Of a stretch of DNA of 64,000 nt, positions 1 to 64,000 are shown piece after piece. Each line of letters starts with the position of its first letter. The stretch's first letter is position 1. Under the pieces are notes generated by a model. The model was not told the origin of the DNA, made no database searches, and saw nothing but the letters and a program-made list of their open reading frames with translations. This DNA is from Armatimonadota bacterium (GTDB lineage Bacteria > Armatimonadota > HRBIN16): the NCBI GenBank assembly GCA_963677485.1, contig OY781964.1, forward strand, positions 4,128,001 through 4,192,000, read 5' to 3'. The position numbers were made by a program, and so were the translations under genes.

Positions 1-268
1 GTTTGGCCCTGGTCCTGGTGTGGACAGAGGCGGGCTGATCAGTTTTAACTTCAAGCATGTACACCCACACGATGTGAGTCAGCTTCTGGACAGCGAAGCG
101 GTGGCCGTAAGAGCAGGGCACCACTGCTGTCAGTTGGCCATGCGCAAGCTGGACGTGGCCGCCACCGTGCGCGCCAGCTTCTACATTTATAACAATGAAG
201 AGGACATCAAAGCTCTTCAGCATAGCCTGCAAGCAGTCAGAAAGGTATTTGGCACCTACAATGGATGA
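1..268 (+). CDS. sufS: SufS-type cysteine desulfurase, C-terminal part (runs off left edge)
   Basis: HPHDV...VRAGHHC...RASFYIYN is the group II (SufS/CsdA) catalytic-Cys motif; directly upstream of sufU. Confidence 0.9.
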   Translation, partial: FGPGPGVDRGGLISFNFKHVHPHDVSQLLDSEAVAVRAGHHCCQLAMRKLDVAATVRASFYIYNNEEDIKALQHSLQAVRKVFGTYNG

Positions 269-689
269 AGGACTTTATCGAGAGATCATTCTCGATCACT
301 ATCAAAACCCGCGCCACAAAGGCTGTTGCAACACGGCCAACTGCAAGGCGCATGGTCATAACCCGCTCTGCGGCGATGACATCACCATCACGGCGCATCT
401 GGAAGCAGGCAAGGTGAAGTGCCTCTGCTTTGACGGCAAGGGCTGCTCGATCAGCCAGAGCTCCGCCAGCATGATGACCGAGGCTGTGATCGGGCTGTCG
501 ATCGAAGAGGCCAAGCATGAGATCAAGAAGATCAAGGCGATGTTCAAAGGCGAGGCGCATGAGGCCATTGACGAGGACAGCGACTTAGCCACTCTGGAGG
601 GCGTGAAGCAGTTCCCTGTGCGTATTAAGTGCGCACTGCTGCCTTGGACCACCCTAGAAGAAGCATTGGAGGAACCCAGTGAAGCTTGA
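261..689 (+). CDS. sufU: SUF system NifU-like Fe-S assembly protein
   Basis: LYREIILDHY, NPLCGD, GCSISQSS and RIKCALL motifs; ATG at 261 overlaps the sufS end (ORF track start at 195 is too early). Confidence 0.93.
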   Translation: MDEGLYREIILDHYQNPRHKGCCNTANCKAHGHNPLCGDDITITAHLEAGKVKCLCFDGKGCSISQSSASMMTEAVIGLSIEEAKHEIKKIKAMFKGEAHEAIDEDSDLATLEGVKQFPVRIKCALLPWTTLEEALEEPSEA

Positions 690-996
690 TGAACAGCAAC
701 TCGAAATCTGCCGCGAAACTCTGAAGAACGTGGTCGACCCTGAGCTGGCGATCGACATCGTAAACCTGGGTCTGGTGTACGGTGTGGACAGCGATGAGGA
801 TGGCAAAGTGCTGGTGACCATGACTCTGACCAGCCCTGGATGCCCTCTGGCACCCGAGATCGAAGCTGATGTGCGCATGTACCTGAAGGAGCTGCCTTTT
901 GTCACCGACGCCATGGTGAACTGGACCTGGAGTCCGCGCTGGGACCCTGAGACGATGGCCTCCGAAGACGCCCGCCTGGATCTGGGCCTCTGGTAG
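679..996 (+). CDS. sufT: DUF59/SufT-like metal-sulfur cluster assembly factor
   Basis: DPEL...IVNLGLVY, MTLTSPGCP and W.P.W.P..MASEDAR signature; overlaps sufU. Confidence 0.85.
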   Translation: MKLDEQQLEICRETLKNVVDPELAIDIVNLGLVYGVDSDEDGKVLVTMTLTSPGCPLAPEIEADVRMYLKELPFVTDAMVNWTWSPRWDPETMASEDARLDLGLW

Positions 997-1067
997 TCAC
1001 CGTGTGTTCGTGCGGCGTCGGGTGGCAGGATTGAGGCGAATGCGGTAAAATATTGCGGGACACATCG

Positions 1068-1144
1068 CGGGGTGTAGCTCAGCTTGGTAGAGCGCTTGCT
1101 TTGGGAGCAAGATGTCGCAGGTTCGAATCCTGTCACCCCGACCA
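1068..1144 (+). tRNA. tRNA-Pro(TGG)
   Basis: CGGGGTG acceptor stem pairing with CACCCCG, D-arm AGCTCAGCTTGGTAGAGCG, anticodon arm CTTGC-TTTGGGA-GCAAG, GGTTCGAATCC T-loop, encoded CCA. Confidence 0.97.
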
Positions 1145-1202
1145 CCACTTGTCCCAACTCCACAGTTTTTCTTCACAGATCATCCGCTTGTATGCATCAC
1201 CC

Positions 1203-1291
1203 GGAGAGGGAAATTCTCACGCGAAGACGCGAAGGCGCGAAGAGGGAGAGGGATTCTGTCACGCGGAGCCGAAGAGTGCGCGGAGGGATAG
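1203..1291. repeat. Short REP-like tandem motif (GGAGAGGGA..TCACGCG.AG twice; CGCGAAG three times)
   Basis: Internal direct repeats visible just after tRNA-Pro; GGAGAGGGATT recurs at about 8384. Confidence 0.45.
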
Positions 1292-1316
1292 CCTGGACCT
1301 CTAAAGTCACATCCTG

Positions 1317-1952
1317 CTATTTAAAATCTATAGCTATACACTTCCAAGAATCATCTGCCTTATCCTCTTCCAACAAGCATGTAAAACTTTTCCGAAGAGT
1401 GGCCCCGAAGGCATTTTGCGAATCAAAATATCCAAAAACGCTATACTGATTTTCCGTCAACTGCTCGATTTTCACACCTTCGGCACCGGAGTTCGGAAAT
1501 ACTGCAGAAGTCGGCGACACTAGTTTTTTCTTCACAAACTCACATGCACATACCCATACTTCCGATGAGTTGAATTGTTGCTGACTAGATGCCGTAGTGG
1601 AACTTGAATCTTTTGGCTTATCTGAGTTGGTCATGCCTAGTATGAACACAATAATAACCCACACTAGAACGCTCAATGCCATTATATTGGTTTTCGTGGT
1701 AAATCGTCTGGACTGTCTGGCGGATTAACCAGGTATAGGACGTTGGTTTGCTTGTTTACCAGGAGAAACTGACGATTGTGTTCTTTGCGGTTGGCTACTG
1801 GCTTGTGCTGCTTGCTGACGCCGCTTCACCTCGTTGATGTCTGGTGCGCCAGGCCGCTGATATGGCTTGCAATAAGGGCAGTATACATCGGATTCCCGTA
1901 ATGAACGGCGGCAATTTACGCAATACACAGGATACGGGATTTTTGACGCCAT
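1317..1952 (-). pseudogene. Zn-ribbon + TM + DSQN.FGA-domain membrane protein, split by one in-frame TAA at 1725-1727
   Basis: ORFs 1725..1952 and 1317..1682 share a frame with open codons between them (SARQSRRFTTKTNI); together they match the architecture of intact paralog 2050..2883. Confidence 0.8.
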
Positions 1953-2049
1953 TGTGACACCACCTCACATTCGACATGCCATAATAACAGTATTATACCT
2001 GTGTATTTACATTGAACGATCAGCATGATGATCGATCGGATATTAGATT

Positions 2050-2883
2050 CTATTCATCAAACTCAAAAGCGATTATTGTCCAATTATCACTGCTGATATT
2101 TTCTTTAAGGATACAGGTGAACCATGTTCTTAACATGGCACCGAATGAATTTTGCGAATCTACATACCCACGCACTGTATAGGAATCGGGTGAAATTTCG
2201 TTAACTACTACACCAGGTTCAGATGAATATGGAAATTGGGCAGAATGTGGTGATTTTAACTTGGCCCTGACATATTCGCACGTCATTACCCAGGCACCCG
2301 ATATATTGGCTACATGCTGAGGTGGCGCTGGTGGTGTCGGTGGAGTTTCACTCAACAACCATGGTGTGGGCTGTGGCTGTGTATTCACATTCGGCCTCGA
2401 ATTGATACCGCTAGGAGATCCAGCAGTATGAGTTTTATTAATCGATGAAGGTGTGTCAGATAAATATGAAGGACTAAACAATGCGATTAACACAATCACT
2501 CCTAGAACGCCCATTACTACATTCGAACAAGATATGCCAGACCGCACTGGTGGTATTTGCGCAGGCGCCTGCGGTACCTGTAGTCGTGCCTGTGGCGGCG
2601 GGGGTGTGATGATAGGCTCTTGTATAGGTTTCGCTTGTTGCGCTTGCTTGGCTGCTATTGCTTCTTGTTGCGTTTTCCAAGATACTGCTTGTTCATTTGG
2701 TGGTTGCGCTTGTTTAGCTCCTTGTGCTGCCTGCTGCGCTGTTTGCTGACGCCGCTTCACCTCGTTGATGTCTGGTGCGCCAGGCCGCTGATCTTGCTTG
2801 CAATAAGGGCAGTATACGTCGGATTCCCGCAATGAACGGCGGCAATTAACGCAATACACAGGATACGGATTTTGTGATTCCAT
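2050..2883 (-). CDS. Hypothetical single-pass membrane protein: N-terminal CxxC-x10-CxxC Zn ribbon, Q/P-rich linker, TM helix, C-terminal LKSP.SA.F / VDSQNSFGA domain
   Basis: ORF translation; RBS GAGGTG upstream; paralogy with 1317..1952 and 7767..8279. Confidence 0.8.
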   Translation of the reverse strand: MESQNPYPVYCVNCRRSLRESDVYCPYCKQDQRPGAPDINEVKRRQQTAQQAAQGAKQAQPPNEQAVSWKTQQEAIAAKQAQQAKPIQEPIITPPPPQARLQVPQAPAQIPPVRSGISCSNVVMGVLGVIVLIALFSPSYLSDTPSSINKTHTAGSPSGINSRPNVNTQPQPTPWLLSETPPTPPAPPQHVANISGAWVMTCEYVRAKLKSPHSAQFPYSSEPGVVVNEISPDSYTVRGYVDSQNSFGAMLRTWFTCILKENISSDNWTIIAFEFDE

Positions 2884-3086
2884 AGTGATACCACCTCACT
2901 TTACAGATAGTATGCCCACGTTTGCTACAAAACGATAATACTACAAAGGTCACTTGCCCTTCTTTGTGGTTCGACCATTGGCCGGGCACGAGGACACCCG
3001 AACACTACGGTTGTTTACAAAACAACGCCGGAAATACACGGCAAAACAATATCGCCTCGGTCCTCTAGTTAGCTGCGATGAACCGG

Positions 3087-3887
3087 CTATTCATCTTGCA
3101 GTGAAACAACAGGCCCAATGGCCTGTGTTACTTCAGTATCATCTATCTTCGCTTTGTATGTCCATGCGGTTCCAGGACCTAACTAATCTATGCCTGCCGA
3201 GGTACGGCCCAACAAGCTGCCTGAGCTGTCATATAAGTCATACGTGATTTTAATATACGAAAAAGTTTTCTTTGAAGTGTTTTTGATTGTTCCAGCAATA
3301 AAACGGCTACTTCCTATGGTCTTTATATAACCCGGAGTAGCTATAAACCATATTGCAGGCTTTTTACGCTCAGTTGTTCGAGATCCTACACGCTCGAATG
3401 TTTCATCAGGCTGACCTTTTTTAATCCATTCCCACGGAGCTACTTGCTTACCGTGGTAGCCCCATAGTCCAGCCTTTACTGCCTGCGCTTTTTCTTGAAC
3501 TAGCTTATATTTCTCGCTGTTCGCCCAAGCATGGCCTTTTTCAACCATGATGGCGTTTATATCTTGGTCACCTAACTTTACATAACCTATGATAGAGTTC
3601 CAGCGGTCGCGACCTACTTCGTCCACAGTAATTTGCTTACCGTAGACCATAACACTCAGTGCTCTTGTTGAGATATTCTCGCAGAGTTGCCCAACTTCCG
3701 GTGCATCGATGCCGTATAGCGATACGTGCTCGGTCTTTCCATTTTGGCACTTTACCGTGATCGTGTTACCATCGGCTACCGCCGAAACTGTAGCTGTGAT
3801 TGGTGCCGATATACCGGGTAATGCCATCACAAATAGAACGGGTACGATTAGCCACATTGCGGAAACCGAGGCGTATATTCGGGACAT
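3087..3887 (-). pseudogene. Secreted thermonuclease (SNase)-like + FxLYD-domain protein, in-frame TAG at 3183-3185
   Basis: Signal peptide; DG.T, LYGIDAPE and INAIMVEKGHAW SNase motifs; GTIKNTS...YDLYD FxLYD domain continues in frame after the TAG (LGPGTAWTYKA...QDE*, stop at 3087). Confidence 0.72.
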
Positions 3888-4200
3888 GAGCGATTCTCCT
3901 TTTCAAGGCGCACTCAAGAATTGTTTTTATGATCAATCATGACTTATTCCTGTCTGTTAGCCCAGAATGTGTTCGTGTAATGACATTAGTATACCCACAT
4001 TTCTGCAGAAACGATCAGCATATTTCGTTATTTTGTATATAACCGTATGATCTGTTAATTGACCCACAGTATCCGATGTTATTTCTAAGCCGATACAGCT
4101 ACGGATCAGCTATTCTTGAGCGTTTTAGCATGCCACTGAATATGGAGGCGTAAGTTGCGTATCTTTGCTCACATTGTGCAGGCGCCACACTATGCCTGTG

Positions 4201-5208
4201 CTACTTGCGTTTTGCTATGGCCTTCTGAAGCCTTGTGATGCTTCGTTGGATTGTTTCAATCTGTGGTTGTGTTGGCACAACTCCAGTACGTCCTTCAGCC
4301 ATAGCGATCAATAGATCCAAAGCCTTCTGCTTCTCACCCATCTTTTCGTAACACATACGAAGACGGTCAAGATGCTTATATGCCGATAGGTGATCAGTCA
4401 GTTCATACATAAAATACTGCGCACACTTGACGTAGTTCTCGATCTTCCAAAAGCTCATACCATCCTCACGACGTTTCGCAAGGCTGTTGTTGATAGCAAT
4501 ATCTAGTTTGCGCCACGTGTCATGATAATTGTTATATACAAGCCGCTCTGAAAGCTCTTTTAGTGGACCAATAGGTGTCCCACTGTATATTTCATCCTGC
4601 AGCCATAACACAAGCAGATTGGAATAGTCGAGGCAATTCATTGATCCTGGAAGAGGAGGCAGGTTTTGCATTCCAGTTCGATTCGATGGCTTACCGAAGT
4701 AGTAACCAATTTCAACACTCAAAGATAAATCAGGTTGTGTGAACACATCTCTACCTGTCAGCCCACGTAGTTTCATCTGATTAGATACAAGAATCAAATG
4801 TGTGCCAAGTCCAGGGAACTTGCCATAGTTGAGGTGGAACATTGCGTCAGAAGCGCTGTAACCTTCAGGCTTATGCGGAATGATCTGAACGGTGGCTTGC
4901 GGGGGTATAGGCACGTTGTGCGATCCGACATTCGTCTCTTTGGTAGCAAGGTAGTAGATAACCACACCAAATGCAAGCAACCATAGTAGATATGTATAAA
5001 CTGTGCCTGCAATAATAACCAGCCCGATCGCACCACCTATAAGCACTTTGCGTATGGTGGGATCATCAAGCGGATTAATCTGCACTGGCTTTGCTGTCTG
5101 GCGAACTTCACCGCTGGCACTCCGTCCGCATCTGATGCAGTATTGTGATGATGCCGGCTGAAGGCTGCCACAGTGTAGGCAGGTGCGCATAGGATTAGGT
5201 GTGGGCAT
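4201..5208 (-). CDS. Hypothetical membrane protein with N-terminal Zn ribbon (CLHC...CIRC), TM segment and helical TPR-like C-terminus
   Basis: 335-aa ORF with Cys pairs and a hydrophobic stretch. Confidence 0.7.
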   Translation of the reverse strand: MPTPNPMRTCLHCGSLQPASSQYCIRCGRSASGEVRQTAKPVQINPLDDPTIRKVLIGGAIGLVIIAGTVYTYLLWLLAFGVVIYYLATKETNVGSHNVPIPPQATVQIIPHKPEGYSASDAMFHLNYGKFPGLGTHLILVSNQMKLRGLTGRDVFTQPDLSLSVEIGYYFGKPSNRTGMQNLPPLPGSMNCLDYSNLLVLWLQDEIYSGTPIGPLKELSERLVYNNYHDTWRKLDIAINNSLAKRREDGMSFWKIENYVKCAQYFMYELTDHLSAYKHLDRLRMCYEKMGEKQKALDLLIAMAEGRTGVVPTQPQIETIQRSITRLQKAIAKRK

Positions 5209-5420
5209 ATCGGAATCCTCGAGCCACAGAGATTAGTTACAGCGTTACGTTCACTGTAAGTATTCCGATATCCTTCTTTTTGCTTTGGTTTTCTGCAGCC
5301 GAAGGTTAGTTACACATCTTGCTCGATTAACATCGTTGCACATTCCGATGTATTACGCATAACGGCGTTATTAGTCTGTAGAAGAACCCATTCTCTTCAC
5401 CATACCCAGCAAATCGGCGG

Positions 5421-5589
5421 TCATCCAATATGCTCGCCGTAGAATATACCCGGTCTGCCTACCGCCTCGATAACCGCCCGTAACCAGATGACGATACCTG
5501 CCATGCCACCAATAGCAACACTAGTACCAATCCGAGCTTAAACTTCCAGCTACCATACCTTTAGGTGTAAATCCAACGATAGTGACCGC
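5421..5589 (-). pseudogene. Degenerate 3' fragment of a paralog of 7767..8279
   Basis: Reads GHYRWIYT*RYGSWKFKLGLVL, frameshift, then IVIWLRAVIEAVGRPGIFY; paralog reads GHFTWIYTYRYDSWKFWLGLVL...IVFWLWAVIETVGRPDSFY; truncated where the repeat at 5592 begins. Confidence 0.8.
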
Positions 5590-5591
5590 AT

Positions 5592-5656
5592 CTCTCCATC
5601 CGAACCTGTCCGTGCCATCCGTGTAATCCGTGGTTCAGACAAAAAGCAGCTCAGAC
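5592..5656. repeat. 65-bp direct repeat copy 1 flanking the TA module
   Basis: 61/65 identical to 6319..6383 by eye. Confidence 0.9.
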
Positions 5657-5668
5657 TATCTGCCAAAC

Positions 5669-5977
5669 TCAACTATGAGAGTCGCGGAAATCTTCTACCA
5701 AACGCGACAACCCGTCCATTCGCTGGTAGATATCTTTACGATGGCCTGCTCTGACGATCAGTACATACAACTCCTGCTGAATGACGGCATATACAATCCT
5801 GTAGTCACCTTGGCGGATACGGTAACAGTCATCCTGCCCTGCGATCTTGCGGCATCCAGCAGGCCGAGGGTCTTCCGCTAGACGGTCAATTTGCTCTGCG
5901 AGCTTGGCTTGTATCTCTTTTGGTAGCTTGGCAAAAGAATCCATGGCTTTGGCTGTAAACTCAATGCGGTAACTCAA
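5669..5977 (-). CDS. relE: Type II toxin, RelE/ParE family
   Basis: Y.IEFT..A...F.KL, L.EDPRP.GC.K, YRIRQGDYRIVY, GHRKDIY; overlaps antitoxin stop. Confidence 0.9.
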   Translation of the reverse strand: MSYRIEFTAKAMDSFAKLPKEIQAKLAEQIDRLAEDPRPAGCRKIAGQDDCYRIRQGDYRIVYAVIQQELYVLIVRAGHRKDIYQRMDGLSRLVEDFRDSHS

Positions 5978-6240
5978 AGCCCTAGTTCCGATTTAACCTG
6001 CTCCCAGGGTAGTGTCTTACCTTCACGGATTTCGTTCAGCGTCGCCCGTATATCGTCAGAATCAATATCATCTTCAAGCCGATCGATGATCTTTTCCAGC
6101 AACATGAGATCTTCAAGAGGGATGATGGCTACCATCTTCTTTCCGTTGCGCGTGACCACCACCCGATCTTTCGAAAACGCCGTATGGCTCACTAGCTCGC
6201 TGAATGCGTTTCTCGCTTGTTCCGCCGTGATTGTCGTCAT
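5974..6240 (-). CDS. Type II antitoxin, Phd/YefM family
   Basis: ITAEQARNAFSELV...VVVTRNGK..VAIIP Phd fold; acidic C-terminus PWEQVKSELGL; ATG 6240 with GGAGG RBS. Confidence 0.9.
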   Translation of the reverse strand: MTTITAEQARNAFSELVSHTAFSKDRVVVTRNGKKMVAIIPLEDLMLLEKIIDRLEDDIDSDDIRATLNEIREGKTLPWEQVKSELGL

Positions 6241-6264
6241 TTTGAAAACCTCCAAAACTTGCAG

Positions 6265-6282
6265 ACTGTACAGTTATTGTAC
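6265..6282 (-). promoter_or_regulatory. Probable TA autoregulatory operator (ACTGTACAGT palindrome plus a second TGTAC)
   Basis: Perfect 10-bp palindrome just upstream of the antitoxin; TGTACA cores are typical of YefM/Axe-type operators. Confidence 0.6.
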
Positions 6283-6318
6283 CTGAGTTTAGATACCAAC
6301 CTTGCATCCAAACAGCAC

Positions 6319-6383
6319 CTCTCCATCCGAACCCATCCGTGTCATGCGTGTAATCCGTGGTTCAGACAAAAAGCAGCTCAGAC
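6319..6383. repeat. 65-bp direct repeat copy 2 flanking the TA module
   Basis: Matches 5592..5656. Confidence 0.9.
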
Positions 6384-6541
6384 AACACGATGGCTGCTCT
6401 GACGGCCAAAAATACAAATCCTGATGCATGACTCCCATAGCGCAAGCTGCCGATGTATACTGAAACCGGTAAGTGCAGTGATCAGCAAAAGACAGGGTTA
6501 CCCGGTTCTGCATGGGTGATCTGGACAAAATAGGAGCTATC

Positions 6542-7186
6542 ATGGCGATAATTGGTATAAGCGGCAGCCCCACCCCCAACAGTAATGTAGATAGAATGGT
6601 CCAGATGCTGCTACACGAAAGCGGCAAGGAAACCAAGTTTGTAAAACTGAGCAAACTCAATTTCTTTCCCTGTCGGGGATGTGCCCATCTCTGTGCAGCT
6701 ACTGCCATGTGTGGTCAGAAAGATGATTTGCATCCCTTTCTCGCTGACATCAGAGATGCGGAAGCTTTGGTCATCGGAAGTCCCAGGCATCATGGCACGA
6801 TGACGGCCTCGACATATAGCTTTTTCTCACGTCTTTGGTGTTTTCTCCACGATAACTGTGTTATTTACCATAAACCTGTCGTTTTTGTCTCATCTGGTCT
6901 TTGTGATAAAGAACATGCTCGAGGGACCTTTGGTGCTTCATTGGTTCAAGAACATGAGTTCAATGTGTTGGGTGAAGTGTATTACCAGAGCTTTAATCCC
7001 CCATGTATTAAGTGTGGCAAAGGGAATACATGTATGAACCACGGAGGGCTTTGGAATCTGCTGGGTAGAAATGAAGAGGCACTTCGGAATTACGACCTAT
7101 CAGCTCATCACTTTACCCAGTTTGAAGAGGACCAGGAGACCATCGATGAGATTATAAGGTATGGAAAAATACTTTCAACCCTCTAA
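6542..7186 (+). CDS. Flavodoxin-like iron-sulfur flavoprotein / NADPH-dependent FMN reductase family
   Basis: IIGISGSP, CRGCAHLC..TAMC Cys cluster, KDDL, ALVIGSP; AGGAG RBS before ATG 6542. Confidence 0.82.
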   Translation: MAIIGISGSPTPNSNVDRMVQMLLHESGKETKFVKLSKLNFFPCRGCAHLCAATAMCGQKDDLHPFLADIRDAEALVIGSPRHHGTMTASTYSFFSRLWCFLHDNCVIYHKPVVFVSSGLCDKEHARGTFGASLVQEHEFNVLGEVYYQSFNPPCIKCGKGNTCMNHGGLWNLLGRNEEALRNYDLSAHHFTQFEEDQETIDEIIRYGKILSTL

Positions 7187-7230
7187 ATGCATCAAGAAAA
7201 GAAACTTATAGATGACGGGAGAGAGCAAAT

Positions 7231-7629
7231 ATGACTGCGCACAATGAAAACACTGATCCGCGCGGGGGCAAAAAGACCGTAATGTCTGTTCGACCCTGGG
7301 GAGATATCCATATGGTCGTGCGGAACCAGAAATGTTCCGTTGATCTGACTCACGTTAAGCCAGGGGAGAGGGCCAGTCTCCACTCCCACGCTGTGCGTAC
7401 TGAACTTTTTCACTTTATGGACGATGGGGCCTATTTGGAAATTGATGGTGAGATCACCAGGCCAAAAGCCCACGAAGAAGTACTCATCCTGCCGGGTATG
7501 CAGCACCGTTTCTGGGCGGAAAATATAGATTTTCGCATGTTGGTGGTCTGTTTCGGAGAGTGGACGGTAGAAGATCAGGTCCGTCATGAAGATGACTACG
7601 GCCGTGAAGGCACTAGGCTAGAGATCTAA
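7231..7629 (+). CDS. Cupin protein, mannose-6-phosphate isomerase type II C-terminal-like
   Basis: RPWG, V.PG.R.SLHSH..R.E, HR, EDD YGR motifs. Confidence 0.8.
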   Translation: MTAHNENTDPRGGKKTVMSVRPWGDIHMVVRNQKCSVDLTHVKPGERASLHSHAVRTELFHFMDDGAYLEIDGEITRPKAHEEVLILPGMQHRFWAENIDFRMLVVCFGEWTVEDQVRHEDDYGREGTRLEI

Positions 7630-7679
7630 CCATAAAGATTTCGTGGGAGTGAACCAAGCAGAAGCAACCAAAACCTTAC

Positions 7680-7738
7680 CCTCGCCATCCGCAAACCCCC
7701 GTACCCTCTGTGTCCTCTGTGTCCTCTGTGGTTCAGAC
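7680..7738. repeat. REP-like repeat variant (CTCTGTGTC tandem ending in GTGGTTCAGAC)
   Basis: Shares the C.CCATCCG.AACC start and GTGGTTCAGAC end with 5592/6319. Confidence 0.6.
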
Positions 7739-7766
7739 TTCTCTTCGGTCTGCATCACGGAGTAAG

Positions 7767-8279
7767 TTATACGGGATATTGTTCATAGAATGAATCCGGT
7801 CTGCCGACTGTCTCAATAACGGCCCATAGCCAGAAGACGATACTCGCTACGCTACAAGTCACCACACTTAGTACCAGTCCCAGCCAAAACTTCCAGCTAT
7901 CATATCTGTAGGTGTAAATCCAAGTGAAGTGACCAAATATGATTGCCAGGATCAACGCGGTGGATTTGTTTTTCACAGGGGCATTGGTCAGCCGATAAGG
8001 GGCCATCGGCAGCGGTTCCTGGAATCCCGGATATTGCGATTGCCTGGCCGCGATTGCTTCCTGTTGTGCTTTCCATGATATTGCCTGGCCACCTGGTTGT
8101 TGCGGTTGGCTAGCTGCCTGCGCTGCCTGCGCTGCGGCTTGTTGACGCATCTTCTCCACGTTGATGTCTGGCGCGCCCGGCGGCTGGTCTTGCTGGCAAT
8201 AGGGGCAGCACACGTCGGTTTCCCTTATTGCACGGCGGCAGTTCACGCAATACACAGGATAGGGGTTATTCGACGCCAT
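7767..8279 (-). CDS. Zn-ribbon + TM2-like membrane protein
   Basis: N-terminus NPYPVYCVNCRR nearly identical to 2050..2883; C-terminus KNKSTALILAIIFG is TM2-like. Confidence 0.8.
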   Translation of the reverse strand: MASNNPYPVYCVNCRRAIRETDVCCPYCQQDQPPGAPDINVEKMRQQAAAQAAQAASQPQQPGGQAISWKAQQEAIAARQSQYPGFQEPLPMAPYRLTNAPVKNKSTALILAIIFGHFTWIYTYRYDSWKFWLGLVLSVVTCSVASIVFWLWAVIETVGRPDSFYEQYPV

Positions 8280-8345
8280 GAAGCCACCTCGGATTTCTGA
8301 TCGGTAACGACATCAGTATACCCACGTTGACCACAAATAAGACGG

Positions 8346-8441
8346 ACCACGGATAAAACGGGTGACGCGGATTATGCGGATGGGGAGAGGGATTGGTCCA
8401 TCCGCGGTTCAGACGGGGAATGTCCTGTCTGAACCGCGGAT
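8346..8441. repeat. REP-like element with inverted pair ATCCGCGGTTCAGAC / GTCTGAACCGCGGAT
   Basis: 15-bp perfect inverted repeat at 8400..8441 plus an upstream CCACGGAT/CGCGGATT unit. Confidence 0.75.
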
Positions 8442-8462
8442 TTACCGAAGGGCAGTATACCT

Positions 8463-10580
8463 TTAGTCGCCGATGGCGCCAAAATGGCGGTCAATCACCA
8501 CGTAATCGAACAGGTTGACCTGTCCATCGCCGTCAAGGTCCGCCACGGGATCGCTGCTGTTGAAGCGGCTGTCTAGCTGCACATAGTCGAACAGGTTTAC
8601 CTGGCCGTCGCCATCGGCATCGCCGTTGACCAGCGCGGCGTTCAGGCTTTGTTCTGCCGCCACATTGCTTAGCTTCGTCGTTAAGAAGTGCGGGCTGGCG
8701 ATGCGGATGTCATATGGCGGCTGCAGATAGCTGGAGAGGTTGAAACGACCGTCTGGTTGTGGGATCAAGCTGAGGCACTGACTGACACTTGGGTCTGCAG
8801 TGCTGCTGACGTATGCCGTGAGCTGCCGCGAGGCCATACTGCCTGTGAAATCGCCCAGTTGCACCTGCCCGGAGAGCTGCTTCACGCCGCGGATGACTGT
8901 GGTAGTGTTGCGATACACATCAATTGCGAGGATGCCGTTATTGGGAGCTGGCACGGAATACACCTTGTTGTCATTGCTTCCCCAGATCACCAACGACCCG
9001 TCGCGCTTCAAACCGACCGCATGTTCGTATCCGATATCCGCAGCGATGAAATCCTGGTTGGGTTCTGGCACCGTATGATACCCCCAGTTGTTATAACCCC
9101 AGCAAACGATAGACCCATCTCTCTTCAATCCGATGGTGTTTCCGTAACCTGCGGATACTGACATGAAATCAATGTTTGGTGCCGGCACTACACAAGCATT
9201 ACCAAAGGATGAGCCCCAACAGACCACTGAACCATCACGCTTAATCGCGGCTGAATGGTGAGCTCCCGCAGAGATCGCCATAAACTCCTGGTTCGGTGCG
9301 GGTACCGTGCCTTTACCCGCTTCGTTCGATCCCCAGCAGAGGACAGAACCATCACGCTTCAATCCCATCGTATGGTCATCACCCGCAGAGACCGCCATAA
9401 AGTCCTGGTTTGGAGCCGGAACACTACACTGGCCGTCAGTATTCAGACCCCAACAAGCGATCGAGCCATCCTGTCGGAGTGCCGCTGTATAGCCGATACC
9501 TACGGTTATTGAGGTGAAGCCGCTGTTGGGTTCAGGAACACTACATTGTCCAACGTCGTTCTGTCCCCAGCAAACCACCGATCCGTCAGCTTTCAATCCT
9601 GCGGAGTGGTCGGTGGTGTAGGCTACACTCGTGAAGTCTTGATTGGGTGCAGGTATGTTCAACTGGCCACTGTAGGCAGCTCCCCAAAACACCAGTGTTC
9701 CATCGCGTTTCACCCCGACGGTGTATGAATAGGCAGATGAGACCGATGCGAAATCTTGGTTGGGAGCCGGCACATTGCACTGCCCCGTGTCATTCAATCC
9801 CCAGCAAACCACTGAACCGTCGCGTCTCACGGCGGACGTATATGAATCTCCAGCATCTATAAACGCAAAGTCCTGGTTAGGCACAGGAATGTCACATTGG
9901 TTGCGGTCGTTAGTTCCCCAGCATACCAGCGTTCCATCGCGCTTCAGGCCTACAGAAAAGCCGTTGCCCGCTGAGACGGCGGTAAATTCTGAATTTGGCA
10001 TGGGTACATTACACTCGCCGTTTGCATTGGTACCCCAGCAGACTACCGAACCATCACGCTTCAATCCGATAGAGTGGGTATAAGCTGTATCGACCGCAAC
10101 AATATCTTTATTAGGTGACGGTGTTGCTGATGAATTTCCCCAGCAGACTACCGAGCCATCACGTTTCAGTCCGACTGTCTGCGTAAAGCCAATAGCGATG
10201 GCAGTGTAATCGATGTATGACGGAGGGTAGCTGCTTGGTATGCCAATGAATACTATTGTACCATCGCGTTTTATCCCATATGTTCCCGACCCCCCTGTGG
10301 ACACAGCCGTGAAACCGCGATTTGGTGAGGGCAATACACAGTTGTTGTTTAGATTAGAACCCCACAAGACGATGCTTCCATCCCGTTTCAGGCCTGCGCA
10401 GGAGCTTGATCCCGCTGCCACAGCAGAAAACCCGCTGAGTTCGCCCGGTACACTAACTTGATAACCCCAAGTCTCGATGGTCCCACCTAGTGCCAACGAT
10501 CGCGAACTGCAGTAAATCACCATGAGTAAAGAGATACACCATACCGGGATACCGATCAGTAATGCTTTCACGGACGTCAT
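8463..10580 (-). CDS. Secreted RCC1/BLIP-II beta-propeller repeat protein with C-terminal dockerin-like domain
   Basis: Signal peptide; about 14 copies of P.PN.DF.A.SAG..H..GLKRDGS.VCWG; twin GDADGDGQVNLFDY / DLDGDGQVNLFDY EF-hand-like motifs. Confidence 0.88.
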   Translation of the reverse strand: MTSVKALLIGIPVWCISLLMVIYCSSRSLALGGTIETWGYQVSVPGELSGFSAVAAGSSSCAGLKRDGSIVLWGSNLNNNCVLPSPNRGFTAVSTGGSGTYGIKRDGTIVFIGIPSSYPPSYIDYTAIAIGFTQTVGLKRDGSVVCWGNSSATPSPNKDIVAVDTAYTHSIGLKRDGSVVCWGTNANGECNVPMPNSEFTAVSAGNGFSVGLKRDGTLVCWGTNDRNQCDIPVPNQDFAFIDAGDSYTSAVRRDGSVVCWGLNDTGQCNVPAPNQDFASVSSAYSYTVGVKRDGTLVFWGAAYSGQLNIPAPNQDFTSVAYTTDHSAGLKADGSVVCWGQNDVGQCSVPEPNSGFTSITVGIGYTAALRQDGSIACWGLNTDGQCSVPAPNQDFMAVSAGDDHTMGLKRDGSVLCWGSNEAGKGTVPAPNQEFMAISAGAHHSAAIKRDGSVVCWGSSFGNACVVPAPNIDFMSVSAGYGNTIGLKRDGSIVCWGYNNWGYHTVPEPNQDFIAADIGYEHAVGLKRDGSLVIWGSNDNKVYSVPAPNNGILAIDVYRNTTTVIRGVKQLSGQVQLGDFTGSMASRQLTAYVSSTADPSVSQCLSLIPQPDGRFNLSSYLQPPYDIRIASPHFLTTKLSNVAAEQSLNAALVNGDADGDGQVNLFDYVQLDSRFNSSDPVADLDGDGQVNLFDYVVIDRHFGAIGD

Positions 10581-10657
10581 ATCATACCCTCCACGGATCA
10601 GATTCGATTTGGTGCCGGCGATGGAATATGCCAGCGGTTCAGGTGTTCTAAAGATTC

Positions 10658-12769
10658 TCAGTCGCCGATGGCGCCAAAATGGCGGTCAATTACCACGTAA
10701 TCGAACAGGTTGACCTGCCCATCGCCGTCAAGGTCAGCCATGGGGTCATTGCTGTTGAAGCGGCTGTCTAGCTGCACATAGTCGAACAGGTTCACCTGAC
10801 CGTCGCCATCGGCATCGCCGTTGACAAGCGCTGCGTTCAGGCTTAGTTCTGCGGCCATATTGCTTAGCCTCGCTGTCAGGAAGTGCGGACTAGCGATGCG
10901 GATGTCATATGGCGGCTGCAGATAGCTGGAGAGGTTGAAACGGCCATCTGGTTGTGGGATCAAGCTTAGGCACTGGCTAACACTCGGGTCCGATGTGTTG
11001 CTGACATATGCCGTGAGCTGCCGCGAGGCCATACTGCCTGCAAAGTCGGTCAGTTGCACCTGCCCAGAAAGCGACTTGAGGCCACGGATGATGGCTGATG
11101 AACCACCGTTGGCTCTGATCGCCAGGATCCCGCTATTTGGGTTCGGTATGACAGAAGGGCCACTGTCATATGACCCCCAGAAGACTGCAGTTCCGTCACG
11201 CTTCAAACCTATTGCATGACCTCGACCCATGGCGATGGCCGTAAAGTCCTGGTTGGGTTCTGGTATTCTGGAAAGATAGGTGTCATTGGGCCAGATGACG
11301 ATCGAACCATCCCGCTTCAATCCTAAAGTGAATCTTTCTCCTGCAGAAACAGCCATGAAGTCACTATTGGGCTCAGGCACCGTTCGTATGGCTGAGGTAC
11401 CACCCCAGCACACGACAGAGCCATCACCCTTCAGTCCGGCAGCGTGATTAACACCTGCAGATATCGCCACAAAACCCTGATTCGGGATAGGCAAGCTGGT
11501 GTCGCTGCTTGATGTATCTCCCCAGTCCACCACTGAACCGTCACTTTTCAAACCTACCGTGTGAGCACCGGAAGTAGATACAGCAACGAAGTCTTGGTTA
11601 GGTGCTGGTACAATTAAGCCATTATTGTTTGGGCTTCCCCAACACACTATCATTCCGTTACGTCTCAAAGCCACCATGTGTCCATTCCCTGCGGATACCG
11701 ATATAAAGTCATTGTTTGGCGCAGGCACGTTGCACTGACCAACATCATTCATTCCAAAGCAGGTGATCGAACCATCCTTTCGCAATACTGCGGTATTGTA
11801 AGCCGCCACAGATACATCGATGATCTCCTCATTCGGAACCGGCAGGCCACACTCTCCATCTTGAGACCCCCATGATACCACCGTGCCGTCGCGCTTCACT
11901 CCGCAGGAGTGAGCGTATCCTGCACTGATGGAAGCCCAATCACGATTAGGTTCCGGAACTACACACTGTTTGTCCGTATTATATCCCCAGCAGACGATTG
12001 ATCCATCGCTCTTCAGACCCATGATATGCCCGGCGCCGGCACTAATTGATACGAAGTCTGCATTTGGCACGGGCACATCACGCTGACCACAAGCATCACT
12101 ACCCCAGATCACCACTGATCCGTCACGTTTTAGTCCAACTGCGAACTCAGCGCCAGCACTAATCGCTACAAAGTCTTGGTTAGGTTGAGGCACGTTGCAC
12201 TGTCCTGCACTATTGTCACCCCAACAAACCACCGATCCATCATTCTTAAGTCCCACATTAAAGGTCATGCCCGCAGAAACAGCACTGAAGTTTTCGTTAG
12301 GCTCAGGTGTGATATAGTTTGTGGGATAGCTGTCTCCCCAACAAATGATTTTGCCTTCAACTGTCAGTCCTGCCATATGCGAAAATCCCGCTGCAATAGC
12401 AGTGAATTTCTGGTCCGGGTTCCTATAACCAAAGCTACCCCAGCAAACCACCGTGCCGTCAGTCTTCAATCCTGCAGAGAACCTGAATCCTGAAACCACG
12501 GAGGTAAAACCACTGTTAGGTAAGGGAATTTTACATTGTTCTTGTCCGCTATACCCCCAACCGACAAGGCTGCCGTCGCGCTTCAGGCCTATTGTGTCCA
12601 TATATCCTGCAGTAACGGAGCGGAAACCTGTCAGTTGGCCTGGTGCCAGAACCCGCATGCCCCAGGTTTCCACAGTTCCACCCTGGGCGAAGCAGGCCGC
12701 GGTGGACATCAGAAGGAAAACAGTTGTTACTGACTTGCGGCAAAGAGACAAAAGCTGCGGCAGATGCAT
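10658..12769 (-). CDS. Secreted RCC1/BLIP-II repeat protein with C-terminal dockerin-like domain (tandem paralog)
   Basis: Same architecture as 8463..10580; last ~140 aa nearly identical. Confidence 0.88.
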   Translation of the reverse strand: MHLPQLLSLCRKSVTTVFLLMSTAACFAQGGTVETWGMRVLAPGQLTGFRSVTAGYMDTIGLKRDGSLVGWGYSGQEQCKIPLPNSGFTSVVSGFRFSAGLKTDGTVVCWGSFGYRNPDQKFTAIAAGFSHMAGLTVEGKIICWGDSYPTNYITPEPNENFSAVSAGMTFNVGLKNDGSVVCWGDNSAGQCNVPQPNQDFVAISAGAEFAVGLKRDGSVVIWGSDACGQRDVPVPNADFVSISAGAGHIMGLKSDGSIVCWGYNTDKQCVVPEPNRDWASISAGYAHSCGVKRDGTVVSWGSQDGECGLPVPNEEIIDVSVAAYNTAVLRKDGSITCFGMNDVGQCNVPAPNNDFISVSAGNGHMVALRRNGMIVCWGSPNNNGLIVPAPNQDFVAVSTSGAHTVGLKSDGSVVDWGDTSSSDTSLPIPNQGFVAISAGVNHAAGLKGDGSVVCWGGTSAIRTVPEPNSDFMAVSAGERFTLGLKRDGSIVIWPNDTYLSRIPEPNQDFTAIAMGRGHAIGLKRDGTAVFWGSYDSGPSVIPNPNSGILAIRANGGSSAIIRGLKSLSGQVQLTDFAGSMASRQLTAYVSNTSDPSVSQCLSLIPQPDGRFNLSSYLQPPYDIRIASPHFLTARLSNMAAELSLNAALVNGDADGDGQVNLFDYVQLDSRFNSNDPMADLDGDGQVNLFDYVVIDRHFGAIGD

Positions 12770-13036
12770 TTGAGATACCCTCGTTTACTATGTTATGACC
12801 CGATATTACCTGCAGATACAGCGAGCACAAGCAAGGAAGTGTCACATCAACGAAACACCGTGTGACCGTATACAGTCAGTAGTTTACATCAAATAGGTAA
12901 GAAAGGGAAACCATCGGATGCGAATTATTGAGACGAGTGATACTGATCATCTTGACGCTGTTACTTCAACTTTGTGCCCGTGATGGTTCAGCCACTCCTT
13001 ATCGGCTAATATGGAACTGATCTCGGTCTTCGGAGG

Positions 13037-13981
13037 GTGAATACCATGCGTCCACTGCTTCGCGAATACTTGCTCCGCCTACTGCTGGTGCTGAGCACGG
13101 GTGTGATATTCGTCGTGTTCTCCGAGCTGATGTTTTGGGGACGCTACGACTTTGCGAAAAACATCCCTGCCGAATACTTGCACACTGTGCTGGCCTATTC
13201 GTTCATGGCCTGGGTGTTCCTTATTGTGGTGCGTCTGTTCCGTGTGCGCAGTCTGCATGCGCTGTTTATGGCCGGAGCGGTGTTCGGATGGCTGTGCGAA
13301 GGCATTTTTGTTCAGACGATGTATGATGACTTTCCAATAAAAATCTCCTTCACCGGTCTGGCCTGGCACGCGTTGTTGACGGTCTGCTGCGGTTGGTATC
13401 TGTTCCGCAGGTTGATGCTGATGGACAGCCCTCTGCCGACACTGAAGGTTTCCGTTTTGGCCGGGCTGATATGGGCATTGTGGTCAGTTTGGTGGTGGAT
13501 CACCAAAGGGTTGGTGTCTACACCGGACGAATATGCCGTTTACGCCATCATTACGACCGTGATGTTGATTGTGGGGCTCCGGGTGTCAGCGATGATACCC
13601 TCGGCGGTTTTCCGACCCTCGAAGGGTGATATCATAGTCACCATGCTTTTGGTGCTGCTGTTCTACCTATTAATAACCATCAGAGCGAACCATTTGGCAC
13701 TGACTGTTCTACCGGTCTGCATGGGATTAGCCTTTTACGCGCTGAACAAGAACAGGCAGGCTGAAACCGAACCTGATGTCCTTCAGCAGCTTGACGGTAG
13801 GGTTTACCCGTGGAACTATGCTGCCATTCTGGTGATGCCTGCCGTTTCGACGGCTGTATATGCGATTCTCTATTATGCGCACATACGGCTGCGGACAGGG
13901 CCTGTGTTCTACCTGGGTTTGACCACCGCGGGGTTCACCCTGTTCTTTTACAGCTTCATCCGGCTGGTGCGCAGAAGGTGA
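13037..13981 (+). CDS. Hypothetical multi-pass membrane protein
   Basis: 314-aa ORF with about 9-10 hydrophobic segments; GGAGG RBS. Confidence 0.75.
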   Translation: MNTMRPLLREYLLRLLLVLSTGVIFVVFSELMFWGRYDFAKNIPAEYLHTVLAYSFMAWVFLIVVRLFRVRSLHALFMAGAVFGWLCEGIFVQTMYDDFPIKISFTGLAWHALLTVCCGWYLFRRLMLMDSPLPTLKVSVLAGLIWALWSVWWWITKGLVSTPDEYAVYAIITTVMLIVGLRVSAMIPSAVFRPSKGDIIVTMLLVLLFYLLITIRANHLALTVLPVCMGLAFYALNKNRQAETEPDVLQQLDGRVYPWNYAAILVMPAVSTAVYAILYYAHIRLRTGPVFYLGLTTAGFTLFFYSFIRLVRRR

Positions 13982-14003
13982 GCTGGTGCACCATTCTGTG
14001 ATC

Positions 14004-14050
14004 GTCTGAACCGCGGATTACGCGCAATCCGCGTAATCCGTGGTTTAGAC
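14004..14050. repeat. REP-like 21-bp stem hairpin of the GTGGTTCAGAC family
   Basis: GTCTGAACCGCGGATTACGCG-caatc-CGCGTAATCCGTGGTTTAGAC, fully paired with two G-T wobbles. Confidence 0.8.
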
Positions 14051-14162
14051 AACATCACGCGGTTCGGACGAATCAACCTCCTCACACTTGAACTCAACGC
14101 CCAGAACGGGCACAATAAACACGCAATAGTCTCAAATTCGAACACACTATTAGGAGATTTCT

Positions 14163-15089
14163 GTGAATAACCTTGTGCTCACCCTTGCGGTGGGATTGAC
14201 CTTGCTGCCGTTCATTTGCCATGCCCAAACCGCTGTGGGGACCGGCTTCAGTACCAACCCGGATATGCAAATCGCCGCCGACATGGCCGCCTTTCAAGCG
14301 AAGCGTGAACTGAAAGGTGCGGCGCCGAAGCTAGTGCTGGTGGCCGATGGCTACCGCGGTGACAAGCAATTGATGCTGAACCGCATCGCGAAATACTTCC
14401 CAAAACAGACGATTTACGGCGGGATGAGCTTTGGTGCGATCTGTGACAAGGGCTTCGCACGCGGCAACAGCATCGCGGTGGTGGCGATCGCCGACCCTAA
14501 GATGAAGATCACCGCCGCGAGGGCCGATGGTGTGAAAGCCGATATGCACAAAGCGGGTGTGAGTATCGCCAACGGGCTGGGGTGCCAGGCGGGTTCCGCC
14601 GTGAGCGTGATGCTGATGGGCGACTGCCATGTGCCCACCGATCAGACGCTGGTGGAGGGTGTACAGAGCGTGTTGGGTGACAAACTGCCGATATACGGCG
14701 GCTCCACCTCCTTTGAGGCTGACAGTTACTATCAGGGCGTGGCACGCCGCGACTCGGCGTTCGGCATCGCCACTATGAACAGCAAGGCCGCCAGTGTGCT
14801 GGCCGGCGGCAGCGCGAACGAGAAAGAAGCACTCGCCTTGGCCCTCCAGAGCATGAAGACAGCACTGCAAACCAACGGCAACAACAAAATGCTGATGTTG
14901 TTTGAGTGTGCGGGTCGACAAGGGTTGTTCAGCGACTGCGACCTAGAGCGCCAGATATTGATGGCACAGATGGGTAAACAACTGCCGATCTTCGGCTTCT
15001 ACGGCTCAGGTGAGATCGGTCAGCCAGACGGCAGCAGCAAGTCTGAGGGCCGAGGCGTCCACGTCAGCGCAGCGGGTGTCGGCTGGTAG
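14163..15089 (+). CDS. FIST-domain protein with predicted signal peptide
   Basis: VGTGFS start, PIYGGS, FECAGR and PIFGFYGSGEI match FIST N/C motifs; hydrophobic N-terminus ending in CHA. Confidence 0.7.
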   Translation: MNNLVLTLAVGLTLLPFICHAQTAVGTGFSTNPDMQIAADMAAFQAKRELKGAAPKLVLVADGYRGDKQLMLNRIAKYFPKQTIYGGMSFGAICDKGFARGNSIAVVAIADPKMKITAARADGVKADMHKAGVSIANGLGCQAGSAVSVMLMGDCHVPTDQTLVEGVQSVLGDKLPIYGGSTSFEADSYYQGVARRDSAFGIATMNSKAASVLAGGSANEKEALALALQSMKTALQTNGNNKMLMLFECAGRQGLFSDCDLERQILMAQMGKQLPIFGFYGSGEIGQPDGSSKSEGRGVHVSAAGVGW

Positions 15090-15223
15090 GTTTGCCGCCC
15101 CATTGTCATCGGTCTTGAGCCACGAATGGCGGGGGAGCCTACGCAAGGACGCAAAGGTAGTTAAGTGGATTATTTGATATTCATACGCCATCCGGTTATG
15201 GGTTTGGTCACGGAAGTGTCTTG

Positions 15224-15393
15224 ATTGGCTATGTCCGGGGCGGTCTGTCAGTACGCCTGCGGAGGCCACTGTCTATTGACCGCGCCGGTCTTGTTCCCGA
15301 CACGGATCTTTCGTGGCTATCCGCCAGACCGGCGCGGTCTCGAGCCTTCTGCATCCGCTAACGTACGCACAGACCGCCCCGGACTTAGCCAAT
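15224..15393. mobile_element. MITE/REPIN-like element copy 1 (~170 bp)
   Basis: Terminal IR GGCTATGTCCGGGGCGGTCTGT / ACAGACCGCCCCGGAC.TAGCC and internal IR GACCGCGCCGGTCT / AGACCGGCGCGGTC; copies at 19916 and 52521. Confidence 0.8.
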
Positions 15394-15644
15394 ATAAGGG
15401 TGCGGATCAGTTACAACCTGGGCTGACTTGAAACCAAGAGCGGTGCTATCTCCCAACCGGTCCATGTAAAACCTGTGTAAATTACGTTGAATTACCGCCA
15501 GATGGCTGCCTTCATAGCGGAATATTGGTTACCGTGGTCATGAAATGCGTCTAATATATTGAAAGTGCTAAAGGGTAACTCCCGCAGCCTTCCCCGGCAC
15601 GATGGAGTGCTGAGAGTGAGCGACGGTGAACAGGAGGCCTTCAA

Positions 15645-16451
15645 ATGTCCCGTGACAAGCATCAGAGCGGTTTCACGCTAATAGAGCTGCTCGTAGTCAT
15701 CGCGATCATCGCGATATTAGCATCGATCCTCTTCCCTGTTTTCGGCACCGCCAGAGAACGGGCCAAGCAGATCAGTTGTATGAGCAATATCAAACAGATC
15801 GGGCTTGCCATCAGGCTTTATGCCGATGATGCTGATGGTGTTTTTCCAAATGGATGTTCCGGTGAAGAGGGCACCCCAACGCAGATGCCCAACTGGATCA
15901 TCAACAACACCGTGCCTGATCCAGCTCCAACCGCAGGACCAGGCGCAGTGGCCGGTGCCTGTGGCGATAATGCCCGGTTCTATAGGTTCTTGATGAACTA
16001 CCAGTTGGCCAACTACCTTAAAGCACCCAGCATGTGGTATTGCCCCAGCAGCCAAATAAGGATCACACCCGAAAACAAAGCTCAGGGGCTGCAGACTTAC
16101 GTTTGGGCGACAAACTGGATATACAACACGTGCGATGGAACTAACCCGTGCGTGAACTACGGCACTACGGCCGATCCTGAATACCGCAACCTATCGACTG
16201 ACCCTATGAGCGACTCCAGTAACTATGTATCTGAACGTATGCTGCTGGCCGACTACGGCTTGATGGGCTGGGACGGACCAGATGCACGCGACGACAACAA
16301 CAACCCGGTGACGGATCGAGCCAACAGACGCAACCACGACCGAGGTTACAATGTGGTCTATTTTGACGGACATGCAGGCTTGACTAAGTTTGGTCGGAAA
16401 TGGCTGACCACTCCGGCCACCGGTTGGCCTGCATCCATGGCACCTCAGTAA
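15645..16451 (+). CDS. Prepilin-type N-terminal cleavage/methylation protein with H-X9-DG C-terminus (DUF1559-like)
   Basis: [29 protein letters not shown]....C.SN.KQ; [14 protein letters not shown]. Confidence 0.9.
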
Positions 16452-16506
16452 AGATATACGATGGTCCATGAGCCCATGTTGAAATGGGACAAGACCGAAC
16501 CATACA

Positions 16507-16532
16507 AGGGCAGGCCTCTGTGCCTGCCCTAC
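16507..16532 (-). repeat. REP-like palindrome (GTAGGGCAGGC-acaga-GGCCTGCCCT on minus strand)
   Basis: GTAG tetranucleotide followed by a GC hairpin, the classic REP layout; single copy in this window. Confidence 0.5.
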
Positions 16533-16827
16533 ACCGCATAACCTCGCCGGTCGTGTCCGGCTCTGCGCCACCAACGCTGTCCACCAAGCCATATCCCCCT
16601 GAACTAACTCTCTGCAAATATTCGTTCACAGTGATGGTTTTGTGCTTGAATGGTATTTCATGATACAATTCTACTGGACAATGCCCGTCCGTGACGCGCC
16701 GATTTACTGGGACTATCCACGAAGAATCCCCCGTGTCTCATCCTTTGAATCATCCGCCAGGCGGGCGATATCACTGTATCTGAGGCTGCCATATGCACCT
16801 CTATATCACTTCGAGAAGGCGAAAAAA

Positions 16828-17322
16828 ATGGAACTCTCAACTCAAAAGAGCATTCTAGACATCCTTGAGCGTGACGCTCGCACTACGACTGCACAGATTG
16901 CAGCCATGCTGGACATCAATGAGGCAGAGGCCGCCGCTGCCATTGCGAAACTCGAAGCAGATGGCATTATCCGGCGCCACAAAACCATTGTTGACTGGGA
17001 ACTTTTTGGTGATGAGCGCGTATATGCCTTCATCGATGTGCGTGTCAGTCCTGCCCGCGAGGTGGGATATGATGGCGTCGCTGAGCGCATCTACCGATTC
17101 CCGCAGGTTCATGCGGTCTACCTTGTTTCTGGTGGACAGGATCTTCGTGTCATCATCAGCGGACGAACCATGAAGGAGGTCGCCTCCTTCGTGTCGGAGC
17201 GTCTGGCGCCAATTGACCGGATCGAAGCCTGCAACACTCAGTTCATCCTGAAAAGATACAAAGAGGACGATGAGATATTCGGTGAGATGGAGACAGATAA
17301 CCGATTGGTGATGGCTCCATGA
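16828..17322 (+). CDS. Lrp/AsnC family transcriptional regulator
   Basis: ILDILERDAR.T..QIA HTH; GYDGVAERIYRFPQV...YLVSG; likely start ATG 16828. Confidence 0.9.
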   Translation: MELSTQKSILDILERDARTTTAQIAAMLDINEAEAAAAIAKLEADGIIRRHKTIVDWELFGDERVYAFIDVRVSPAREVGYDGVAERIYRFPQVHAVYLVSGGQDLRVIISGRTMKEVASFVSERLAPIDRIEACNTQFILKRYKEDDEIFGEMETDNRLVMAP

Positions 17323-18485
17323 AATCACTAAATACAGTAGTTGAACAGGTACCGCCCTCTGGCATACGGCGGTTTTTCGATGTAGCGGCGCAGATGCCCG
17401 AAGCGATCTCGCTGGGGGTGGGTGAGCCAGATTTCGTCACCCCGTGGCATATACGTGAGGCCGCGATCTACTCGATCGAACGCGGGATCACCAGTTACAC
17501 AAGTAACTATGGTCTGTTAAGCCTGCGGCAGCGCATCTCCGAGCATTTGGCCAATCGATATGATGTGCATTACCGGCCAGATGACCAAGTCTTGGTTACT
17601 GTGGGCGTCAGTGAGGGCCTTGATCTAGCTTTGCGAGTTCTGCTCAATCCAGGCGATGAAGTGATCTATTTTGAGCCCAGCTATGTCAGCTACGAGCCGT
17701 GTATTCTATTAGCTGGTGGTAAACCGGTTCCTGTGCCTACAAAGCGTGAAACCGGGTTTCAACCTGAGCCAGAGATGGTAGAGCAGATGATCACATCACG
17801 CACTAAGGCGATACTGGTGTGCTACCCGAATAACCCTACTGGGGTTGTGGCATCAAAGGAGAGTTTGGAGGCATTAATGAAAATAGCCATCAAACACGAC
17901 CTTTATGTGATATCGGATGAGATTTATGATCGTCTTACATATGATGCCATCCATACCTGCGTAGCTGCTTTGCCGGGTGCAGAGGAGCGTACGTTGTTGC
18001 TGGGTGGTTTCAGTAAAGCCTATGCCATGACCGGTTGGCGGCTGGGATGGGCATGTGCTCCAGCGCATATCATCGAAATGATGATGAAGATTCACCAGTA
18101 CACCATGTTATGTGCTCCCATCACTGCCCAAAAAGCGGCTGAAGAGGCGATTATGCACGGTGAAGACGAAGTGTTGCGCATGCATGATGAGTACGATAGA
18201 CGCCGAAGATACATTGTGAAGCGGCTAAATGAGATGGGATTGGACTGTCCGACGCCCAAAGGTGCATTTTATGTATTCCCATGTATCACCAGCACAGGTC
18301 TGACCAGTGAGGAGTTCGTAGAACGTCTCCTGCTCGAAGCTAAAGTGGCTGTCGTACCCGGTAACGTGTTTGGAGCGAGTGGAGAGGGGCATGTTCGTAT
18401 GAGCTATGCGTCTTCTTTACCACGAATAGAAGAGGCGATGTCTCGTATTGAGACTTTCGTTAACAAACTCACAATTTGCGTATGA
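17319..18485 (+). CDS. PLP-dependent aminotransferase class I/II
   Basis: ISLGVGEPDF, YPNNPTG, SDEIY, GFSKAYAMTGWRLG; ATGA overlap with the Lrp gene. Confidence 0.93.
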   Translation: MKSLNTVVEQVPPSGIRRFFDVAAQMPEAISLGVGEPDFVTPWHIREAAIYSIERGITSYTSNYGLLSLRQRISEHLANRYDVHYRPDDQVLVTVGVSEGLDLALRVLLNPGDEVIYFEPSYVSYEPCILLAGGKPVPVPTKRETGFQPEPEMVEQMITSRTKAILVCYPNNPTGVVASKESLEALMKIAIKHDLYVISDEIYDRLTYDAIHTCVAALPGAEERTLLLGGFSKAYAMTGWRLGWACAPAHIIEMMMKIHQYTMLCAPITAQKAAEEAIMHGEDEVLRMHDEYDRRRRYIVKRLNEMGLDCPTPKGAFYVFPCITSTGLTSEEFVERLLLEAKVAVVPGNVFGASGEGHVRMSYASSLPRIEEAMSRIETFVNKLTICV

Positions 18486-18499
18486 AGGAGACACACATT

Positions 18500-19117
18500 A
18501 TGAAGATGCTGCACGTTCTCGCGGCTGTCTCAGCCAGTTGCGTCCTCGCCGGTGCTGCTAATGCAGACAGACTGATTACAATACCGACCGCTCCCAGCCT
18601 TGGTATCGCACAGACCAAGGTTGAGGTTCTGCATGCAGATTCCCGTGGTGGGGAAACACGATACTGGGCCAACGTGGGGCTTCCCATGGGGCTTGAAGTG
18701 AGTGTAGATGGCGAATCGACTAAAACTAATAGTGATATGGGCTTTGGACTGCAGTATACCGTGCTGCCTGACACAGGCTTTACACCAGCCGTGGGCATTG
18801 GTGTGACGGACCTGACCAGCAGGACAGATGCTGGCAGCGGGCTATATATCACCTCTAGTTTCCAACTGCCCTACCTACCCGAGAACCAGTTAGTAAACTC
18901 GATCAAGCTTTTTGCCGGATTGGGTGAAGGCCGATACGCCGGTGCCTTTTTCGGTACGGAAATGGGCTTGACACACAATATGACGCTCCGTTGTGAATAT
19001 GACAGTCGTGACTTCAATACCGCATTAGATTGGCGTGCGATCAACGGCGTCTCCCTCACAGTAGCTAATCTTAACGACCAGTTGAACTACGGTGTCAGGA
19101 TACAGATCGGACTGTAG
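18500..19117 (+). CDS. Secreted putative outer-membrane beta-barrel (YjbH-like) protein
   Basis: Signal peptide ending in ANA; LITIPTA start; alternating beta strands; EYDS.DFN near the C-terminus. Confidence 0.6.
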   Translation: MKMLHVLAAVSASCVLAGAANADRLITIPTAPSLGIAQTKVEVLHADSRGGETRYWANVGLPMGLEVSVDGESTKTNSDMGFGLQYTVLPDTGFTPAVGIGVTDLTSRTDAGSGLYITSSFQLPYLPENQLVNSIKLFAGLGEGRYAGAFFGTEMGLTHNMTLRCEYDSRDFNTALDWRAINGVSLTVANLNDQLNYGVRIQIGL

Positions 19118-19131
19118 CCGATAGTCAGTAA

Positions 19132-19158
19132 AAGGCCACTCAGTGTTGAAGTGGCCTT
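19132..19158. terminator. Hairpin after the 18500..19117 gene
   Basis: AAGGCCACT...AGTGGCCTT inverted repeat; weak U-tract. Confidence 0.45.
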
Positions 19159-19190
19159 GTAATATGCAGCAGGAGCAAGTTGGTAACACC

Positions 19191-19892
19191 ATGAACGCGT
19201 ACCATCCTCAAGGTTCGTCTCCGACGACCGATATCCTAAGGCTACTACGAAATAGTGTAGGCGCAGAACTCGAAGACTTTTCTACGCTGACTTCATATAG
19301 TCGGAAAGAGATGATATTTAAGCCTGGTGATGAAGAGCGTAATGTTTACATCATTCAACAGGGTCGCGTCAGGTTATTCCGTCAGAACCCATCTGGAAAA
19401 GACATCACACTGAACCTGTTGGATGACAACGAGCTATTTGGCGAGATGGCCTTATTCTTTACGGGTCAGAGGATAAATGCCGCCGCTGCCCTGGAAGAAA
19501 CTAGAATATATGTCATTTCGATTGATGTCTTCAAAAAATGGATGCAGGATGTACCCGAGCTGAGTCAGAGCGTGTTGCTGCTCATGGCCGACAGACGGCG
19601 TATCATGGAACAAAAAGCGACAGAATTTGCCATATTTGAGGTCTCTCAAAGGGTGGCGCGTACGATCCTTCAGCTTTTTGCCAGATATAACGGCTACCCG
19701 AATGAGCAGTCAAAATCGATCAATGTACGCATCACGCAGGGCGAGCTTGCCAGCATCGCCGGTACCACGCGCGAGAGTGCAACCTGTCAGTTGAATAATT
19801 TCCGGCGTGAGGGCTTCATCGAGATCGTGGACCGTCGCATTGTGCTTCTAGACCGCACAGCTTTGCAGCGTGTGGCTGATAACAACCTGTAA
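19191..19892 (+). CDS. Crp/Fnr family transcriptional regulator
   Basis: cNMP-binding domain (IF.PGD, GRVRL, FGEMAL) and HTH ITQGELASIAGTTRES. Confidence 0.9.
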   Translation: MNAYHPQGSSPTTDILRLLRNSVGAELEDFSTLTSYSRKEMIFKPGDEERNVYIIQQGRVRLFRQNPSGKDITLNLLDDNELFGEMALFFTGQRINAAAALEETRIYVISIDVFKKWMQDVPELSQSVLLLMADRRRIMEQKATEFAIFEVSQRVARTILQLFARYNGYPNEQSKSINVRITQGELASIAGTTRESATCQLNNFRREGFIEIVDRRIVLLDRTALQRVADNNL

Positions 19893-19915
19893 AGAGCGCC
19901 TAGGTAGTAGCTGGT

Positions 19916-20083
19916 TTGGCTATGTCCGGGGCGGTCTGTCAGTACGCCTGCCGAGGCCACTGTCTATAGACCGCGCCGGTCTTGTTCCTGGCACAGATTT
20001 TTCATGGCTATCCGCCAGACCGGCGCGGTCTTGAGCCTTCTGCAGCCATTAGCCTACGCACAGACCGCCCCGGACATAGGCAA
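19916..20083. mobile_element. MITE/REPIN-like element copy 2
   Basis: Collinear with 15224..15393, with the same terminal and internal IRs. Confidence 0.8.
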
Positions 20084-20188
20084 CGATTGGCTGCAATAGA
20101 GGCGAACAGCCATTTGCATCCACTGAAATTACTGAAGTTCAAGCACACCACCAACTGTGAGGATAGATTGCAGGCTCTTTCAAGCAAC

Positions 20189-20989
20189 ATGAGTACAGCC
20201 CGAAAACTTGGCGCTGTGTACGTATTTACTTTCCACACGATGATGGCGTACCGGGCACAGGCGTTCATTTGGATACTGACCGACGCCATCCCCGCGGTGG
20301 TGATGCCGCTTGTGTGGATAGCATCCTACCAGGGGCGTACCCAGCTAGGCGGATTCGCTCCGAACCAGATGGTGATGTACTATCTGTTCACTATGATGAT
20401 GAACAGCTTCATCACATCGCATGTGCAGTGGGACATTGCGAATGATATCCGCGAAGGCCGATTCAGCGTACCGCTGGTGCGGCCATTCCCTTATTACCTC
20501 TACATGCTTGTGACAAACTTCAGTTGGCGAGTCAACCGCACCATTCTGGCCGTGCCCGTGTTTTGCCTGGGTTTGTGGCTGTATCGGGATATGATCACTT
20601 TTACTGGTTTTACACTGGGTGCCGGGTTCTGGGCGACGCTGTTCGCAGGGCATCTTCTATCGTTTAGTATGGTGTTTTGCATGGGTATACTGGCATTGTA
20701 TTTTCAGGAGATACGGAATGTGCTTGATCTATATTACATCCCCATGCTGTTCCTCAGCGGATCCATCGCTCCTGTGGCCTTACTGCCTCATTCAGTGCAA
20801 GCTGTCAGCACCTATCTACCGTTCAGGTTCACGCTCTCAGTCCCGCTTGAGGTTCTGATGGGGCGTCTTCACGGTGCTGACATGTGGTGGGCGTTCGCTA
20901 ACCAACTCGGCTGGATTGCACTGTTTGGTGTGCTCTCCATCATCATGTGGAAGCGTGGGCTCAAACACTATACCGGGGTGGGGATGTGA
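20189..20989 (+). CDS. ABC-2 family transporter permease
   Basis: MAYRA, DIREG.FS..LVRP, FLSG...P...LP motifs; the ORF-track N-terminus is repeat-derived, real start ATG 20189. Confidence 0.85.
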   Translation: MSTARKLGAVYVFTFHTMMAYRAQAFIWILTDAIPAVVMPLVWIASYQGRTQLGGFAPNQMVMYYLFTMMMNSFITSHVQWDIANDIREGRFSVPLVRPFPYYLYMLVTNFSWRVNRTILAVPVFCLGLWLYRDMITFTGFTLGAGFWATLFAGHLLSFSMVFCMGILALYFQEIRNVLDLYYIPMLFLSGSIAPVALLPHSVQAVSTYLPFRFTLSVPLEVLMGRLHGADMWWAFANQLGWIALFGVLSIIMWKRGLKHYTGVGM

Positions 20990-21783
20990 AGCTCAATAGA
21001 ACTGTCGCGGTATACAAGATGTTCCTGGCGAACAGCTTTCGTCGCGAAGTGGAGTTCAAAGCCAACTTCTGGGCCAAGGTGCTGAGCGGGTTAGCATGGC
21101 TGTTCTTCTTCTTGTTGACCATGCAGCTTATCTACAGCCAGACCCCCAGCATTGCGGGGTGGAACAGGCCGCAAGGGTTTATGCTGATGGGCACTTGTTA
21201 CCTGATGGGGGCCATTGCACAACTCACTTTCTACGGTAATCTGAGCCAGTTTCCTATCATGATACAGACCGGCGTTTTTGACTTCGCGTTGGTGAAACCC
21301 GTCAACACACTGTTTTGGGTGGGATTTCGATTTGTGAACCTGGATGCCATCGCGAGCATCATCGGCTCAATCGGCATGTTGATATGGGGTGGAACCCAAC
21401 TCGGAGTGGAAACGCCAGGTGCTGTGGATTGGGTATTCTATCTAGTGATGTTCATCTGCGGATTAGTGATCTATTTTGGCATGTATCTGCTGATGATGAG
21501 CACAGCCTTTTGGTTTGTGCGCGTGGAAAATCTGACAGTGCTGATGGACATGCTGAGCTGGACGGCCCGATTCCCGCTGGATATCTTCCGGGGAGCAACA
21601 CGGGTACTGCTGACATATGTGTTACCGGTCGCCTTTTTAGCTAGTCTGCCGTGCGGTGCCTTGCTTGGCCGGCTTCCATACTGGTGGCTGGCTGTCGGCG
21701 TGCTTATGGCGGTTACGGTGCTTTCTGCGGCAGTCGGCTTCTTTCGGTATGCCATCAGCAGTTACAGCAGTGCCAGCAGTTAA
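20986..21783 (+). CDS. ABC-2 family transporter permease
   Basis: EFKANF, IAGW, G.FD..LVKP, FP.DIF, LTYVLP.AF; GTGA overlap with the previous gene. Confidence 0.85.
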   Translation: MKLNRTVAVYKMFLANSFRREVEFKANFWAKVLSGLAWLFFFLLTMQLIYSQTPSIAGWNRPQGFMLMGTCYLMGAIAQLTFYGNLSQFPIMIQTGVFDFALVKPVNTLFWVGFRFVNLDAIASIIGSIGMLIWGGTQLGVETPGAVDWVFYLVMFICGLVIYFGMYLLMMSTAFWFVRVENLTVLMDMLSWTARFPLDIFRGATRVLLTYVLPVAFLASLPCGALLGRLPYWWLAVGVLMAVTVLSAAVGFFRYAISSYSSASS

Positions 21784-21875
21784 CGTGCGCAATTGACAAT
21801 AACCAACTCAGAACGGACAATGAGTAATTGGTGTATTGCAGTTACCTTGTTCAGTGGACCTATCTCTAACGAAAA

Positions 21876-22658
21876 GTGAATCACTTTATGCAGCAACTAG
21901 ATATGGAAACCCCCGCGGTGAAAGCCGCCATACAAGCTGGTCTTGACTTGCAGCGGATCCCTGCGCACATCGCCATCATTATGGATGGAAATGGCCGCTG
22001 GGCTGCAGGACGAGGACTGCCACGGCTGATCGGCCACAGGCAAGGATACAAGACGGTGCGCAACATCGTGCGTGAAGCCTCGGACCTTGGTGTGAAAGCT
22101 CTCACCCTGTATACTTTCAGCACGGAGAACTGGCGACGTCCTGAGGAAGAGACGACAGGGTTGATGAAGCTGATTGGTGAAGCAGCCCGTCAAGAGCTAC
22201 GCAGCATGTATCAAAACGGTGTCCGAGTGCAGGTGAGCGGACGTATTAACGGTCTGCCCACAGAGGTGCGTGAGGAACTGCAGCGAGGGATCGAAACCAC
22301 CAAAAGCAATGACCGGATTATACTCAATCTTGCCATCAACTATGGTGGGCGTGCTGAGATAGTGGATGCGATGCGTATCATTGCCGCGCAGGTGGCGGCT
22401 GGTGAAATCACTCCCGAACAGATTGATGAACAGACTGTAGCCGCCCATCTTTATACACATGGACTGCCCGACCCTGATCTATTAATCCGTACAGCAGGCG
22501 AAATGCGCCTGAGCAACTTTTTGATCTGGCAGACCGCTTACTCGGAGCTGCACATCACCCCCACACTCTGGCCCGACTTTACACTGGCGCATCTGGTGGC
22601 TGCCATTGACGACTACCAGAAGAGGGTGCGCAAGTTTGGCGGGGTGGTGAGCTCTTAA
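21876..22658 (+). CDS. uppS: Undecaprenyl diphosphate synthase (isoprenyl transferase)
   Basis: HIAIIMDGNGRWA, FSTENW.RP, NYGGR, DPDLLIRT.GE.RLSNFL.WQ. Confidence 0.96.
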   Translation: MNHFMQQLDMETPAVKAAIQAGLDLQRIPAHIAIIMDGNGRWAAGRGLPRLIGHRQGYKTVRNIVREASDLGVKALTLYTFSTENWRRPEEETTGLMKLIGEAARQELRSMYQNGVRVQVSGRINGLPTEVREELQRGIETTKSNDRIILNLAINYGGRAEIVDAMRIIAAQVAAGEITPEQIDEQTVAAHLYTHGLPDPDLLIRTAGEMRLSNFLIWQTAYSELHITPTLWPDFTLAHLVAAIDDYQKRVRKFGGVVSS

Positions 22659-23797
22659 TGATACGAGTAGCGGTTCTTGGGTCCACCGGCTCCATCGGCA
22701 CTCAGACTCTTGATGTGATCGCCCGGTTGAGCTACCGGCTGCAGGTGGTTGCTTTGGCCGCCCACAGCAACGTGAAGCTCCTAGCTGAACAGGCGAAGAA
22801 GTTTGATGTCCACCATCTATGCCTGATGAACCCGGATGCCGCGAAGGCCCTCAGTCAGGACCTTGATGGACTGCCCGTGTTGAGCGGTGATGATGGTCTG
22901 TGCACATTGGCTCAATTACCCGAAGTGGATGTGGTGGTCATCAGTGTCGCCGGTGTGTGCGGACTTGGAGCCACTCTGGCGGCCATCGAGGCCGGTAAGG
23001 GTATCGCCCTGGCCAGCAAAGAGGTTCTCGTGGCGGCTGGCGAAAGTGTGATGCGTCTGGCTCGTGAGCGCGGCGTGGTGGTGGCACCTATTGACAGCGA
23101 GCACAGCGCCATATTCCAGTGCCTGCAGGGATATCGAAGTGAGGACGTGGCGAAGATACTGGTCACCAGCTCCGGCGGAGCTGTACGCGATGTGCCCGTA
23201 GAGGACTTGCCTGATGTGAGCCCTGAGCGCGCGCTGAAGCACCCCAACTGGAGCATGGGGGTGAAGATCACCATAGATAGCGCCACGTTGATGAACAAGA
23301 GCCTTGAGGTCATAGAGGCCTGCTGGTTATTTAATGTGCCCTTCGAGCGGGTGAAGGTGATCATCCACCCACAGAGTATTGTGCATAGCCTGGTGGAGTT
23401 CAACGATGGCTCGCTGTTGGCGCAACTGGGGTTGCCTGACATGCGTCTGCCTATTCAGTTGGCGTTGCTGCATCCGGCGCGCATTGACACCGGTTTGCCT
23501 CGGCTTGACCTGACTCAGGTGAGTGCGTTGAGCTTCCTGCAGCCTGATCCCGCCCGCTACCCCTCACTGGAGCTCGCCACATTGGCCATGGACGCAGGTG
23601 GTACGATGAGCGCAGTGATGAACGCCGCCAACGAGCTGGCGGTATCTCGTTTCGTCAACCGCGAAATCGGGTTTACTCAGATTGTGGACTTGGTGCGCAG
23701 CGTGATGCTGCAGCATGATCCTCTGGAAGCCAGCCTGGGTAATGTGTATAGCACAGACGAATGGGCGCGCCAGCAAGCCCTCAGCTGGCAGGCGTAG
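22658..23797 (+). CDS. dxr: 1-deoxy-D-xylulose 5-phosphate reductoisomerase
   Basis: LGSTGSIGTQTLDV, PIDSEHSAIFQ, HPNWSMG.KITIDSATLMNK, MNAANE. Confidence 0.97.
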   Translation: MIRVAVLGSTGSIGTQTLDVIARLSYRLQVVALAAHSNVKLLAEQAKKFDVHHLCLMNPDAAKALSQDLDGLPVLSGDDGLCTLAQLPEVDVVVISVAGVCGLGATLAAIEAGKGIALASKEVLVAAGESVMRLARERGVVVAPIDSEHSAIFQCLQGYRSEDVAKILVTSSGGAVRDVPVEDLPDVSPERALKHPNWSMGVKITIDSATLMNKSLEVIEACWLFNVPFERVKVIIHPQSIVHSLVEFNDGSLLAQLGLPDMRLPIQLALLHPARIDTGLPRLDLTQVSALSFLQPDPARYPSLELATLAMDAGGTMSAVMNAANELAVSRFVNREIGFTQIVDLVRSVMLQHDPLEASLGNVYSTDEWARQQALSWQA

Positions 23798-24116
23798 GAG
23801 CTTATCCAGACATAAGCAACGCTTGCTGTAAATCTCACCGCCCGGCCCTTCGCTACTTCGTACTCCTATATACTGCTCAACCGAACCCACACTATTACCA
23901 GTTTTTACTCATGCCTCCATCATAACGAAATTGTGGCTGTAACATAAGGTACAATGTTTCAAATACAGTTGAAATCGCCAGCATTTATTCAACTAATCAG
24001 TCGCGAATCACCTCGTTATAGAACCGGGTGTTGAGACACATTTTTCGCCGTACTCGAAGATCACCCATCTTCATCATTTACGACACACTACGCACTTCTA
24101 GGAAGGTTTTGACCAT

Positions 24117-26930
24117 ATGCATCCGGAAACCAGACTTCTAGGTGAGATGCTGACTAACGCCGGTTTGATCACAAATGAGCAACTAGGAGAGGCCATCCAA
24201 CATCTGCCGAGTTATGGAAGCAGGGGAGCTCTGGTACCTGGAGCTCTTCAAAATGCGATATTCAACAGTGCTAACTTCTCAAGTATCGCCACTGACGAGA
24301 AGGGTGTCATACAGATTTTCAACGTGGGTGCTGAACGTATGCTTGGATACTCAGCCCTTGAGGTCGTTGATCGGATCACCCCGGCTGACATCTCTGATCC
24401 TCTGGAGGTGATCGCCCGTGCGGAGGCGTTGAGCCTTGAACTTGGAACACCAATCGCACCTGGTTTTGAGGCATTGGTTTTTAAAGCCTCACGCGGGATC
24501 GAAGACATCTATGAACTGACCTACTTCCGTAAGGATGGCAGCCGGTTCCCTGCGGTGGTCTCTGTCACAGCTCTCCGCGACGATCAAGACGCCATCATCG
24601 GCTATCTGCTAATCGGCACAGATAATACGGCGCGTAAACAGGCCGAAGCGGCACTGATACAGGCCGGAGCTTTGCAGAATGCCATTTTCAATAGTGCCAA
24701 CTTCTCAAGTATCGCCACCGATGAGAAAGGCGTGATTCAGATATTTAATGTGGGCGCCGAACGGATGTTAGGGTATGCGGCGGCTGAGGTGGTGGATAAG
24801 ATCACGCCTGCCGACATCTCCGATCCGCAGGAGGTGATTGCCCGGGCGGAGGAGTTGAGTCAGGAACTCGGAACGCCGATTGCGCCTGGGTTTGAAGCCT
24901 TAGTGTTCAAGGCCTCCCGCGGAATTGAAGACATCTATGAACTAACCTATATCCGTAAAGACGGCAGTAGATTTCCTGCCGTGGTGTCAGTCACAGCACT
25001 CCGGGATGAACAGGGTTCTATCATCGGCTATCTGCTGATAGGCACCGACAATACCGTACGTAAGCAGGTTGAGGCCGATCAGATGCTGCTTGATCAGCGT
25101 CTGCGGGACCAGCAGTTCTACACCCGGTCTCTGTTTGAATCGAATATCGATGCGATCATGACCACCGATCCGTCCGGCATCATCACAGATGTCAACAAGC
25201 AGATGGAGGCTCTGACCGGCCGTACCCGTGACGAGTTGATAGGTGCGCCATTTAAGAGCTACTTCACCGACCCGGCACTAGCGGAGGCGAGCATCAAGCT
25301 GGTGCTGGCTGAAAAGAAGGTCACAAACTATGAGCTTACGGTGCGAGCATGGGATGGCACCGAAACAGTGGTCTCTTATAATGCGACCACGTTCTATGAC
25401 CGTAACCGGAAACTACAGGGTGTGTTCGCGGCTGCACGCGATATTACCGAGTTAAAGAGAGTTGAGCATAGACTGGAAGGATATAATGCTGAGATAGAGA
25501 GTGCCAGAGTTGCAGCTGAAAAGGCAAATCAGGCCAAATCGGAATTCCTCTCCAGCATGAGCCATGAGTTGCGAAGTCCATTGAATGCCATTCTAGGCTT
25601 TGCTCAATTGATGGAAAATGATACTCCACCACCTTCACCATCACAAACGACCAGTATCAACCAGATACTGGAATCGGGCTGGTATCTGCTGTCCCTCATC
25701 AACGAGATTCTCGATCTGGCCACCGTGGAGTCTGGGAAAATCGCTTTGTCTATGGAGCCAGTATCTGTAGCTGATGTCTTTCGCGAAATTCAGACGATGA
25801 TGGAACCTCAGGTCAGGAAGCGTGATATCAAGATCTCATTTCCTCACATCGATACGTCCTCCTATGTGTTTGCAGATCGGACACGACTCAAACAAGTGAT
25901 GATTAATCTCATTTCAAATGCGATCAAGTATAACCGAGCCGGTGGATCTATCATCGTAGAGTGTACTGAGGTGGCTCCTTCGAATATACAGATCAGGGTG
26001 AAAGATACTGGAGTTGGGATATCATCTGAAAAAGTTGCGGAACTGTTCCAGTCATTCAATAGGCTTGGTCAGGAAAACAGCAGCGTTGAGGGGACAGGTA
26101 TAGGCCTGGTGATGAGCAAACGTCTGGTAGAGTTGATGAGCGGTGTGATCGGTGTGGAAAGCGAGCTAGGGGTTGGCAGCGAATTCTGGATTGAGTTGCG
26201 AGCGGCTGCAGCTCCCACGCTAACGCGAGAACAAACTTTTCCAGCAGAAGCATCCTTCTCCTCCGAGGTAGGTTTGGATGTACACACAATACTTTACGTT
26301 GAGGATAATCCTGCTAACCTGAAGCTTGTAGAACAGTTGATATCCCGACATCCGGACTTGAGGCTGTTGACAGCGGTGGATGCCATGTCTGGCATTGAAC
26401 TAGCGAATACTATGCAACCCGATGTGATATTGATGGACATAAATCTTCCTGGGATCAGTGGGGTAGAGGCTATGAAAATACTTCATGATCAGCCGGAGAC
26501 CGCCCATATACCCATCATTGCTGTCAGTGCGAATGCCATGTCGAGTGATATCAAAAAGGGGCTTGATGCGGGGTTCTTCCGTTATCTGACAAAACCTCTC
26601 AATATTAAGACATTTGCGAACACCATCCGAATGGCGCTCAAGCATCCCAACAACGCAGGTAGTCACCCTGTTCATGCTCCGGCTGACGTGTCTGTGCAGA
26701 CCGATGAACAGAAGACCGAAATTCCGAACAGTTTACCACTGCCCGATGATCTCATTGGTCGTCTACGTGATGCGGCATTGGGTGCAGACAATGAACAGCT
26801 CATGCTTCTCTGCAATGAAGTGGCTGAGTATAGTGTGCCTCAGGCACTCGAGATAAAAAGGGCAGTAGATACATTCAGTTACCAGCGTGTATTGAACATG
26901 CTGTCAAACGACGCTATTCAGGAGAATTAA
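24117..26930 (+). CDS. Hybrid sensor histidine kinase (3 PAS, HisKA, HATPase, receiver) with N-terminal MshEN-like motif
   Basis: Two near-identical PAS repeats plus a third PAS; MSHELRSPLN H-box; NLISNAIKY, DTGVG, GTGIGL; receiver VEDN...MDINLP. Confidence 0.92.
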   Translation: MHPETRLLGEMLTNAGLITNEQLGEAIQHLPSYGSRGALVPGALQNAIFNSANFSSIATDEKGVIQIFNVGAERMLGYSALEVVDRITPADISDPLEVIARAEALSLELGTPIAPGFEALVFKASRGIEDIYELTYFRKDGSRFPAVVSVTALRDDQDAIIGYLLIGTDNTARKQAEAALIQAGALQNAIFNSANFSSIATDEKGVIQIFNVGAERMLGYAAAEVVDKITPADISDPQEVIARAEELSQELGTPIAPGFEALVFKASRGIEDIYELTYIRKDGSRFPAVVSVTALRDEQGSIIGYLLIGTDNTVRKQVEADQMLLDQRLRDQQFYTRSLFESNIDAIMTTDPSGIITDVNKQMEALTGRTRDELIGAPFKSYFTDPALAEASIKLVLAEKKVTNYELTVRAWDGTETVVSYNATTFYDRNRKLQGVFAAARDITELKRVEHRLEGYNAEIESARVAAEKANQAKSEFLSSMSHELRSPLNAILGFAQLMENDTPPPSPSQTTSINQILESGWYLLSLINEILDLATVESGKIALSMEPVSVADVFREIQTMMEPQVRKRDIKISFPHIDTSSYVFADRTRLKQVMINLISNAIKYNRAGGSIIVECTEVAPSNIQIRVKDTGVGISSEKVAELFQSFNRLGQENSSVEGTGIGLVMSKRLVELMSGVIGVESELGVGSEFWIELRAAAAPTLTREQTFPAEASFSSEVGLDVHTILYVEDNPANLKLVEQLISRHPDLRLLTAVDAMSGIELANTMQPDVILMDINLPGISGVEAMKILHDQPETAHIPIIAVSANAMSSDIKKGLDAGFFRYLTKPLNIKTFANTIRMALKHPNNAGSHPVHAPADVSVQTDEQKTEIPNSLPLPDDLIGRLRDAALGADNEQLMLLCNEVAEYSVPQALEIKRAVDTFSYQRVLNMLSNDAIQEN

Positions 26931-26937
26931 TGATTAT

Positions 26938-28047
26938 ATGGAACGTACACCGAGCATCTTGATCGTAGATGATACTCCGGCTAACCTTCATTTGCTGACA
27001 GGCATGCTGAAGGATCTGGGGTATAAGGTCCGGTCGGTCTCTGACGGGCAGTTTGCACTTCGGACTGCGAAGCATGATCCGCCCGATCTGATACTGCTTG
27101 ATGTGATGATGCCTGACATGAACGGATACGAAGTGTGCAGCCTGCTCAAAGCAGATGATGAGCTGTCAGACATACCAGTCATATTCATCAGTGCCTTGAA
27201 TGAAACCATGGATAAGGTGAAGGCCTTTCAAGTGGGCGGCCTCGACTATATCACCAAACCATTTCAACTTGGAGAGGTTCAAGCCCGTGTCGCGACGCAC
27301 TTGGAGCTGCACAAGCAGAGGCGTTTGCTGCAGGAGAGCTACGAACAGCTGCGCAAGCTTGAGGAACTCAGAGATAATCTGGTACATATGATCGTGCATG
27401 ATATGCGATCACCATTGACCAGCATGAAGGGATTTCTTGAACTGCTCGATATGGTTGAAGGTGAAGCACTATCAACCGATGGACGTGAATATGTGTCCAT
27501 CGTGTCAAAGTCAACCGACAACCTCATCGAGCTGACTACGACGCTGCTTGATGTCAGCAAGATCGAAGCCGGTGAGATGCCGATAGAGTTAAGCGAATGC
27601 CATCCCGCTAGCATAATACGTACGGTGGTAGATCGGCTCGAATCGTTACGTAAACAGCGGAATGTCTCGGTTGAAGGGCCAGATGAGACGGTGACCGTGC
27701 GAGCTGATGCAAAGATGCTGGACCGGATTATGCAAAATCTGTTGGGAAACGCCTTGAAGTTCACTCCAGATCACGGTTCTATCACTGTCGGATTTAGTGT
27801 TGATAGCAGTGGATTACATGTTTATGTCCGGGACAACGGACCTGGGATTCCAGTTGAGAGTCGTGAGAGAATCTTTGAGAAATTCGGCCAAGCGTCGCAA
27901 AACAAGAATCTACAGCAGTATTCCACTGGGCTTGGGCTCACCTTCTGTAAACTGGCTGTAGAGGCCCACGGCGGGTCCATAGGGGTTGACAGTGAGCTTG
28001 GGAAGGGGAGCACCTTCTGGTTCACTATACCGGCGAAAACTTCATAA
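26938..28047 (+). CDS. Receiver-histidine kinase hybrid protein
   Basis: IVDD, LLDVMMP, DYITKP receiver; VHDMRSPL H-box; NLLGNALKF, GLGL. Confidence 0.92.
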   Translation: MERTPSILIVDDTPANLHLLTGMLKDLGYKVRSVSDGQFALRTAKHDPPDLILLDVMMPDMNGYEVCSLLKADDELSDIPVIFISALNETMDKVKAFQVGGLDYITKPFQLGEVQARVATHLELHKQRRLLQESYEQLRKLEELRDNLVHMIVHDMRSPLTSMKGFLELLDMVEGEALSTDGREYVSIVSKSTDNLIELTTTLLDVSKIEAGEMPIELSECHPASIIRTVVDRLESLRKQRNVSVEGPDETVTVRADAKMLDRIMQNLLGNALKFTPDHGSITVGFSVDSSGLHVYVRDNGPGIPVESRERIFEKFGQASQNKNLQQYSTGLGLTFCKLAVEAHGGSIGVDSELGKGSTFWFTIPAKTS

Positions 28048-28091
28048 TGGCGGATCATCCCGTGGTCATTTTGTTCGTAAAACCACCGCAC

Positions 28092-28120
28092 TTGTGAAAA
28101 TCATGATTTCGGGTTATAAT
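28092..28120 (+). promoter_or_regulatory. Sigma70-type promoter of tRNA-Cys
   Basis: TTGTGA-17 bp-TATAAT ending 12 bp upstream of the tRNA. Confidence 0.65.
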
Positions 28121-28132
28121 ATTTTTGCTCAA

Positions 28133-28207
28133 GGCGCCATACCCAAGTGGCTAAGGGAGCGGTCTGCAAAACCGCGATCACCGGTTCGATTCCGGTTGGC
28201 GCCTCCA
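28133..28207 (+). tRNA. tRNA-Cys(GCA)
   Basis: GGCGCCA/TGGCGCC acceptor stem, anticodon arm GCGGT-CTGCAAA-ACCGC, GGTTCGATTCC, discriminator T followed by CCA. Confidence 0.96.
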
Positions 28208-28217
28208 ACCTCTTACT

Positions 28218-29672
28218 CTATTTCCCACTATTCACAAACTCAGGCTTCTCGTCACTGGTATCAACCAAGCGCAGAATCTGCTCTGCGAAGAGTGCCACTC
28301 GCTTTTGTCCCCATGTGTTTAGTCGGTCTACAGTGTCTGTGGGCTTATGGTAGTCTTCGTGTAAGCCGGTAAAAAGAAACAGGCAAGGCACATGGGCGTT
28401 CATGAAGGCGGCAAAGTCCGACACACCGGAATACCCGTCTTCCTTGGATATCTGGAAGGGGATGAGCGCTTTTTGGTTGGCTTCGTCCAGCATACCACTC
28501 CATCGCTTATCACTGCCGACACACATCGCCCAAAGCTTGTCATTCCTCAGGCGGCCCACCATATCGAGGTCCAAAACGGCTTCGATCTGCTCAAGTGGCC
28601 ATGCCGGTTGTTTGATGAAGGCGTTTGAACCTAAAATTCCTTTTTCCTCGCCCATGTACGCAATGAATAGAACCGGTCGACGCAGCGGATGGTCCTTCAA
28701 CGCAGAGGCCAAAGCCAGCATCACAGCACTTCCGCTGGCGTTGTCGTCTGCACCCGGGTAGAGCGTGCCACCGACCACGCCAAGATGATCTGCATGTGCC
28801 CCAACCAGTACGGGCCGTTCGGCCATCTTCGGGTCTGTGCCTTCCAGCCAGCCGGCTACGTTGCTGGCTCCTGTGTTGACAGTCTTGAGTGTGATGCTCA
28901 TAGACACGACGGGTGATAGGCCTTTTTGAAGGGCGTCCAGCAACGGTTGTGCGGCAGACCGCTTGATGCGCATGACTGGAAGAGACATAGTGATCTGGTC
29001 ACCGGTGGGAATATCAGCCTTCCACTGGCTGTCGTCTACCACAAATAGAATCCCTTTGGCTTTCCGCATGGCGGCCTGAACGATCTTGAGCGGCAGTTGG
29101 CTTCGGCTGCTATCAAGGGCATCGTTAGTCGGTGCTCCATCGCTGATCACCACGATTTTGTCTGCAACGACTATCCCTGCATAGTCGTCATGCGAGCCAT
29201 CTGGGGCCACATATCCGTAATTCACGTATACCGCCGGCGCAGCGACCGAAGTGGAGGCACTCAGCATATCTGCGCGGTAATCCCGCTGCCACACAGGCCG
29301 TCTTGGCTGGTGTTCCCATGACAGGGTGCTGTGTGGGCTCTCGATGAAGTGGCCAAATACGGAGAATGGATGGTAATACCCTGAACCATCGCATTTGGCC
29401 GTGAGGTCATCCATTTTGGAGCTGCCAAGCATTGATAGGCCGATTCGGCTAAACTCTTGGGTGACATACTGCTGCGCTTGTCTACCGCCTTCTGTGCCCG
29501 TAGCGCGGCCGTTCATCTGTGGTGAACACAGTGCGGTATCCAGGGTGTAGAGGTGAGCCCGGCTGATCGGCTCAGCATAGATGCTGCACGATAGCTGTGA
29601 TAAGATCAAGGCCACCCATATCAGGCGGCCTAGTGGACACAGTCTATGATAGCGACTATTGTGGCTATTCAA
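28218..29672 (-). CDS. Secreted M28 family metallopeptidase with PA domain
   Basis: GAHADHLG, PGADDNASG, GEEKGILGS, LDMVG, SD, YHKPTD. Confidence 0.9.
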   Translation of the reverse strand: MNSHNSRYHRLCPLGRLIWVALILSQLSCSIYAEPISRAHLYTLDTALCSPQMNGRATGTEGGRQAQQYVTQEFSRIGLSMLGSSKMDDLTAKCDGSGYYHPFSVFGHFIESPHSTLSWEHQPRRPVWQRDYRADMLSASTSVAAPAVYVNYGYVAPDGSHDDYAGIVVADKIVVISDGAPTNDALDSSRSQLPLKIVQAAMRKAKGILFVVDDSQWKADIPTGDQITMSLPVMRIKRSAAQPLLDALQKGLSPVVSMSITLKTVNTGASNVAGWLEGTDPKMAERPVLVGAHADHLGVVGGTLYPGADDNASGSAVMLALASALKDHPLRRPVLFIAYMGEEKGILGSNAFIKQPAWPLEQIEAVLDLDMVGRLRNDKLWAMCVGSDKRWSGMLDEANQKALIPFQISKEDGYSGVSDFAAFMNAHVPCLFLFTGLHEDYHKPTDTVDRLNTWGQKRVALFAEQILRLVDTSDEKPEFVNSGK

Positions 29673-30426
29673 TTGGCCAGTCGTGCATCACTTTCAAGTA
29701 TGAGTCGTCGGTCAGATTCATCTGTAAAGGGGTGACCGCCACATATCCAGTTCGTACCAGGTTGACATCGCTGTCGTCGGCTTCGCCTTCTTCTACAGGA
29801 GTGCCGGTCAGCCAGTAATAGGCGCCTCCGCGAGGGTCTTGCCGTTTGTCGATGCGGTCATGGTATTGCCTGCGTCCCATGCGGCTTAGTTTCAAGCCTT
29901 TCACGCGCTCCCAGGGGGCGCTAGGTGCGTTGATGTTGATCAAAGAGCCTTCTGGCAGGCCATGCAACAACACCATCTCTGCGACGCGTGCAATCGCCTG
30001 CTCAGCCGCATCGTAGTCGCAGATGCCCGAGTTGGTGCATGTGCTCACAGCGATGCTCGGGATGCCAAAAACCGTGCCCTCCATGGCCGCCGCGAGGGTG
30101 CCTGAATAGAAAACATCCCAGCCTAAGTTCGCACCGTGGTTGATCCCGCTGACCACCAGGTCACACTGGTCGTTCATGACCGCCGAGAGAGCAAGGGTGA
30201 CGCAGTCTGACGGTGTGCCGCTGCAGCAGTATCCTGCGCTGCCGTCGGCAAGACGGGCCTGTTTCAAGCGGAGCGGCTTATGTAGCGTGATGGCATGGCT
30301 GGCCCCGCTGCGGGGGCTTTCTGGAGCCACAACCACCACTTCACCGTAGGGCAACAACGCGCGACGCAGCCTCCAGAGGCCGTCGGCATGGATGCCGTCA
30401 TCATTCGAGATTAGTATTCTTTTCAC
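29665..30426 (-). CDS. surE: 5'/3'-nucleotidase SurE
   Basis: ILISNDDG, SGASHAIT, GTPSDCV, VVSGINHG.N, YSGT; GTG start at 30426. Confidence 0.95.
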   Translation of the reverse strand: MKRILISNDDGIHADGLWRLRRALLPYGEVVVVAPESPRSGASHAITLHKPLRLKQARLADGSAGYCCSGTPSDCVTLALSAVMNDQCDLVVSGINHGANLGWDVFYSGTLAAAMEGTVFGIPSIAVSTCTNSGICDYDAAEQAIARVAEMVLLHGLPEGSLININAPSAPWERVKGLKLSRMGRRQYHDRIDKRQDPRGGAYYWLTGTPVEEGEADDSDVNLVRTGYVAVTPLQMNLTDDSYLKVMHDWPIE

Positions 30427-30606
30427 AACTACAGGATAGCATATGAGGGCCTGTGTCGGCATCCAGGAAGGTTAGGCAATACATCATTATCGGCGAATGA
30501 CCACACGTATGACCCCCACACATCCCTGTAAAAATGCGGCTACGGGCGGCCAGATGGCCGCCCGTAGTGAGTGCGATGAAGTTTGTTGGAATATCTAGCC
30601 AGAGGC

Positions 30607-30912
30607 CTAGTAAATCTCCGTCAGCTTCCAACTGAATAGCCGAAGGGGCACATGGCGGGGACTGCGCGATTCGCGCAGCAGGCGGATGCTCTCCTTCACC
30701 TGAGCCAGTTGTTCAGCGGTGCATGCGCAGTGGATGGTGGTATTAACACCAGGCCACACGGCGGAGTTCTCACGACGGCCGTTCTCACTCATACCGCTGA
30801 CGTCCTGCGACACGGTATAGCCGGGTACCTTGGCTTCATCAAGAAGCTGAAGCACATGTTCGGAGACACCTGTATCACATACGATCAGGGCCATAAGCAT
30901 CTCGTCCGTCAT
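30607..30912 (-). CDS. PII-like small protein
   Basis: VPGYT....V.G....G.......VWPG.N pattern of PII-fold (PG0541-like) proteins. Confidence 0.6.
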   Translation of the reverse strand: MTDEMLMALIVCDTGVSEHVLQLLDEAKVPGYTVSQDVSGMSENGRRENSAVWPGVNTTIHCACTAEQLAQVKESIRLLRESRSPRHVPLRLFSWKLTEIY

Positions 30913-30924
30913 TTGAACTACTCC

Positions 30925-32235
30925 TTAATCTTCCAGGTGTCCGCTGAGGTAAGCCTCATAGGCGGGCAGATCAAGCATGCCGTTACCGCTCAAGTTGAAC
31001 AAGATCACACGTTCCTTGCCTTCTTGCTTGGCCGCCAATGCCTCGTCAATTGCTGCTTTAATGGCATGGCTGGATTCCGGTGCCGGCACCGTGCCTTCAG
31101 CGCGAGCAAACGTGATCGCTGCTTCAAATACGCTGGTTTGTGGATATGAGGCAGCTTCTACCAAGCCGTGCTTGTAAGCATGGCTGACAGTAGGTGCCAT
31201 CGCGTGGTATCGTAGCCCGCCAGCGTGAATACTTGGCGGCATGAAGTCGTGCCCAAGGGTATACATCAGCATCAGGGGAGTCGTCATTGCGGTGTCCCCG
31301 AAGTCATAGCGGTACTCACCCGTCGTTAAGCTGGGGCAACTGCTGGGTTCTACTGCCAGGCAGCGGACCTTCTTACCACCCTCACCTCGAAGATTACGGC
31401 CAACCCATGGGAAAGATACCCCCGCGAAGTTGCTTCCGCCGCCTACACAGCCAATGACCACATCCGGTTCTTCGCCGGCCATCTCCATCTGTAGGATGGT
31501 CTCTTGACCGATGACCGTCTGATGCAGACATACATGGTTCATGACGCTGCCCAGCGAATATTTCGTGCCTGGGTGGGTCACGGTGTCTTCGATGGCTTCA
31601 GAGATCGCGATGCCCAGGCTGCCGGGGCAGTTCGGATCTTCAGCTAGCACGCGACGACCATAGGCGGTGTTCTCGCTTGGACTGGCGTATACGGTGCCAC
31701 CCCAGGTGTGCATCAGCAGGCCGCGGTAGGGCTTGGTCTGATAGCTAATCTTAACCTGGTATATCACACACTCGATATCAAACATCTGGCATGCCATCGC
31801 AAGGCTGGCTCCCCACTGGCCTGCACCCGTTTCCGTAGCCAACCGTTTGATACCGGCTTGTTTGTTGTAATAAGCCTGCGCGACCGCGGTGTTAGGTTTA
31901 TGGCTGCCTGCCGGACTGCCACCTTCATACTTGTAATAGATATGGGCGGGCGTATCCAGTAACTTCTCAAGGCGACGGGCTCTGAAAAGAGGGCTTGGAC
32001 GCCATCGGAACAAAATATCCCGAACTTCATCAGGGATTTCGATATACCGTTCGGTAGAGGCTTCCTGTTCAATGAGGTTCATTGGGAAGATGGCTTCCAT
32101 CTCCTCTGGCTTGATCGGTTCTTTGGTGCCAGGGTTCAGTGGCGGGGCCATCGGTTCCTTGAAATCGGCTGCAATATTATACCAATGGGTTGGCATTTGT
32201 CGGGCTGTAAGGTCAAAACGGCTGTCGTTACTCAA
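30925..32235 (-). CDS. trpB2: TrpB-like PLP enzyme (tryptophan synthase beta, TrpB2 type)
   Basis: WYNIAAD, GSHKPNTA, TETGAGQWG, GGGSN, IHAGGLRYH, PAPES.HA. Confidence 0.93.
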   Translation of the reverse strand: MSNDSRFDLTARQMPTHWYNIAADFKEPMAPPLNPGTKEPIKPEEMEAIFPMNLIEQEASTERYIEIPDEVRDILFRWRPSPLFRARRLEKLLDTPAHIYYKYEGGSPAGSHKPNTAVAQAYYNKQAGIKRLATETGAGQWGASLAMACQMFDIECVIYQVKISYQTKPYRGLLMHTWGGTVYASPSENTAYGRRVLAEDPNCPGSLGIAISEAIEDTVTHPGTKYSLGSVMNHVCLHQTVIGQETILQMEMAGEEPDVVIGCVGGGSNFAGVSFPWVGRNLRGEGGKKVRCLAVEPSSCPSLTTGEYRYDFGDTAMTTPLMLMYTLGHDFMPPSIHAGGLRYHAMAPTVSHAYKHGLVEAASYPQTSVFEAAITFARAEGTVPAPESSHAIKAAIDEALAAKQEGKERVILFNLSGNGMLDLPAYEAYLSGHLED

Positions 32236-32275
32236 TGTATACCCTCCGGGTGATATGTATGTTTGATTCCTGAAA

Positions 32276-33859
32276 TTAGTTTACACTACCTGCGTTTGTT
32301 TTACCTGCGCTGATCGCCTCGCGCAGAGCGTCGCTGAGACTGGTCTCGCCGTTCGTTCGTTGAGCGGTGTCATTGTTGGTGATGGCATCGACTAACGTCG
32401 CAAGACCATTCTTCAGCAGTACACAACTCAGCTTAAAGCCTTCATGTGTTGTGATCTGCGGAGGCGTTGGTAGTAAACCTGCTACGTAGCTGTTCAAACT
32501 ATTCGCTTCATTGCTGCGGGCCTGCAGCGCATTATATTGTTGTTCACGCGTGATCTTCTTATCAATCTGCGATTTGAGAGCTTCAGTGCTGAGCCTGTGT
32601 ATCCGTTCGATGGCTGGGTATAGGTCTTCGCTCAGGCTTCCGAATACTTTGGAGCGCAAGGTTTCATCATCAACGGGGACCAATGTGTAGACCTTACTAA
32701 CCATCTCGGCTGCTTCAGCGAACTGACTTTTCAGGGCGTAGAGATGAGCCAGCTTGAGGAAGGGCTCATACTGTTTGTCTGAATGGGCACAAGCCTGTTT
32801 CAACAGCGTCTCAGCTTCGTTGATCCGACCGTTATTCCACAGCACATCAACCAGTCGTAGAGTGATTTGCACGTTGGAAGGGTCTTTTTCCAGCATCGAG
32901 CGGAACAACCGTTCCGCTTCCTCGGGCTGGTCTGCAGAGACATAGGCATCTGCTAAGGGCCCGGCTAGCTCTGGAACTGCTCCGATGAGCAGGGTGGCAC
33001 GTTTGGCCTCGTTGAGCGCCTGGACATCCATTTTGAGTGCCAACAGTGCTTGAATCAGCTTTGCCCGTGGTGCAGGGTTCAGCGGTTCCAGGCTTATCGA
33101 CTGTCTATACTTATCAACAGCGATGGCGGTATCACCCGTCGACATCGCACGGTCGGCCGCTTCCATACTTTGCTTGGCCAGACCAGCGTTGTCCGGGGTC
33201 GCAAATACGGTGGTTTCCTGCACAGCCGGATGAACGTCATCCTGTGTGGTTTCAATCATCGCCATGTTGCTGAGTGGTTCCGCTATTAACTTAGCCACCA
33301 GAGTTGATGCCGCTGTCTTTGCGGAGCTGGGCCTGTCCAGTTCTTGTGTCTTACCTGAATAGACCATCGGTGAGTCAAACTTGGTTTGCCAGCTTAGGTT
33401 GCTCGTGGCTGAGCGCCACGTGGCAGTCAGCCTGATCACCGCGGCCTTGGTATACTTGGTGGGTAGGTTGTTCTTCTTAGGCACGCTTTTAGGAGGTGCC
33501 GGCAGCTTGACGGTGTCCTCAACAAATTGTGCTGAGACTTCCAGTGAGGCTTGAGCTCCCAGCGCTGCAGAGATGGCGTTTTGTTGTGAGGCGTTTGGTT
33601 TTGGGCCTGGAAGGTTCTTATCAATCGCACCTTCCACCACTAAACGCTGCACAAACGGCTCTGAAGGTGAATAGATGAGTGTCTCAGCACGCTTAGTCTG
33701 GTCAAGCATTTCGCTTAATGATGCTGCGATAGGGAATGCTGATTCCACAGCGTCAATTTGGTATATCACGACCAACGGCCGCTTTGCTGGGGCTTGAGCG
33801 TAGATGGCTGAACTGGCCAGCCCGACGAGTAGACATGAGAGCACAATTAGTCGCCGCAT
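32276..33859 (-). CDS. Secreted TPR-repeat protein
   Basis: Signal peptide; tandem TPR-like helices (A...YRQ.I.LEP.N, AE..FR..L..DP.N). Confidence 0.75.
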   Translation of the reverse strand: MRRLIVLSCLLVGLASSAIYAQAPAKRPLVVIYQIDAVESAFPIAASLSEMLDQTKRAETLIYSPSEPFVQRLVVEGAIDKNLPGPKPNASQQNAISAALGAQASLEVSAQFVEDTVKLPAPPKSVPKKNNLPTKYTKAAVIRLTATWRSATSNLSWQTKFDSPMVYSGKTQELDRPSSAKTAASTLVAKLIAEPLSNMAMIETTQDDVHPAVQETTVFATPDNAGLAKQSMEAADRAMSTGDTAIAVDKYRQSISLEPLNPAPRAKLIQALLALKMDVQALNEAKRATLLIGAVPELAGPLADAYVSADQPEEAERLFRSMLEKDPSNVQITLRLVDVLWNNGRINEAETLLKQACAHSDKQYEPFLKLAHLYALKSQFAEAAEMVSKVYTLVPVDDETLRSKVFGSLSEDLYPAIERIHRLSTEALKSQIDKKITREQQYNALQARSNEANSLNSYVAGLLPTPPQITTHEGFKLSCVLLKNGLATLVDAITNNDTAQRTNGETSLSDALREAISAGKTNAGSVN

Positions 33860-35172
33860 GCTTTTAACCCCTGTTCTGCGTTTTCTTTATCGCGTGTTGC
33901 TTGTGGCACATTAACACCGCGGGAGATGGCATCATTGGCCTTCTTTAAGGCGTCATGGTATGCCTTGCGGGCGTCTTGTATGTTATTCAGCCGTCTCTGG
34001 TTTTGTGCGATACTATTGCTTATACTTGCCGAATTGGCACCATAGTTTTGCGCGGCCGTATAGCTTTCAATGGCTCCGCGGTAGTCGCCTTTGGAAGATT
34101 TCTCGGCGGCAATCCGAAGCAACATGTCAGCCTCATTGGTGCCCGACTGGGTTGGTTTTGGACGGACGACGCTTCCGCTGTTGACCGTGATCTCGTAGAT
34201 ACCGGTCGGTGCAGTGTTGTCTGGCGCCGTTCTCGTCGGGGCTTTAGGTTCTGGTTTATCAGCCGCCGGTTGAGATGGTGTGGCAGTTGGTGTCGTTCGT
34301 TCGGTGGTAAGGCCAGAGATAGGGGGCAAAGCTGGGATGGAGGCTAATCCGCCACCCGAGCCTGAGTTGCCTGATGGCCGTGTCTGGTAATTCTGCGGCT
34401 GGGGAGCTGCCATGATTGGGTTGGTTTGCTGAGGCACTTGCGGGTTGTTGCCTCCAGCGATATACGGTTGGATGGCACCCCCGTTATTTTGCGTCAGGGG
34501 ATTACCGCCGTTGTCAGGCTGAGCCTGCGGAATGGCTATACCATTGGTCGGTGCAGGAACCAGGTTGCTTGATGCGTCACCTGTGCCAGTAGGCCGAATC
34601 TCCGAGTGGCTGCCCGGTCGATTATTCAATGCGACAGCACCCAGCACGAACACTGCTATGGCGGAAGCAGCAGCAAGAAGTAACGGATTCACAGGCTTCC
34701 GGCTAGATATCTGCATCGGTCGTGATGAAGCAAGTCCGGCGGTGGTTCCATTGATACCAATAGAGTGCTGCAGCTCTTCGAGCTTGATCTGATCGGCAAT
34801 GCTTCCGGGATTGTGTTGAACCACTATTCTAAGCTGTTCGATAGCCTGTGCGGTCTTGCCTAGTCTTTCATACACAATGGCCATCATCGAGTGGGCACTG
34901 GTGTTCGTCTTGTCGACCTCAATGATCGCCTCGCATATCATCAGAGCTTCTTGATATCGCCCTTCCGACTGGCAGCGCATGGCGTCATGCAGCAACTGAT
35001 CTATACGGAACTCTACACCTGTGGCATGACCCTCTGCCTGACCATCGGCACCTGTAACAGCGTTTATCAGCTCCTCTTGAATGGCGTTGCTGCCATGGGA
35101 TAGCCGCTGTCCACAACGCTTGCAGAAACGGTTCCCTTCAGTGGTCTCCAGTCCACAGTCTGGACAGAACAT
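33847..35172 (-). CDS. Zn-ribbon/TPR membrane protein
   Basis: MFCPDCG...FCKRCG; TPR; TM helix; P-rich linker; C-terminal TPR. Confidence 0.75.
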   Translation of the reverse strand: MFCPDCGLETTEGNRFCKRCGQRLSHGSNAIQEELINAVTGADGQAEGHATGVEFRIDQLLHDAMRCQSEGRYQEALMICEAIIEVDKTNTSAHSMMAIVYERLGKTAQAIEQLRIVVQHNPGSIADQIKLEELQHSIGINGTTAGLASSRPMQISSRKPVNPLLLAAASAIAVFVLGAVALNNRPGSHSEIRPTGTGDASSNLVPAPTNGIAIPQAQPDNGGNPLTQNNGGAIQPYIAGGNNPQVPQQTNPIMAAPQPQNYQTRPSGNSGSGGGLASIPALPPISGLTTERTTPTATPSQPAADKPEPKAPTRTAPDNTAPTGIYEITVNSGSVVRPKPTQSGTNEADMLLRIAAEKSSKGDYRGAIESYTAAQNYGANSASISNSIAQNQRRLNNIQDARKAYHDALKKANDAISRGVNVPQATRDKENAEQGLKACGD

Positions 35173-35186
35173 TGAATATGCCTCCT

Positions 35187-36230
35187 CTAAAAAAGCCTCT
35201 GGTCGCTACCGGGGGGTAACGCAACGTTCAAGTGCTCAAAAGCGCGCTGAGTGGCCGTCCGCCCTCGCGGCGTACGGTTGAGCATCCCGATTTGAATGAG
35301 GTAAGGTTCGTATACATCCTCGATTGTGTCACGCTCTTCGTTCAGGGCTGCCGCCAGCGTATCAATGCCGACAGGACCGCCTCCGAACTTCTCCACTAAC
35401 AGGGAGAGGAACCGGCGGTCGAACTCATCAAGCCCAAGGCTGTCGACGCTAAGCTGCTGTAACGCGTAGTCAGCCAGTGCCCGGGAGATAGTCCCGTTGT
35501 TTTGCACCTGGGCAAAGTCGCGTACTCGGCGCAGCAGCCGGTTGGCGATGCGGGGCGTTCCGCGGCTTCGGAGCGCGATCTCGGCGGAGCCCTCCTCATC
35601 AATGGGCACACCCAGGATATCAGCACTGCGGCCAATGATCACACGCAGCTCATCCGCATTGTAGAACTGGAAGTAGTTGATGATACCAAACCTCGCCCGA
35701 AGGGGGGAGGTCAACAGGCCCGCTCTGGTTGTGGCTCCCACAAGAGTGAAGCGCGGCAGATCGATCTTGATCGTGCGCGCCGCTGGCCCCTTGCCGATGA
35801 TGAGATCTAACTGATAGTCTTCCATCGCCGGGTAGAGAATCTCCTCAACCGGACGGCTAAGGCGGTGAATCTCATCTATAAACAACAGGGAGTTAGGTTC
35901 CAAGTTGGTAAGAATAGCAGCCAGATCACCAGGCCGTTCGATGGCAGGCCCAGAGGTGCTGCGAATGGTTGTGTTCATCTCATGCGCGATGATATTGGCT
36001 AAAGTGGTTTTTCCAAGTCCTGGTGGGCCATACAACAAGGCGTGGTCAAGTGGTTCATTACGACCCTGGGCAGCCTGAATAAAGATTTTTAAGTTTTCCT
36101 TGAGCTGATTTTGCCCAATGAACTCCCTCAGCCGTTTCGGGCGGAGGCTTAACTCTTCTTCAGCTTCTCGTGTTGTCTGCTCAGGAGAGACGATCCTATC
36201 GAACTCGACGCCGGTAAAATCCGACACCAA
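35187..36230 (-). CDS. ruvB: Holliday junction branch migration helicase RuvB
   Basis: [46 protein letters not shown]. Confidence 0.98.
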
Positions 36231-36274
36231 ACTACCTCTTTACTCGCGTGGGGCGCATTTTGAACTGCTCCAGC

Positions 36275-36889
36275 TTATGACTGGCTAGATGTTAGTAACT
36301 GTAGCGCCAGTTTGATGATGCCGCCTGCATCTTGTGGGGGCACTTCCGTGGCTAGTGCGTGCTCGACAGCGGCTCTAGCATCCTGCCGATGGTATCCCAA
36401 GCCGACGAGTGCAGTGATGGCATCGTCCGATGGAGCCACAACCATACGGCCATGAGATTGTTTATCGAAGCGGGAGACAAGGCTCATCTCAATGGCACGC
36501 TCTTTGAGGTCGATGACGATACGCTGAGCTGTCTTCGCTCCAATCCCTGGTGCCTTCATGATCGCTCGGGTATCATCACCCGCGATGAGGTGAACCAGGC
36601 TCTCTGCTCCAAACGTGCTTAACAGGTTCAGTGCTGCGCGTGGTCCTACACCGCTGACTGTCAGAAGCAGTTCAAACAGTTTGCGTTCGGTATCGTCGCT
36701 AAACCCATATAGAGTCAACTCGTCCTCACGAACGTGCAAGTGGGTGACAAACATCACTTCGTCACCTACAGGCGGCAACACGGTGAGCGCAGATTCTGGC
36801 AACAACATCCTGTAGCCAACTCCATTGACGTCAACTACAGCAGAAATGTTATCCGAGCTGATCAGCTCACCGCGTATACGTGCGATCAT
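36275..36889 (-). CDS. ruvA: Holliday junction branch migration protein RuvA
   Basis: MIA.I.G, GVGY, VRED...LYGF, VSGVGP, PGIG.KTA.RI. Confidence 0.97.
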   Translation of the reverse strand: MIARIRGELISSDNISAVVDVNGVGYRMLLPESALTVLPPVGDEVMFVTHLHVREDELTLYGFSDDTERKLFELLLTVSGVGPRAALNLLSTFGAESLVHLIAGDDTRAIMKAPGIGAKTAQRIVIDLKERAIEMSLVSRFDKQSHGRMVVAPSDDAITALVGLGYHRQDARAAVEHALATEVPPQDAGGIIKLALQLLTSSQS

Positions 36890-36893
36890 CTAG

Positions 36894-37763
36894 CTACTCT
36901 ATGACCTTGCGCAGCGAATATTCTACGATGCCCGTGGCGCCAGCCCGTTTGAGGGCCGGGATCATATCGCGGGCGACCTTCTGGTCTAGAATGGTCTCAA
37001 CTGCAACCCAGCTCTTGTCCGATAGGGGACTGATCGTCGGATTTTTCAGTGCGGGAAGAATCTTCAACACATCTTCGATGGTAGATACAGGCACGTTCAT
37101 CTTCAAACCGACGAGGTTCGCTGCGTTCAGCGATGCCTGAAGCAGCATGGCCAGGTTCTCGCATTTTTCGCGCTTCCATGGGTCAGCGTATGCTTGCTTG
37201 TTCATCACCAGGCGTGGGGTTGATACGATGAGCGTATCTATGATCTGAAGGTTGTGAGCCCTTAGGCTGCTGCCTGTTTCGGTGTTCACCACTATAGCAT
37301 CTACCAGCGTGGGTACCTTCATTTCACAGGCTCCCCAGCTAAACTCAACTTCTGCGTGAACGCCATGAGACTCAAGGTAACGCTCGGTCAATCTTACGTA
37401 TTCGGTGGCGATGCGTTTGCCTTCCAGGTCTTGCACTTTGGTGATCTGGCTGTCGTTGTGTACCGACAATACGACGCGCACCGGGTTGCGAGTCACTTTA
37501 CTGTAGGTGAGTTCGCATATTTCGATGACGTCCACAGCGTTGTCTTCGATCCAGTCTTTCCCGCTGAGTCCGCAATCAATCACACCCATTTCAACATAGC
37601 GAGGGATTTCCTGGGGGCGGATCAGGCGGGGATTGATCTCTTTATCGTCGATCTCAGGTTCGTAAGATCGTGGTGAGACACGAAAATCATATCCGGCTCT
37701 TTTGAATAAGTCGAATGTCGCATCTTGTAAGCTGCCTTTTGGCAGACCTATTTTTAGAATCAC
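36894..37763 (-). CDS. hisG: ATP phosphoribosyltransferase (long form)
   Basis: LKIGLPKGSL, RPQEIP.YV, IATEY, ETGSSL, C-terminal PTISPL; GTG start at 37763. Confidence 0.95.
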   Translation of the reverse strand: MILKIGLPKGSLQDATFDLFKRAGYDFRVSPRSYEPEIDDKEINPRLIRPQEIPRYVEMGVIDCGLSGKDWIEDNAVDVIEICELTYSKVTRNPVRVVLSVHNDSQITKVQDLEGKRIATEYVRLTERYLESHGVHAEVEFSWGACEMKVPTLVDAIVVNTETGSSLRAHNLQIIDTLIVSTPRLVMNKQAYADPWKREKCENLAMLLQASLNAANLVGLKMNVPVSTIEDVLKILPALKNPTISPLSDKSWVAVETILDQKVARDMIPALKRAGATGIVEYSLRKVIE

Positions 37764-37835
37764 AGTTATATAACACCTTTCGGTTGAATGTGCAGGTTCA
37801 CATATACCATTGTACCAACTTGATATAAGTAGCAC

Positions 37836-37870
37836 AAAAAAGCTCTGCCCAACCTATTGATGGGCAGAGC
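37836..37870 (-). terminator. Rho-independent terminator of 37890..38573
   Basis: GCTCTGCCCA/TGGGCAGAGC stem followed by T6 on the minus strand. Confidence 0.75.
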
Positions 37871-37889
37871 GAAACCTTCAGGTGAACTA

Positions 37890-38573
37890 CTAATAATCGC
37901 TGACTGACGACTCCGGGTCTGTTCCAAAGCCTTCGTTTGTGCGGCCTTTCGGGCGGACCTGGTTTGATCTAGTGCTGAAGCCTGTGGTCCGGCTGTTCTG
38001 AATTCTTGTGGGAGCGATCTGGTTCTTTTGCTGCTGAGCCAGTTTGCGACGCTCCTGCTCTGTGAGTGTGCCAGCACCTGTCCATGTTCCTGTCTGCGCG
38101 GTCCCAGATGGTGTCGCAGAACCGGGGCGCACGATGCCAGGCTGCCTGACGGCTGAGTTCACTCCGGCGGGGCCCAGCTTACTGTTGGCTCCAGCTTTAC
38201 CCACGGTACCGGTGGCCCCGTTCATCATACCGCCTGGGCTAAGAGGTTTACCCATCTGAGGTGGGGTGATTGATGTGCTGGGCGATGAACCGCCGGATCC
38301 GCTGGACATCGCGACGAAGATGATGATGGCAATTATAGCCACCACGATCACTCCGATCAGTACAGGAACCGGCACACTGTTAAGCGCACTTGGCGCAGCA
38401 GGCTCTGCCTTTTTGCTCCCACCGCTGCTAGGTGCGGGACGTTTGCCACCTCTTTTTTTGTGTTGATCCTCAAATTGTTTAAGGTCTTCTTGAATAGAGT
38501 TCCAATCCATCTGAGCATCTGCATTTGCTGCATCTGTCTGAGGGGTGGTGCTGCCTGTTTTGTTATCTGCCAT
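37890..38573 (-). CDS. Hypothetical single-pass membrane protein, low complexity
   Basis: 227-aa ORF with one TM helix and a G/S/T-rich tail. Confidence 0.65.
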   Translation of the reverse strand: MADNKTGSTTPQTDAANADAQMDWNSIQEDLKQFEDQHKKRGGKRPAPSSGGSKKAEPAAPSALNSVPVPVLIGVIVVAIIAIIIFVAMSSGSGGSSPSTSITPPQMGKPLSPGGMMNGATGTVGKAGANSKLGPAGVNSAVRQPGIVRPGSATPSGTAQTGTWTGAGTLTEQERRKLAQQQKNQIAPTRIQNSRTTGFSTRSNQVRPKGRTNEGFGTDPESSVSDY

Positions 38574-38770
38574 GATATCCCTGCCTTCAAGAAATCTTTT
38601 ACTCTCAGAGAGAGTGCGCGTGAGCGGTGCGGTTACCTATCTTATGGTATGGGAAATGATGCTTGGGATGCAAGCTGATTTGCCCAGCTCACCACCATAA
38701 TAGGTGATCGCACACATCTTTCTGTACGATATTAGACTAAAACAGCGTTCTGCTCGTTACATTCGGACAT

Positions 38771-39496
38771 CTACATGCGTATCCAAAAATGCTGGCCATT
38801 TGCACTGGCCGGGCATTTGCCGCCGGTGCTGGCATCTGGCACAGTGTCGGTGTGGGCCCAATTCATGCCGGCCCCACAGTTACTGCACCGGTAGAATCCT
38901 GCATATCCGGTTTGAGCATTGGGTGTGTTTGTCTTGTTTTGGGCTTGTAGTTGGTCAATGATCAAACGCTGAGCAGCGATGAGCTGTCGTTGGTCTTCAA
39001 GCTGTTGGCGATATAACGCTAGTTGGTTTTCGTAGTTGTCCCGCATCGTCAGCATCTGCATCCGAAGGTTGGTGTCCTCACCATCGCTTGGTTCATCCAA
39101 TGTATCGCGTTTGTTGAACGAGCGTACATCCGGTGCCGTAGATGTATGGGCACTGCCGTTTGTCGTTGGCCCAGAGGTGTTCGCTGGTGAAGATAGGCCG
39201 CTTGACCCGTATTCGGGTGTTGAAGTGATGTTACCTGATTGGCCGGTATCCGTGGAATATGCATTGGAGTATGCGTTCGATGATGACTTCAGCTTTGCTT
39301 GTCTGTCGTTAGCTGCCCAGATCAAAATCGCTGCGACCAGAATCAACGCGACCATTAATGATGCTACAAAAATCCGCATTTGTCGGAGTTTGCTTTTTTT
39401 TGCATTCACGCCGCCCGCTCGGGGTTCAATCGGCCACAGGTCTTGATCGCTCACGGTGTGCCATCCCTTCGAAGTGCGCCACGGATTGGTTGCCAT
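38771..39496 (-). CDS. Hypothetical membrane-anchored protein with coiled coil and C-terminal CxxC...C...H motif
   Basis: TM helix; Q-rich coil; YRCSNCG...KCPASANGQHFW. Confidence 0.65.
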   Translation of the reverse strand: MATNPWRTSKGWHTVSDQDLWPIEPRAGGVNAKKSKLRQMRIFVASLMVALILVAAILIWAANDRQAKLKSSSNAYSNAYSTDTGQSGNITSTPEYGSSGLSSPANTSGPTTNGSAHTSTAPDVRSFNKRDTLDEPSDGEDTNLRMQMLTMRDNYENQLALYRQQLEDQRQLIAAQRLIIDQLQAQNKTNTPNAQTGYAGFYRCSNCGAGMNWAHTDTVPDASTGGKCPASANGQHFWIRM

Positions 39497-39611
39497 ATTC
39501 TATATCTATTATACTTCAGGCTGCTGAAGCCTGAAGTACCGGATCACACGCATATGATCTCATGGTTTTGAAGTACAATCAGTGCGTATACAACAAAATG
39601 AGGTGCTTGTG

Positions 39612-42239
39612 ATGCACATAAAGATCGCCGCGATGATCAGCATAATAGCCTGTTTGGCGACCCCAGCATTCTCGCAAAAGCTGCTCATGTACACTGCGCG
39701 TGAAGCGCAGGAGGTGCGTGTGTTATCCGATCGGTACATCTGTGTGGTTTGGGACAGCACGGACGCAGTGCAAGCACAACGCCAAAGGTTGTATGGCGGC
39801 CTGTCCGAATACACTGATGCTACTTATTGGAAGCGTATCATGCTGTTGAAGTTCCAAACCATGGCCATATGGAAGCAAACCCGGCCGACGATGTTGAAGC
39901 AGCTTGTAGACCCTGCCAGTTGGTTGGTGAACGGCAAGAGGCCTGAGGGTTGCAGCCTTTGGACACAGAGCGTGGATGCCTACCCCGACCCGCTGAAAGG
40001 TGCCAAGAGCCTGCCGCTGCCACGGATGGTGGAGTATGTATACCTGAGGCTGCCTGAGCTTCGGGGGCAGACCCACCTCGATATCACGGCACCTAACAAG
40101 CAACGACTGAGTGCCGACATCGGCACGCTTCAGAGCAGCTGCTGGAGTATTAAGGTTAACCAGGTGGGGTATCTGCCCGATGCGCAGAAGCTGGCTTACT
40201 TCGGCATGTGGCTGGGTGAAGGCGGAGCGATGCCGGTGGACCATCTGGTTGGCAAGCCATTTGAGATTGTGTCGGAAAAGAGCCATCAGCCGGTCTACCG
40301 CGGCATCATCGCGCTGCGGGCTCGGAATGTGGATGTGAAGCGAGGTGGTCAGCCGCTCACGGGTGAGGATCTGTGTGTGCTGGATTTCAGCAAGCTCATT
40401 CAGCCGGGGGAGTACGCTGTGTTCATTCCTGGGGTGGGCAAGAGCTGGCCATTTCGCATCGGTAATGATGTGTATGGCCTGCCGTTTTACACCAGCATGC
40501 GGGGACTGTACCATCAACGCTGCGGGGTGGCATTGGACCCACAGTTCACCCAGTGGAGCCGTAAGGCTTGCCATACCGAGACATATCAAGCAAAGTTCAT
40601 TCCCGAAGGCAACCGCTACTATGAGAACCCCAACGGGGTGACCGTTGACGGGAAACTCTATGGGTTCACAGACGAGCAGGGCAAGGCTGTGGCGGTCAAC
40701 CCGTTTACGATGGTCTACAGCACCGCCACCGATAAGTTGGTGCCTGGTTTGAAGGGTGGATGGCATGATGCTGCCGACTTCGACCGTCGCTTCTGGCACT
40801 ACGAGGCGGTATGGGATCTTTGCGGAGCTTATGAGATGTATCCCAGGAAGTTCCGCGACGGGCAGTTGCAGATACCTGAGTCGGAGAATGGCATTCCTGA
40901 CATTTTAGATGAGGCGATGGTCGGTATCGATGTCTGGGCGAAAACGCAGACCCCTGAGGGTGGGGTCGCTGGCTGGATTGAGCAGACCTCGCATCCCCTG
41001 AATACGGGCACCGCGGATATAGACAAAGGCCGGTTCTATTGTGCGATGCCAGACCGCGCCAGCAGCTACGCCTTCGCGGCGGCGGCCTCTCAGATGAGTC
41101 GGCTGCTGATGCCGTTTGATGCGAAGAAGGCCAAACTGTATCTACAGCAGGCCAGGAAGGCTTACACTTGGGCGAGTGATGATGACAACCGTATCACTAT
41201 GCAGTTCAAGGTGCCGGAAGGTTCCCGGCAGCCAAACCTGACAGGAAAGACGATCAAGTTCGAAGAACCCGCGAAAATCCAGGGTATGGGGCCGATATTC
41301 CGGCTGATGGCCTCGCTGCAGTTAGCCGCCACGACAGGGGAGGGCAGTTACCTGCAACGGTTCCGGGACGAGGGGGGAGCTCAGCAGATGGTGCAGTGGC
41401 TGCCCGATGAGATACCCCACTTCGCCTTTGTCACTGCCCTCTGCAGCGACCTACTCACATCAGCAGAGAAGCAGTTGATACAGACCGCCGTGTTGAAGGA
41501 AGCCGATTTGTTTGTGGAGGGCAGCCGCAGCCTGCCGTATCACAACCTGTGGAGGCCGATCGACCACCCGTATTTCCAGAACATGGGCTGGGGTATGGGC
41601 TCATCGGCTTACAGAGCTAGACTTCAGATACTGGCTTACCGAGTGACCGGGCAGCCGAAATACCGCGAAGCCGCCCTGAATGGTGCGAACTGGGAGCTGG
41701 GGGCCAATGAGCTGGGCCGGAGTCTGGAGACCGGGCTGGGCAGCGTGTTTCCGGTGGTGCTGCAGCATATCGACAGTGAGTGCGACGGGATTGATGAACC
41801 TGTGCCAGGGATATCGCCATTTACGCTGACTTACGGCATGAGTGCCAGCTCGTGGTGGTACCAATATAGCTTGATGGAGAAGGCACATCCCGATTCCACT
41901 ACGTTCTATGATGAAACCCCGATGGTGGTGCTGCCGGCGCTCAGCGCGAAGACAGACATCAACAAACGCCTGGCGGCCTTGCCGCGTGTCGGCAACTGGA
42001 TGTGGGATGCTGTGGCATTGGTGCGTCCGCTGATTGAGCCGATGTATCCCATCATGCGGCGGATGTTCATCCATCCCAGCCTCGAACCTGCCCAGAACGA
42101 ATTCACCTCGTGGGAGAGCATCGCTCCGCACGCCGCTGTGTATGGCTGCTTGATGCAGGACGGATGGCTTCCCGCGAAGGAGCTGAGCACGCGCAAACCA
42201 CGCACCAAAGCGCAGATGGTGTATTACCCGCAGCCGTAG
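39612..42239 (+). CDS. Secreted GH9-like glycoside hydrolase with N-terminal Ig-like domain
   Basis: IKVNQVGYLP, DFS....PG.Y, YHQRCG, GGWHDAAD, NG.PDILDE, LG.N, C-terminal NE. Confidence 0.85.
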   Translation: MHIKIAAMISIIACLATPAFSQKLLMYTAREAQEVRVLSDRYICVVWDSTDAVQAQRQRLYGGLSEYTDATYWKRIMLLKFQTMAIWKQTRPTMLKQLVDPASWLVNGKRPEGCSLWTQSVDAYPDPLKGAKSLPLPRMVEYVYLRLPELRGQTHLDITAPNKQRLSADIGTLQSSCWSIKVNQVGYLPDAQKLAYFGMWLGEGGAMPVDHLVGKPFEIVSEKSHQPVYRGIIALRARNVDVKRGGQPLTGEDLCVLDFSKLIQPGEYAVFIPGVGKSWPFRIGNDVYGLPFYTSMRGLYHQRCGVALDPQFTQWSRKACHTETYQAKFIPEGNRYYENPNGVTVDGKLYGFTDEQGKAVAVNPFTMVYSTATDKLVPGLKGGWHDAADFDRRFWHYEAVWDLCGAYEMYPRKFRDGQLQIPESENGIPDILDEAMVGIDVWAKTQTPEGGVAGWIEQTSHPLNTGTADIDKGRFYCAMPDRASSYAFAAAASQMSRLLMPFDAKKAKLYLQQARKAYTWASDDDNRITMQFKVPEGSRQPNLTGKTIKFEEPAKIQGMGPIFRLMASLQLAATTGEGSYLQRFRDEGGAQQMVQWLPDEIPHFAFVTALCSDLLTSAEKQLIQTAVLKEADLFVEGSRSLPYHNLWRPIDHPYFQNMGWGMGSSAYRARLQILAYRVTGQPKYREAALNGANWELGANELGRSLETGLGSVFPVVLQHIDSECDGIDEPVPGISPFTLTYGMSASSWWYQYSLMEKAHPDSTTFYDETPMVVLPALSAKTDINKRLAALPRVGNWMWDAVALVRPLIEPMYPIMRRMFIHPSLEPAQNEFTSWESIAPHAAVYGCLMQDGWLPAKELSTRKPRTKAQMVYYPQP

Positions 42240-42277
42240 AATTGACCAGATGATTCGAGATAAATAAGGGGTTCCCA

Positions 42278-44914
42278 ATGAGCGAGATTGATAACGTACA
42301 GAACCTGTATTCGCATCGAGAGGAGCATGAAGCCTCCTCTTCAACCAGTTTTTCGGAGCTGGCCAGGGAGTTACGCGAATACGACGGTATCGTGGTCGGA
42401 GTGCTATGTGACCCGGTCTATGCAGACCATGAGACCCCATCGGAGCTTCGGTTCGAGCACATCGCCGCGAGTTGGGGGAGTTATCCGGGAGTGCGTGTGG
42501 TTGCGCTGGACGCGAACCAAATCCGTTCATACGAAATACTGTTCAATGGGAAGATGGATATCCTGGTGTTCCCATATGGCGGGGTCTACCCGATGGATGC
42601 TTTTGGGCTCTATTCTGGACTGACGTTCCAGCAGTATCTCAAACGGGGTGGTGCGGTGTTGACCACCGGCGGGATACCCTTCTCAAAGCAGGCGAGTCCG
42701 TTCGGACAGTTCATCGACACCAGTAGCACACAAGCGAAGCAAGACGTCTTCGATAAATGGATCGCGAAATTCGGTGTTAAGTATTACGAGCCACGAGTGG
42801 CTCCAATGCAAGAGCGGGTTGACAGTACATTCCTACCGGGAATGCCTGCAGCAAATGCCTGGGAGCCAGCACGTTCGGGATTGGTGGTAGTCAACAGCTC
42901 GCATGACCCAGAACCAAAACCTCCACACGGCAATGTGTTCCCGGAACGGTATCCAGCCCGGCAGATCATCCCGTTGATGACCGGCTTTGACTCTTTCGGT
43001 CAGCAGGTCTGCACCTCTGCGATCCTCTCGCAGGATTTCGAGGATGGCAGCAGGCGCATCCATTTCACCCACGAGTCCGATGCCCATCCGCTGTCGCCGG
43101 ACAGCCCGCATTTTGACGCCCTCATGCGCGATCTGTTCAGGTTGTTAGCCAACCGCATTGTGGTGCGTGAGATCGAAACGGAGTATGCATGCTACCATCC
43201 GGGTGAGGCGGTGCGGATTCGTGCAGAGCTGGTCGGCTTCGAGCCGCACCCGGTCGAGGTACGGTTGAGCGTCAAGCTGCTTGATTCAACAGGCCATATG
43301 GTCATGCAGTGGAGTGAAGATGCGGTCATTCCGCTGGCTGACGTTCTCAACCTGGAGTGGGTATGGCAGCCTGAAGGGTTCGCAGATGACGAATACACAG
43401 TGCAGATCGATGTGATTCGCGATGGCCAGAGTGTGTCGCGGGCAAGCAATGGTTTTGTGGTCAGGAACGAAGAAGTGGTCAGCAAGGGCCCCGCGATCGG
43501 CATCTCAAAAGGGTATTTCACGATCAATGGGCGTGGAGCCTTTATCACTGGCACCAACTACTACGAATCGACCCGCGGCGAGGCGATGTGGTACCGCCCT
43601 GATGTGGCGCGGTTGATACATGACCATCGCTCAATGCACGCCTGCGGTGTGAACATGATCCGGCCTCATTACCACCATCTGAAGTGGTTCAAGGACTATT
43701 TGCTGCATCACCACGGACGGCTTTTCTCGTTCTACAAGTCGTTGGAGAGCCTGGAGAACGCCATGCCCGATGAGCGGGTGTGGCGTATCTGGGAGCTGTT
43801 CATCGGCCTTGGGCAGAAATACGGCATCGTGTATAACGGTGACCTATTTACCCTGGTGCCGGAGGAACTGGGCGACCCGAGGGGCTGGTTCGGCACCACT
43901 GAGGCGGTTTATGACCATGCCAAGCGTCCCGCCCAGAATCAGTTCCTGCTGGAGCTGGATCGTCGCTTCCGCAATGTACCAGGCATCAGCTGGGACCTGT
44001 TCAACGAGCCATACCAGGTGACCGATGAAGCGGTGGCCGACTGGGCTGAGTTTCTGGGGAGTGCGTTACACAACGACGGCTCATCGCGACTGTTGACCGT
44101 CGGCGGTCCGATGCATCTGCCGGCTGGGGTCGACTACGACTGTCCGCATGGCGGGATATCAGACGACTTCAAGCCGCCATCGGAGCGGCCCGTTCTGCTG
44201 CAGGAAGCGCATTTCGACAGGCCAGAGCAGTTGTCTGACGAACTGGCTCAAGCGGAGGCGTTTCGGCGGATGGTGGTGAGTTGCGTGCGGAATGGCGTGG
44301 CGGGCTGGTGCCCGTGGTCATGGACACGCCAGATGCGGTTGTGGCAGGACGTCTACCAGCACCACCACAGCTTCCCGATGGAGAAGTGGGATGACCGGCT
44401 GGGGATGCACACCCATGAGGATGGCACCCTGAAACCAGCCGGGCAGGTATTTAAAGACATCGCGATGCTGATGAGATCGGTGGAGCCGCAGAGGTATGAC
44501 GGGGATACGCTGACAGTCGTGACCTCACGCGGAACTCTGCGTGCTCGTTTGGACAAGGATACCTGCCAACCGAGCCAGCAGATCATACATTCCCATGGCG
44601 ATCAGTGCCTGGGCGGTATGGCGATGGGTGCGCTCACCCATGCAGGGCGGAACTGGCTGACCGGGCCTGATTCATCGTATTTGTATGCCTTCACGAATAC
44701 CGGCGATCTGACAAGCAGCGAGGAGCTGTTCATCAAAAGCGAACAGCCGGGTACGATCTGCTTCGACCGCCCCGGCTGTGTTTCTATTGATTTGGTCGAC
44801 CTCGCCCCTGATGCAAGACAACTGACCGTGGTTTCCTTGCAGACAAAGGCTCAGGCGACCGTGATCAACGTCTCGCCTGAAATGACTCGCTACTGGCTGC
44901 GGTTGCGGTTTTGA
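42278..44914 (+). CDS. Putative clan GH-A (GH2/GH5-like) glycoside hydrolase
   Basis: F.I.G....ITGTNY, G.N.IR, WDLFNEP acid/base motif, PVLLQE nucleophile-like motif. Confidence 0.65.
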   Translation: MSEIDNVQNLYSHREEHEASSSTSFSELARELREYDGIVVGVLCDPVYADHETPSELRFEHIAASWGSYPGVRVVALDANQIRSYEILFNGKMDILVFPYGGVYPMDAFGLYSGLTFQQYLKRGGAVLTTGGIPFSKQASPFGQFIDTSSTQAKQDVFDKWIAKFGVKYYEPRVAPMQERVDSTFLPGMPAANAWEPARSGLVVVNSSHDPEPKPPHGNVFPERYPARQIIPLMTGFDSFGQQVCTSAILSQDFEDGSRRIHFTHESDAHPLSPDSPHFDALMRDLFRLLANRIVVREIETEYACYHPGEAVRIRAELVGFEPHPVEVRLSVKLLDSTGHMVMQWSEDAVIPLADVLNLEWVWQPEGFADDEYTVQIDVIRDGQSVSRASNGFVVRNEEVVSKGPAIGISKGYFTINGRGAFITGTNYYESTRGEAMWYRPDVARLIHDHRSMHACGVNMIRPHYHHLKWFKDYLLHHHGRLFSFYKSLESLENAMPDERVWRIWELFIGLGQKYGIVYNGDLFTLVPEELGDPRGWFGTTEAVYDHAKRPAQNQFLLELDRRFRNVPGISWDLFNEPYQVTDEAVADWAEFLGSALHNDGSSRLLTVGGPMHLPAGVDYDCPHGGISDDFKPPSERPVLLQEAHFDRPEQLSDELAQAEAFRRMVVSCVRNGVAGWCPWSWTRQMRLWQDVYQHHHSFPMEKWDDRLGMHTHEDGTLKPAGQVFKDIAMLMRSVEPQRYDGDTLTVVTSRGTLRARLDKDTCQPSQQIIHSHGDQCLGGMAMGALTHAGRNWLTGPDSSYLYAFTNTGDLTSSEELFIKSEQPGTICFDRPGCVSIDLVDLAPDARQLTVVSLQTKAQATVINVSPEMTRYWLRLRF

Positions 44915-44954
44915 TAGTGACCACACCCTAAGCATCGCAGGCAGTAAGGCTGTT

Positions 44955-45563
44955 TTAGCTGGTGGAACTTGACTTTCGGCCGAGTGCCAAATAAAACTCG
45001 GGTTCGTCCGTGACCGCAATGTCGCTAAATCCAGCCTGTGTGAGCATCGTACGAATGGTGTCTGCATCCGGAACCTGGTCCTCGGCGACTACTGGACCAG
45101 CTTCGCGATGCACCTTGTTGACAGCCTCCCGGCCGGTGGGGTGTGAGATCACAATCAGACCACCCGGTTTCAGCATAACGAGTATGCGTGATAGTACCTT
45201 GGGCTTGTCGCAGAAGTGAGGGAAAACCGCGTTGCAGATCACTCTATCGTAATACACCTCACCACAATCATATTCCTCAATGTCTGCAAGTAGCAGTTGG
45301 ACATTCCCAGGAAGCCCCTTGGATTGGGCGACTCGGAGCATGCCGGGCGAGATATCTATGGCGATGATGCTTCCTTCGCCGTTCATGGACTGAAGCAGGC
45401 ACGGTATCATCACACCAGTCCCAGTCCCCACATCAAGGATGGTCATTCCGGGTGTGATGCCGGCTTCGGCCACGACACGCGCCAATAACTGGCAGATGTC
45501 ATCTCGCTCCATGCTATCCCATCTATCGGCATAAGAATCGAAAAATTCAACTTGATTGTTCAT
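44955..45563 (-). CDS. Class I SAM-dependent methyltransferase
   Basis: FFD..A..WD, ILDVGTGTG, DIS..ML, VFPHF, LKPGG. Confidence 0.9.
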   Translation of the reverse strand: MNNQVEFFDSYADRWDSMERDDICQLLARVVAEAGITPGMTILDVGTGTGVMIPCLLQSMNGEGSIIAIDISPGMLRVAQSKGLPGNVQLLLADIEEYDCGEVYYDRVICNAVFPHFCDKPKVLSRILVMLKPGGLIVISHPTGREAVNKVHREAGPVVAEDQVPDADTIRTMLTQAGFSDIAVTDEPEFYLALGRKSSSTS

Positions 45564-46395
45564 GATGTACCTTTGTTGGCTGTTGTTTGGTTGTGCGTCT
45601 TTTAGGCGAAAAGGTGTTCGCTATAATGAAGAGAACACAAGACACGAGGATGATGAGGGCTCCTGTGGGCAGGTTGAAGTGCCAGGAGAGCGCCAGCCCT
45701 ATCCAACCCGAGGCGACCCCAAACACCGCTGCGATGATAAACATCTTCCTTAGGCTGTAGGTTAGCTGGTAGGCCGCTGCGGCAGGGTTGACGATCAGGC
45801 TGAACACCAGCAACCCGCCGATGGCATTCAGGGACGCTGTCGTGGTCAGTCCGCTCAGAATCAAAATGCCGTAGAAGATACCGGTTGCCGGTAACCCTAA
45901 AGACTTCGCCAAATCCCTGTTGAAGATGACGGTTTGAATCTCTTTGAAGAACAGAAATATGACCAGTCCAGCTCCCATGGCGATCGCCGCGAGCAGATAG
46001 AGGTTGGCAGTATTGACGGTGAGCACACTGCCCCAAAGCAGACTCAGCGCCTCCGTTTTGGGCCCTGGTATCAGCGAGAGCAGCAGGAATGATACCCCCA
46101 TGGCCGATGAAAAGACGATGCCGATGGCTGTGTCAGGCGAAAAATCACCGCGATCCGCTAACGGCCCAAGAGCGCCCGCAGCGACCAGACTCATCAAAAT
46201 GGCACACCACATCGGGTTCACACCCAGAACCAGCCCCAGCAGAGCCCCGGCAAATGCCGCATGGCTCATGCACACACCCAGGAATGAAATCCGCATGGTG
46301 ACAACCATGACACCGATCAACGAGCACGCGATACCCGCACAAAGCGTGGCCAGCAGTGCTCGCTGCAGGAATGGGTCTTGAAGGATGTCAAACAT
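45547..46395 (-). CDS. Zn/Mn ABC transporter permease (ZnuB-like)
   Basis: FLQRAL, MSHAAFAG, DTAIGI, LLWGS, P.AAA; start ATG 46395. Confidence 0.9.
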   Translation of the reverse strand: MFDILQDPFLQRALLATLCAGIACSLIGVMVVTMRISFLGVCMSHAAFAGALLGLVLGVNPMWCAILMSLVAAGALGPLADRGDFSPDTAIGIVFSSAMGVSFLLLSLIPGPKTEALSLLWGSVLTVNTANLYLLAAIAMGAGLVIFLFFKEIQTVIFNRDLAKSLGLPATGIFYGILILSGLTTTASLNAIGGLLVFSLIVNPAAAAYQLTYSLRKMFIIAAVFGVASGWIGLALSWHFNLPTGALIILVSCVLFIIANTFSPKRRTTKQQPTKVHHEQSS

Positions 46396-47089
46396 CAGCA
46401 AACACCCCAGACGACACGACATCGGTCACACGCCCGCTCTTCATCATCACGATCGTCTCGCAGATGCCGGAAAGCATATCGGCGTCATGTGACACCACAA
46501 TGGTCGTCAGACCCATCTCGGAATGCACTGTCCTGACGATCTCCCTTACTCTTTGCTGTGACTCGGTGTCCAGAAATGTGGTGGGTTCATCAAGCAGCAG
46601 TAGCTCTAGCTCTTGAGCGAGGGCTCGGGCGAGGTGGATACGCTGCTGCTCACCACCCGACAACTGCCCAAATGGCCGTTCCGCAAGGTGTTGAGCATCG
46701 ACGCGGCGCAGTGCCTCATCGACCTTCTCTATGTCCATAGGTTTCGGACGATGGAATAGCCCCAGCCTTCCATATCTGCCCATCATCACCACCTCACCGG
46801 CGGAGACGGGCATGCGAGGGTCGACATTAGACGTCTGAAATACACAAGCCGTCCGACGGCGGATATCTCTGTAGTTAGGCACCACAAGCTCAAGCCCCAG
46901 GATGCTGGCTGTCCCTGAACTGATCGTCAACAGTCCTTGAATCACCCGAAGAATGGTGGTTTTCCCAGAACCGTTTGGTCCCGAGATACCCACAATGCTA
47001 CCCGTAGGGATATCAAGAGTGATGTTTCTGAGGATGATGTGATCTTGATAGCCCGCATCAACTCCATTTAGTTTCACAGAACAGCTCAA
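46388..47089 (-). CDS. Zn/Mn ABC transporter ATPase (ZnuC-like)
   Basis: GPNGSGKTT, VVMMGRY, LSGGEQQR, LLDEP, VSHD. Confidence 0.9.
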   Translation of the reverse strand: MSCSVKLNGVDAGYQDHIILRNITLDIPTGSIVGISGPNGSGKTTILRVIQGLLTISSGTASILGLELVVPNYRDIRRRTACVFQTSNVDPRMPVSAGEVVMMGRYGRLGLFHRPKPMDIEKVDEALRRVDAQHLAERPFGQLSGGEQQRIHLARALAQELELLLLDEPTTFLDTESQQRVREIVRTVHSEMGLTTIVVSHDADMLSGICETIVMMKSGRVTDVVSSGVFADV

Positions 47090-47222
47090 CCTGCGTTACC
47101 TCCAATAAAAGGTCGATCTATCTTTCGGCGGGCGGATATCTGACTTGGCGGTTCCGTCACCATCCAAATGGTATCGGCTGGAACGATCATGAGCTTTAAC
47201 CTGATGGCTGTAGGCTGTGGCA

Positions 47223-48083
47223 TCATTTGCGGGATATGCCTTTAATTACCCGCGACACGTTGTCTGTGAGACATTCGCTCCATTTGCTGGTGCCCGAATA
47301 CCCGCCTGGGAAATTGGATAACGCAACCTGCGCGGCACCAATGTCCTTAGCGATCTCTTTGCCTGCAGTGGGACTGCTTTGCAGATTGTCGATGCACAAC
47401 TTGACGTGGTTTTTTCGGCCGATCTTAGTGAGCTGATGTAACAGGGCGGGTGTGAACTCCTCGGCCCTGGCATAGGTGCCCACCACGACGCAGCCCATCC
47501 ACATGGCGAACTCCACCTGTTGGTCTGAGCAGAGTATCCGGTTTCCCGGTACACCCGATTTCTTCAGCCTGGCCTTCAATACCGTGCTTAAAGCCTGATA
47601 TTTCCGACTCTGGCTGGCAAATGATTTGCGATAATCGGCAGCATGCGATGGATCCATGGCACAGAGTTCGTTGGTGACCAGTTTCAATGCGCCGATATAG
47701 ACAGTAGGGATCATCCAGTTTCCGGATGTCTTGATGGCGACGAGTTTGGGTTTGCGGGAACCAAGCGAACTCATGATTTTCGGCACAAACTCCTCATACC
47801 CATGCGTAAACACCGCTTTTGATGTAGAAAGGGTGTGCAAGTCTCTTGGCGAGATATCAAAATGTCCAGGGCAACTGCCTGGCGCGACCAGGGTGGTCAC
47901 CTTGACATGGGAGCCGCCCACATCCTGCACTGCACACTGCAACAGCGAAGTGGTGGTGACTATTGGCATGGGTGCTGTCGATGTGCGGGCATAGAGCGCT
48001 GTTGTCATCATCAACAACAGCACGATAACCGCAATCCCTCTCGTTGTTTTTGAGTCGATTAGGTTCAACTTCTCGTGATTCAA
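47223..48083 (-). CDS. Metal ABC transporter substrate-binding protein (ZnuA/TroA-like)
   Basis: IVTTTS.L...VQDVGG..V.V.TLV.PG.CPGH.D; position in the znu-like operon. Confidence 0.8.
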   Translation of the reverse strand: MNHEKLNLIDSKTTRGIAVIVLLLMMTTALYARTSTAPMPIVTTTSLLQCAVQDVGGSHVKVTTLVAPGSCPGHFDISPRDLHTLSTSKAVFTHGYEEFVPKIMSSLGSRKPKLVAIKTSGNWMIPTVYIGALKLVTNELCAMDPSHAADYRKSFASQSRKYQALSTVLKARLKKSGVPGNRILCSDQQVEFAMWMGCVVVGTYARAEEFTPALLHQLTKIGRKNHVKLCIDNLQSSPTAGKEIAKDIGAAQVALSNFPGGYSGTSKWSECLTDNVSRVIKGISRK

Positions 48084-48151
48084 TTCGCGTAATCCCTTCA
48101 GAATCAGATTGGCCTGTGACTGTTGCAGTCAGTGACTGTCACAGACAGTGT

Positions 48152-48754
48152 TTACGGTGAAGACTTCCCGTCGTGAATTCGCACGATAATGCCATTTGGA
48201 TCGTACGGGTACCAGTGGTTTTTGGCCATGGGGAGCATCCATTGGTCAGCCGTGAATACATCAACCTGTTTACCTGGCCCCTGGCTCCATGCTACCCACT
48301 TTACAGGGCTTGTCAGCGGGTCAAAAAAGAGCTGCATCTCTTTGGTGCTTTCTGGGTAGTCCTCTGGCGCCCATAAGCCAAGGTAGGTCTTGACCCCGTT
48401 TGACCAGCCCAGGCCTGGGGCTGAGTATTTATATGCGTGACCAGGGCTGAACGGGTCGGCAAACTTCTTGATGGATATATACCCTGAGGAATGAAGCTCG
48501 GGGGGAAGCTCATTGAAATCCTCCAGTTTATCGGACATCCCATGGCAAAACGTGCGTGCCATGGGAAATGCTTCGTAGTCGTCATAATACATCTGCAGCG
48601 CGAAGCCGATTTGCCGAAGGTCACTGTGCACACGGGTGATGAGGGCCTTCTGCTTTGCTGCCGCGAAAACGGGGAATAGCAGTGCTGCCAGTATAGCTAT
48701 GATGGCGATGACTACCAATAGCTCGATAATTGTGAAGGCCCTGCATCTCATCAT
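48152..48754 (-). CDS. Prepilin-type N-terminal cleavage/methylation protein
   Basis: [25 protein letters not shown]; DPF, WS.GP and YDP.NG motifs; no H-X9-DG motif. Confidence 0.85.
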   Translation of the reverse strand: MMRCRAFTIIELLVVIAIIAILAALLFPVFAAAKQKALITRVHSDLRQIGFALQMYYDDYEAFPMARTFCHGMSDKLEDFNELPPELHSSGYISIKKFADPFSPGHAYKYSAPGLGWSNGVKTYLGLWAPEDYPESTKEMQLFFDPLTSPVKWVAWSQGPGKQVDVFTADQWMLPMAKNHWYPYDPNGIIVRIHDGKSSP

Positions 48755-48757
48755 ATT

Positions 48758-50203
48758 CTACAGATCCGCCTGTGCTCCGAAGTTGGTGTCCAGCACAACA
48801 TAGTCGAACAGGTTGACCATTCCATCACCGTTGACGTCACTGTTCACATCGCTATGCCCGAAATTGATATCTAGTTGGACATAGTCGAAGAGGTTGATCT
48901 GTCCGTTGCCATCAGCGTCACCCGGTACCAGCGTGATGGTCAGGTTCTGAGAGCCGCCAGCGGGGGTGATCTGAAGGGTTCGCTTCAGGAATGGGCGAGC
49001 GGTGAGCTCTACCTTCAATTCAGCCTGCGGAACTGTGCCGAGAGGTATGGCACCATCGGACAGGCTGACTGCGGTGTAGTTATCAAACAACCCATCAGGC
49101 CCGCTGAGTGTTACATTGAAGCTGCGATCCGCTTTTGAACCTAACCAGCTACTTATGGAAGGGTCAAGCACCAGGGAGGTCAGCGGGTTTGGCTGCTGCA
49201 CCACGTTGGCACTCAGTTTGCTGTCAGTGACGGTTCCCATAACCCCAAGATAGCTGCCCACTGCAGGACGGCGGTCGGACAGCACTTCCAGCTCGCCAGA
49301 GGCGTCAACAAGAACAAAACCGGTGGCTGTGGTCCTTGCGACCCTCTTATTGACGATACATACTGGCGATTGGCTGGAGTTGGCGGCTTCCTGGCAGGTG
49401 TCGAGTGACTCTGCGACAAAGGAGGGTGATTTCACCCACAATCGGTAGGTGTCAATGAACGGAGACTGCAGGTCCTCCTGGTCGAAAATGGCCGCGACTG
49501 CGAATTTGGAATAACTGGGTGCTGTTGTTCCGAAGGCTCCCTGGGAGGCCAGATATAGATTGATCTCGCCCGTTGCGTCCTTGACAGGGATGGTGCCATC
49601 TGGCTTCCATGTGATTGATCCACCCTGAGGCGGGTTAAATTCGAGGCCGTGAAGCATGACCCATCGTCCTTGATATCGCTCGCCTCCGGTGGCGCGTGTG
49701 ACATCGAAGCTGTTGCATGATCCCACGCTGGGGATCAACTGGGCGTCAGGCATGCCTGGGTGGTCGACAATTTGAACTGTAAATCTCATCACAGGGGCCG
49801 AGGAGTGGCGGTCGTTGATAAGCACTTTTCCGCGGTTGTCCGCCAGAAAACCGGTGATGCGAAGACGGTCACCTGCAGCAAACGGAATGTATTCGGCAGG
49901 ACGCCACAGATTGCCGTAATAGAATTTGCCGGACCATGCCTGGATTCCGCCTTTATCTGAGGTGGTGTCCTGGAGGAAGGCCGTATACATTACACTGGGG
50001 TCGAGTAGTTCGTTCCATCCGGCCAACGCGACGCCTTCTACGGTGACACGGTTGGATTCCACGGGGTCGGCATTGACTAGAGCATACGCGCCAGTGCCAT
50101 CAGCCTTTGGTGCCTGTGTGTCCCATATAGGAGCATTGGCCATAGCGTGGACAGAGATCACTGCCAGTAAGGAAGTGAAGACGGGTGATACCAATCGATT
50201 CAT
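48758..50203 (-). CDS. Secreted protein with probable OB-fold region and C-terminal dockerin-like domain
   Basis: Signal peptide from ATG 50203; VTVEGV, GD.L.ITG and ERYQG..V.L motifs; GDADGNGQINLFDY / DVNGDGMVNLFDY. Confidence 0.75.
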   Translation of the reverse strand: MNRLVSPVFTSLLAVISVHAMANAPIWDTQAPKADGTGAYALVNADPVESNRVTVEGVALAGWNELLDPSVMYTAFLQDTTSDKGGIQAWSGKFYYGNLWRPAEYIPFAAGDRLRITGFLADNRGKVLINDRHSSAPVMRFTVQIVDHPGMPDAQLIPSVGSCNSFDVTRATGGERYQGRWVMLHGLEFNPPQGGSITWKPDGTIPVKDATGEINLYLASQGAFGTTAPSYSKFAVAAIFDQEDLQSPFIDTYRLWVKSPSFVAESLDTCQEAANSSQSPVCIVNKRVARTTATGFVLVDASGELEVLSDRRPAVGSYLGVMGTVTDSKLSANVVQQPNPLTSLVLDPSISSWLGSKADRSFNVTLSGPDGLFDNYTAVSLSDGAIPLGTVPQAELKVELTARPFLKRTLQITPAGGSQNLTITLVPGDADGNGQINLFDYVQLDINFGHSDVNSDVNGDGMVNLFDYVVLDTNFGAQADL

Positions 50204-50213
50204 CAGGTCCCCC

Positions 50214-50230
50214 TTGAGTAACAATTTCAA
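50214..50230. promoter_or_regulatory. Candidate Zur/Fur-family operator (TTGA-N9-TCAA)
   Basis: TTGAGTAACAATTTCAA, an AT-rich palindrome directly upstream of the RBS of the metal-uptake operon. Confidence 0.45.
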
Positions 50231-50307
50231 TATCCGCAATATGAGCGGTAGTTAATCTAATTTAGTTGTGTGTATGAGATGCTGATCTTCTGCACCCTTA
50301 CCTATAG

Positions 50308-50360
50308 TCGCAGCTCTTACGTGCCACGATCTACTATATCGTAGCACGTTAGAGCCGCGA
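50308..50360 (-). other. 23-bp imperfect hairpin upstream of the metal-uptake operon
   Basis: TCGCAGCTCTTACGTGCCACGAT / ATCGTAGCACGTTAGAGCCGCGA, 3 mismatches. Confidence 0.6.
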
Positions 50361-50536
50361 TGACAATGTGGCTTATGGTAAAGAGGTATCACTCTTTGGG
50401 GATATTGTGATGACGGCCGAGTTGCACATGAGGATGAAGGGGCTGGCTGATCTGTAACATCGCACCTAGATTAGACGCAATGTATCATGCCATGGCGCAC
50501 CTGTGGTGATGTGCCATGGCATTGCGGTTTTGACGA

Positions 50537-52492
50537 TCAGCTCTGGAACACCTTGCTGATAGCCAGCGCCGCCGGTTTCGGTCGGCACTCGTAGTCGATC
50601 ACCGAGGTGTTGGCCGCGCAGGGGAAACAGTCGTGGCCCATCCAGATGATCACGCCGCCGCATTTCGGGAACCTGCTCTTGCAGGCCTTCACGGCGATCT
50701 CCAGGGCCTGGCTTTGCCTCTGCTGACTCCACTGCACGTATTCGGCGGGGGAGATGGGCTCACAGCCGTTGTCTTTCACCACGTTGTCGTAGTCAATCCA
50801 CCAGCAGATCGGCCGCCGCCACAATGGGTTGCTGGTGTTGACGGGCATGATCTCGCACTCACCGCGGTAACGCTCTAGGATGTCGAGGGAGCTGGCTCCG
50901 GAGCAACCCGTCTCTGAACGGAACAGCGCATCGTCCTTGGCCCAGTAGTCTGCCCACTCGGCCAGGGACTCATCGGCCATGCCGAAGCCGCCTGGCTTCC
51001 ATGGGCCATGGACATCCCAGTTCACCCCCTGACCGAACTCTGACTTATCCGCGGTGGACCTTGGACCGCTGCCAGAAGCCACCACGAACCTCCGTGACCT
51101 GTCCTTCTGCTTGCACACCTTGGCCAGTGCTTTGATCATGGGGTGCTCAACGGTGACGGGCACGTTGTTGCTGTCGTAGAGCTCATTCCCACCGCTCCAG
51201 ATCACAAGGGAGGCGTGGTGGCCTCGGCGTGCGATATATGATTTGGCTACCTTCACCATCTCGCTGATGAACTGCTCGTCCTCTGGTGGGTAATTGTCGA
51301 TGCCTGACGAGGAGAGCGGGAACTCCTGCCAGACCATGATCCCCAGCTCATCGCAGATATCGTAGAAGCACTCTTTTTCCAGCACCCCGCCGCCCCACAC
51401 GCGCAGCAGGTTGAAACCCAGCTCCTTGTATAAATCCAGATGCTGCCGATATTGCTCCTCGGTGACATCCGCGAAGTTGGGTCTGATGGGAACCCAGTTG
51501 GCTCCCTGTATGAATACTGAATATTCGTTGCACTTCAACAGCCATGGGTCTGCTTGTCGTGGCGCACCTTCACAAGGCCTCCAGTGGATTTCGCGTATGG
51601 CCACCCTCTTGATCAGCTCATCGACGACGTCACCATCGTCATCAAGCAGAGATAACCGCGCGTGATATAACGGCTGTTCGCCATACTGATGTGGGTACCA
51701 ACGCTCAAGACCATTAAGGTAGGTCATGTAGATTACAAAGTCGTCTAGCCAATCTGCGGACACCTCTTGGCTATAAAGAACGCAGCCATTTTGTTCTACT
51801 GATACTCGCAACGAATAGTCGTCCGGACACTTCGCTTTGCCTCTGACTGTAAGGCATTGGCCGTCATCTTCGCTGTAAAACGCCTCAAAAGAAGCCTTGG
51901 ATATCTCTACTCCATCGGTTTCCACGAATTCAATGGTGTCCCATACGCCTGTTTGGACCAGACGAACCGTCCAGTCCCAGGTGTAGTTGAACCGCACCTT
52001 CCAATCGGTCATCTTAGAGGTGTATCCGAACTGACCCAGCCATCGGGGAGGGCAATCGAACACAATCTGTAGGATGTTACCTTTCGGCTGCATCTCGCAG
52101 GACAGATCGATGACATGAGGGATGTGAGAACCGTTGAAGGATTTAACCTCCACGCCATTCAGCAGCACCCAGCCCGAACCATCGAGCCCCTGGCAGTCCA
52201 ACCGGTACTTCAGCTTTTTGGCCAGCCATTCATCTGGGATGGTCGCCTGATACACCCAGTGCAGGTTCTCCACCCATTGGCATGCGCGGTAGTTGAGCCC
52301 GACATTCCAGTCGGGCAGCAGGCCAGCCTGCAGCAGAGCCATTTGCACAGAGCCTGGCACTTTGGCGGGGATCGCTGTGATCTCTGCCGACTGTGATGTA
52401 TTGGCCTCGATGGGGTTGCCCAGCTTCCATAGATAGGGCAGCCAGCCAGTAAGGCTCCAGTCGAGTTGAGACAGATTGTATGCAGTTTTCAT
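50537..52492 (-). CDS. GH2 beta-mannosidase-like glycoside hydrolase
   Basis: VPGSV..AL, GANWVP, FNLLRVWGGG, CDELGIMVWQEF, WSGGNE, FRSETG. Confidence 0.9.
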   Translation of the reverse strand: MKTAYNLSQLDWSLTGWLPYLWKLGNPIEANTSQSAEITAIPAKVPGSVQMALLQAGLLPDWNVGLNYRACQWVENLHWVYQATIPDEWLAKKLKYRLDCQGLDGSGWVLLNGVEVKSFNGSHIPHVIDLSCEMQPKGNILQIVFDCPPRWLGQFGYTSKMTDWKVRFNYTWDWTVRLVQTGVWDTIEFVETDGVEISKASFEAFYSEDDGQCLTVRGKAKCPDDYSLRVSVEQNGCVLYSQEVSADWLDDFVIYMTYLNGLERWYPHQYGEQPLYHARLSLLDDDGDVVDELIKRVAIREIHWRPCEGAPRQADPWLLKCNEYSVFIQGANWVPIRPNFADVTEEQYRQHLDLYKELGFNLLRVWGGGVLEKECFYDICDELGIMVWQEFPLSSSGIDNYPPEDEQFISEMVKVAKSYIARRGHHASLVIWSGGNELYDSNNVPVTVEHPMIKALAKVCKQKDRSRRFVVASGSGPRSTADKSEFGQGVNWDVHGPWKPGGFGMADESLAEWADYWAKDDALFRSETGCSGASSLDILERYRGECEIMPVNTSNPLWRRPICWWIDYDNVVKDNGCEPISPAEYVQWSQQRQSQALEIAVKACKSRFPKCGGVIIWMGHDCFPCAANTSVIDYECRPKPAALAISKVFQS

Positions 52493-52520
52493 GAGTTCTC
52501 CTGTATTTATATCGGCTGCT

Positions 52521-52651
52521 TATGTCCGGGGCGGTCTGTCAGTACGCTTGCGATGACTGCTGTTTATAGACCGCGCCGGTCTTGTTCCCGATACCAGTCT
52601 TTGGTGGCTGTCCGCCAGACCGGCGCGGTTAGGGAAAACCGCCCCGGACAT
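52521..52651. mobile_element. MITE/REPIN-like element copy 3 (internally shortened)
   Basis: Same TATGTCCGGGGCGGT / ACCGCCCCGGACA ends and internal IR; right arm shortened. Confidence 0.75.
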
Positions 52652-52864
52652 TGGCCACGCTTGCTGAAAACAAAATGCGAAAAGGACTTAGCCCATCTGA
52701 GTTACATTTAGGTAACGCACATTGGACCTGTCAATCTGCATGATCCTGTCGAGAGTGTAACACCGCAAGCCATAGGACGTCAACAAGCAGCCGAAAGAAG
52801 GTATTTGCCACATACTGCGGCGAATATATCCAATGGAAGTCACTTGCTTTGGGAGGGTTTCTGA

Positions 52865-55474
52865 GTGAAATTTGTTATTGTCTGTCTGGTTGTGATCATC
52901 TCCACCGTGAGTTGTTTTGCTGCTCAGCCTGTGATGAAGAGCCTTGTTATGTTCGAAGGTAAAGGAAGCAATCTGCTGCTGAATGGCAGCCTGACCGAGA
53001 TCGAAGGTCAACGCTTTCGAAACTGGGCTCCGTATTACGATGGCTACACCCTCGCCAGGGGAGCTGGCAGAGACAGCTCGGATGCACTCATGTGCGAATC
53101 CGATGGCACCACCGGCAGGATGGGTGCTTTGCAGACGGTCGTTCTGAACCAAAAGCAAGCCTACCCGATCGGTGTTTCGTGCTGGAGCAAGAGCGAGGGC
53201 GTGGACGGTATTCCGGGTGGTGACTATTCCATATACCTGGACCTGCAATACACCGATGGCACTCCGATCTGGGGCCAACTGCGTGCCTTCCCAACCGACA
53301 CTAATGGCTGGAACAACCATAAGTTTGTGATCTACACCACTAAGCCGATCAAGTCGATAGCGGTGTTCTGCCTGTTTCGCAACCGTAAGGGCAGGGTGTG
53401 GTTTGACGACGCACGGGTGGAGCAACTGCGATCTACCGCCAGTGTGAGCATGCTTCAGGGCCAACCAGTGCAGTTGATGAAACAACCACGCTCCAAGAAT
53501 CCAGGATTGGTGGTTTCTGCAAAGAATGGCTTGAGTTTGGGGCTTGATGGTGCTGCCGTCTCATCTGTGAAGTTCAACGGCCGGCAGTTGGGCTGCGACG
53601 CGCCTTCAGGGTTCATGGTCAGGGATATGAAGCAGGGGTCCGACTACTATGGCTTCTCAGCCGCTGTTAAAGATGGTACTCTGAAAGCCTCGTGTGCAGA
53701 GCTGGGTGTCAACCTGCAGGCGGTATTCAAACCAGAGGCCGACTGCATCAGGGTAACCGGACGTATCACGGACATCACCCGAAAAGAACGGGCCTTGAAC
53801 ATGATGTTCGCGCTGCCTATTGATGCGCCGGGCTGGAGCTGGGGCGACGATGTCCGCCGCAGCCGAGTCATACAGATGCGGGATACGAAGAACGCCGGTG
53901 CGGAGTACATCAACGCCGTCAGCATTCCGTGCGGCTCTACCACCACCGCATCTCTCTACCCGGTGGCGGCTATCTCGGGGAAACGGGATGGGCTGTGCAT
54001 CGGAATCGACATGGGCAAGATCGCGGTTTACCGGGTGTTCTACAACTCCTCCACCCGCCAACTGGCGATATCGTATGATTTCGGTCTGGTGCCCGATTCG
54101 GTGAAGCATCCGGGTTCCGCGGAGTTTTCGTTCGTGATCTACCGGTTTGATCCTGAATGGGGTTTCCGCCAGGCCTGGGCCGATTATGCGCGAATATTTC
54201 CCGACTACTTTAAAGTGCGGTCTCCTAAGCACGGTATATGGATGCCGTTCGGCGATATCAGCCGGATTCAAGGCTGGCAGGATTTCGGGTTCAAATACCA
54301 TGAGGGCATTGAGAATGTGCCTTTTGACGTCGCCAATGAGCTGCTGGCGTTCCGCTATTCGGAGCCGACCACATGGTGGATGCCGATGCCTAAGGGTGGG
54401 GCACGCACAGAGGAGGCGGTGCTAGCGGAGCGTGACAAACTCGCCAGCACGAATCTGATGGCGAATGCGGTGATCAATTCGGGCATGGTCGATGTGCAGG
54501 GCAAGCCGTGCTACCTGGTGCAGGATGCCCCCTGGTGTGACGGAGCGGTGTGGAACATGAGCGTCAACCCCTACCTGCCTAAAAAGCCGAACGGTGCCTC
54601 GGTCATTTGGAACGATGAGGTGCGTGCTGCCGATTATGGAAGTAGTACGAAGCCTGTGCGTGCCGGTGAGTATCTAGATTCGCTGGAAGGCTACATCACC
54701 GCCGACCTGAACTACCGAAAAGATCATTACCGATACTCCTCAGTGCCTCTCTGCTTCGATGACAACAACAATATCGTGATGTTCAACGGGCCAGCCATAT
54801 ACGAGTTCGTCAAGTGGATATCTGAGGATGTCCACAGCATGGGCAAGCTGATGTTCGCGAATGGTGTGCCGTATAGATTTACCTACCTCTGCCCCTGGCT
54901 GGATGTGATGGGCACAGAGACCAACTGGCTGCCGGGCGATGTGTTCACACCAGACGCCGATGAAACAATGATCATGCGCCGTTCGATGGTTTACGGCAAG
55001 CCGTATCTGCTGCTGATGAACACTCGCTTTGACGCGTTCGGGGTGGACATGGTGGAACGCTATTTCAAACGCAGTGCGTTCTACGGAATACTGCCCGGCA
55101 TGTTCAGCCACAACGCCGCCAATGAGGCCTATTTCGACACCCCGAAATGGTATAACCGCGACCGTGCGTTGTTTAAACGCTACATCCCGCTGATCACGCG
55201 CCTCTCGGAAAGCGGTTGGCAGCCTGTCAGCTACGCACAAAGCTCCAACAAGACGATATATGTGGAGCGATATGGTAAAAACTTCATCACATTACTGAAC
55301 GACAGCAAGGAACCACAGACCGCAACCATACGCCTAGATACCGCGAAACTGGGCGTGAAGCCGGATTTCACGGCCATCGAGCGGTTTTCTGGCAAGAGTA
55401 TCAAGGTCACAAAGTCCGCGTTTACAGTCGCTTTGCCCGCAGGTGATGTGATGATGGTCGATCTGGCACCGTAA
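52865..55474 (+). CDS. Secreted putative carbohydrate-active protein (N-terminal CBM-like jelly roll plus TIM-barrel-like region)
   Basis: Signal peptide; NLLLNGS...GRVWFDD CBM4/9-like domain; GEYLDS, MFAN and DVMGTE in the C-terminal half. Confidence 0.6.
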   Translation: MKFVIVCLVVIISTVSCFAAQPVMKSLVMFEGKGSNLLLNGSLTEIEGQRFRNWAPYYDGYTLARGAGRDSSDALMCESDGTTGRMGALQTVVLNQKQAYPIGVSCWSKSEGVDGIPGGDYSIYLDLQYTDGTPIWGQLRAFPTDTNGWNNHKFVIYTTKPIKSIAVFCLFRNRKGRVWFDDARVEQLRSTASVSMLQGQPVQLMKQPRSKNPGLVVSAKNGLSLGLDGAAVSSVKFNGRQLGCDAPSGFMVRDMKQGSDYYGFSAAVKDGTLKASCAELGVNLQAVFKPEADCIRVTGRITDITRKERALNMMFALPIDAPGWSWGDDVRRSRVIQMRDTKNAGAEYINAVSIPCGSTTTASLYPVAAISGKRDGLCIGIDMGKIAVYRVFYNSSTRQLAISYDFGLVPDSVKHPGSAEFSFVIYRFDPEWGFRQAWADYARIFPDYFKVRSPKHGIWMPFGDISRIQGWQDFGFKYHEGIENVPFDVANELLAFRYSEPTTWWMPMPKGGARTEEAVLAERDKLASTNLMANAVINSGMVDVQGKPCYLVQDAPWCDGAVWNMSVNPYLPKKPNGASVIWNDEVRAADYGSSTKPVRAGEYLDSLEGYITADLNYRKDHYRYSSVPLCFDDNNNIVMFNGPAIYEFVKWISEDVHSMGKLMFANGVPYRFTYLCPWLDVMGTETNWLPGDVFTPDADETMIMRRSMVYGKPYLLLMNTRFDAFGVDMVERYFKRSAFYGILPGMFSHNAANEAYFDTPKWYNRDRALFKRYIPLITRLSESGWQPVSYAQSSNKTIYVERYGKNFITLLNDSKEPQTATIRLDTAKLGVKPDFTAIERFSGKSIKVTKSAFTVALPAGDVMMVDLAP

Positions 55475-55524
55475 CAGCATTTGACCCAGCAAAAACAATC
55501 ACTAACATATGAAGGGAACCTGAT

Positions 55525-56589
55525 ATGGTTAATGTAGGAATCATAGGCTGCGGAGGGATATCGCATTTCCACTATGAGGGTTATGAACGTGCTGGAGCAC
55601 GCATTACCCACATATGCGATTTGCGCAGGGAGGCCGCACAGCCGGTCGGCGACCGATATGGGGCGGCAGTGAGCACCGATTACCATGAGCTCATCAATGA
55701 CCCGCAAGTCGATCTCATCAGCGTCCTGACCATCGCCTCCGCACACAAGGAGATATGCCTGGCGGCCATTGCCGCTGGCAAAGGGGTAGTGTGCGAAAAA
55801 ACACTCTCCGATAATCCCGCCGATTCATCCGAAATCGCCAGAGCGGCAGATAGTGCCGGCAACTTCTTCAGCACCGCCTATATGAAACGGCATTTCTCGG
55901 CCGCCAAACAGGCGAAGTGGCTTCTAGAAGATATGGGTGAGGTCATCAGCGTTTATGTTCGTTCCTATCAGCCTTGGGATATCTGGACGACCCCATTATA
56001 TGACGGGTTGACCGATCATCCTTCTGCATATGTCCGAAACTACGGGGGCGGGATGCTGGTGATGGCTGGTAGCCATATGCTGGATCTAGTTCACTGGCTT
56101 CTTGGCCGTCCCGTGCAGGTGGTTGGTGATATGAACATCCGGGCAGGGATGGATGTGGAACGCCAGGCTAACGCCATGCTTTGGCTGCAGAACGGCGGAA
56201 TTGTGCATTTTGAGGCACTGGGGCATCCGTATACTACCGTCGGCTACGAACGAAACGGCTGGGATGAGCGGATTGAGATCAACACCGTGAAGGGCCGGCT
56301 TGAGCTGTATACTGTCACCTGGAACCACCCAGAGCGCAACGGTGCACTGCTCGTGCATCTCGATAATACCACTGGCCGGTCCATTGAGTACCGCTATCCA
56401 GCGGAAAACCCGTTTGATCTGGAGATGGCGGAGATAGTTCGCCGGTTCTCAGCCGGTGAACCAGGGGTGCCGTCTGCCTGGGATGGGTATGTGGTCGATG
56501 AGCTCATCGCCCATATCACTCAAAGTGCCCGCACTCGAACGGTGCTGCCGGTTGTTTACCGCGACCTTGCCGATACAGAGTCATCATAA
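55525..56589 (+). CDS. Gfo/Idh/MocA family oxidoreductase
   Basis: VGIIGCGGI, D..ELI.DP.VD, H, CEK, GGG.L...GSH.LD. Confidence 0.9.
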   Translation: MVNVGIIGCGGISHFHYEGYERAGARITHICDLRREAAQPVGDRYGAAVSTDYHELINDPQVDLISVLTIASAHKEICLAAIAAGKGVVCEKTLSDNPADSSEIARAADSAGNFFSTAYMKRHFSAAKQAKWLLEDMGEVISVYVRSYQPWDIWTTPLYDGLTDHPSAYVRNYGGGMLVMAGSHMLDLVHWLLGRPVQVVGDMNIRAGMDVERQANAMLWLQNGGIVHFEALGHPYTTVGYERNGWDERIEINTVKGRLELYTVTWNHPERNGALLVHLDNTTGRSIEYRYPAENPFDLEMAEIVRRFSAGEPGVPSAWDGYVVDELIAHITQSARTRTVLPVVYRDLADTESS

Positions 56590-56649
56590 GTCGACATCAT
56601 ACATTAAATCTGGAGGAAATCATCTATCATGAACCCGCAACCATTATTA

Positions 56650-58305
56650 ATATCTTACCAACCATATTTTGAACACGGTGTATAGAATATTCTGATATTA
56701 CGCACCACACAAAGCGTTAGGCACAACGATCTGGCGAATAGCAAGTGCTGCCATGATGATACGCTTGCCAAGTGCAGTGAGGTAGTATTTGTAGCGTTTA
56801 CCGCATTTTTTAACGAGCCGGAATACTCGGCATCGCTTGATGAAGTATGATATCTGAGAGCTGGACATCTGCGGTAAGGCTTTTTGAAGCATACGGTTTG
56901 TGATCCCGCTGATGCATCCCTCTCCGCGAGCAAGTGCAATGAGACATTCCAAATCCTTCTTGAGGAAAAGGTTGAATCCTCGATACGAGCGATGATCACG
57001 GGTGGTCGAGGTCGCGATTTTGATGATCTGATGTTCACCATCGCTGTTGTCATCAAGGGCGGAAAGAAAGTCAAGATATCTGTTGTTTGCAGATAATAAC
57101 AGTTCCCTCAATGGAGGAAGGCTGTAGATGGTCTTTTGCATAGGGGCGTATTTAATCTCAGTCGTCCCATCATGATGTTCTACCTCACGGTAGTGTTTAA
57201 ATTCAGAGACGTCATTCACAGTCGTCTCGATACGCAAGATTATCCCTTGCTTGTCATACATTTTGATAGAAGCCCATCCCATGTAGTGTTTGATGCGCGT
57301 GCCTTGTATGCGGCGATCGAACTTGTAGTCAGTGCCGATCTCAGCGAGTGTTCGCCCATCAAGTTTCTTACCAAGAAACATCGCGATAGACTCTGGCGTT
57401 ACCGTATGTATCGCTGTTTTGACTAGATTATCGTAGATGGCTTTGAGGTCTTCGGCGCGTTTGAACACGATGTCTGTAGCATATTCCACCTGCATTAGCG
57501 ACCAATGATATGAATTGTCAGCAAGCCGTATCACGGGGCAATACATTCTGGCAAATGCATCCAGCGCATGGTGCAGCTTATCAGCAGGAAAAGCGTCTGC
57601 CAGCCTCTGAGCACAGCTAAAGTCGTCGATTTTTACAAAGGCGTTGTCCAGTGGAGTGAAAACTACTCCCTCGGATTGAAGGCAATGCGCGAGATAATTG
57701 TGTCCATTACAATAGAATTGCAGACGGAAGGGCACCCAGGTCGGAACTCGTAGATAGCACAGTCCAAACTCTGCATCGATGAAATAGAAGTAGTAATGAA
57801 GACACTTGGTCTCCTTGATATTCAGCCGGGTTTTGTGGGTAATCTTGTCGTGCCACGGGGTGTATGCAGGACATTTTTCCAACACTGAGAATATGTGGAC
57901 GAGACCGGGGTGACACCCTCGACTACTAATGATCTCTTTGATGCGGTCTTCTTTTCGAAATGAAGAGGCACGGCGTATATACTCAATTTCAATGCTGTTG
58001 GTAACGGCAAGGCGTTCCGCATTGGCTTTGATCTCATCTCGTAGAGGTTCGGCAAATTCCTTAGGAAAGTCAAATAGCCTGATGTTGCGTTGATGAAGAT
58101 AGATGCCCATTCCGTCGCTATGACACCAGCCTGGGATTGTACCGGTGATAACTATGCGGTCGAAGCATGAATATACCCCAGCTATCTGCTTTGCATAGCG
58201 TTCTTGAAGTGATGTCATTCTGGGCAACCTCACGAAAGGGTGTTTGAATGTATATTACGTGGCGAATGCAATCATTCCTTTTTTGGTTGCGGCTAAGCCG
58301 CCTTA
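56650..58305 (-). mobile_element. Insertion element without terminal IRs; TTA at both junctions; terminal GCGGC-TAA-GCCGC hairpin
   Basis: Precisely interrupts the SDR reading frame; visibly more AT-rich than its flanks; one large ORF. Confidence 0.85.
56698..58233 (-). CDS. Putative transposase/Rep-like protein of the insertion, with C-terminal winged HTH
   Basis: 511 aa filling the element; SCFDRI...G, CLHYYFYF.D.EFG, QVEYATDIVF, IKMYDK.G..LRIETT; C-terminal helix plus LVKK.GKRYKYYLT.LG wing. Confidence 0.75.
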   Translation of the reverse strand: MRLPRMTSLQERYAKQIAGVYSCFDRIVITGTIPGWCHSDGMGIYLHQRNIRLFDFPKEFAEPLRDEIKANAERLAVTNSIEIEYIRRASSFRKEDRIKEIISSRGCHPGLVHIFSVLEKCPAYTPWHDKITHKTRLNIKETKCLHYYFYFIDAEFGLCYLRVPTWVPFRLQFYCNGHNYLAHCLQSEGVVFTPLDNAFVKIDDFSCAQRLADAFPADKLHHALDAFARMYCPVIRLADNSYHWSLMQVEYATDIVFKRAEDLKAIYDNLVKTAIHTVTPESIAMFLGKKLDGRTLAEIGTDYKFDRRIQGTRIKHYMGWASIKMYDKQGIILRIETTVNDVSEFKHYREVEHHDGTTEIKYAPMQKTIYSLPPLRELLLSANNRYLDFLSALDDNSDGEHQIIKIATSTTRDHRSYRGFNLFLKKDLECLIALARGEGCISGITNRMLQKALPQMSSSQISYFIKRCRVFRLVKKCGKRYKYYLTALGKRIIMAALAIRQIVVPNALCGA

Positions 58306-59051
58306 GGTAAAACGGCGGTCGTCACCGGGTCAGCCCGGGGTATCGGCTACGGCATCGCGCTCAGGCTAGCCAAGGAAGGGGCGAACGTGGTCATCGCGGA
58401 CATTAATGCGGACCATGCGGCCGAATCGGCCCGCCAAATCGCTACCGAGACAGGCCGAAAGGCAATCGCCATCGCTTGCGATGTGACCGATCAGCAATCT
58501 GTGGTCACCATGATCACCAAAGCTGTGTCCGAACTGGGCAGCCTGGACATCATGGTCGCGAATGCGGGCGTCTGCCCGTTTGTGGAAATCATGGAGATGG
58601 ATGTCGAAACTTGGAAGAAGACGATTTACATCAACCTGACTGGCGCGTTCATCACCGCTCAGGCTGGCGCGAAGCAGATGGTGGCCCAGGGCAAAGGCGG
58701 TCGAATCATCTTCATCTCTTCGCTGGCTACCATAAGGGCTTCCAGTGCTCAGGCGGACTATGCGGCGTCGAAGTCGGGTGTGAAGATGCTGATGGCTACA
58801 ATGGCAACAGCGTTAGGCAAACAGGGCATCACCGTCAACGCCATCGCACCGGGTGTCATCTATACCGAAATGGGCGCGTTCCACTGGGATGTACCGGAAC
58901 ACAGGGCGGCCTTCGCGATAGAAAACCCGATCCCGCGGCTTGGGATGCCTTCGGACATCGCGAATGCGGCGGTGTTCCTGGCTCTGGACGAATCGGAATA
59001 CATCACCGGCAGCACCATCCGCGTGGACGGCGGCAGGGAGGCGATAGGGTA

Positions 59052-60095
59052 ATGAGAGCGAACCGTTCAGCATATGTGAAGTCACCGTGGCAATTTGAGC
59101 TGCGTGAGATGCCTGTGGGAAGTCCTGGCGTGGGCCAGATAGTGGTGCAGATCAAGGCCTGCGGTATCTGCGGCACCGATCTGCATACCGCAGACCGTAC
59201 CGCGTTGGACTGGCAAGCGTTCGGGCACGAGATGGCCGGTGTGGTGGTCGAAGTGGGCGAGGGCGTGAGCCGCTTTACGCTTGGCGACCGTGTGGCTCTC
59301 AACACAGCCGCTCCGTGCGGGAAGTGTCCGATCTGTCTACCCCAGCCCTACGGTAAAGGAAAACCGGAGCTTTGCCGAACACCCGTCTCGTATTGGGGCG
59401 GTCCGCAGATGGGTTTCGGCGAATATATCATCGCACCACATGAGAGTGCCGTTCTGATTCCCGATTCAATGCCATTCGACGTCGCCAGCATGGTGGAGCC
59501 GATGGGGGTCTCCATTGACATCGTGGAGACCGCGGATGTAGGCTGCGGCGACAATGTGCTGATCATTGGGGCCGGTCCGCTGGGGCTTGGTGCTATCACC
59601 GTGGCTAAGAACGCCGGAGCCCACTACATTGCCGTGGCCGCCAGATCGACATACACTGCTCGGGTCGAAGCCGCCCGCGCACTGGGAGCCGATGAGATCA
59701 TCGAGATCGACAAAACCCCGATCACTCAGGTGGATTTCGGGCCAAATCAGCCTGATAAGATCCTGGTCACCTCTCCGCCGCAGAGCATCTTGGATGCCAT
59801 CGCCATCGCCCCGTTTGGTGCGACCATTGCCTATATCGGGATTGCCTCAGGCCCGGGAGCCGTCATCTCATTTGATGCGGATGACTTCCACTACAGACGT
59901 CTCAGCCTCAAAGCGTCGTTCGCCTCGCCGGATATCCAATCGGCCAAGAGCTTGCGTATTTTGCAGGCTTACCCTGAGCTGGGACGTGAGCTGATATCGC
60001 ACCGCTTCAAGTTGGATGAGCTGGAGGCGATGATGAACCTGGCCCACACCGACAGGGGGCGGACGGTTAAGAAGATGGTGATGGTGAACGAATAG
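59052..60095 (+). CDS. Zn-dependent alcohol/sugar dehydrogenase (MDR family)
   Basis: CGICGTD, GHE, CGKCPIC...C, GAGPLG; TAATG coupling with the SDR stop; the ORF-track N-terminal extension is spurious. Confidence 0.9.
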   Translation: MRANRSAYVKSPWQFELREMPVGSPGVGQIVVQIKACGICGTDLHTADRTALDWQAFGHEMAGVVVEVGEGVSRFTLGDRVALNTAAPCGKCPICLPQPYGKGKPELCRTPVSYWGGPQMGFGEYIIAPHESAVLIPDSMPFDVASMVEPMGVSIDIVETADVGCGDNVLIIGAGPLGLGAITVAKNAGAHYIAVAARSTYTARVEAARALGADEIIEIDKTPITQVDFGPNQPDKILVTSPPQSILDAIAIAPFGATIAYIGIASGPGAVISFDADDFHYRRLSLKASFASPDIQSAKSLRILQAYPELGRELISHRFKLDELEAMMNLAHTDRGRTVKKMVMVNE

Positions 60096-60103
60096 GGCGC
60101 TTT

Positions 60104-60839
60104 GTGGCCTGCGATATACGCCGTCAGTCCCGTGTCGACGGGTTCCATCGCCCCAGGGGGCTCCATCACCCGTCGCTGATTAGGTGGCTGCCCGCGTCGC
60201 TTCGCTCCTGCGGGCGCTGGCGGAGGGTTCCCTGCGCCCGCTTGCGGGCTGAGACTGGGTAGACGCGCGGTGAGGGAACCCCGTTTTGGGACGCCAGTCC
60301 CGTGGGGTGACTAAACCCGCGGCAGCGTGGCTGGTAGCCTGCGATACACGCCGCCGGCATTTGTCGACGGGTTCCATCGCCCCAGGGGGCTTCATCACCC
60401 GTCGCTGATCAGATGGCTGCCTGCGTCGCTTCGCTCCAGCGGGCGCTGGCGGATGGCAAGTTGCGCCCGCTTGCGGGCTGCGAATGCCTAGACGCGCGGT
60501 GAGGGAACCCCGTTAGGGACGCCAGTCCCGTGGGGGTGACTAAACCCGCGGCAGCATGGCTGGTAGCCTGCGATCTACGCCGCCGGCATTTGTCGACGGG
60601 TTCCATCGCCCCAGGGGGGCTCCATCACCCGTCGCTGATCAGATGGCTGCCCGCGTCGCTTCGCTCCAGCGGGCGCAGGCGGATGGCCACCTGCGCCCGC
60701 TTGCGGGCTGAGACTGGGTAGACGCGCGGTGAGGGAACCCCGTTAGGGACGCCAGTCCCGTGGGGTGACTAAACCCGCGGTAGCGTGGCTGGTGGCCTTC
60801 GATCTACGCCGCCGGCCCCGTGTCGACGGATTCCATCGC
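60104..60839. repeat. Tandem array of a ~229-bp GC-rich structured unit (3 full copies plus a partial)
   Basis: TGTCGACGG.TTCCATCG anchors at 60133, 60362, 60591 and 60821 (periods 229, 229, 230). Confidence 0.92.
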
Positions 60840-60887
60840 TCATTCCGTTGTGTTAGGTGACTACATACAGTTACTGCCATACAGCAG

Positions 60888-60924
60888 AAAAACAAAACGC
60901 CCTGCCGTTGTGACGGCAGGGCGT
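60888..60924 (-). terminator. Rho-independent terminator of 60943..62706
   Basis: ACGCCCTGCCGT/ACGGCAGGGCGT stem followed by a T-rich tract on the minus strand. Confidence 0.8.
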
Positions 60925-60942
60925 GAGATTTCAGATCGATGC

Positions 60943-62706
60943 TTAGCGAACGGTGTTCGCGCCTGTCTGGCTGCTGCTCAGTTTGATCTGGGCATCCAGC
61001 GATTCGTCCATGTAATCCAAGGCCATGTAGGTATAACCCAGGTTGATGAATGGCCGGTTGTTGATCAGCATCTTCATCCCGTTGACTTCAACCATGTTGG
61101 CACCGGGCATGAACACTACGGAGTGCTTGCGGTCGTTGCTCACGGCGCAGACGGTGTTCTCTTTGGAGTACCACCACACCTTGCCATAACCATCGGCCTC
61201 AAAGGCGGCTCGGAAGGGCACATAGGCGGTTCCGTTGATCATCTTGACCATCACGTCAAAGGTGTCGTTGGACGCGGTGCTGTCCTCGCTGGTGTTGCGG
61301 GCGACTTGCATCGTCCTGACATGACTGCCCTTGGACACTTTGATGAATGACTTGGCTTCGGCAACCTTCACTTCGGCTTTTGGAGCGGTCTGCGCTTTTG
61401 CCACGACTGCCACCGGCTTGACGGCTACTGCTACGGGCTTGGGGGCAACCACAGCCGGCTTGGCTTCGACAACCTTAGCGACCACTGCCACCGGTTTGGC
61501 TACCACAGTCTGTGAGGTAGGCATACTGGGTGATGTGGAACGCACTGCGCCTTGTGCAGAGGCTTTGTCTGCCAACAGGCCAGGCACATTCAAAGCGCTT
61601 CCGGGCAATGCTGCGGTCATCAAACCATCAGACATCTGCTTGACTGCGGGTTTGACCTTCACAACTGCGGGTGCGACGACATTGACTGCCTTTTCAACAG
61701 CCGTAGCCACTGCAATCGCTTGTGATGGCTTTACCGAGTCAGGGGCGCTCATGCGTACTTGACCATCATAGCTGGTGCCCATGCTTAGCAGGCCGATACT
61801 GGGGTTGTTACTCACCGATATCGAAGGTATGCTGCTTGATCCGGGCTTGGGTGCAGCCACAGCCGACTTGATCACCGGTGCGGGTGATGCAGGGCGAATG
61901 ACTACGTTGGTGGGCATGATGCTGTTGAGAACACCCTCAGAACCGACTGGTGCAGGAAGGAAGCCCATCACGCTGGGTTCAGTTCCGGTGACCGGCGGGG
62001 TAGAGAGCATCGCACTGGAGGTAGACAGAAAGTCGTTGGTCATGGTGAAACCACCAGGGTTGTTCACCATCACGGTAATGGGGGCAGCCTTGTATACGTT
62101 CTGGCTGCTATCGACCAGCATCGCCTCAACCATATGTGAGCCGTTGCTGACGGTCGCTGTATCCCATGTGAACACATAGGGCGGCACATTCTTCAAGCTA
62201 CGGAACTTTTGGTCGATGTAGATGCTAACGTAGGGGTTTTTGACACCATCATTTACAGCCACATTGACTTCGACCTTACCTTGAACGTCTCCGTTTTGAG
62301 TGGGAGAGACGATGCGAATAGGCAATCCTACCACGCTGTCTCGATCCACAACTAAAAGCAGCTTGGAGGTGGTCAGGCGGCCATCAAGCTGGATGACGCG
62401 TATTTCTGCAGAGTGACGTCCTGGATTCAGATAGACGGGGTCAACCACGAAAGAGGCGACTCCTTTATCAACCGGCGTTTCTAAAACACGCTGAGCAAAC
62501 AGCTTACCTGCGATCCACAGTTCCACTCGTGAGACTGCGATGCCAGAATATTTCACAGATAGCTCAGACGCAGTAATGACTGGGCCAGAAAAGTCTTCGG
62601 CGTTGATGATTTTCATTTCCAGCGGATCTGCGGTGGCTGGTGTCATTAAGCAGGCACCGGTAGCCGCAATCAAACCGGCTGTCATGAGATACGATGCAAT
62701 CTTCAT
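60943..62706 (-). CDS. Secreted protein with bacterial Ig-like domains, P/A/V/K-rich linker and copper-amine-oxidase N-terminal-like domain
   Basis: Signal peptide; IVSP..G.V.G.V.V and PYVF.WDT...NG.H; C-terminal AYVPFRA.FE..G..V.W. Confidence 0.7.
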   Translation of the reverse strand: MKIASYLMTAGLIAATGACLMTPATADPLEMKIINAEDFSGPVITASELSVKYSGIAVSRVELWIAGKLFAQRVLETPVDKGVASFVVDPVYLNPGRHSAEIRVIQLDGRLTTSKLLLVVDRDSVVGLPIRIVSPTQNGDVQGKVEVNVAVNDGVKNPYVSIYIDQKFRSLKNVPPYVFTWDTATVSNGSHMVEAMLVDSSQNVYKAAPITVMVNNPGGFTMTNDFLSTSSAMLSTPPVTGTEPSVMGFLPAPVGSEGVLNSIMPTNVVIRPASPAPVIKSAVAAPKPGSSSIPSISVSNNPSIGLLSMGTSYDGQVRMSAPDSVKPSQAIAVATAVEKAVNVVAPAVVKVKPAVKQMSDGLMTAALPGSALNVPGLLADKASAQGAVRSTSPSMPTSQTVVAKPVAVVAKVVEAKPAVVAPKPVAVAVKPVAVVAKAQTAPKAEVKVAEAKSFIKVSKGSHVRTMQVARNTSEDSTASNDTFDVMVKMINGTAYVPFRAAFEADGYGKVWWYSKENTVCAVSNDRKHSVVFMPGANMVEVNGMKMLINNRPFINLGYTYMALDYMDESLDAQIKLSSSQTGANTVR

Positions 62707-62982
62707 GGTTATATCCCCATTTTATAGATAGCCAAGGCGATTCACACGCCTTCTTATTATAGATGTTATCAGATTCCATGAAAGAATCCTGCATTTTACG
62801 ACATATTTGTGCAAATTCGTGCCCACGGTTATACTTGTACTTAGGGAAATTCTATTTCCAATAGATTTTACGTCAGATTCAAGCTGGTAAATCCTGCTTT
62901 TAGGGTCTGATTCCATATTCATTGCCCACCTCAAGGCGATCGCCTGCGCAGGTGTTAGGCACATAGGAGGCCAACTTTTCCG

Positions 62983-64000
62983 TTGAAAAAAGAGATTATC
63001 GTAAATGTGGGTGCGCGTGAAACCCGTTTGGCATTGCTTGAAGATGGCAAGATCATGGAGTTGCACGTCGAACGTGAAGAGCGCATCGTAGGCAGCATCT
63101 ACAAGGGGCGCGTGGCAAATGTGCTTCCGGGTATGGATGCTGCTTTCGTTGATATAGGGTTGGACCGCAACGCCTTCCTTTACGTAGGTGACATCATACC
63201 GGAAGCCAGCGATGACGGCACCGCCCCCGCGTCGGTCCGACGTGCTGTACTGCGCAACCGTAATATCAAAGACATTCTGAAGGTGGGCCAGGAGATCCTG
63301 GTTCAGGTTACCAAAGGGCCGCGTGGCACCAAAGGCTCGCGAGTCAGCACCAAAATCAGTCTGCCCGGCCGATATGTGGTCGTGACCCCCGAGGGCGAGC
63401 ACCTGGGTGTGTCGCGAAAGATATCTGACTTCAAAGAACGCGACCGTCTGAAGAGACTCGGCCGCGACATCCGCCCCCAGGGATATGGCCTTATCATCCG
63501 TACCGAAGCGGAAGATAAACCCGATGAGATGCTGGTACAGGATATCGAGTGGCTTCAAGAACAGTGGACCGCGATCGCTGACCGCGCGAGCAAGCAAAAA
63601 GCTCCTGCGTGCGTACACCGCGACTATTCGCTTCTGTATAAAGCTGTAAGAGATATGTTCGGCAGTGATGTAGACAGACTGGTAATCGATGACCCCGATG
63701 AATATCAGAATGCGGTGGAGTTGGCGACCCGTTTTGCTCCCAAACTGAAACAAGACATCGTGCTGCACGATGGCGATGTGCCGATTTTCGATGCCTTCAA
63801 GCTGGAAGATGAGATCGACCGCCTGAGCCGAAGGCAGGTCTATCTGCGTTCGGGTGGATATCTGGTCATCGATGAGACTGAAGCGTTGTGTACTATTGAC
63901 GTTAACAGCGGCAAGTTTACCAGCGGAGCCAATCTTTCTGAGACGATCCTTCGCCTCAACCTGGAGGCCGCCGATGAAGTGGCACGACAGGTTCGGCTGC
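62983..64000 (+). CDS. rng: Ribonuclease E/G family (runs off right edge; absent from the ORF track)
   Basis: AGGAGG RBS, TTG start; MKKEIIVNV...ETRLALLEDG, GSIYKGRV.NVLPGMDAAFVDIG, QVTK.P.GTKG, IDVNSG. Confidence 0.93.
   Translation, partial: MKKEIIVNVGARETRLALLEDGKIMELHVEREERIVGSIYKGRVANVLPGMDAAFVDIGLDRNAFLYVGDIIPEASDDGTAPASVRRAVLRNRNIKDILKVGQEILVQVTKGPRGTKGSRVSTKISLPGRYVVVTPEGEHLGVSRKISDFKERDRLKRLGRDIRPQGYGLIIRTEAEDKPDEMLVQDIEWLQEQWTAIADRASKQKAPACVHRDYSLLYKAVRDMFGSDVDRLVIDDPDEYQNAVELATRFAPKLKQDIVLHDGDVPIFDAFKLEDEIDRLSRRQVYLRSGGYLVIDETEALCTIDVNSGKFTSGANLSETILRLNLEAADEVARQVRL

Follow-up and report, generated by a model that had tools for sequence, protein, structure and literature searches.

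In the window (the whole 64,000-nt stretch of DNA analysed here), an SDR gene is split after codon 7 by a 1656-bp segment with one gene of its own. What kind of element is this segment, and which protein could move it?

Copies, boundaries and the disrupted gene

Excision of positions 56650..58305 joins the two parts of the SDR gene as ATG AAC CCG CAA CCA TTA TTA GGT AAA ACG ... (MNPQPLLGKTAVVTGSARGIG), with GGAGG upstream, and an uninterrupted allele, MNPQPLLNKTAVVTG, is found in the genome G001 of the same genus. The sequence-only reading had claimed that removal of the segment restores an in-frame SDR N-terminus, and had suggested a search for empty alleles in relatives; both the sequence and the intact N-terminus kept by G001 bear this out. 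A TAA at 58294, in frame with the SDR remainder, sits within the element end. The locus is composed of the following parts:

56629..56649, plus strand: first seven SDR codons (MNPQPLL), with GGAGG upstream (from the sequence and the G001 allele)
56650..58305, no strand assigned: mobile element, 1656 bp (limits of copy-versus-copy identity)
58306..59052, plus strand: rest of the SDR gene (GKTAVVTGSARGIG...), start codon lost (G001 homologue 89% identical over this part)

A genome-wide search identified 22 copies of the element in the 5.22-Mb genome, the one in the window included. Twenty-one of them are 100% identical, and the remaining copy has 12 substitutions and one deletion. Alignment of all 22 copies with their flanks revealed identity from 56650 to 58305/58307, in accordance with the boundaries proposed earlier to within a TTA. 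The arrangement common to all copies, given for the window plus strand, is flank-(T/A)TA / G TATCTTACC ... GCCGCC TTA / GG-flank (slashes mark the junctions), position 56650 being A in the window copy alone and G in the others; the limits 56650..58305 assume an element-borne TTA on the right and a target-derived (T/A)TA on the left. Length measurements on 21 of the copies in this genome gave 1653 nt for each, with no sign among them of read-through capture of flanking DNA. In assembled contigs the repeat contig corresponds to 56651..58307, and its k-mer depth in two runs is 16-32x that of the flanks (X1 ~17x, X3 ~32x). The 22 genomic copies and the raised depth exclude a chance origin of the element. 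It is mobile and multicopy, with exact ends and a defined target, and has the generic features of an insertion sequence: near-identical copies, exact common ends, unrelated sites, one gene, disruption of a host gene and an empty site elsewhere. None of the two same-genus and none of the 17 same-family genomes searched contains it. The 22 copies represent a recent expansion in this genome, in which at least one SDR gene was inactivated.

Target site and element ends

The insertion site is 5'-(T/A)TA^GG-3' in 22/22 copies, and flank alignment of the 22 copies demonstrated no target duplication. The TTA noted earlier at both junctions is constant at the right end (TTAGG, 22/22), but at the left it holds for 18/22 copies, the other four having ATA. 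By our own arithmetic, TTAGG is used ~6.6x more per site than ATAGG (18 insertions/3684 sites vs 4/5434). For the ATA-flanked copies L016, L019 and L020, the matches in G001 and a second genome, G002, end hundreds of bases short of the insertion points. The target contributes two short features at the locus:

56647..56649, plus strand: target-derived trinucleotide (TTA here), variable among copies, the element interior being constant
58306..58307, plus strand: target-derived GG, which supplies the SDR Gly codon (22/22 copies; missing at element-to-element tandem junctions)

Diverged family members share the same short target motif. Read on the gene strand, 65 of 69 distinct junctions in relatives are preceded by CC, three by another element's terminus, and one is a spurious match; at the other end, 40 distinct junctions continue with TAA (38), TAG (one) or TAC (one). 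The hairpin end described below carries CAA instead of TAA in seven lineages, and the target-side trinucleotide is still TAA or TAC in the four of these where the other junction was read (L084, L085, L088, L104); thus the hairpin-end trinucleotide is element-borne. An end-to-end junction scan found only element-to-element tandems, arranged head to tail in related loci. The junction of a resident element can itself act as a target, which yields such tandems. The window plus strand is the lagging-strand template in 15/22 copies, a weak bias (two-sided binomial p ~0.13, own arithmetic); the bias estimated from local flank skew in two other multicopy genomes gave too noisy a signal.

The non-coding ends of the element comprise 48 nt and 87 nt, and contain three features:

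58289..58301, no strand assigned: end hairpin GCGGC-TAA-GCCGC, one base before the terminal TTA and four bases from the junction
58277..58288, minus strand: conserved box beside the hairpin; gene strand AACCAAAAAAGG, consensus in the family AACCAAACAGG (46 ends)
56650..56659, minus strand: the other terminus; gene strand GGTAAGATAT in this copy and GGTAAGATAC in the remaining 21, with GTAAGnGAC as consensus of the family

The hairpin thus lies where it had been described, one base from the TTA. In the homologues, whose ends had been suggested as a check, 93.9% of the hairpin cells across 46 family ends are paired, two of the five pairs show double compensatory changes (six double-compensated cells), and 0/500 shuffles come up to this. 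Columns 26-32 of the box are invariant or nearly so in the same 46 ends, which come from many phyla. Both the conservation of the ends and the covariation of the hairpin extend across phyla. We propose that the AACCAAACAGG box is the binding site of the winged helix-turn-helix (wHTH) domain of the element protein. No second hairpin was found at the other end, so that a hairpin occurs at one end only. Rfam gave no match at E <= 1, and no sigma-70-like promoter was seen upstream of the start codon as far as the hairpin end.

The statement that terminal inverted repeats are lacking agrees with our search, where the 25 longest inverted pairs (59 in total) include none that links both termini. Two candidates were rejected: the 6-nt subterminal repeat CAACCA near both ends of the window copy is not kept in the family consensus, and a 9-nt inverted match (56635-56643 / 58284-58292) pairs host DNA with the element end, ~5 such matches being expected by chance in the stretch (estimate). 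Inspection by eye for pairing of one terminus with the other over a circle junction revealed no consistent complementarity.

Fold and candidate active site of the element protein

The element contains a single ORF, and no other ORF family was found in it. The predicted protein is divided into two domains:

56698..58218, minus strand: single ORF, 506 aa from ATG (MTSLQERYAKQ...), stop included; homologues start at the equivalent Met
57049..58218, minus strand: residues 1-390, TBP-like double module in predicted models and fold searches, putative nickase domain
56701..57048, minus strand: residues 391-506, MarR/HxlR/ArsR-like wHTH (Z 8-10.2 to many wHTH regulators)

An in-frame GTG upstream, at 58233, would give 511 aa; the homologues are 503-510 aa long. 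Relatives form at least 6552 clusters at 50% identity, named 'hypothetical' or 'MarR/ArsR regulator', and record titles place the multicopy family in at least 12 phyla, most homologues lying on 1.6-2.4-kb repeat contigs. The 506-aa protein has no match in Pfam, NCBIfam (E <= 1), PHROG or PDB sequences, and a profile search against PDB sequences returned chance-level matches only. NCBIfam includes NCBI's own IS-family models. In particular, neither Pfam nor NCBIfam revealed a known transposase domain at E <= 1, which, with the TBP-like predicted fold, is in line with the earlier failure to recognise a DDE, HUH, recombinase or IS110 motif. The winged helix suggested at the same time was recovered as residues 391-506, and profile searches with family members match HVO_A0261_N, HTH_45 and MarR.

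AlphaFold models of the protein have pLDDT 94.3 and 91.1, the latter for residues 1-390. Only 22/48,161 chains reach Z >= 5 in the fold search, and whole-domain matches to residues 1-390 are of two kinds only, TBP and Rep_trans. The TBP matches have Z 8.8, 7.9, 7.4, 7.2 and 7.1 (best 181/189 aligned); the Rep_trans matches are RepDE 4cwc_A (Z 7.1, 179 aligned, rmsd 5.6) and RepSTK1 4cij_A (Z 6.9, 194 aligned, rmsd 5.1). Values of Z 7-9 are middling; according to the search tool, models that lack a clear match commonly score in this range. TBP, a non-enzymatic protein, scores slightly above the Rep proteins. Foldseek, proposed earlier as a check together with structure prediction, gave RepSTK1 4cij_A as the top PDB match (E 1.6e-3, prob 0.94), with low Foldseek TM-scores of 0.22-0.31, and matches in BFVD include an Inoviridae Rep_trans protein (E 4.6e-4, prob 0.99) and giant-virus TBPs.

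The residues conserved in the family suggest an active site. D20, R21, Q243, E245, K319, Y321, K323, R329 and E331 are invariant in five sequences including relatives of 19-23% identity; the same residues are invariant in 69 sequences except Q243 and K323, the latter being nearly invariant. Four of them are candidates for a direct role in catalysis:

58159..58161, minus strand: codon of D20 (FDR, first beta-strand), candidate metal ligand, invariant
57484..57486, minus strand: codon of E245 (Q-V-E-Y-A-T-D), candidate metal ligand at the motif I position, invariant
57256..57258, minus strand: codon of Y321 (K319-M-Y321-D-K323), candidate catalytic tyrosine, invariant in 69/69 sequences and in the 19-23% identical relatives
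57226..57228, minus strand: codon of E331 (L-R329-I-E331), candidate metal ligand at the motif IV position, invariant

In order and in i/i+2 spacing the invariant residues agree with the motifs N', I (RxD), III (YxK) and IV (RxE) of Rep_trans, as these are given in the available parts of PMC4797284 and PMC5714925. In RepDE, according to the accessible Rep_trans literature, the metal ligands D46, D142 and E214 lie on separate adjacent strands, and the catalytic tyrosine, Y191, sits on a beta-strand between basic residues (R-x-Y-x-K). The alignment ranges (model 13 to RepDE 39, model 12 to RepSTK1 1) would set D20 on D46/D9 if strand 1 is gapless; D20 is the only residue placed in this way on a Rep_trans catalytic residue, the others being assigned by motif order. 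K319-M-Y321-D-K323 is on the predicted strand 316-323. The gap between Y321 and E331 is 10 residues vs 23 in RepDE and 20 in RepSNJ2, and two additional strands (341-347, 353-359) follow the RxE strand in the family. A Rep_trans-like geometry would fail if strand 341-347 sits between the RxE and E245 strands. For strand pairing, the top couplings in mean-field DCA of 240 full-length homologues were gap artefacts, and a homodimer prediction (residues 1-495 x2) scored 0.01, giving no verdict. Catalysis, the choice of strand and the geometry of the active site are inferences.

Of the Rep_trans-like motifs claimed in the sequence-only reading, the order stood, with the named motifs holding the invariant E245, K319/Y321/K323 and R329/E331, and the predicted fold agrees with a Rep_trans-like protein; similarity to Rep_trans at the sequence level was not recovered. 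The Rep_trans HMM (PF02486, cut-off 29.6 bits) has 0 matches genome-wide, true members elsewhere and a B. subtilis control being detected. Similarly, Rep_trans is absent among the 25 listed of 55 families matched by any of 69 members (E <= 10), and hhalign of 37 family sequences against five Rep_trans sequences gave Prob 0.64%, on thin alignments (Neff 2.4 and 2.8).

The protein could instead be a DNA-binding factor only, a TBP-like saddle with a wHTH that marks the ends for a host enzyme that cuts and joins. The fold score of TBP, at least equal to that of the Rep proteins, and the database names MarR or ArsR regulator are consistent with such a role, and catalysis by the protein is what we infer. 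However, the invariant Tyr between two Lys, the Arg-x-Glu and two more acids persist to 19% identity, a pattern more to be expected of an active site than of a DNA-binding saddle. Moreover, the element ends are dissimilar, whereas the substrates of symmetric host recombinases are usually alike, and multicopy spread in at least 12 phyla argues for a self-sufficient element. We therefore regard a purely DNA-binding role as distinctly improbable.

Proposed mechanism and relation to known systems

In our best reading, the element is an autonomous insertion sequence whose sole protein combines a TBP-fold metal-dependent nickase (residues 1-390) with a MarR-like winged helix (residues 391-506). It probably represents a new IS family in which a Rep_trans-like tyrosine nickase, of non-HUH type, drives transposition. 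The earlier proposal of a transposon with a non-HUH tyrosine nickase outside the standard IS families is supported by the predicted TBP/Rep_trans-like fold, the invariant motifs and the lack of a known transposase domain in the profile searches. The winged helix would bind the AACCAAACAGG box and the nickase domain would recognise the GC hairpin beside that box, at the gene-proximal end. One strand would be cut at both junctions, 5'-TTA^G-3' on the window plus strand (C^TAA on the gene strand), with Y321 forming a 5'-phosphotyrosine link and D20, E245 and E331 holding the metal. The freed strand may be circularised or displaced by rolling-circle synthesis, and would then be transferred into a 5'-(T/A)TA^GG-3' target, giving no duplication. 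No circle junction or excision product was present among the assembled contigs (four contig sets; 13 short contigs without terminal overlap).

No description of the element family was found in the open literature searched. IS200/IS605 elements (HUH Y1 TnpA; IS608, ISDra2) have an RRM-like fold, a His-hydrophobic-His motif and subterminal hairpins at both ends. Like them, the element has no terminal inverted repeats, no target duplication and a short specific adjoining target, as well as asymmetric ends with a hairpin, similar cleavage sites at element end and target, and miniature derivatives. It differs from them in the predicted fold, which is TBP-like rather than HUH/RRM (no HUH Y1 transposase matched in Pfam or NCBIfam), in a protein three times larger and equipped with a wHTH, in the hairpin found at one end only, and in the strand bias, typical of IS200/IS605 and not significant here (15/22). 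Features of IS91/ISCR (HUH Y2) shared by the element are asymmetric ends, a specific short target without duplication, and head-to-tail arrays, compatible with a rolling-circle mode; unlike IS91/ISCR, the element protein has no HUH motif or fold, and no flank capture was seen. IS110/IS1111, which has a DEDD transposase and a guide RNA encoded in a long non-coding region, was rejected: there is no match in Pfam, the ends are only 48 + 87 nt, no Rfam family matched, and diverged members share one short target motif.

It is highly improbable that the element belongs to a described IS family (DDE, DEDD/IS110, HUH IS200/IS605 or IS91, serine or tyrosine recombinase) too diverged for profiles. The short specific target and the lack of inverted repeats and duplication are common to IS200/IS605, IS91 and IS110, but no Pfam or NCBIfam family matched at E <= 1, no RNA family matched in Rfam, and the confident model is TBP-like, with no RNase H, RRM/HUH or recombinase chain among the matches listed.

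Rep_trans (PF02486) includes pT181/pC221 RepC/RepD, RepSTK1, CTXphi RstA, and the MOBT relaxases ICEBs1 NicK and Tn916 Orf20; its members cut at a hairpin origin by way of a 5'-phosphotyrosyl intermediate. The predicted fold of the element protein resembles the Rep_trans fold, a 10-strand TBP-like sheet of two pseudo-symmetric 5-strand modules in the available part of PMC4797284. An N-terminal Asp, x-Asp/Glu-x-Ala-x-Asp, basic-x-Tyr-x-Lys and Arg-x-Glu follow in the same order, a DNA hairpin adjoins the site of action (presumed here), and a DNA-binding domain is appended. In contrast to Rep_trans, the element protein shows no detectable sequence similarity, its domain is ~150 residues larger owing to long insertions of hairpins and helices, a tight turn instead of a helix joins Tyr and Arg-x-Glu, its DNA-binding domain is a MarR-like wHTH, and its gene is borne on a multicopy insertion sequence rather than on a plasmid, phage or ICE.

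A parallel to this domain combination is offered by Rep-Arvir / DUF7845 (PF25227), represented by RepSNJ2 of the archaeal betapleolipovirus SNJ2. According to the accessible part of PMC13107129, a TBP-fold catalytic domain with a MarR-like wHTH defines this family and is absent from bacterial Rep_trans, and its experimentally tested initiator also matches both TBPs and Rep proteins by fold. The element protein has the same predicted arrangement of TBP-fold nuclease and MarR-like wHTH, and common BFVD fold matches (A0A2N9QVX7, A0A345MNV4), a K-x-Y context of the catalytic tyrosine (a candidate here) and an acid-to-Tyr spacing of 76 in both (D207-Y283 vs E245-Y321). It differs from Rep-Arvir in being bacterial, in being borne on an IS and not on a virus or plasmid replicon, and in having no extra C-terminal alpha/beta domain. 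With the PF25227 HMM, neither the genome (E <= 10) nor the protein gave a match, a Haloferax control being positive.

Alternatively, the element could be first and foremost a minimal rolling-circle replicon, akin to a plasmid or satellite, whose Rep-like protein starts replication at the hairpin, the chromosomal copies being by-products of Rep-mediated strand transfer into nick-like sites rather than outcomes of a dedicated transposition cycle. In the available parts of PMC4797284, PMC5714925 and PMC13107129, all characterised TBP-fold nickases are replication initiators or relaxases. In its layout the 1.65-kb unit, which carries a single Rep-like gene and a single hairpin, resembles a small rolling-circle plasmid, and the element depth in X3, ~32x that of the flanks, can be set against 22 genomic copies (~17x in X1). 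Nevertheless, no contig joins both ends of one element (four contig sets; 13 short contigs), all examined copies are flanked by host DNA, on chromosomes or large plasmids, six peptide patterns found no relative in viral contigs, and a lagging-strand origin, normally needed, is not evident in the 48-nt and 87-nt ends. We consider such a replicon unlikely, and its overlap in mechanism with rolling-circle transposition makes the distinction partly a naming matter.

The recognised transposase classes are DDE, DEDD, HUH, serine, tyrosine-recombinase and Cas1. On balance we lean, by a small degree, towards the wider view that TBP-fold (Rep_trans-like) tyrosine nickases are a further, unlisted chemical class of prokaryotic transposase, with this family as the equivalent, on bacterial IS elements, of the Rep-Arvir initiators of archaea, autonomous with a single 506-aa protein and acting by phosphotyrosine strand transfer at (T/A)TA^GG with one hairpin end. 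If true, this would add one more transposase class, and a second, non-HUH superfamily of rolling-circle nickases would also have yielded transposons, just as HUH Rep proteins stand alongside IS200/IS605, IS91 and Helitrons. Thousands of genes named 'MarR/ArsR regulator' or hypothetical would then be mobile-element genes, and relabelling them would affect annotation, assembly and the IS load estimated for environmental bacteria. The compact system (one protein, ends of ~50-90 nt, a fixed 5-nt target) would also be a candidate DNA-insertion tool. Finally, a 239-nt miniature element with only the two ends is represented by three full copies and one partial copy, of which one is solitary, between CC and TAC; this derivative has moved to separate sites.

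Copies and limits of the element

The element region occurs 22 times in the single-contig genome of 5.22 Mb, and 21 of the copies are mutually 100% identical, the remaining one carrying 12 substitutions and a 1-nt deletion. Its limits were set by aligning 20-22 copies together with their flanks. On the window + strand all copies read flank-(T/A)TA followed by GTATCTTACC ... GGTTGCGGCTAAGCCGCC TTA and then GG-flank; of the 22 copies, 18 have TTA and 4 have ATA as the left trinucleotide, all have TTAGG at the right end, and the length between the aligned junction points is a uniform 1653 nt in the 21 copies measured. The element is certainly mobile and has a single gene. Its features are as follows:

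56698-58218, minus strand: open reading frame, 506 aa from ATG or 511 aa from an upstream GTG
58289-58301: hairpin with a stem of 5 bp, the only structure at either end

The sequence-only reading had delimited the insertion at 56650-58305, without terminal inverted repeats, within the start of an SDR gene, and each of these points is borne out. A model of insertion between CC and TAN without duplication gives the same coordinates, among 59 inverted pairs the 25 longest include none that links both termini, and removal of 56650-58305 restores the SDR start (MNPQPLLGKTAVVTGSARGIG after GGAGG). The proposed search for an empty allele was successful in the same-genus genome G001, where the gene is uninterrupted, begins with MNPQPLLNKTAVVTG, and is 89% identical in its downstream part. 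The restored reading together with this intact allele identifies the right-hand GG as host DNA. As it stands, the SDR gene has lost its start codon, and an in-frame TAA occurs within the element end; the first later start in frame is a GTG at 58387, downstream of the glycine-rich motif. The element protein was not found in the two same-genus and 17 same-family genomes searched, and 40 relatives yielded a single match with 24% identity. The element has therefore arrived recently and then multiplied.

In two sequencing runs the assembled contigs include a repeat contig corresponding to 56651-58307, with a k-mer depth of 187.6 vs 10-12 for the flanks in one and 263.8 vs 7-9 in another. The ratio of element to flanks is about 17x in run X1 and about 32x in run X3, both labelled as isolates, a difference that could come from unequal copy number or, in one run, from extra-chromosomal copies.

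Several minor differences between copies were observed. The first base, 56650, is A in the window copy, which is otherwise identical to 20 others, and G in the other 21; the difference may stem from a point mutation where cleavage takes place, or be left over from the joining step. Several substitutions of the diverged copy (positions 824514-826173 of the genome), namely 56810 T>C, 57696-57697 AA>GG, and 57868 A>T, are also present in the variant in metagenome contigs (runs X6 and X8), so the element has two sublineages. Two copies (3219947-3221618 and 3224644-3226306) lie about 3 kb apart in the same orientation, both opposite to the majority orientation for their replichore, and could be a composite unit or part of an inserted island.

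The surrounding locus also shows some variation. In G001 the SDR gene directly follows the homologue of an 869-aa protein, and in the window a 354-aa oxidoreductase-like gene (55525-56589) stands between the two, a difference in gene content. An intergenic array at 60093-60847 is made up of 3-4 units in tandem, each about 229 nt long and 82-97% alike, with imperfect palindromes of 21-28 nt in every unit and spurious ORFs running across them. Another repeat family, of 60-130 nt and 75-98% alike, is found at positions 3377-3790 of locus L020 and at 88 places in G001; it is probably REP- or MITE-like and unrelated to the element.

Target site and conserved ends

The consensus of 21 insertion sites is R-W-T-A^G-G-D (the 22nd reads ATA...TTAGG), and per-site use of TTAGG is about 6.6 times that of ATAGG (18 insertions at 3684 sites vs 4 at 5434). 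The TTA junctions, or TAA on the gene strand, recur in related elements of other genomes, which follow the same pattern. In particular, CC precedes 65 of 69 distinct hairpin-end junctions on the gene strand, the others being another element's terminus in three cases and a spurious match in one, and the other-end junctions are followed by TAA in 38 of 40 distinct cases and by TAG and TAC in one each. At the hairpin end CAA replaces TAA in seven lineages, and in the four of them with the other junction read (loci L084, L085, L088, and L104) the flank there remains TAA or TAC; thus the hairpin-side trinucleotide belongs to the element and the other one to the target. On the gene strand, insertion is between CC and TAN with zero duplication. 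Each of the two junctions is TTA^G on the window + strand, or C^TAA when the gene strand is read; a single nicking specificity acting on both ends as well as on the target would be expected to give this. The window + strand is the lagging-strand template in 15 of 22 copies (two-sided p ~0.13); cumulative skew places the origin at about 2.15 Mb and the terminus at about 4.75 Mb.

An end hairpin is conserved among homologues with flanks, as the first reading had suggested might be found. In relatives with 50-60% protein identity, from at least 12 phyla by record titles, the gene-proximal end has the consensus CC^(T/C)AA-N-[CCGGC-NNA-GCCGG]-AACCAAACAGG, and the distal end is ...GTAAGnGAC^TAA. Pairing is retained in 93.9% of cells in 46 distinct hairpin ends, the fifth pair being unpaired in 14 sequences; in two of the five pairs both partners have changed (C-G to G-C or U-A; 6 cells), which was reached by none of 500 shuffles.

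In locus L056 a diverged relative ends next to the element, with a single TAA and no CC in between. Similarly, in locus L112 two full copies enclose a 239-nt element that has both ends and no ORF; the three lie head to tail, with TAA at each joint. These tandem joints show that an element already in place can be targeted at its junction. The L112 genome has three full copies and one partial copy of the miniature, one of them solitary between CC and TAC, and about 38 further occurrences of the 28-nt end motif. The presence at a separate site of a miniature with ends only shows that the two ends are enough in cis. Locus L100 has another hairpin end of different sequence, CC-TAA-GCCGGCAGAGCCGG-AACCAAAGAGG (2304-2351), about 350 nt past the terminus of the first element, so that two family members are adjacent.

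Predicted fold and candidate active site of the protein

The first reading recognized no standard transposase family in the protein, and database searches agree: the 506-aa protein has no Pfam family at E <= 1, its sole NCBIfam and PHROG matches (E 0.11 and 0.19) do not rise above chance, nor do any of the PDB sequence matches (all with E >= 0.93). A known family that was missed is very improbable.

AlphaFold2 models of the full protein (69 sequences; pLDDT 94.3, pTM 0.85) and of residues 1-390 (37 sequences; pLDDT 91.1, pTM 0.89) were compared with known structures. The suggested winged HTH is supported, as model residues 391-506 match winged helices of MarR, HxlR, and ArsR (Z 8-10.2). For residues 1-390, 22 of 48,161 chains have Z >= 5, and the seven best matches all cover the whole domain: five TBPs (Z 8.8 with 181/189 residues and rmsd 3.9, 7.9, 7.4, 7.2, and 7.1), RepDE (4cwc_A; Z 7.1, 179 aligned, rmsd 5.6), and RepSTK1 (4cij_A; Z 6.9, 194 aligned, rmsd 5.1), although the search tool flags Z-scores of 7-9 as common. 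TBP is not an enzyme, and a DNA-binding protein dependent on a host enzyme is a quite unlikely alternative. Foldseek places RepSTK1 at the top of PDB (E 1.6e-3, prob 0.94, but TM 0.22-0.31) and its BFVD matches are TBPs of giant viruses (E 8e-5) and Inoviridae proteins; one of the latter, A0A345MNV4 (E 4.6e-4, prob 0.99), is a Rep_trans protein also matched by the query used in PMC13107129. As modelled, the gene product is without a known transposase fold.

The Rep_trans fold is described as a TBP-like sheet of two pseudo-symmetric modules, with active-site residues D46 in strand 1, R140/D142/A144/D146 in strand 6, R189/Y191/K193, and R212/E214 (PMC4797284); a review lists motifs N' (D), I (RxD), III (YxK), and IV (W/LxRxE) (PMC5714925). 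In the element protein, D20, R21, E245, K319, Y321, R329, and E331 are among the columns without variation across 69 sequences, and D20, R21, Q243, E245, K319, Y321, K323, R329, and E331 are identical in relatives with 19-23% identity from Burkholderia and Mycobacterium plasmids. In their order and alternate-residue spacing the invariant residues agree with the Rep_trans motifs. The alignment ranges (model 13 to RepDE 39; model 12 to RepSTK1 1) put D20 on D46 and D9, respectively, provided that no gap falls in the first strand. The resemblance to Rep_trans suggested earlier stands in fold matches, motif order, and residue spacing and fails in sequence-profile similarity: the Rep_trans and DUF7845 HMMs have no matches in the protein or the whole genome, and when 37 family sequences are set against five true Rep_trans sequences in hhalign, the Prob is 0.64%.

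RepSNJ2, an archaeal initiator of the Rep-Arvir type that has undergone mutagenesis, combines E25, D207, Y283 (K-H-Y), and E303 with a following MarR-like wHTH, an architecture described as absent from bacterial Rep_trans (PMC13107129). The element's protein family likewise has a MarR-like wHTH after its putative catalytic domain.

The most economical reading is that of a Rep_trans-like nickase. On the model, the TBP-fold domain is probably a metal-dependent tyrosine nickase serving as transposase, with D20, E245, E331, and Y321 as the candidate active site, and the wHTH would recognize the conserved box adjoining the hairpin. It is unlikely that the element is a minimal rolling-circle replicon with integration as a secondary event. 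Neither a circular nor an excised form was seen in the assembled contigs examined. As regards the geometry of the putative nickase, two extra strands (341-347 and 353-359, the latter missing in distant relatives) are predicted after the R-x-E strand, and 341-347, if it is a core strand between the R-x-E and E245 strands, would make the geometry unlike that of Rep_trans.

Full-text searches of the openly accessible literature returned no paper on an IS or transposon whose enzyme is of the Rep_trans type or has a TBP fold; the supplements of PMC13107129 may list bacterial relatives. The enzyme superfamily is known, as is the IS lifestyle, and their combination appears to be unreported.

Relatives of the protein are numerous. 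E <= 1e-3 was obtained for 7998 of 8000 scored candidates, mostly on contigs of 1.6-2.4 kb. Clusters at 50% identity number at least 6552 at E <= 1e-3 and 658 at E <= 1e-30. Sources name the relatives 'hypothetical protein' or 'MarR/ArsR family transcriptional regulator' and nothing else. Finally, the relatives with 19-23% identity that retain the putative catalytic residues, on plasmids of Mycobacterium riyadhense (locus L137) and Burkholderia sp. YI23 (locus L138), are annotated as hypothetical and occur 2-4 times per record.
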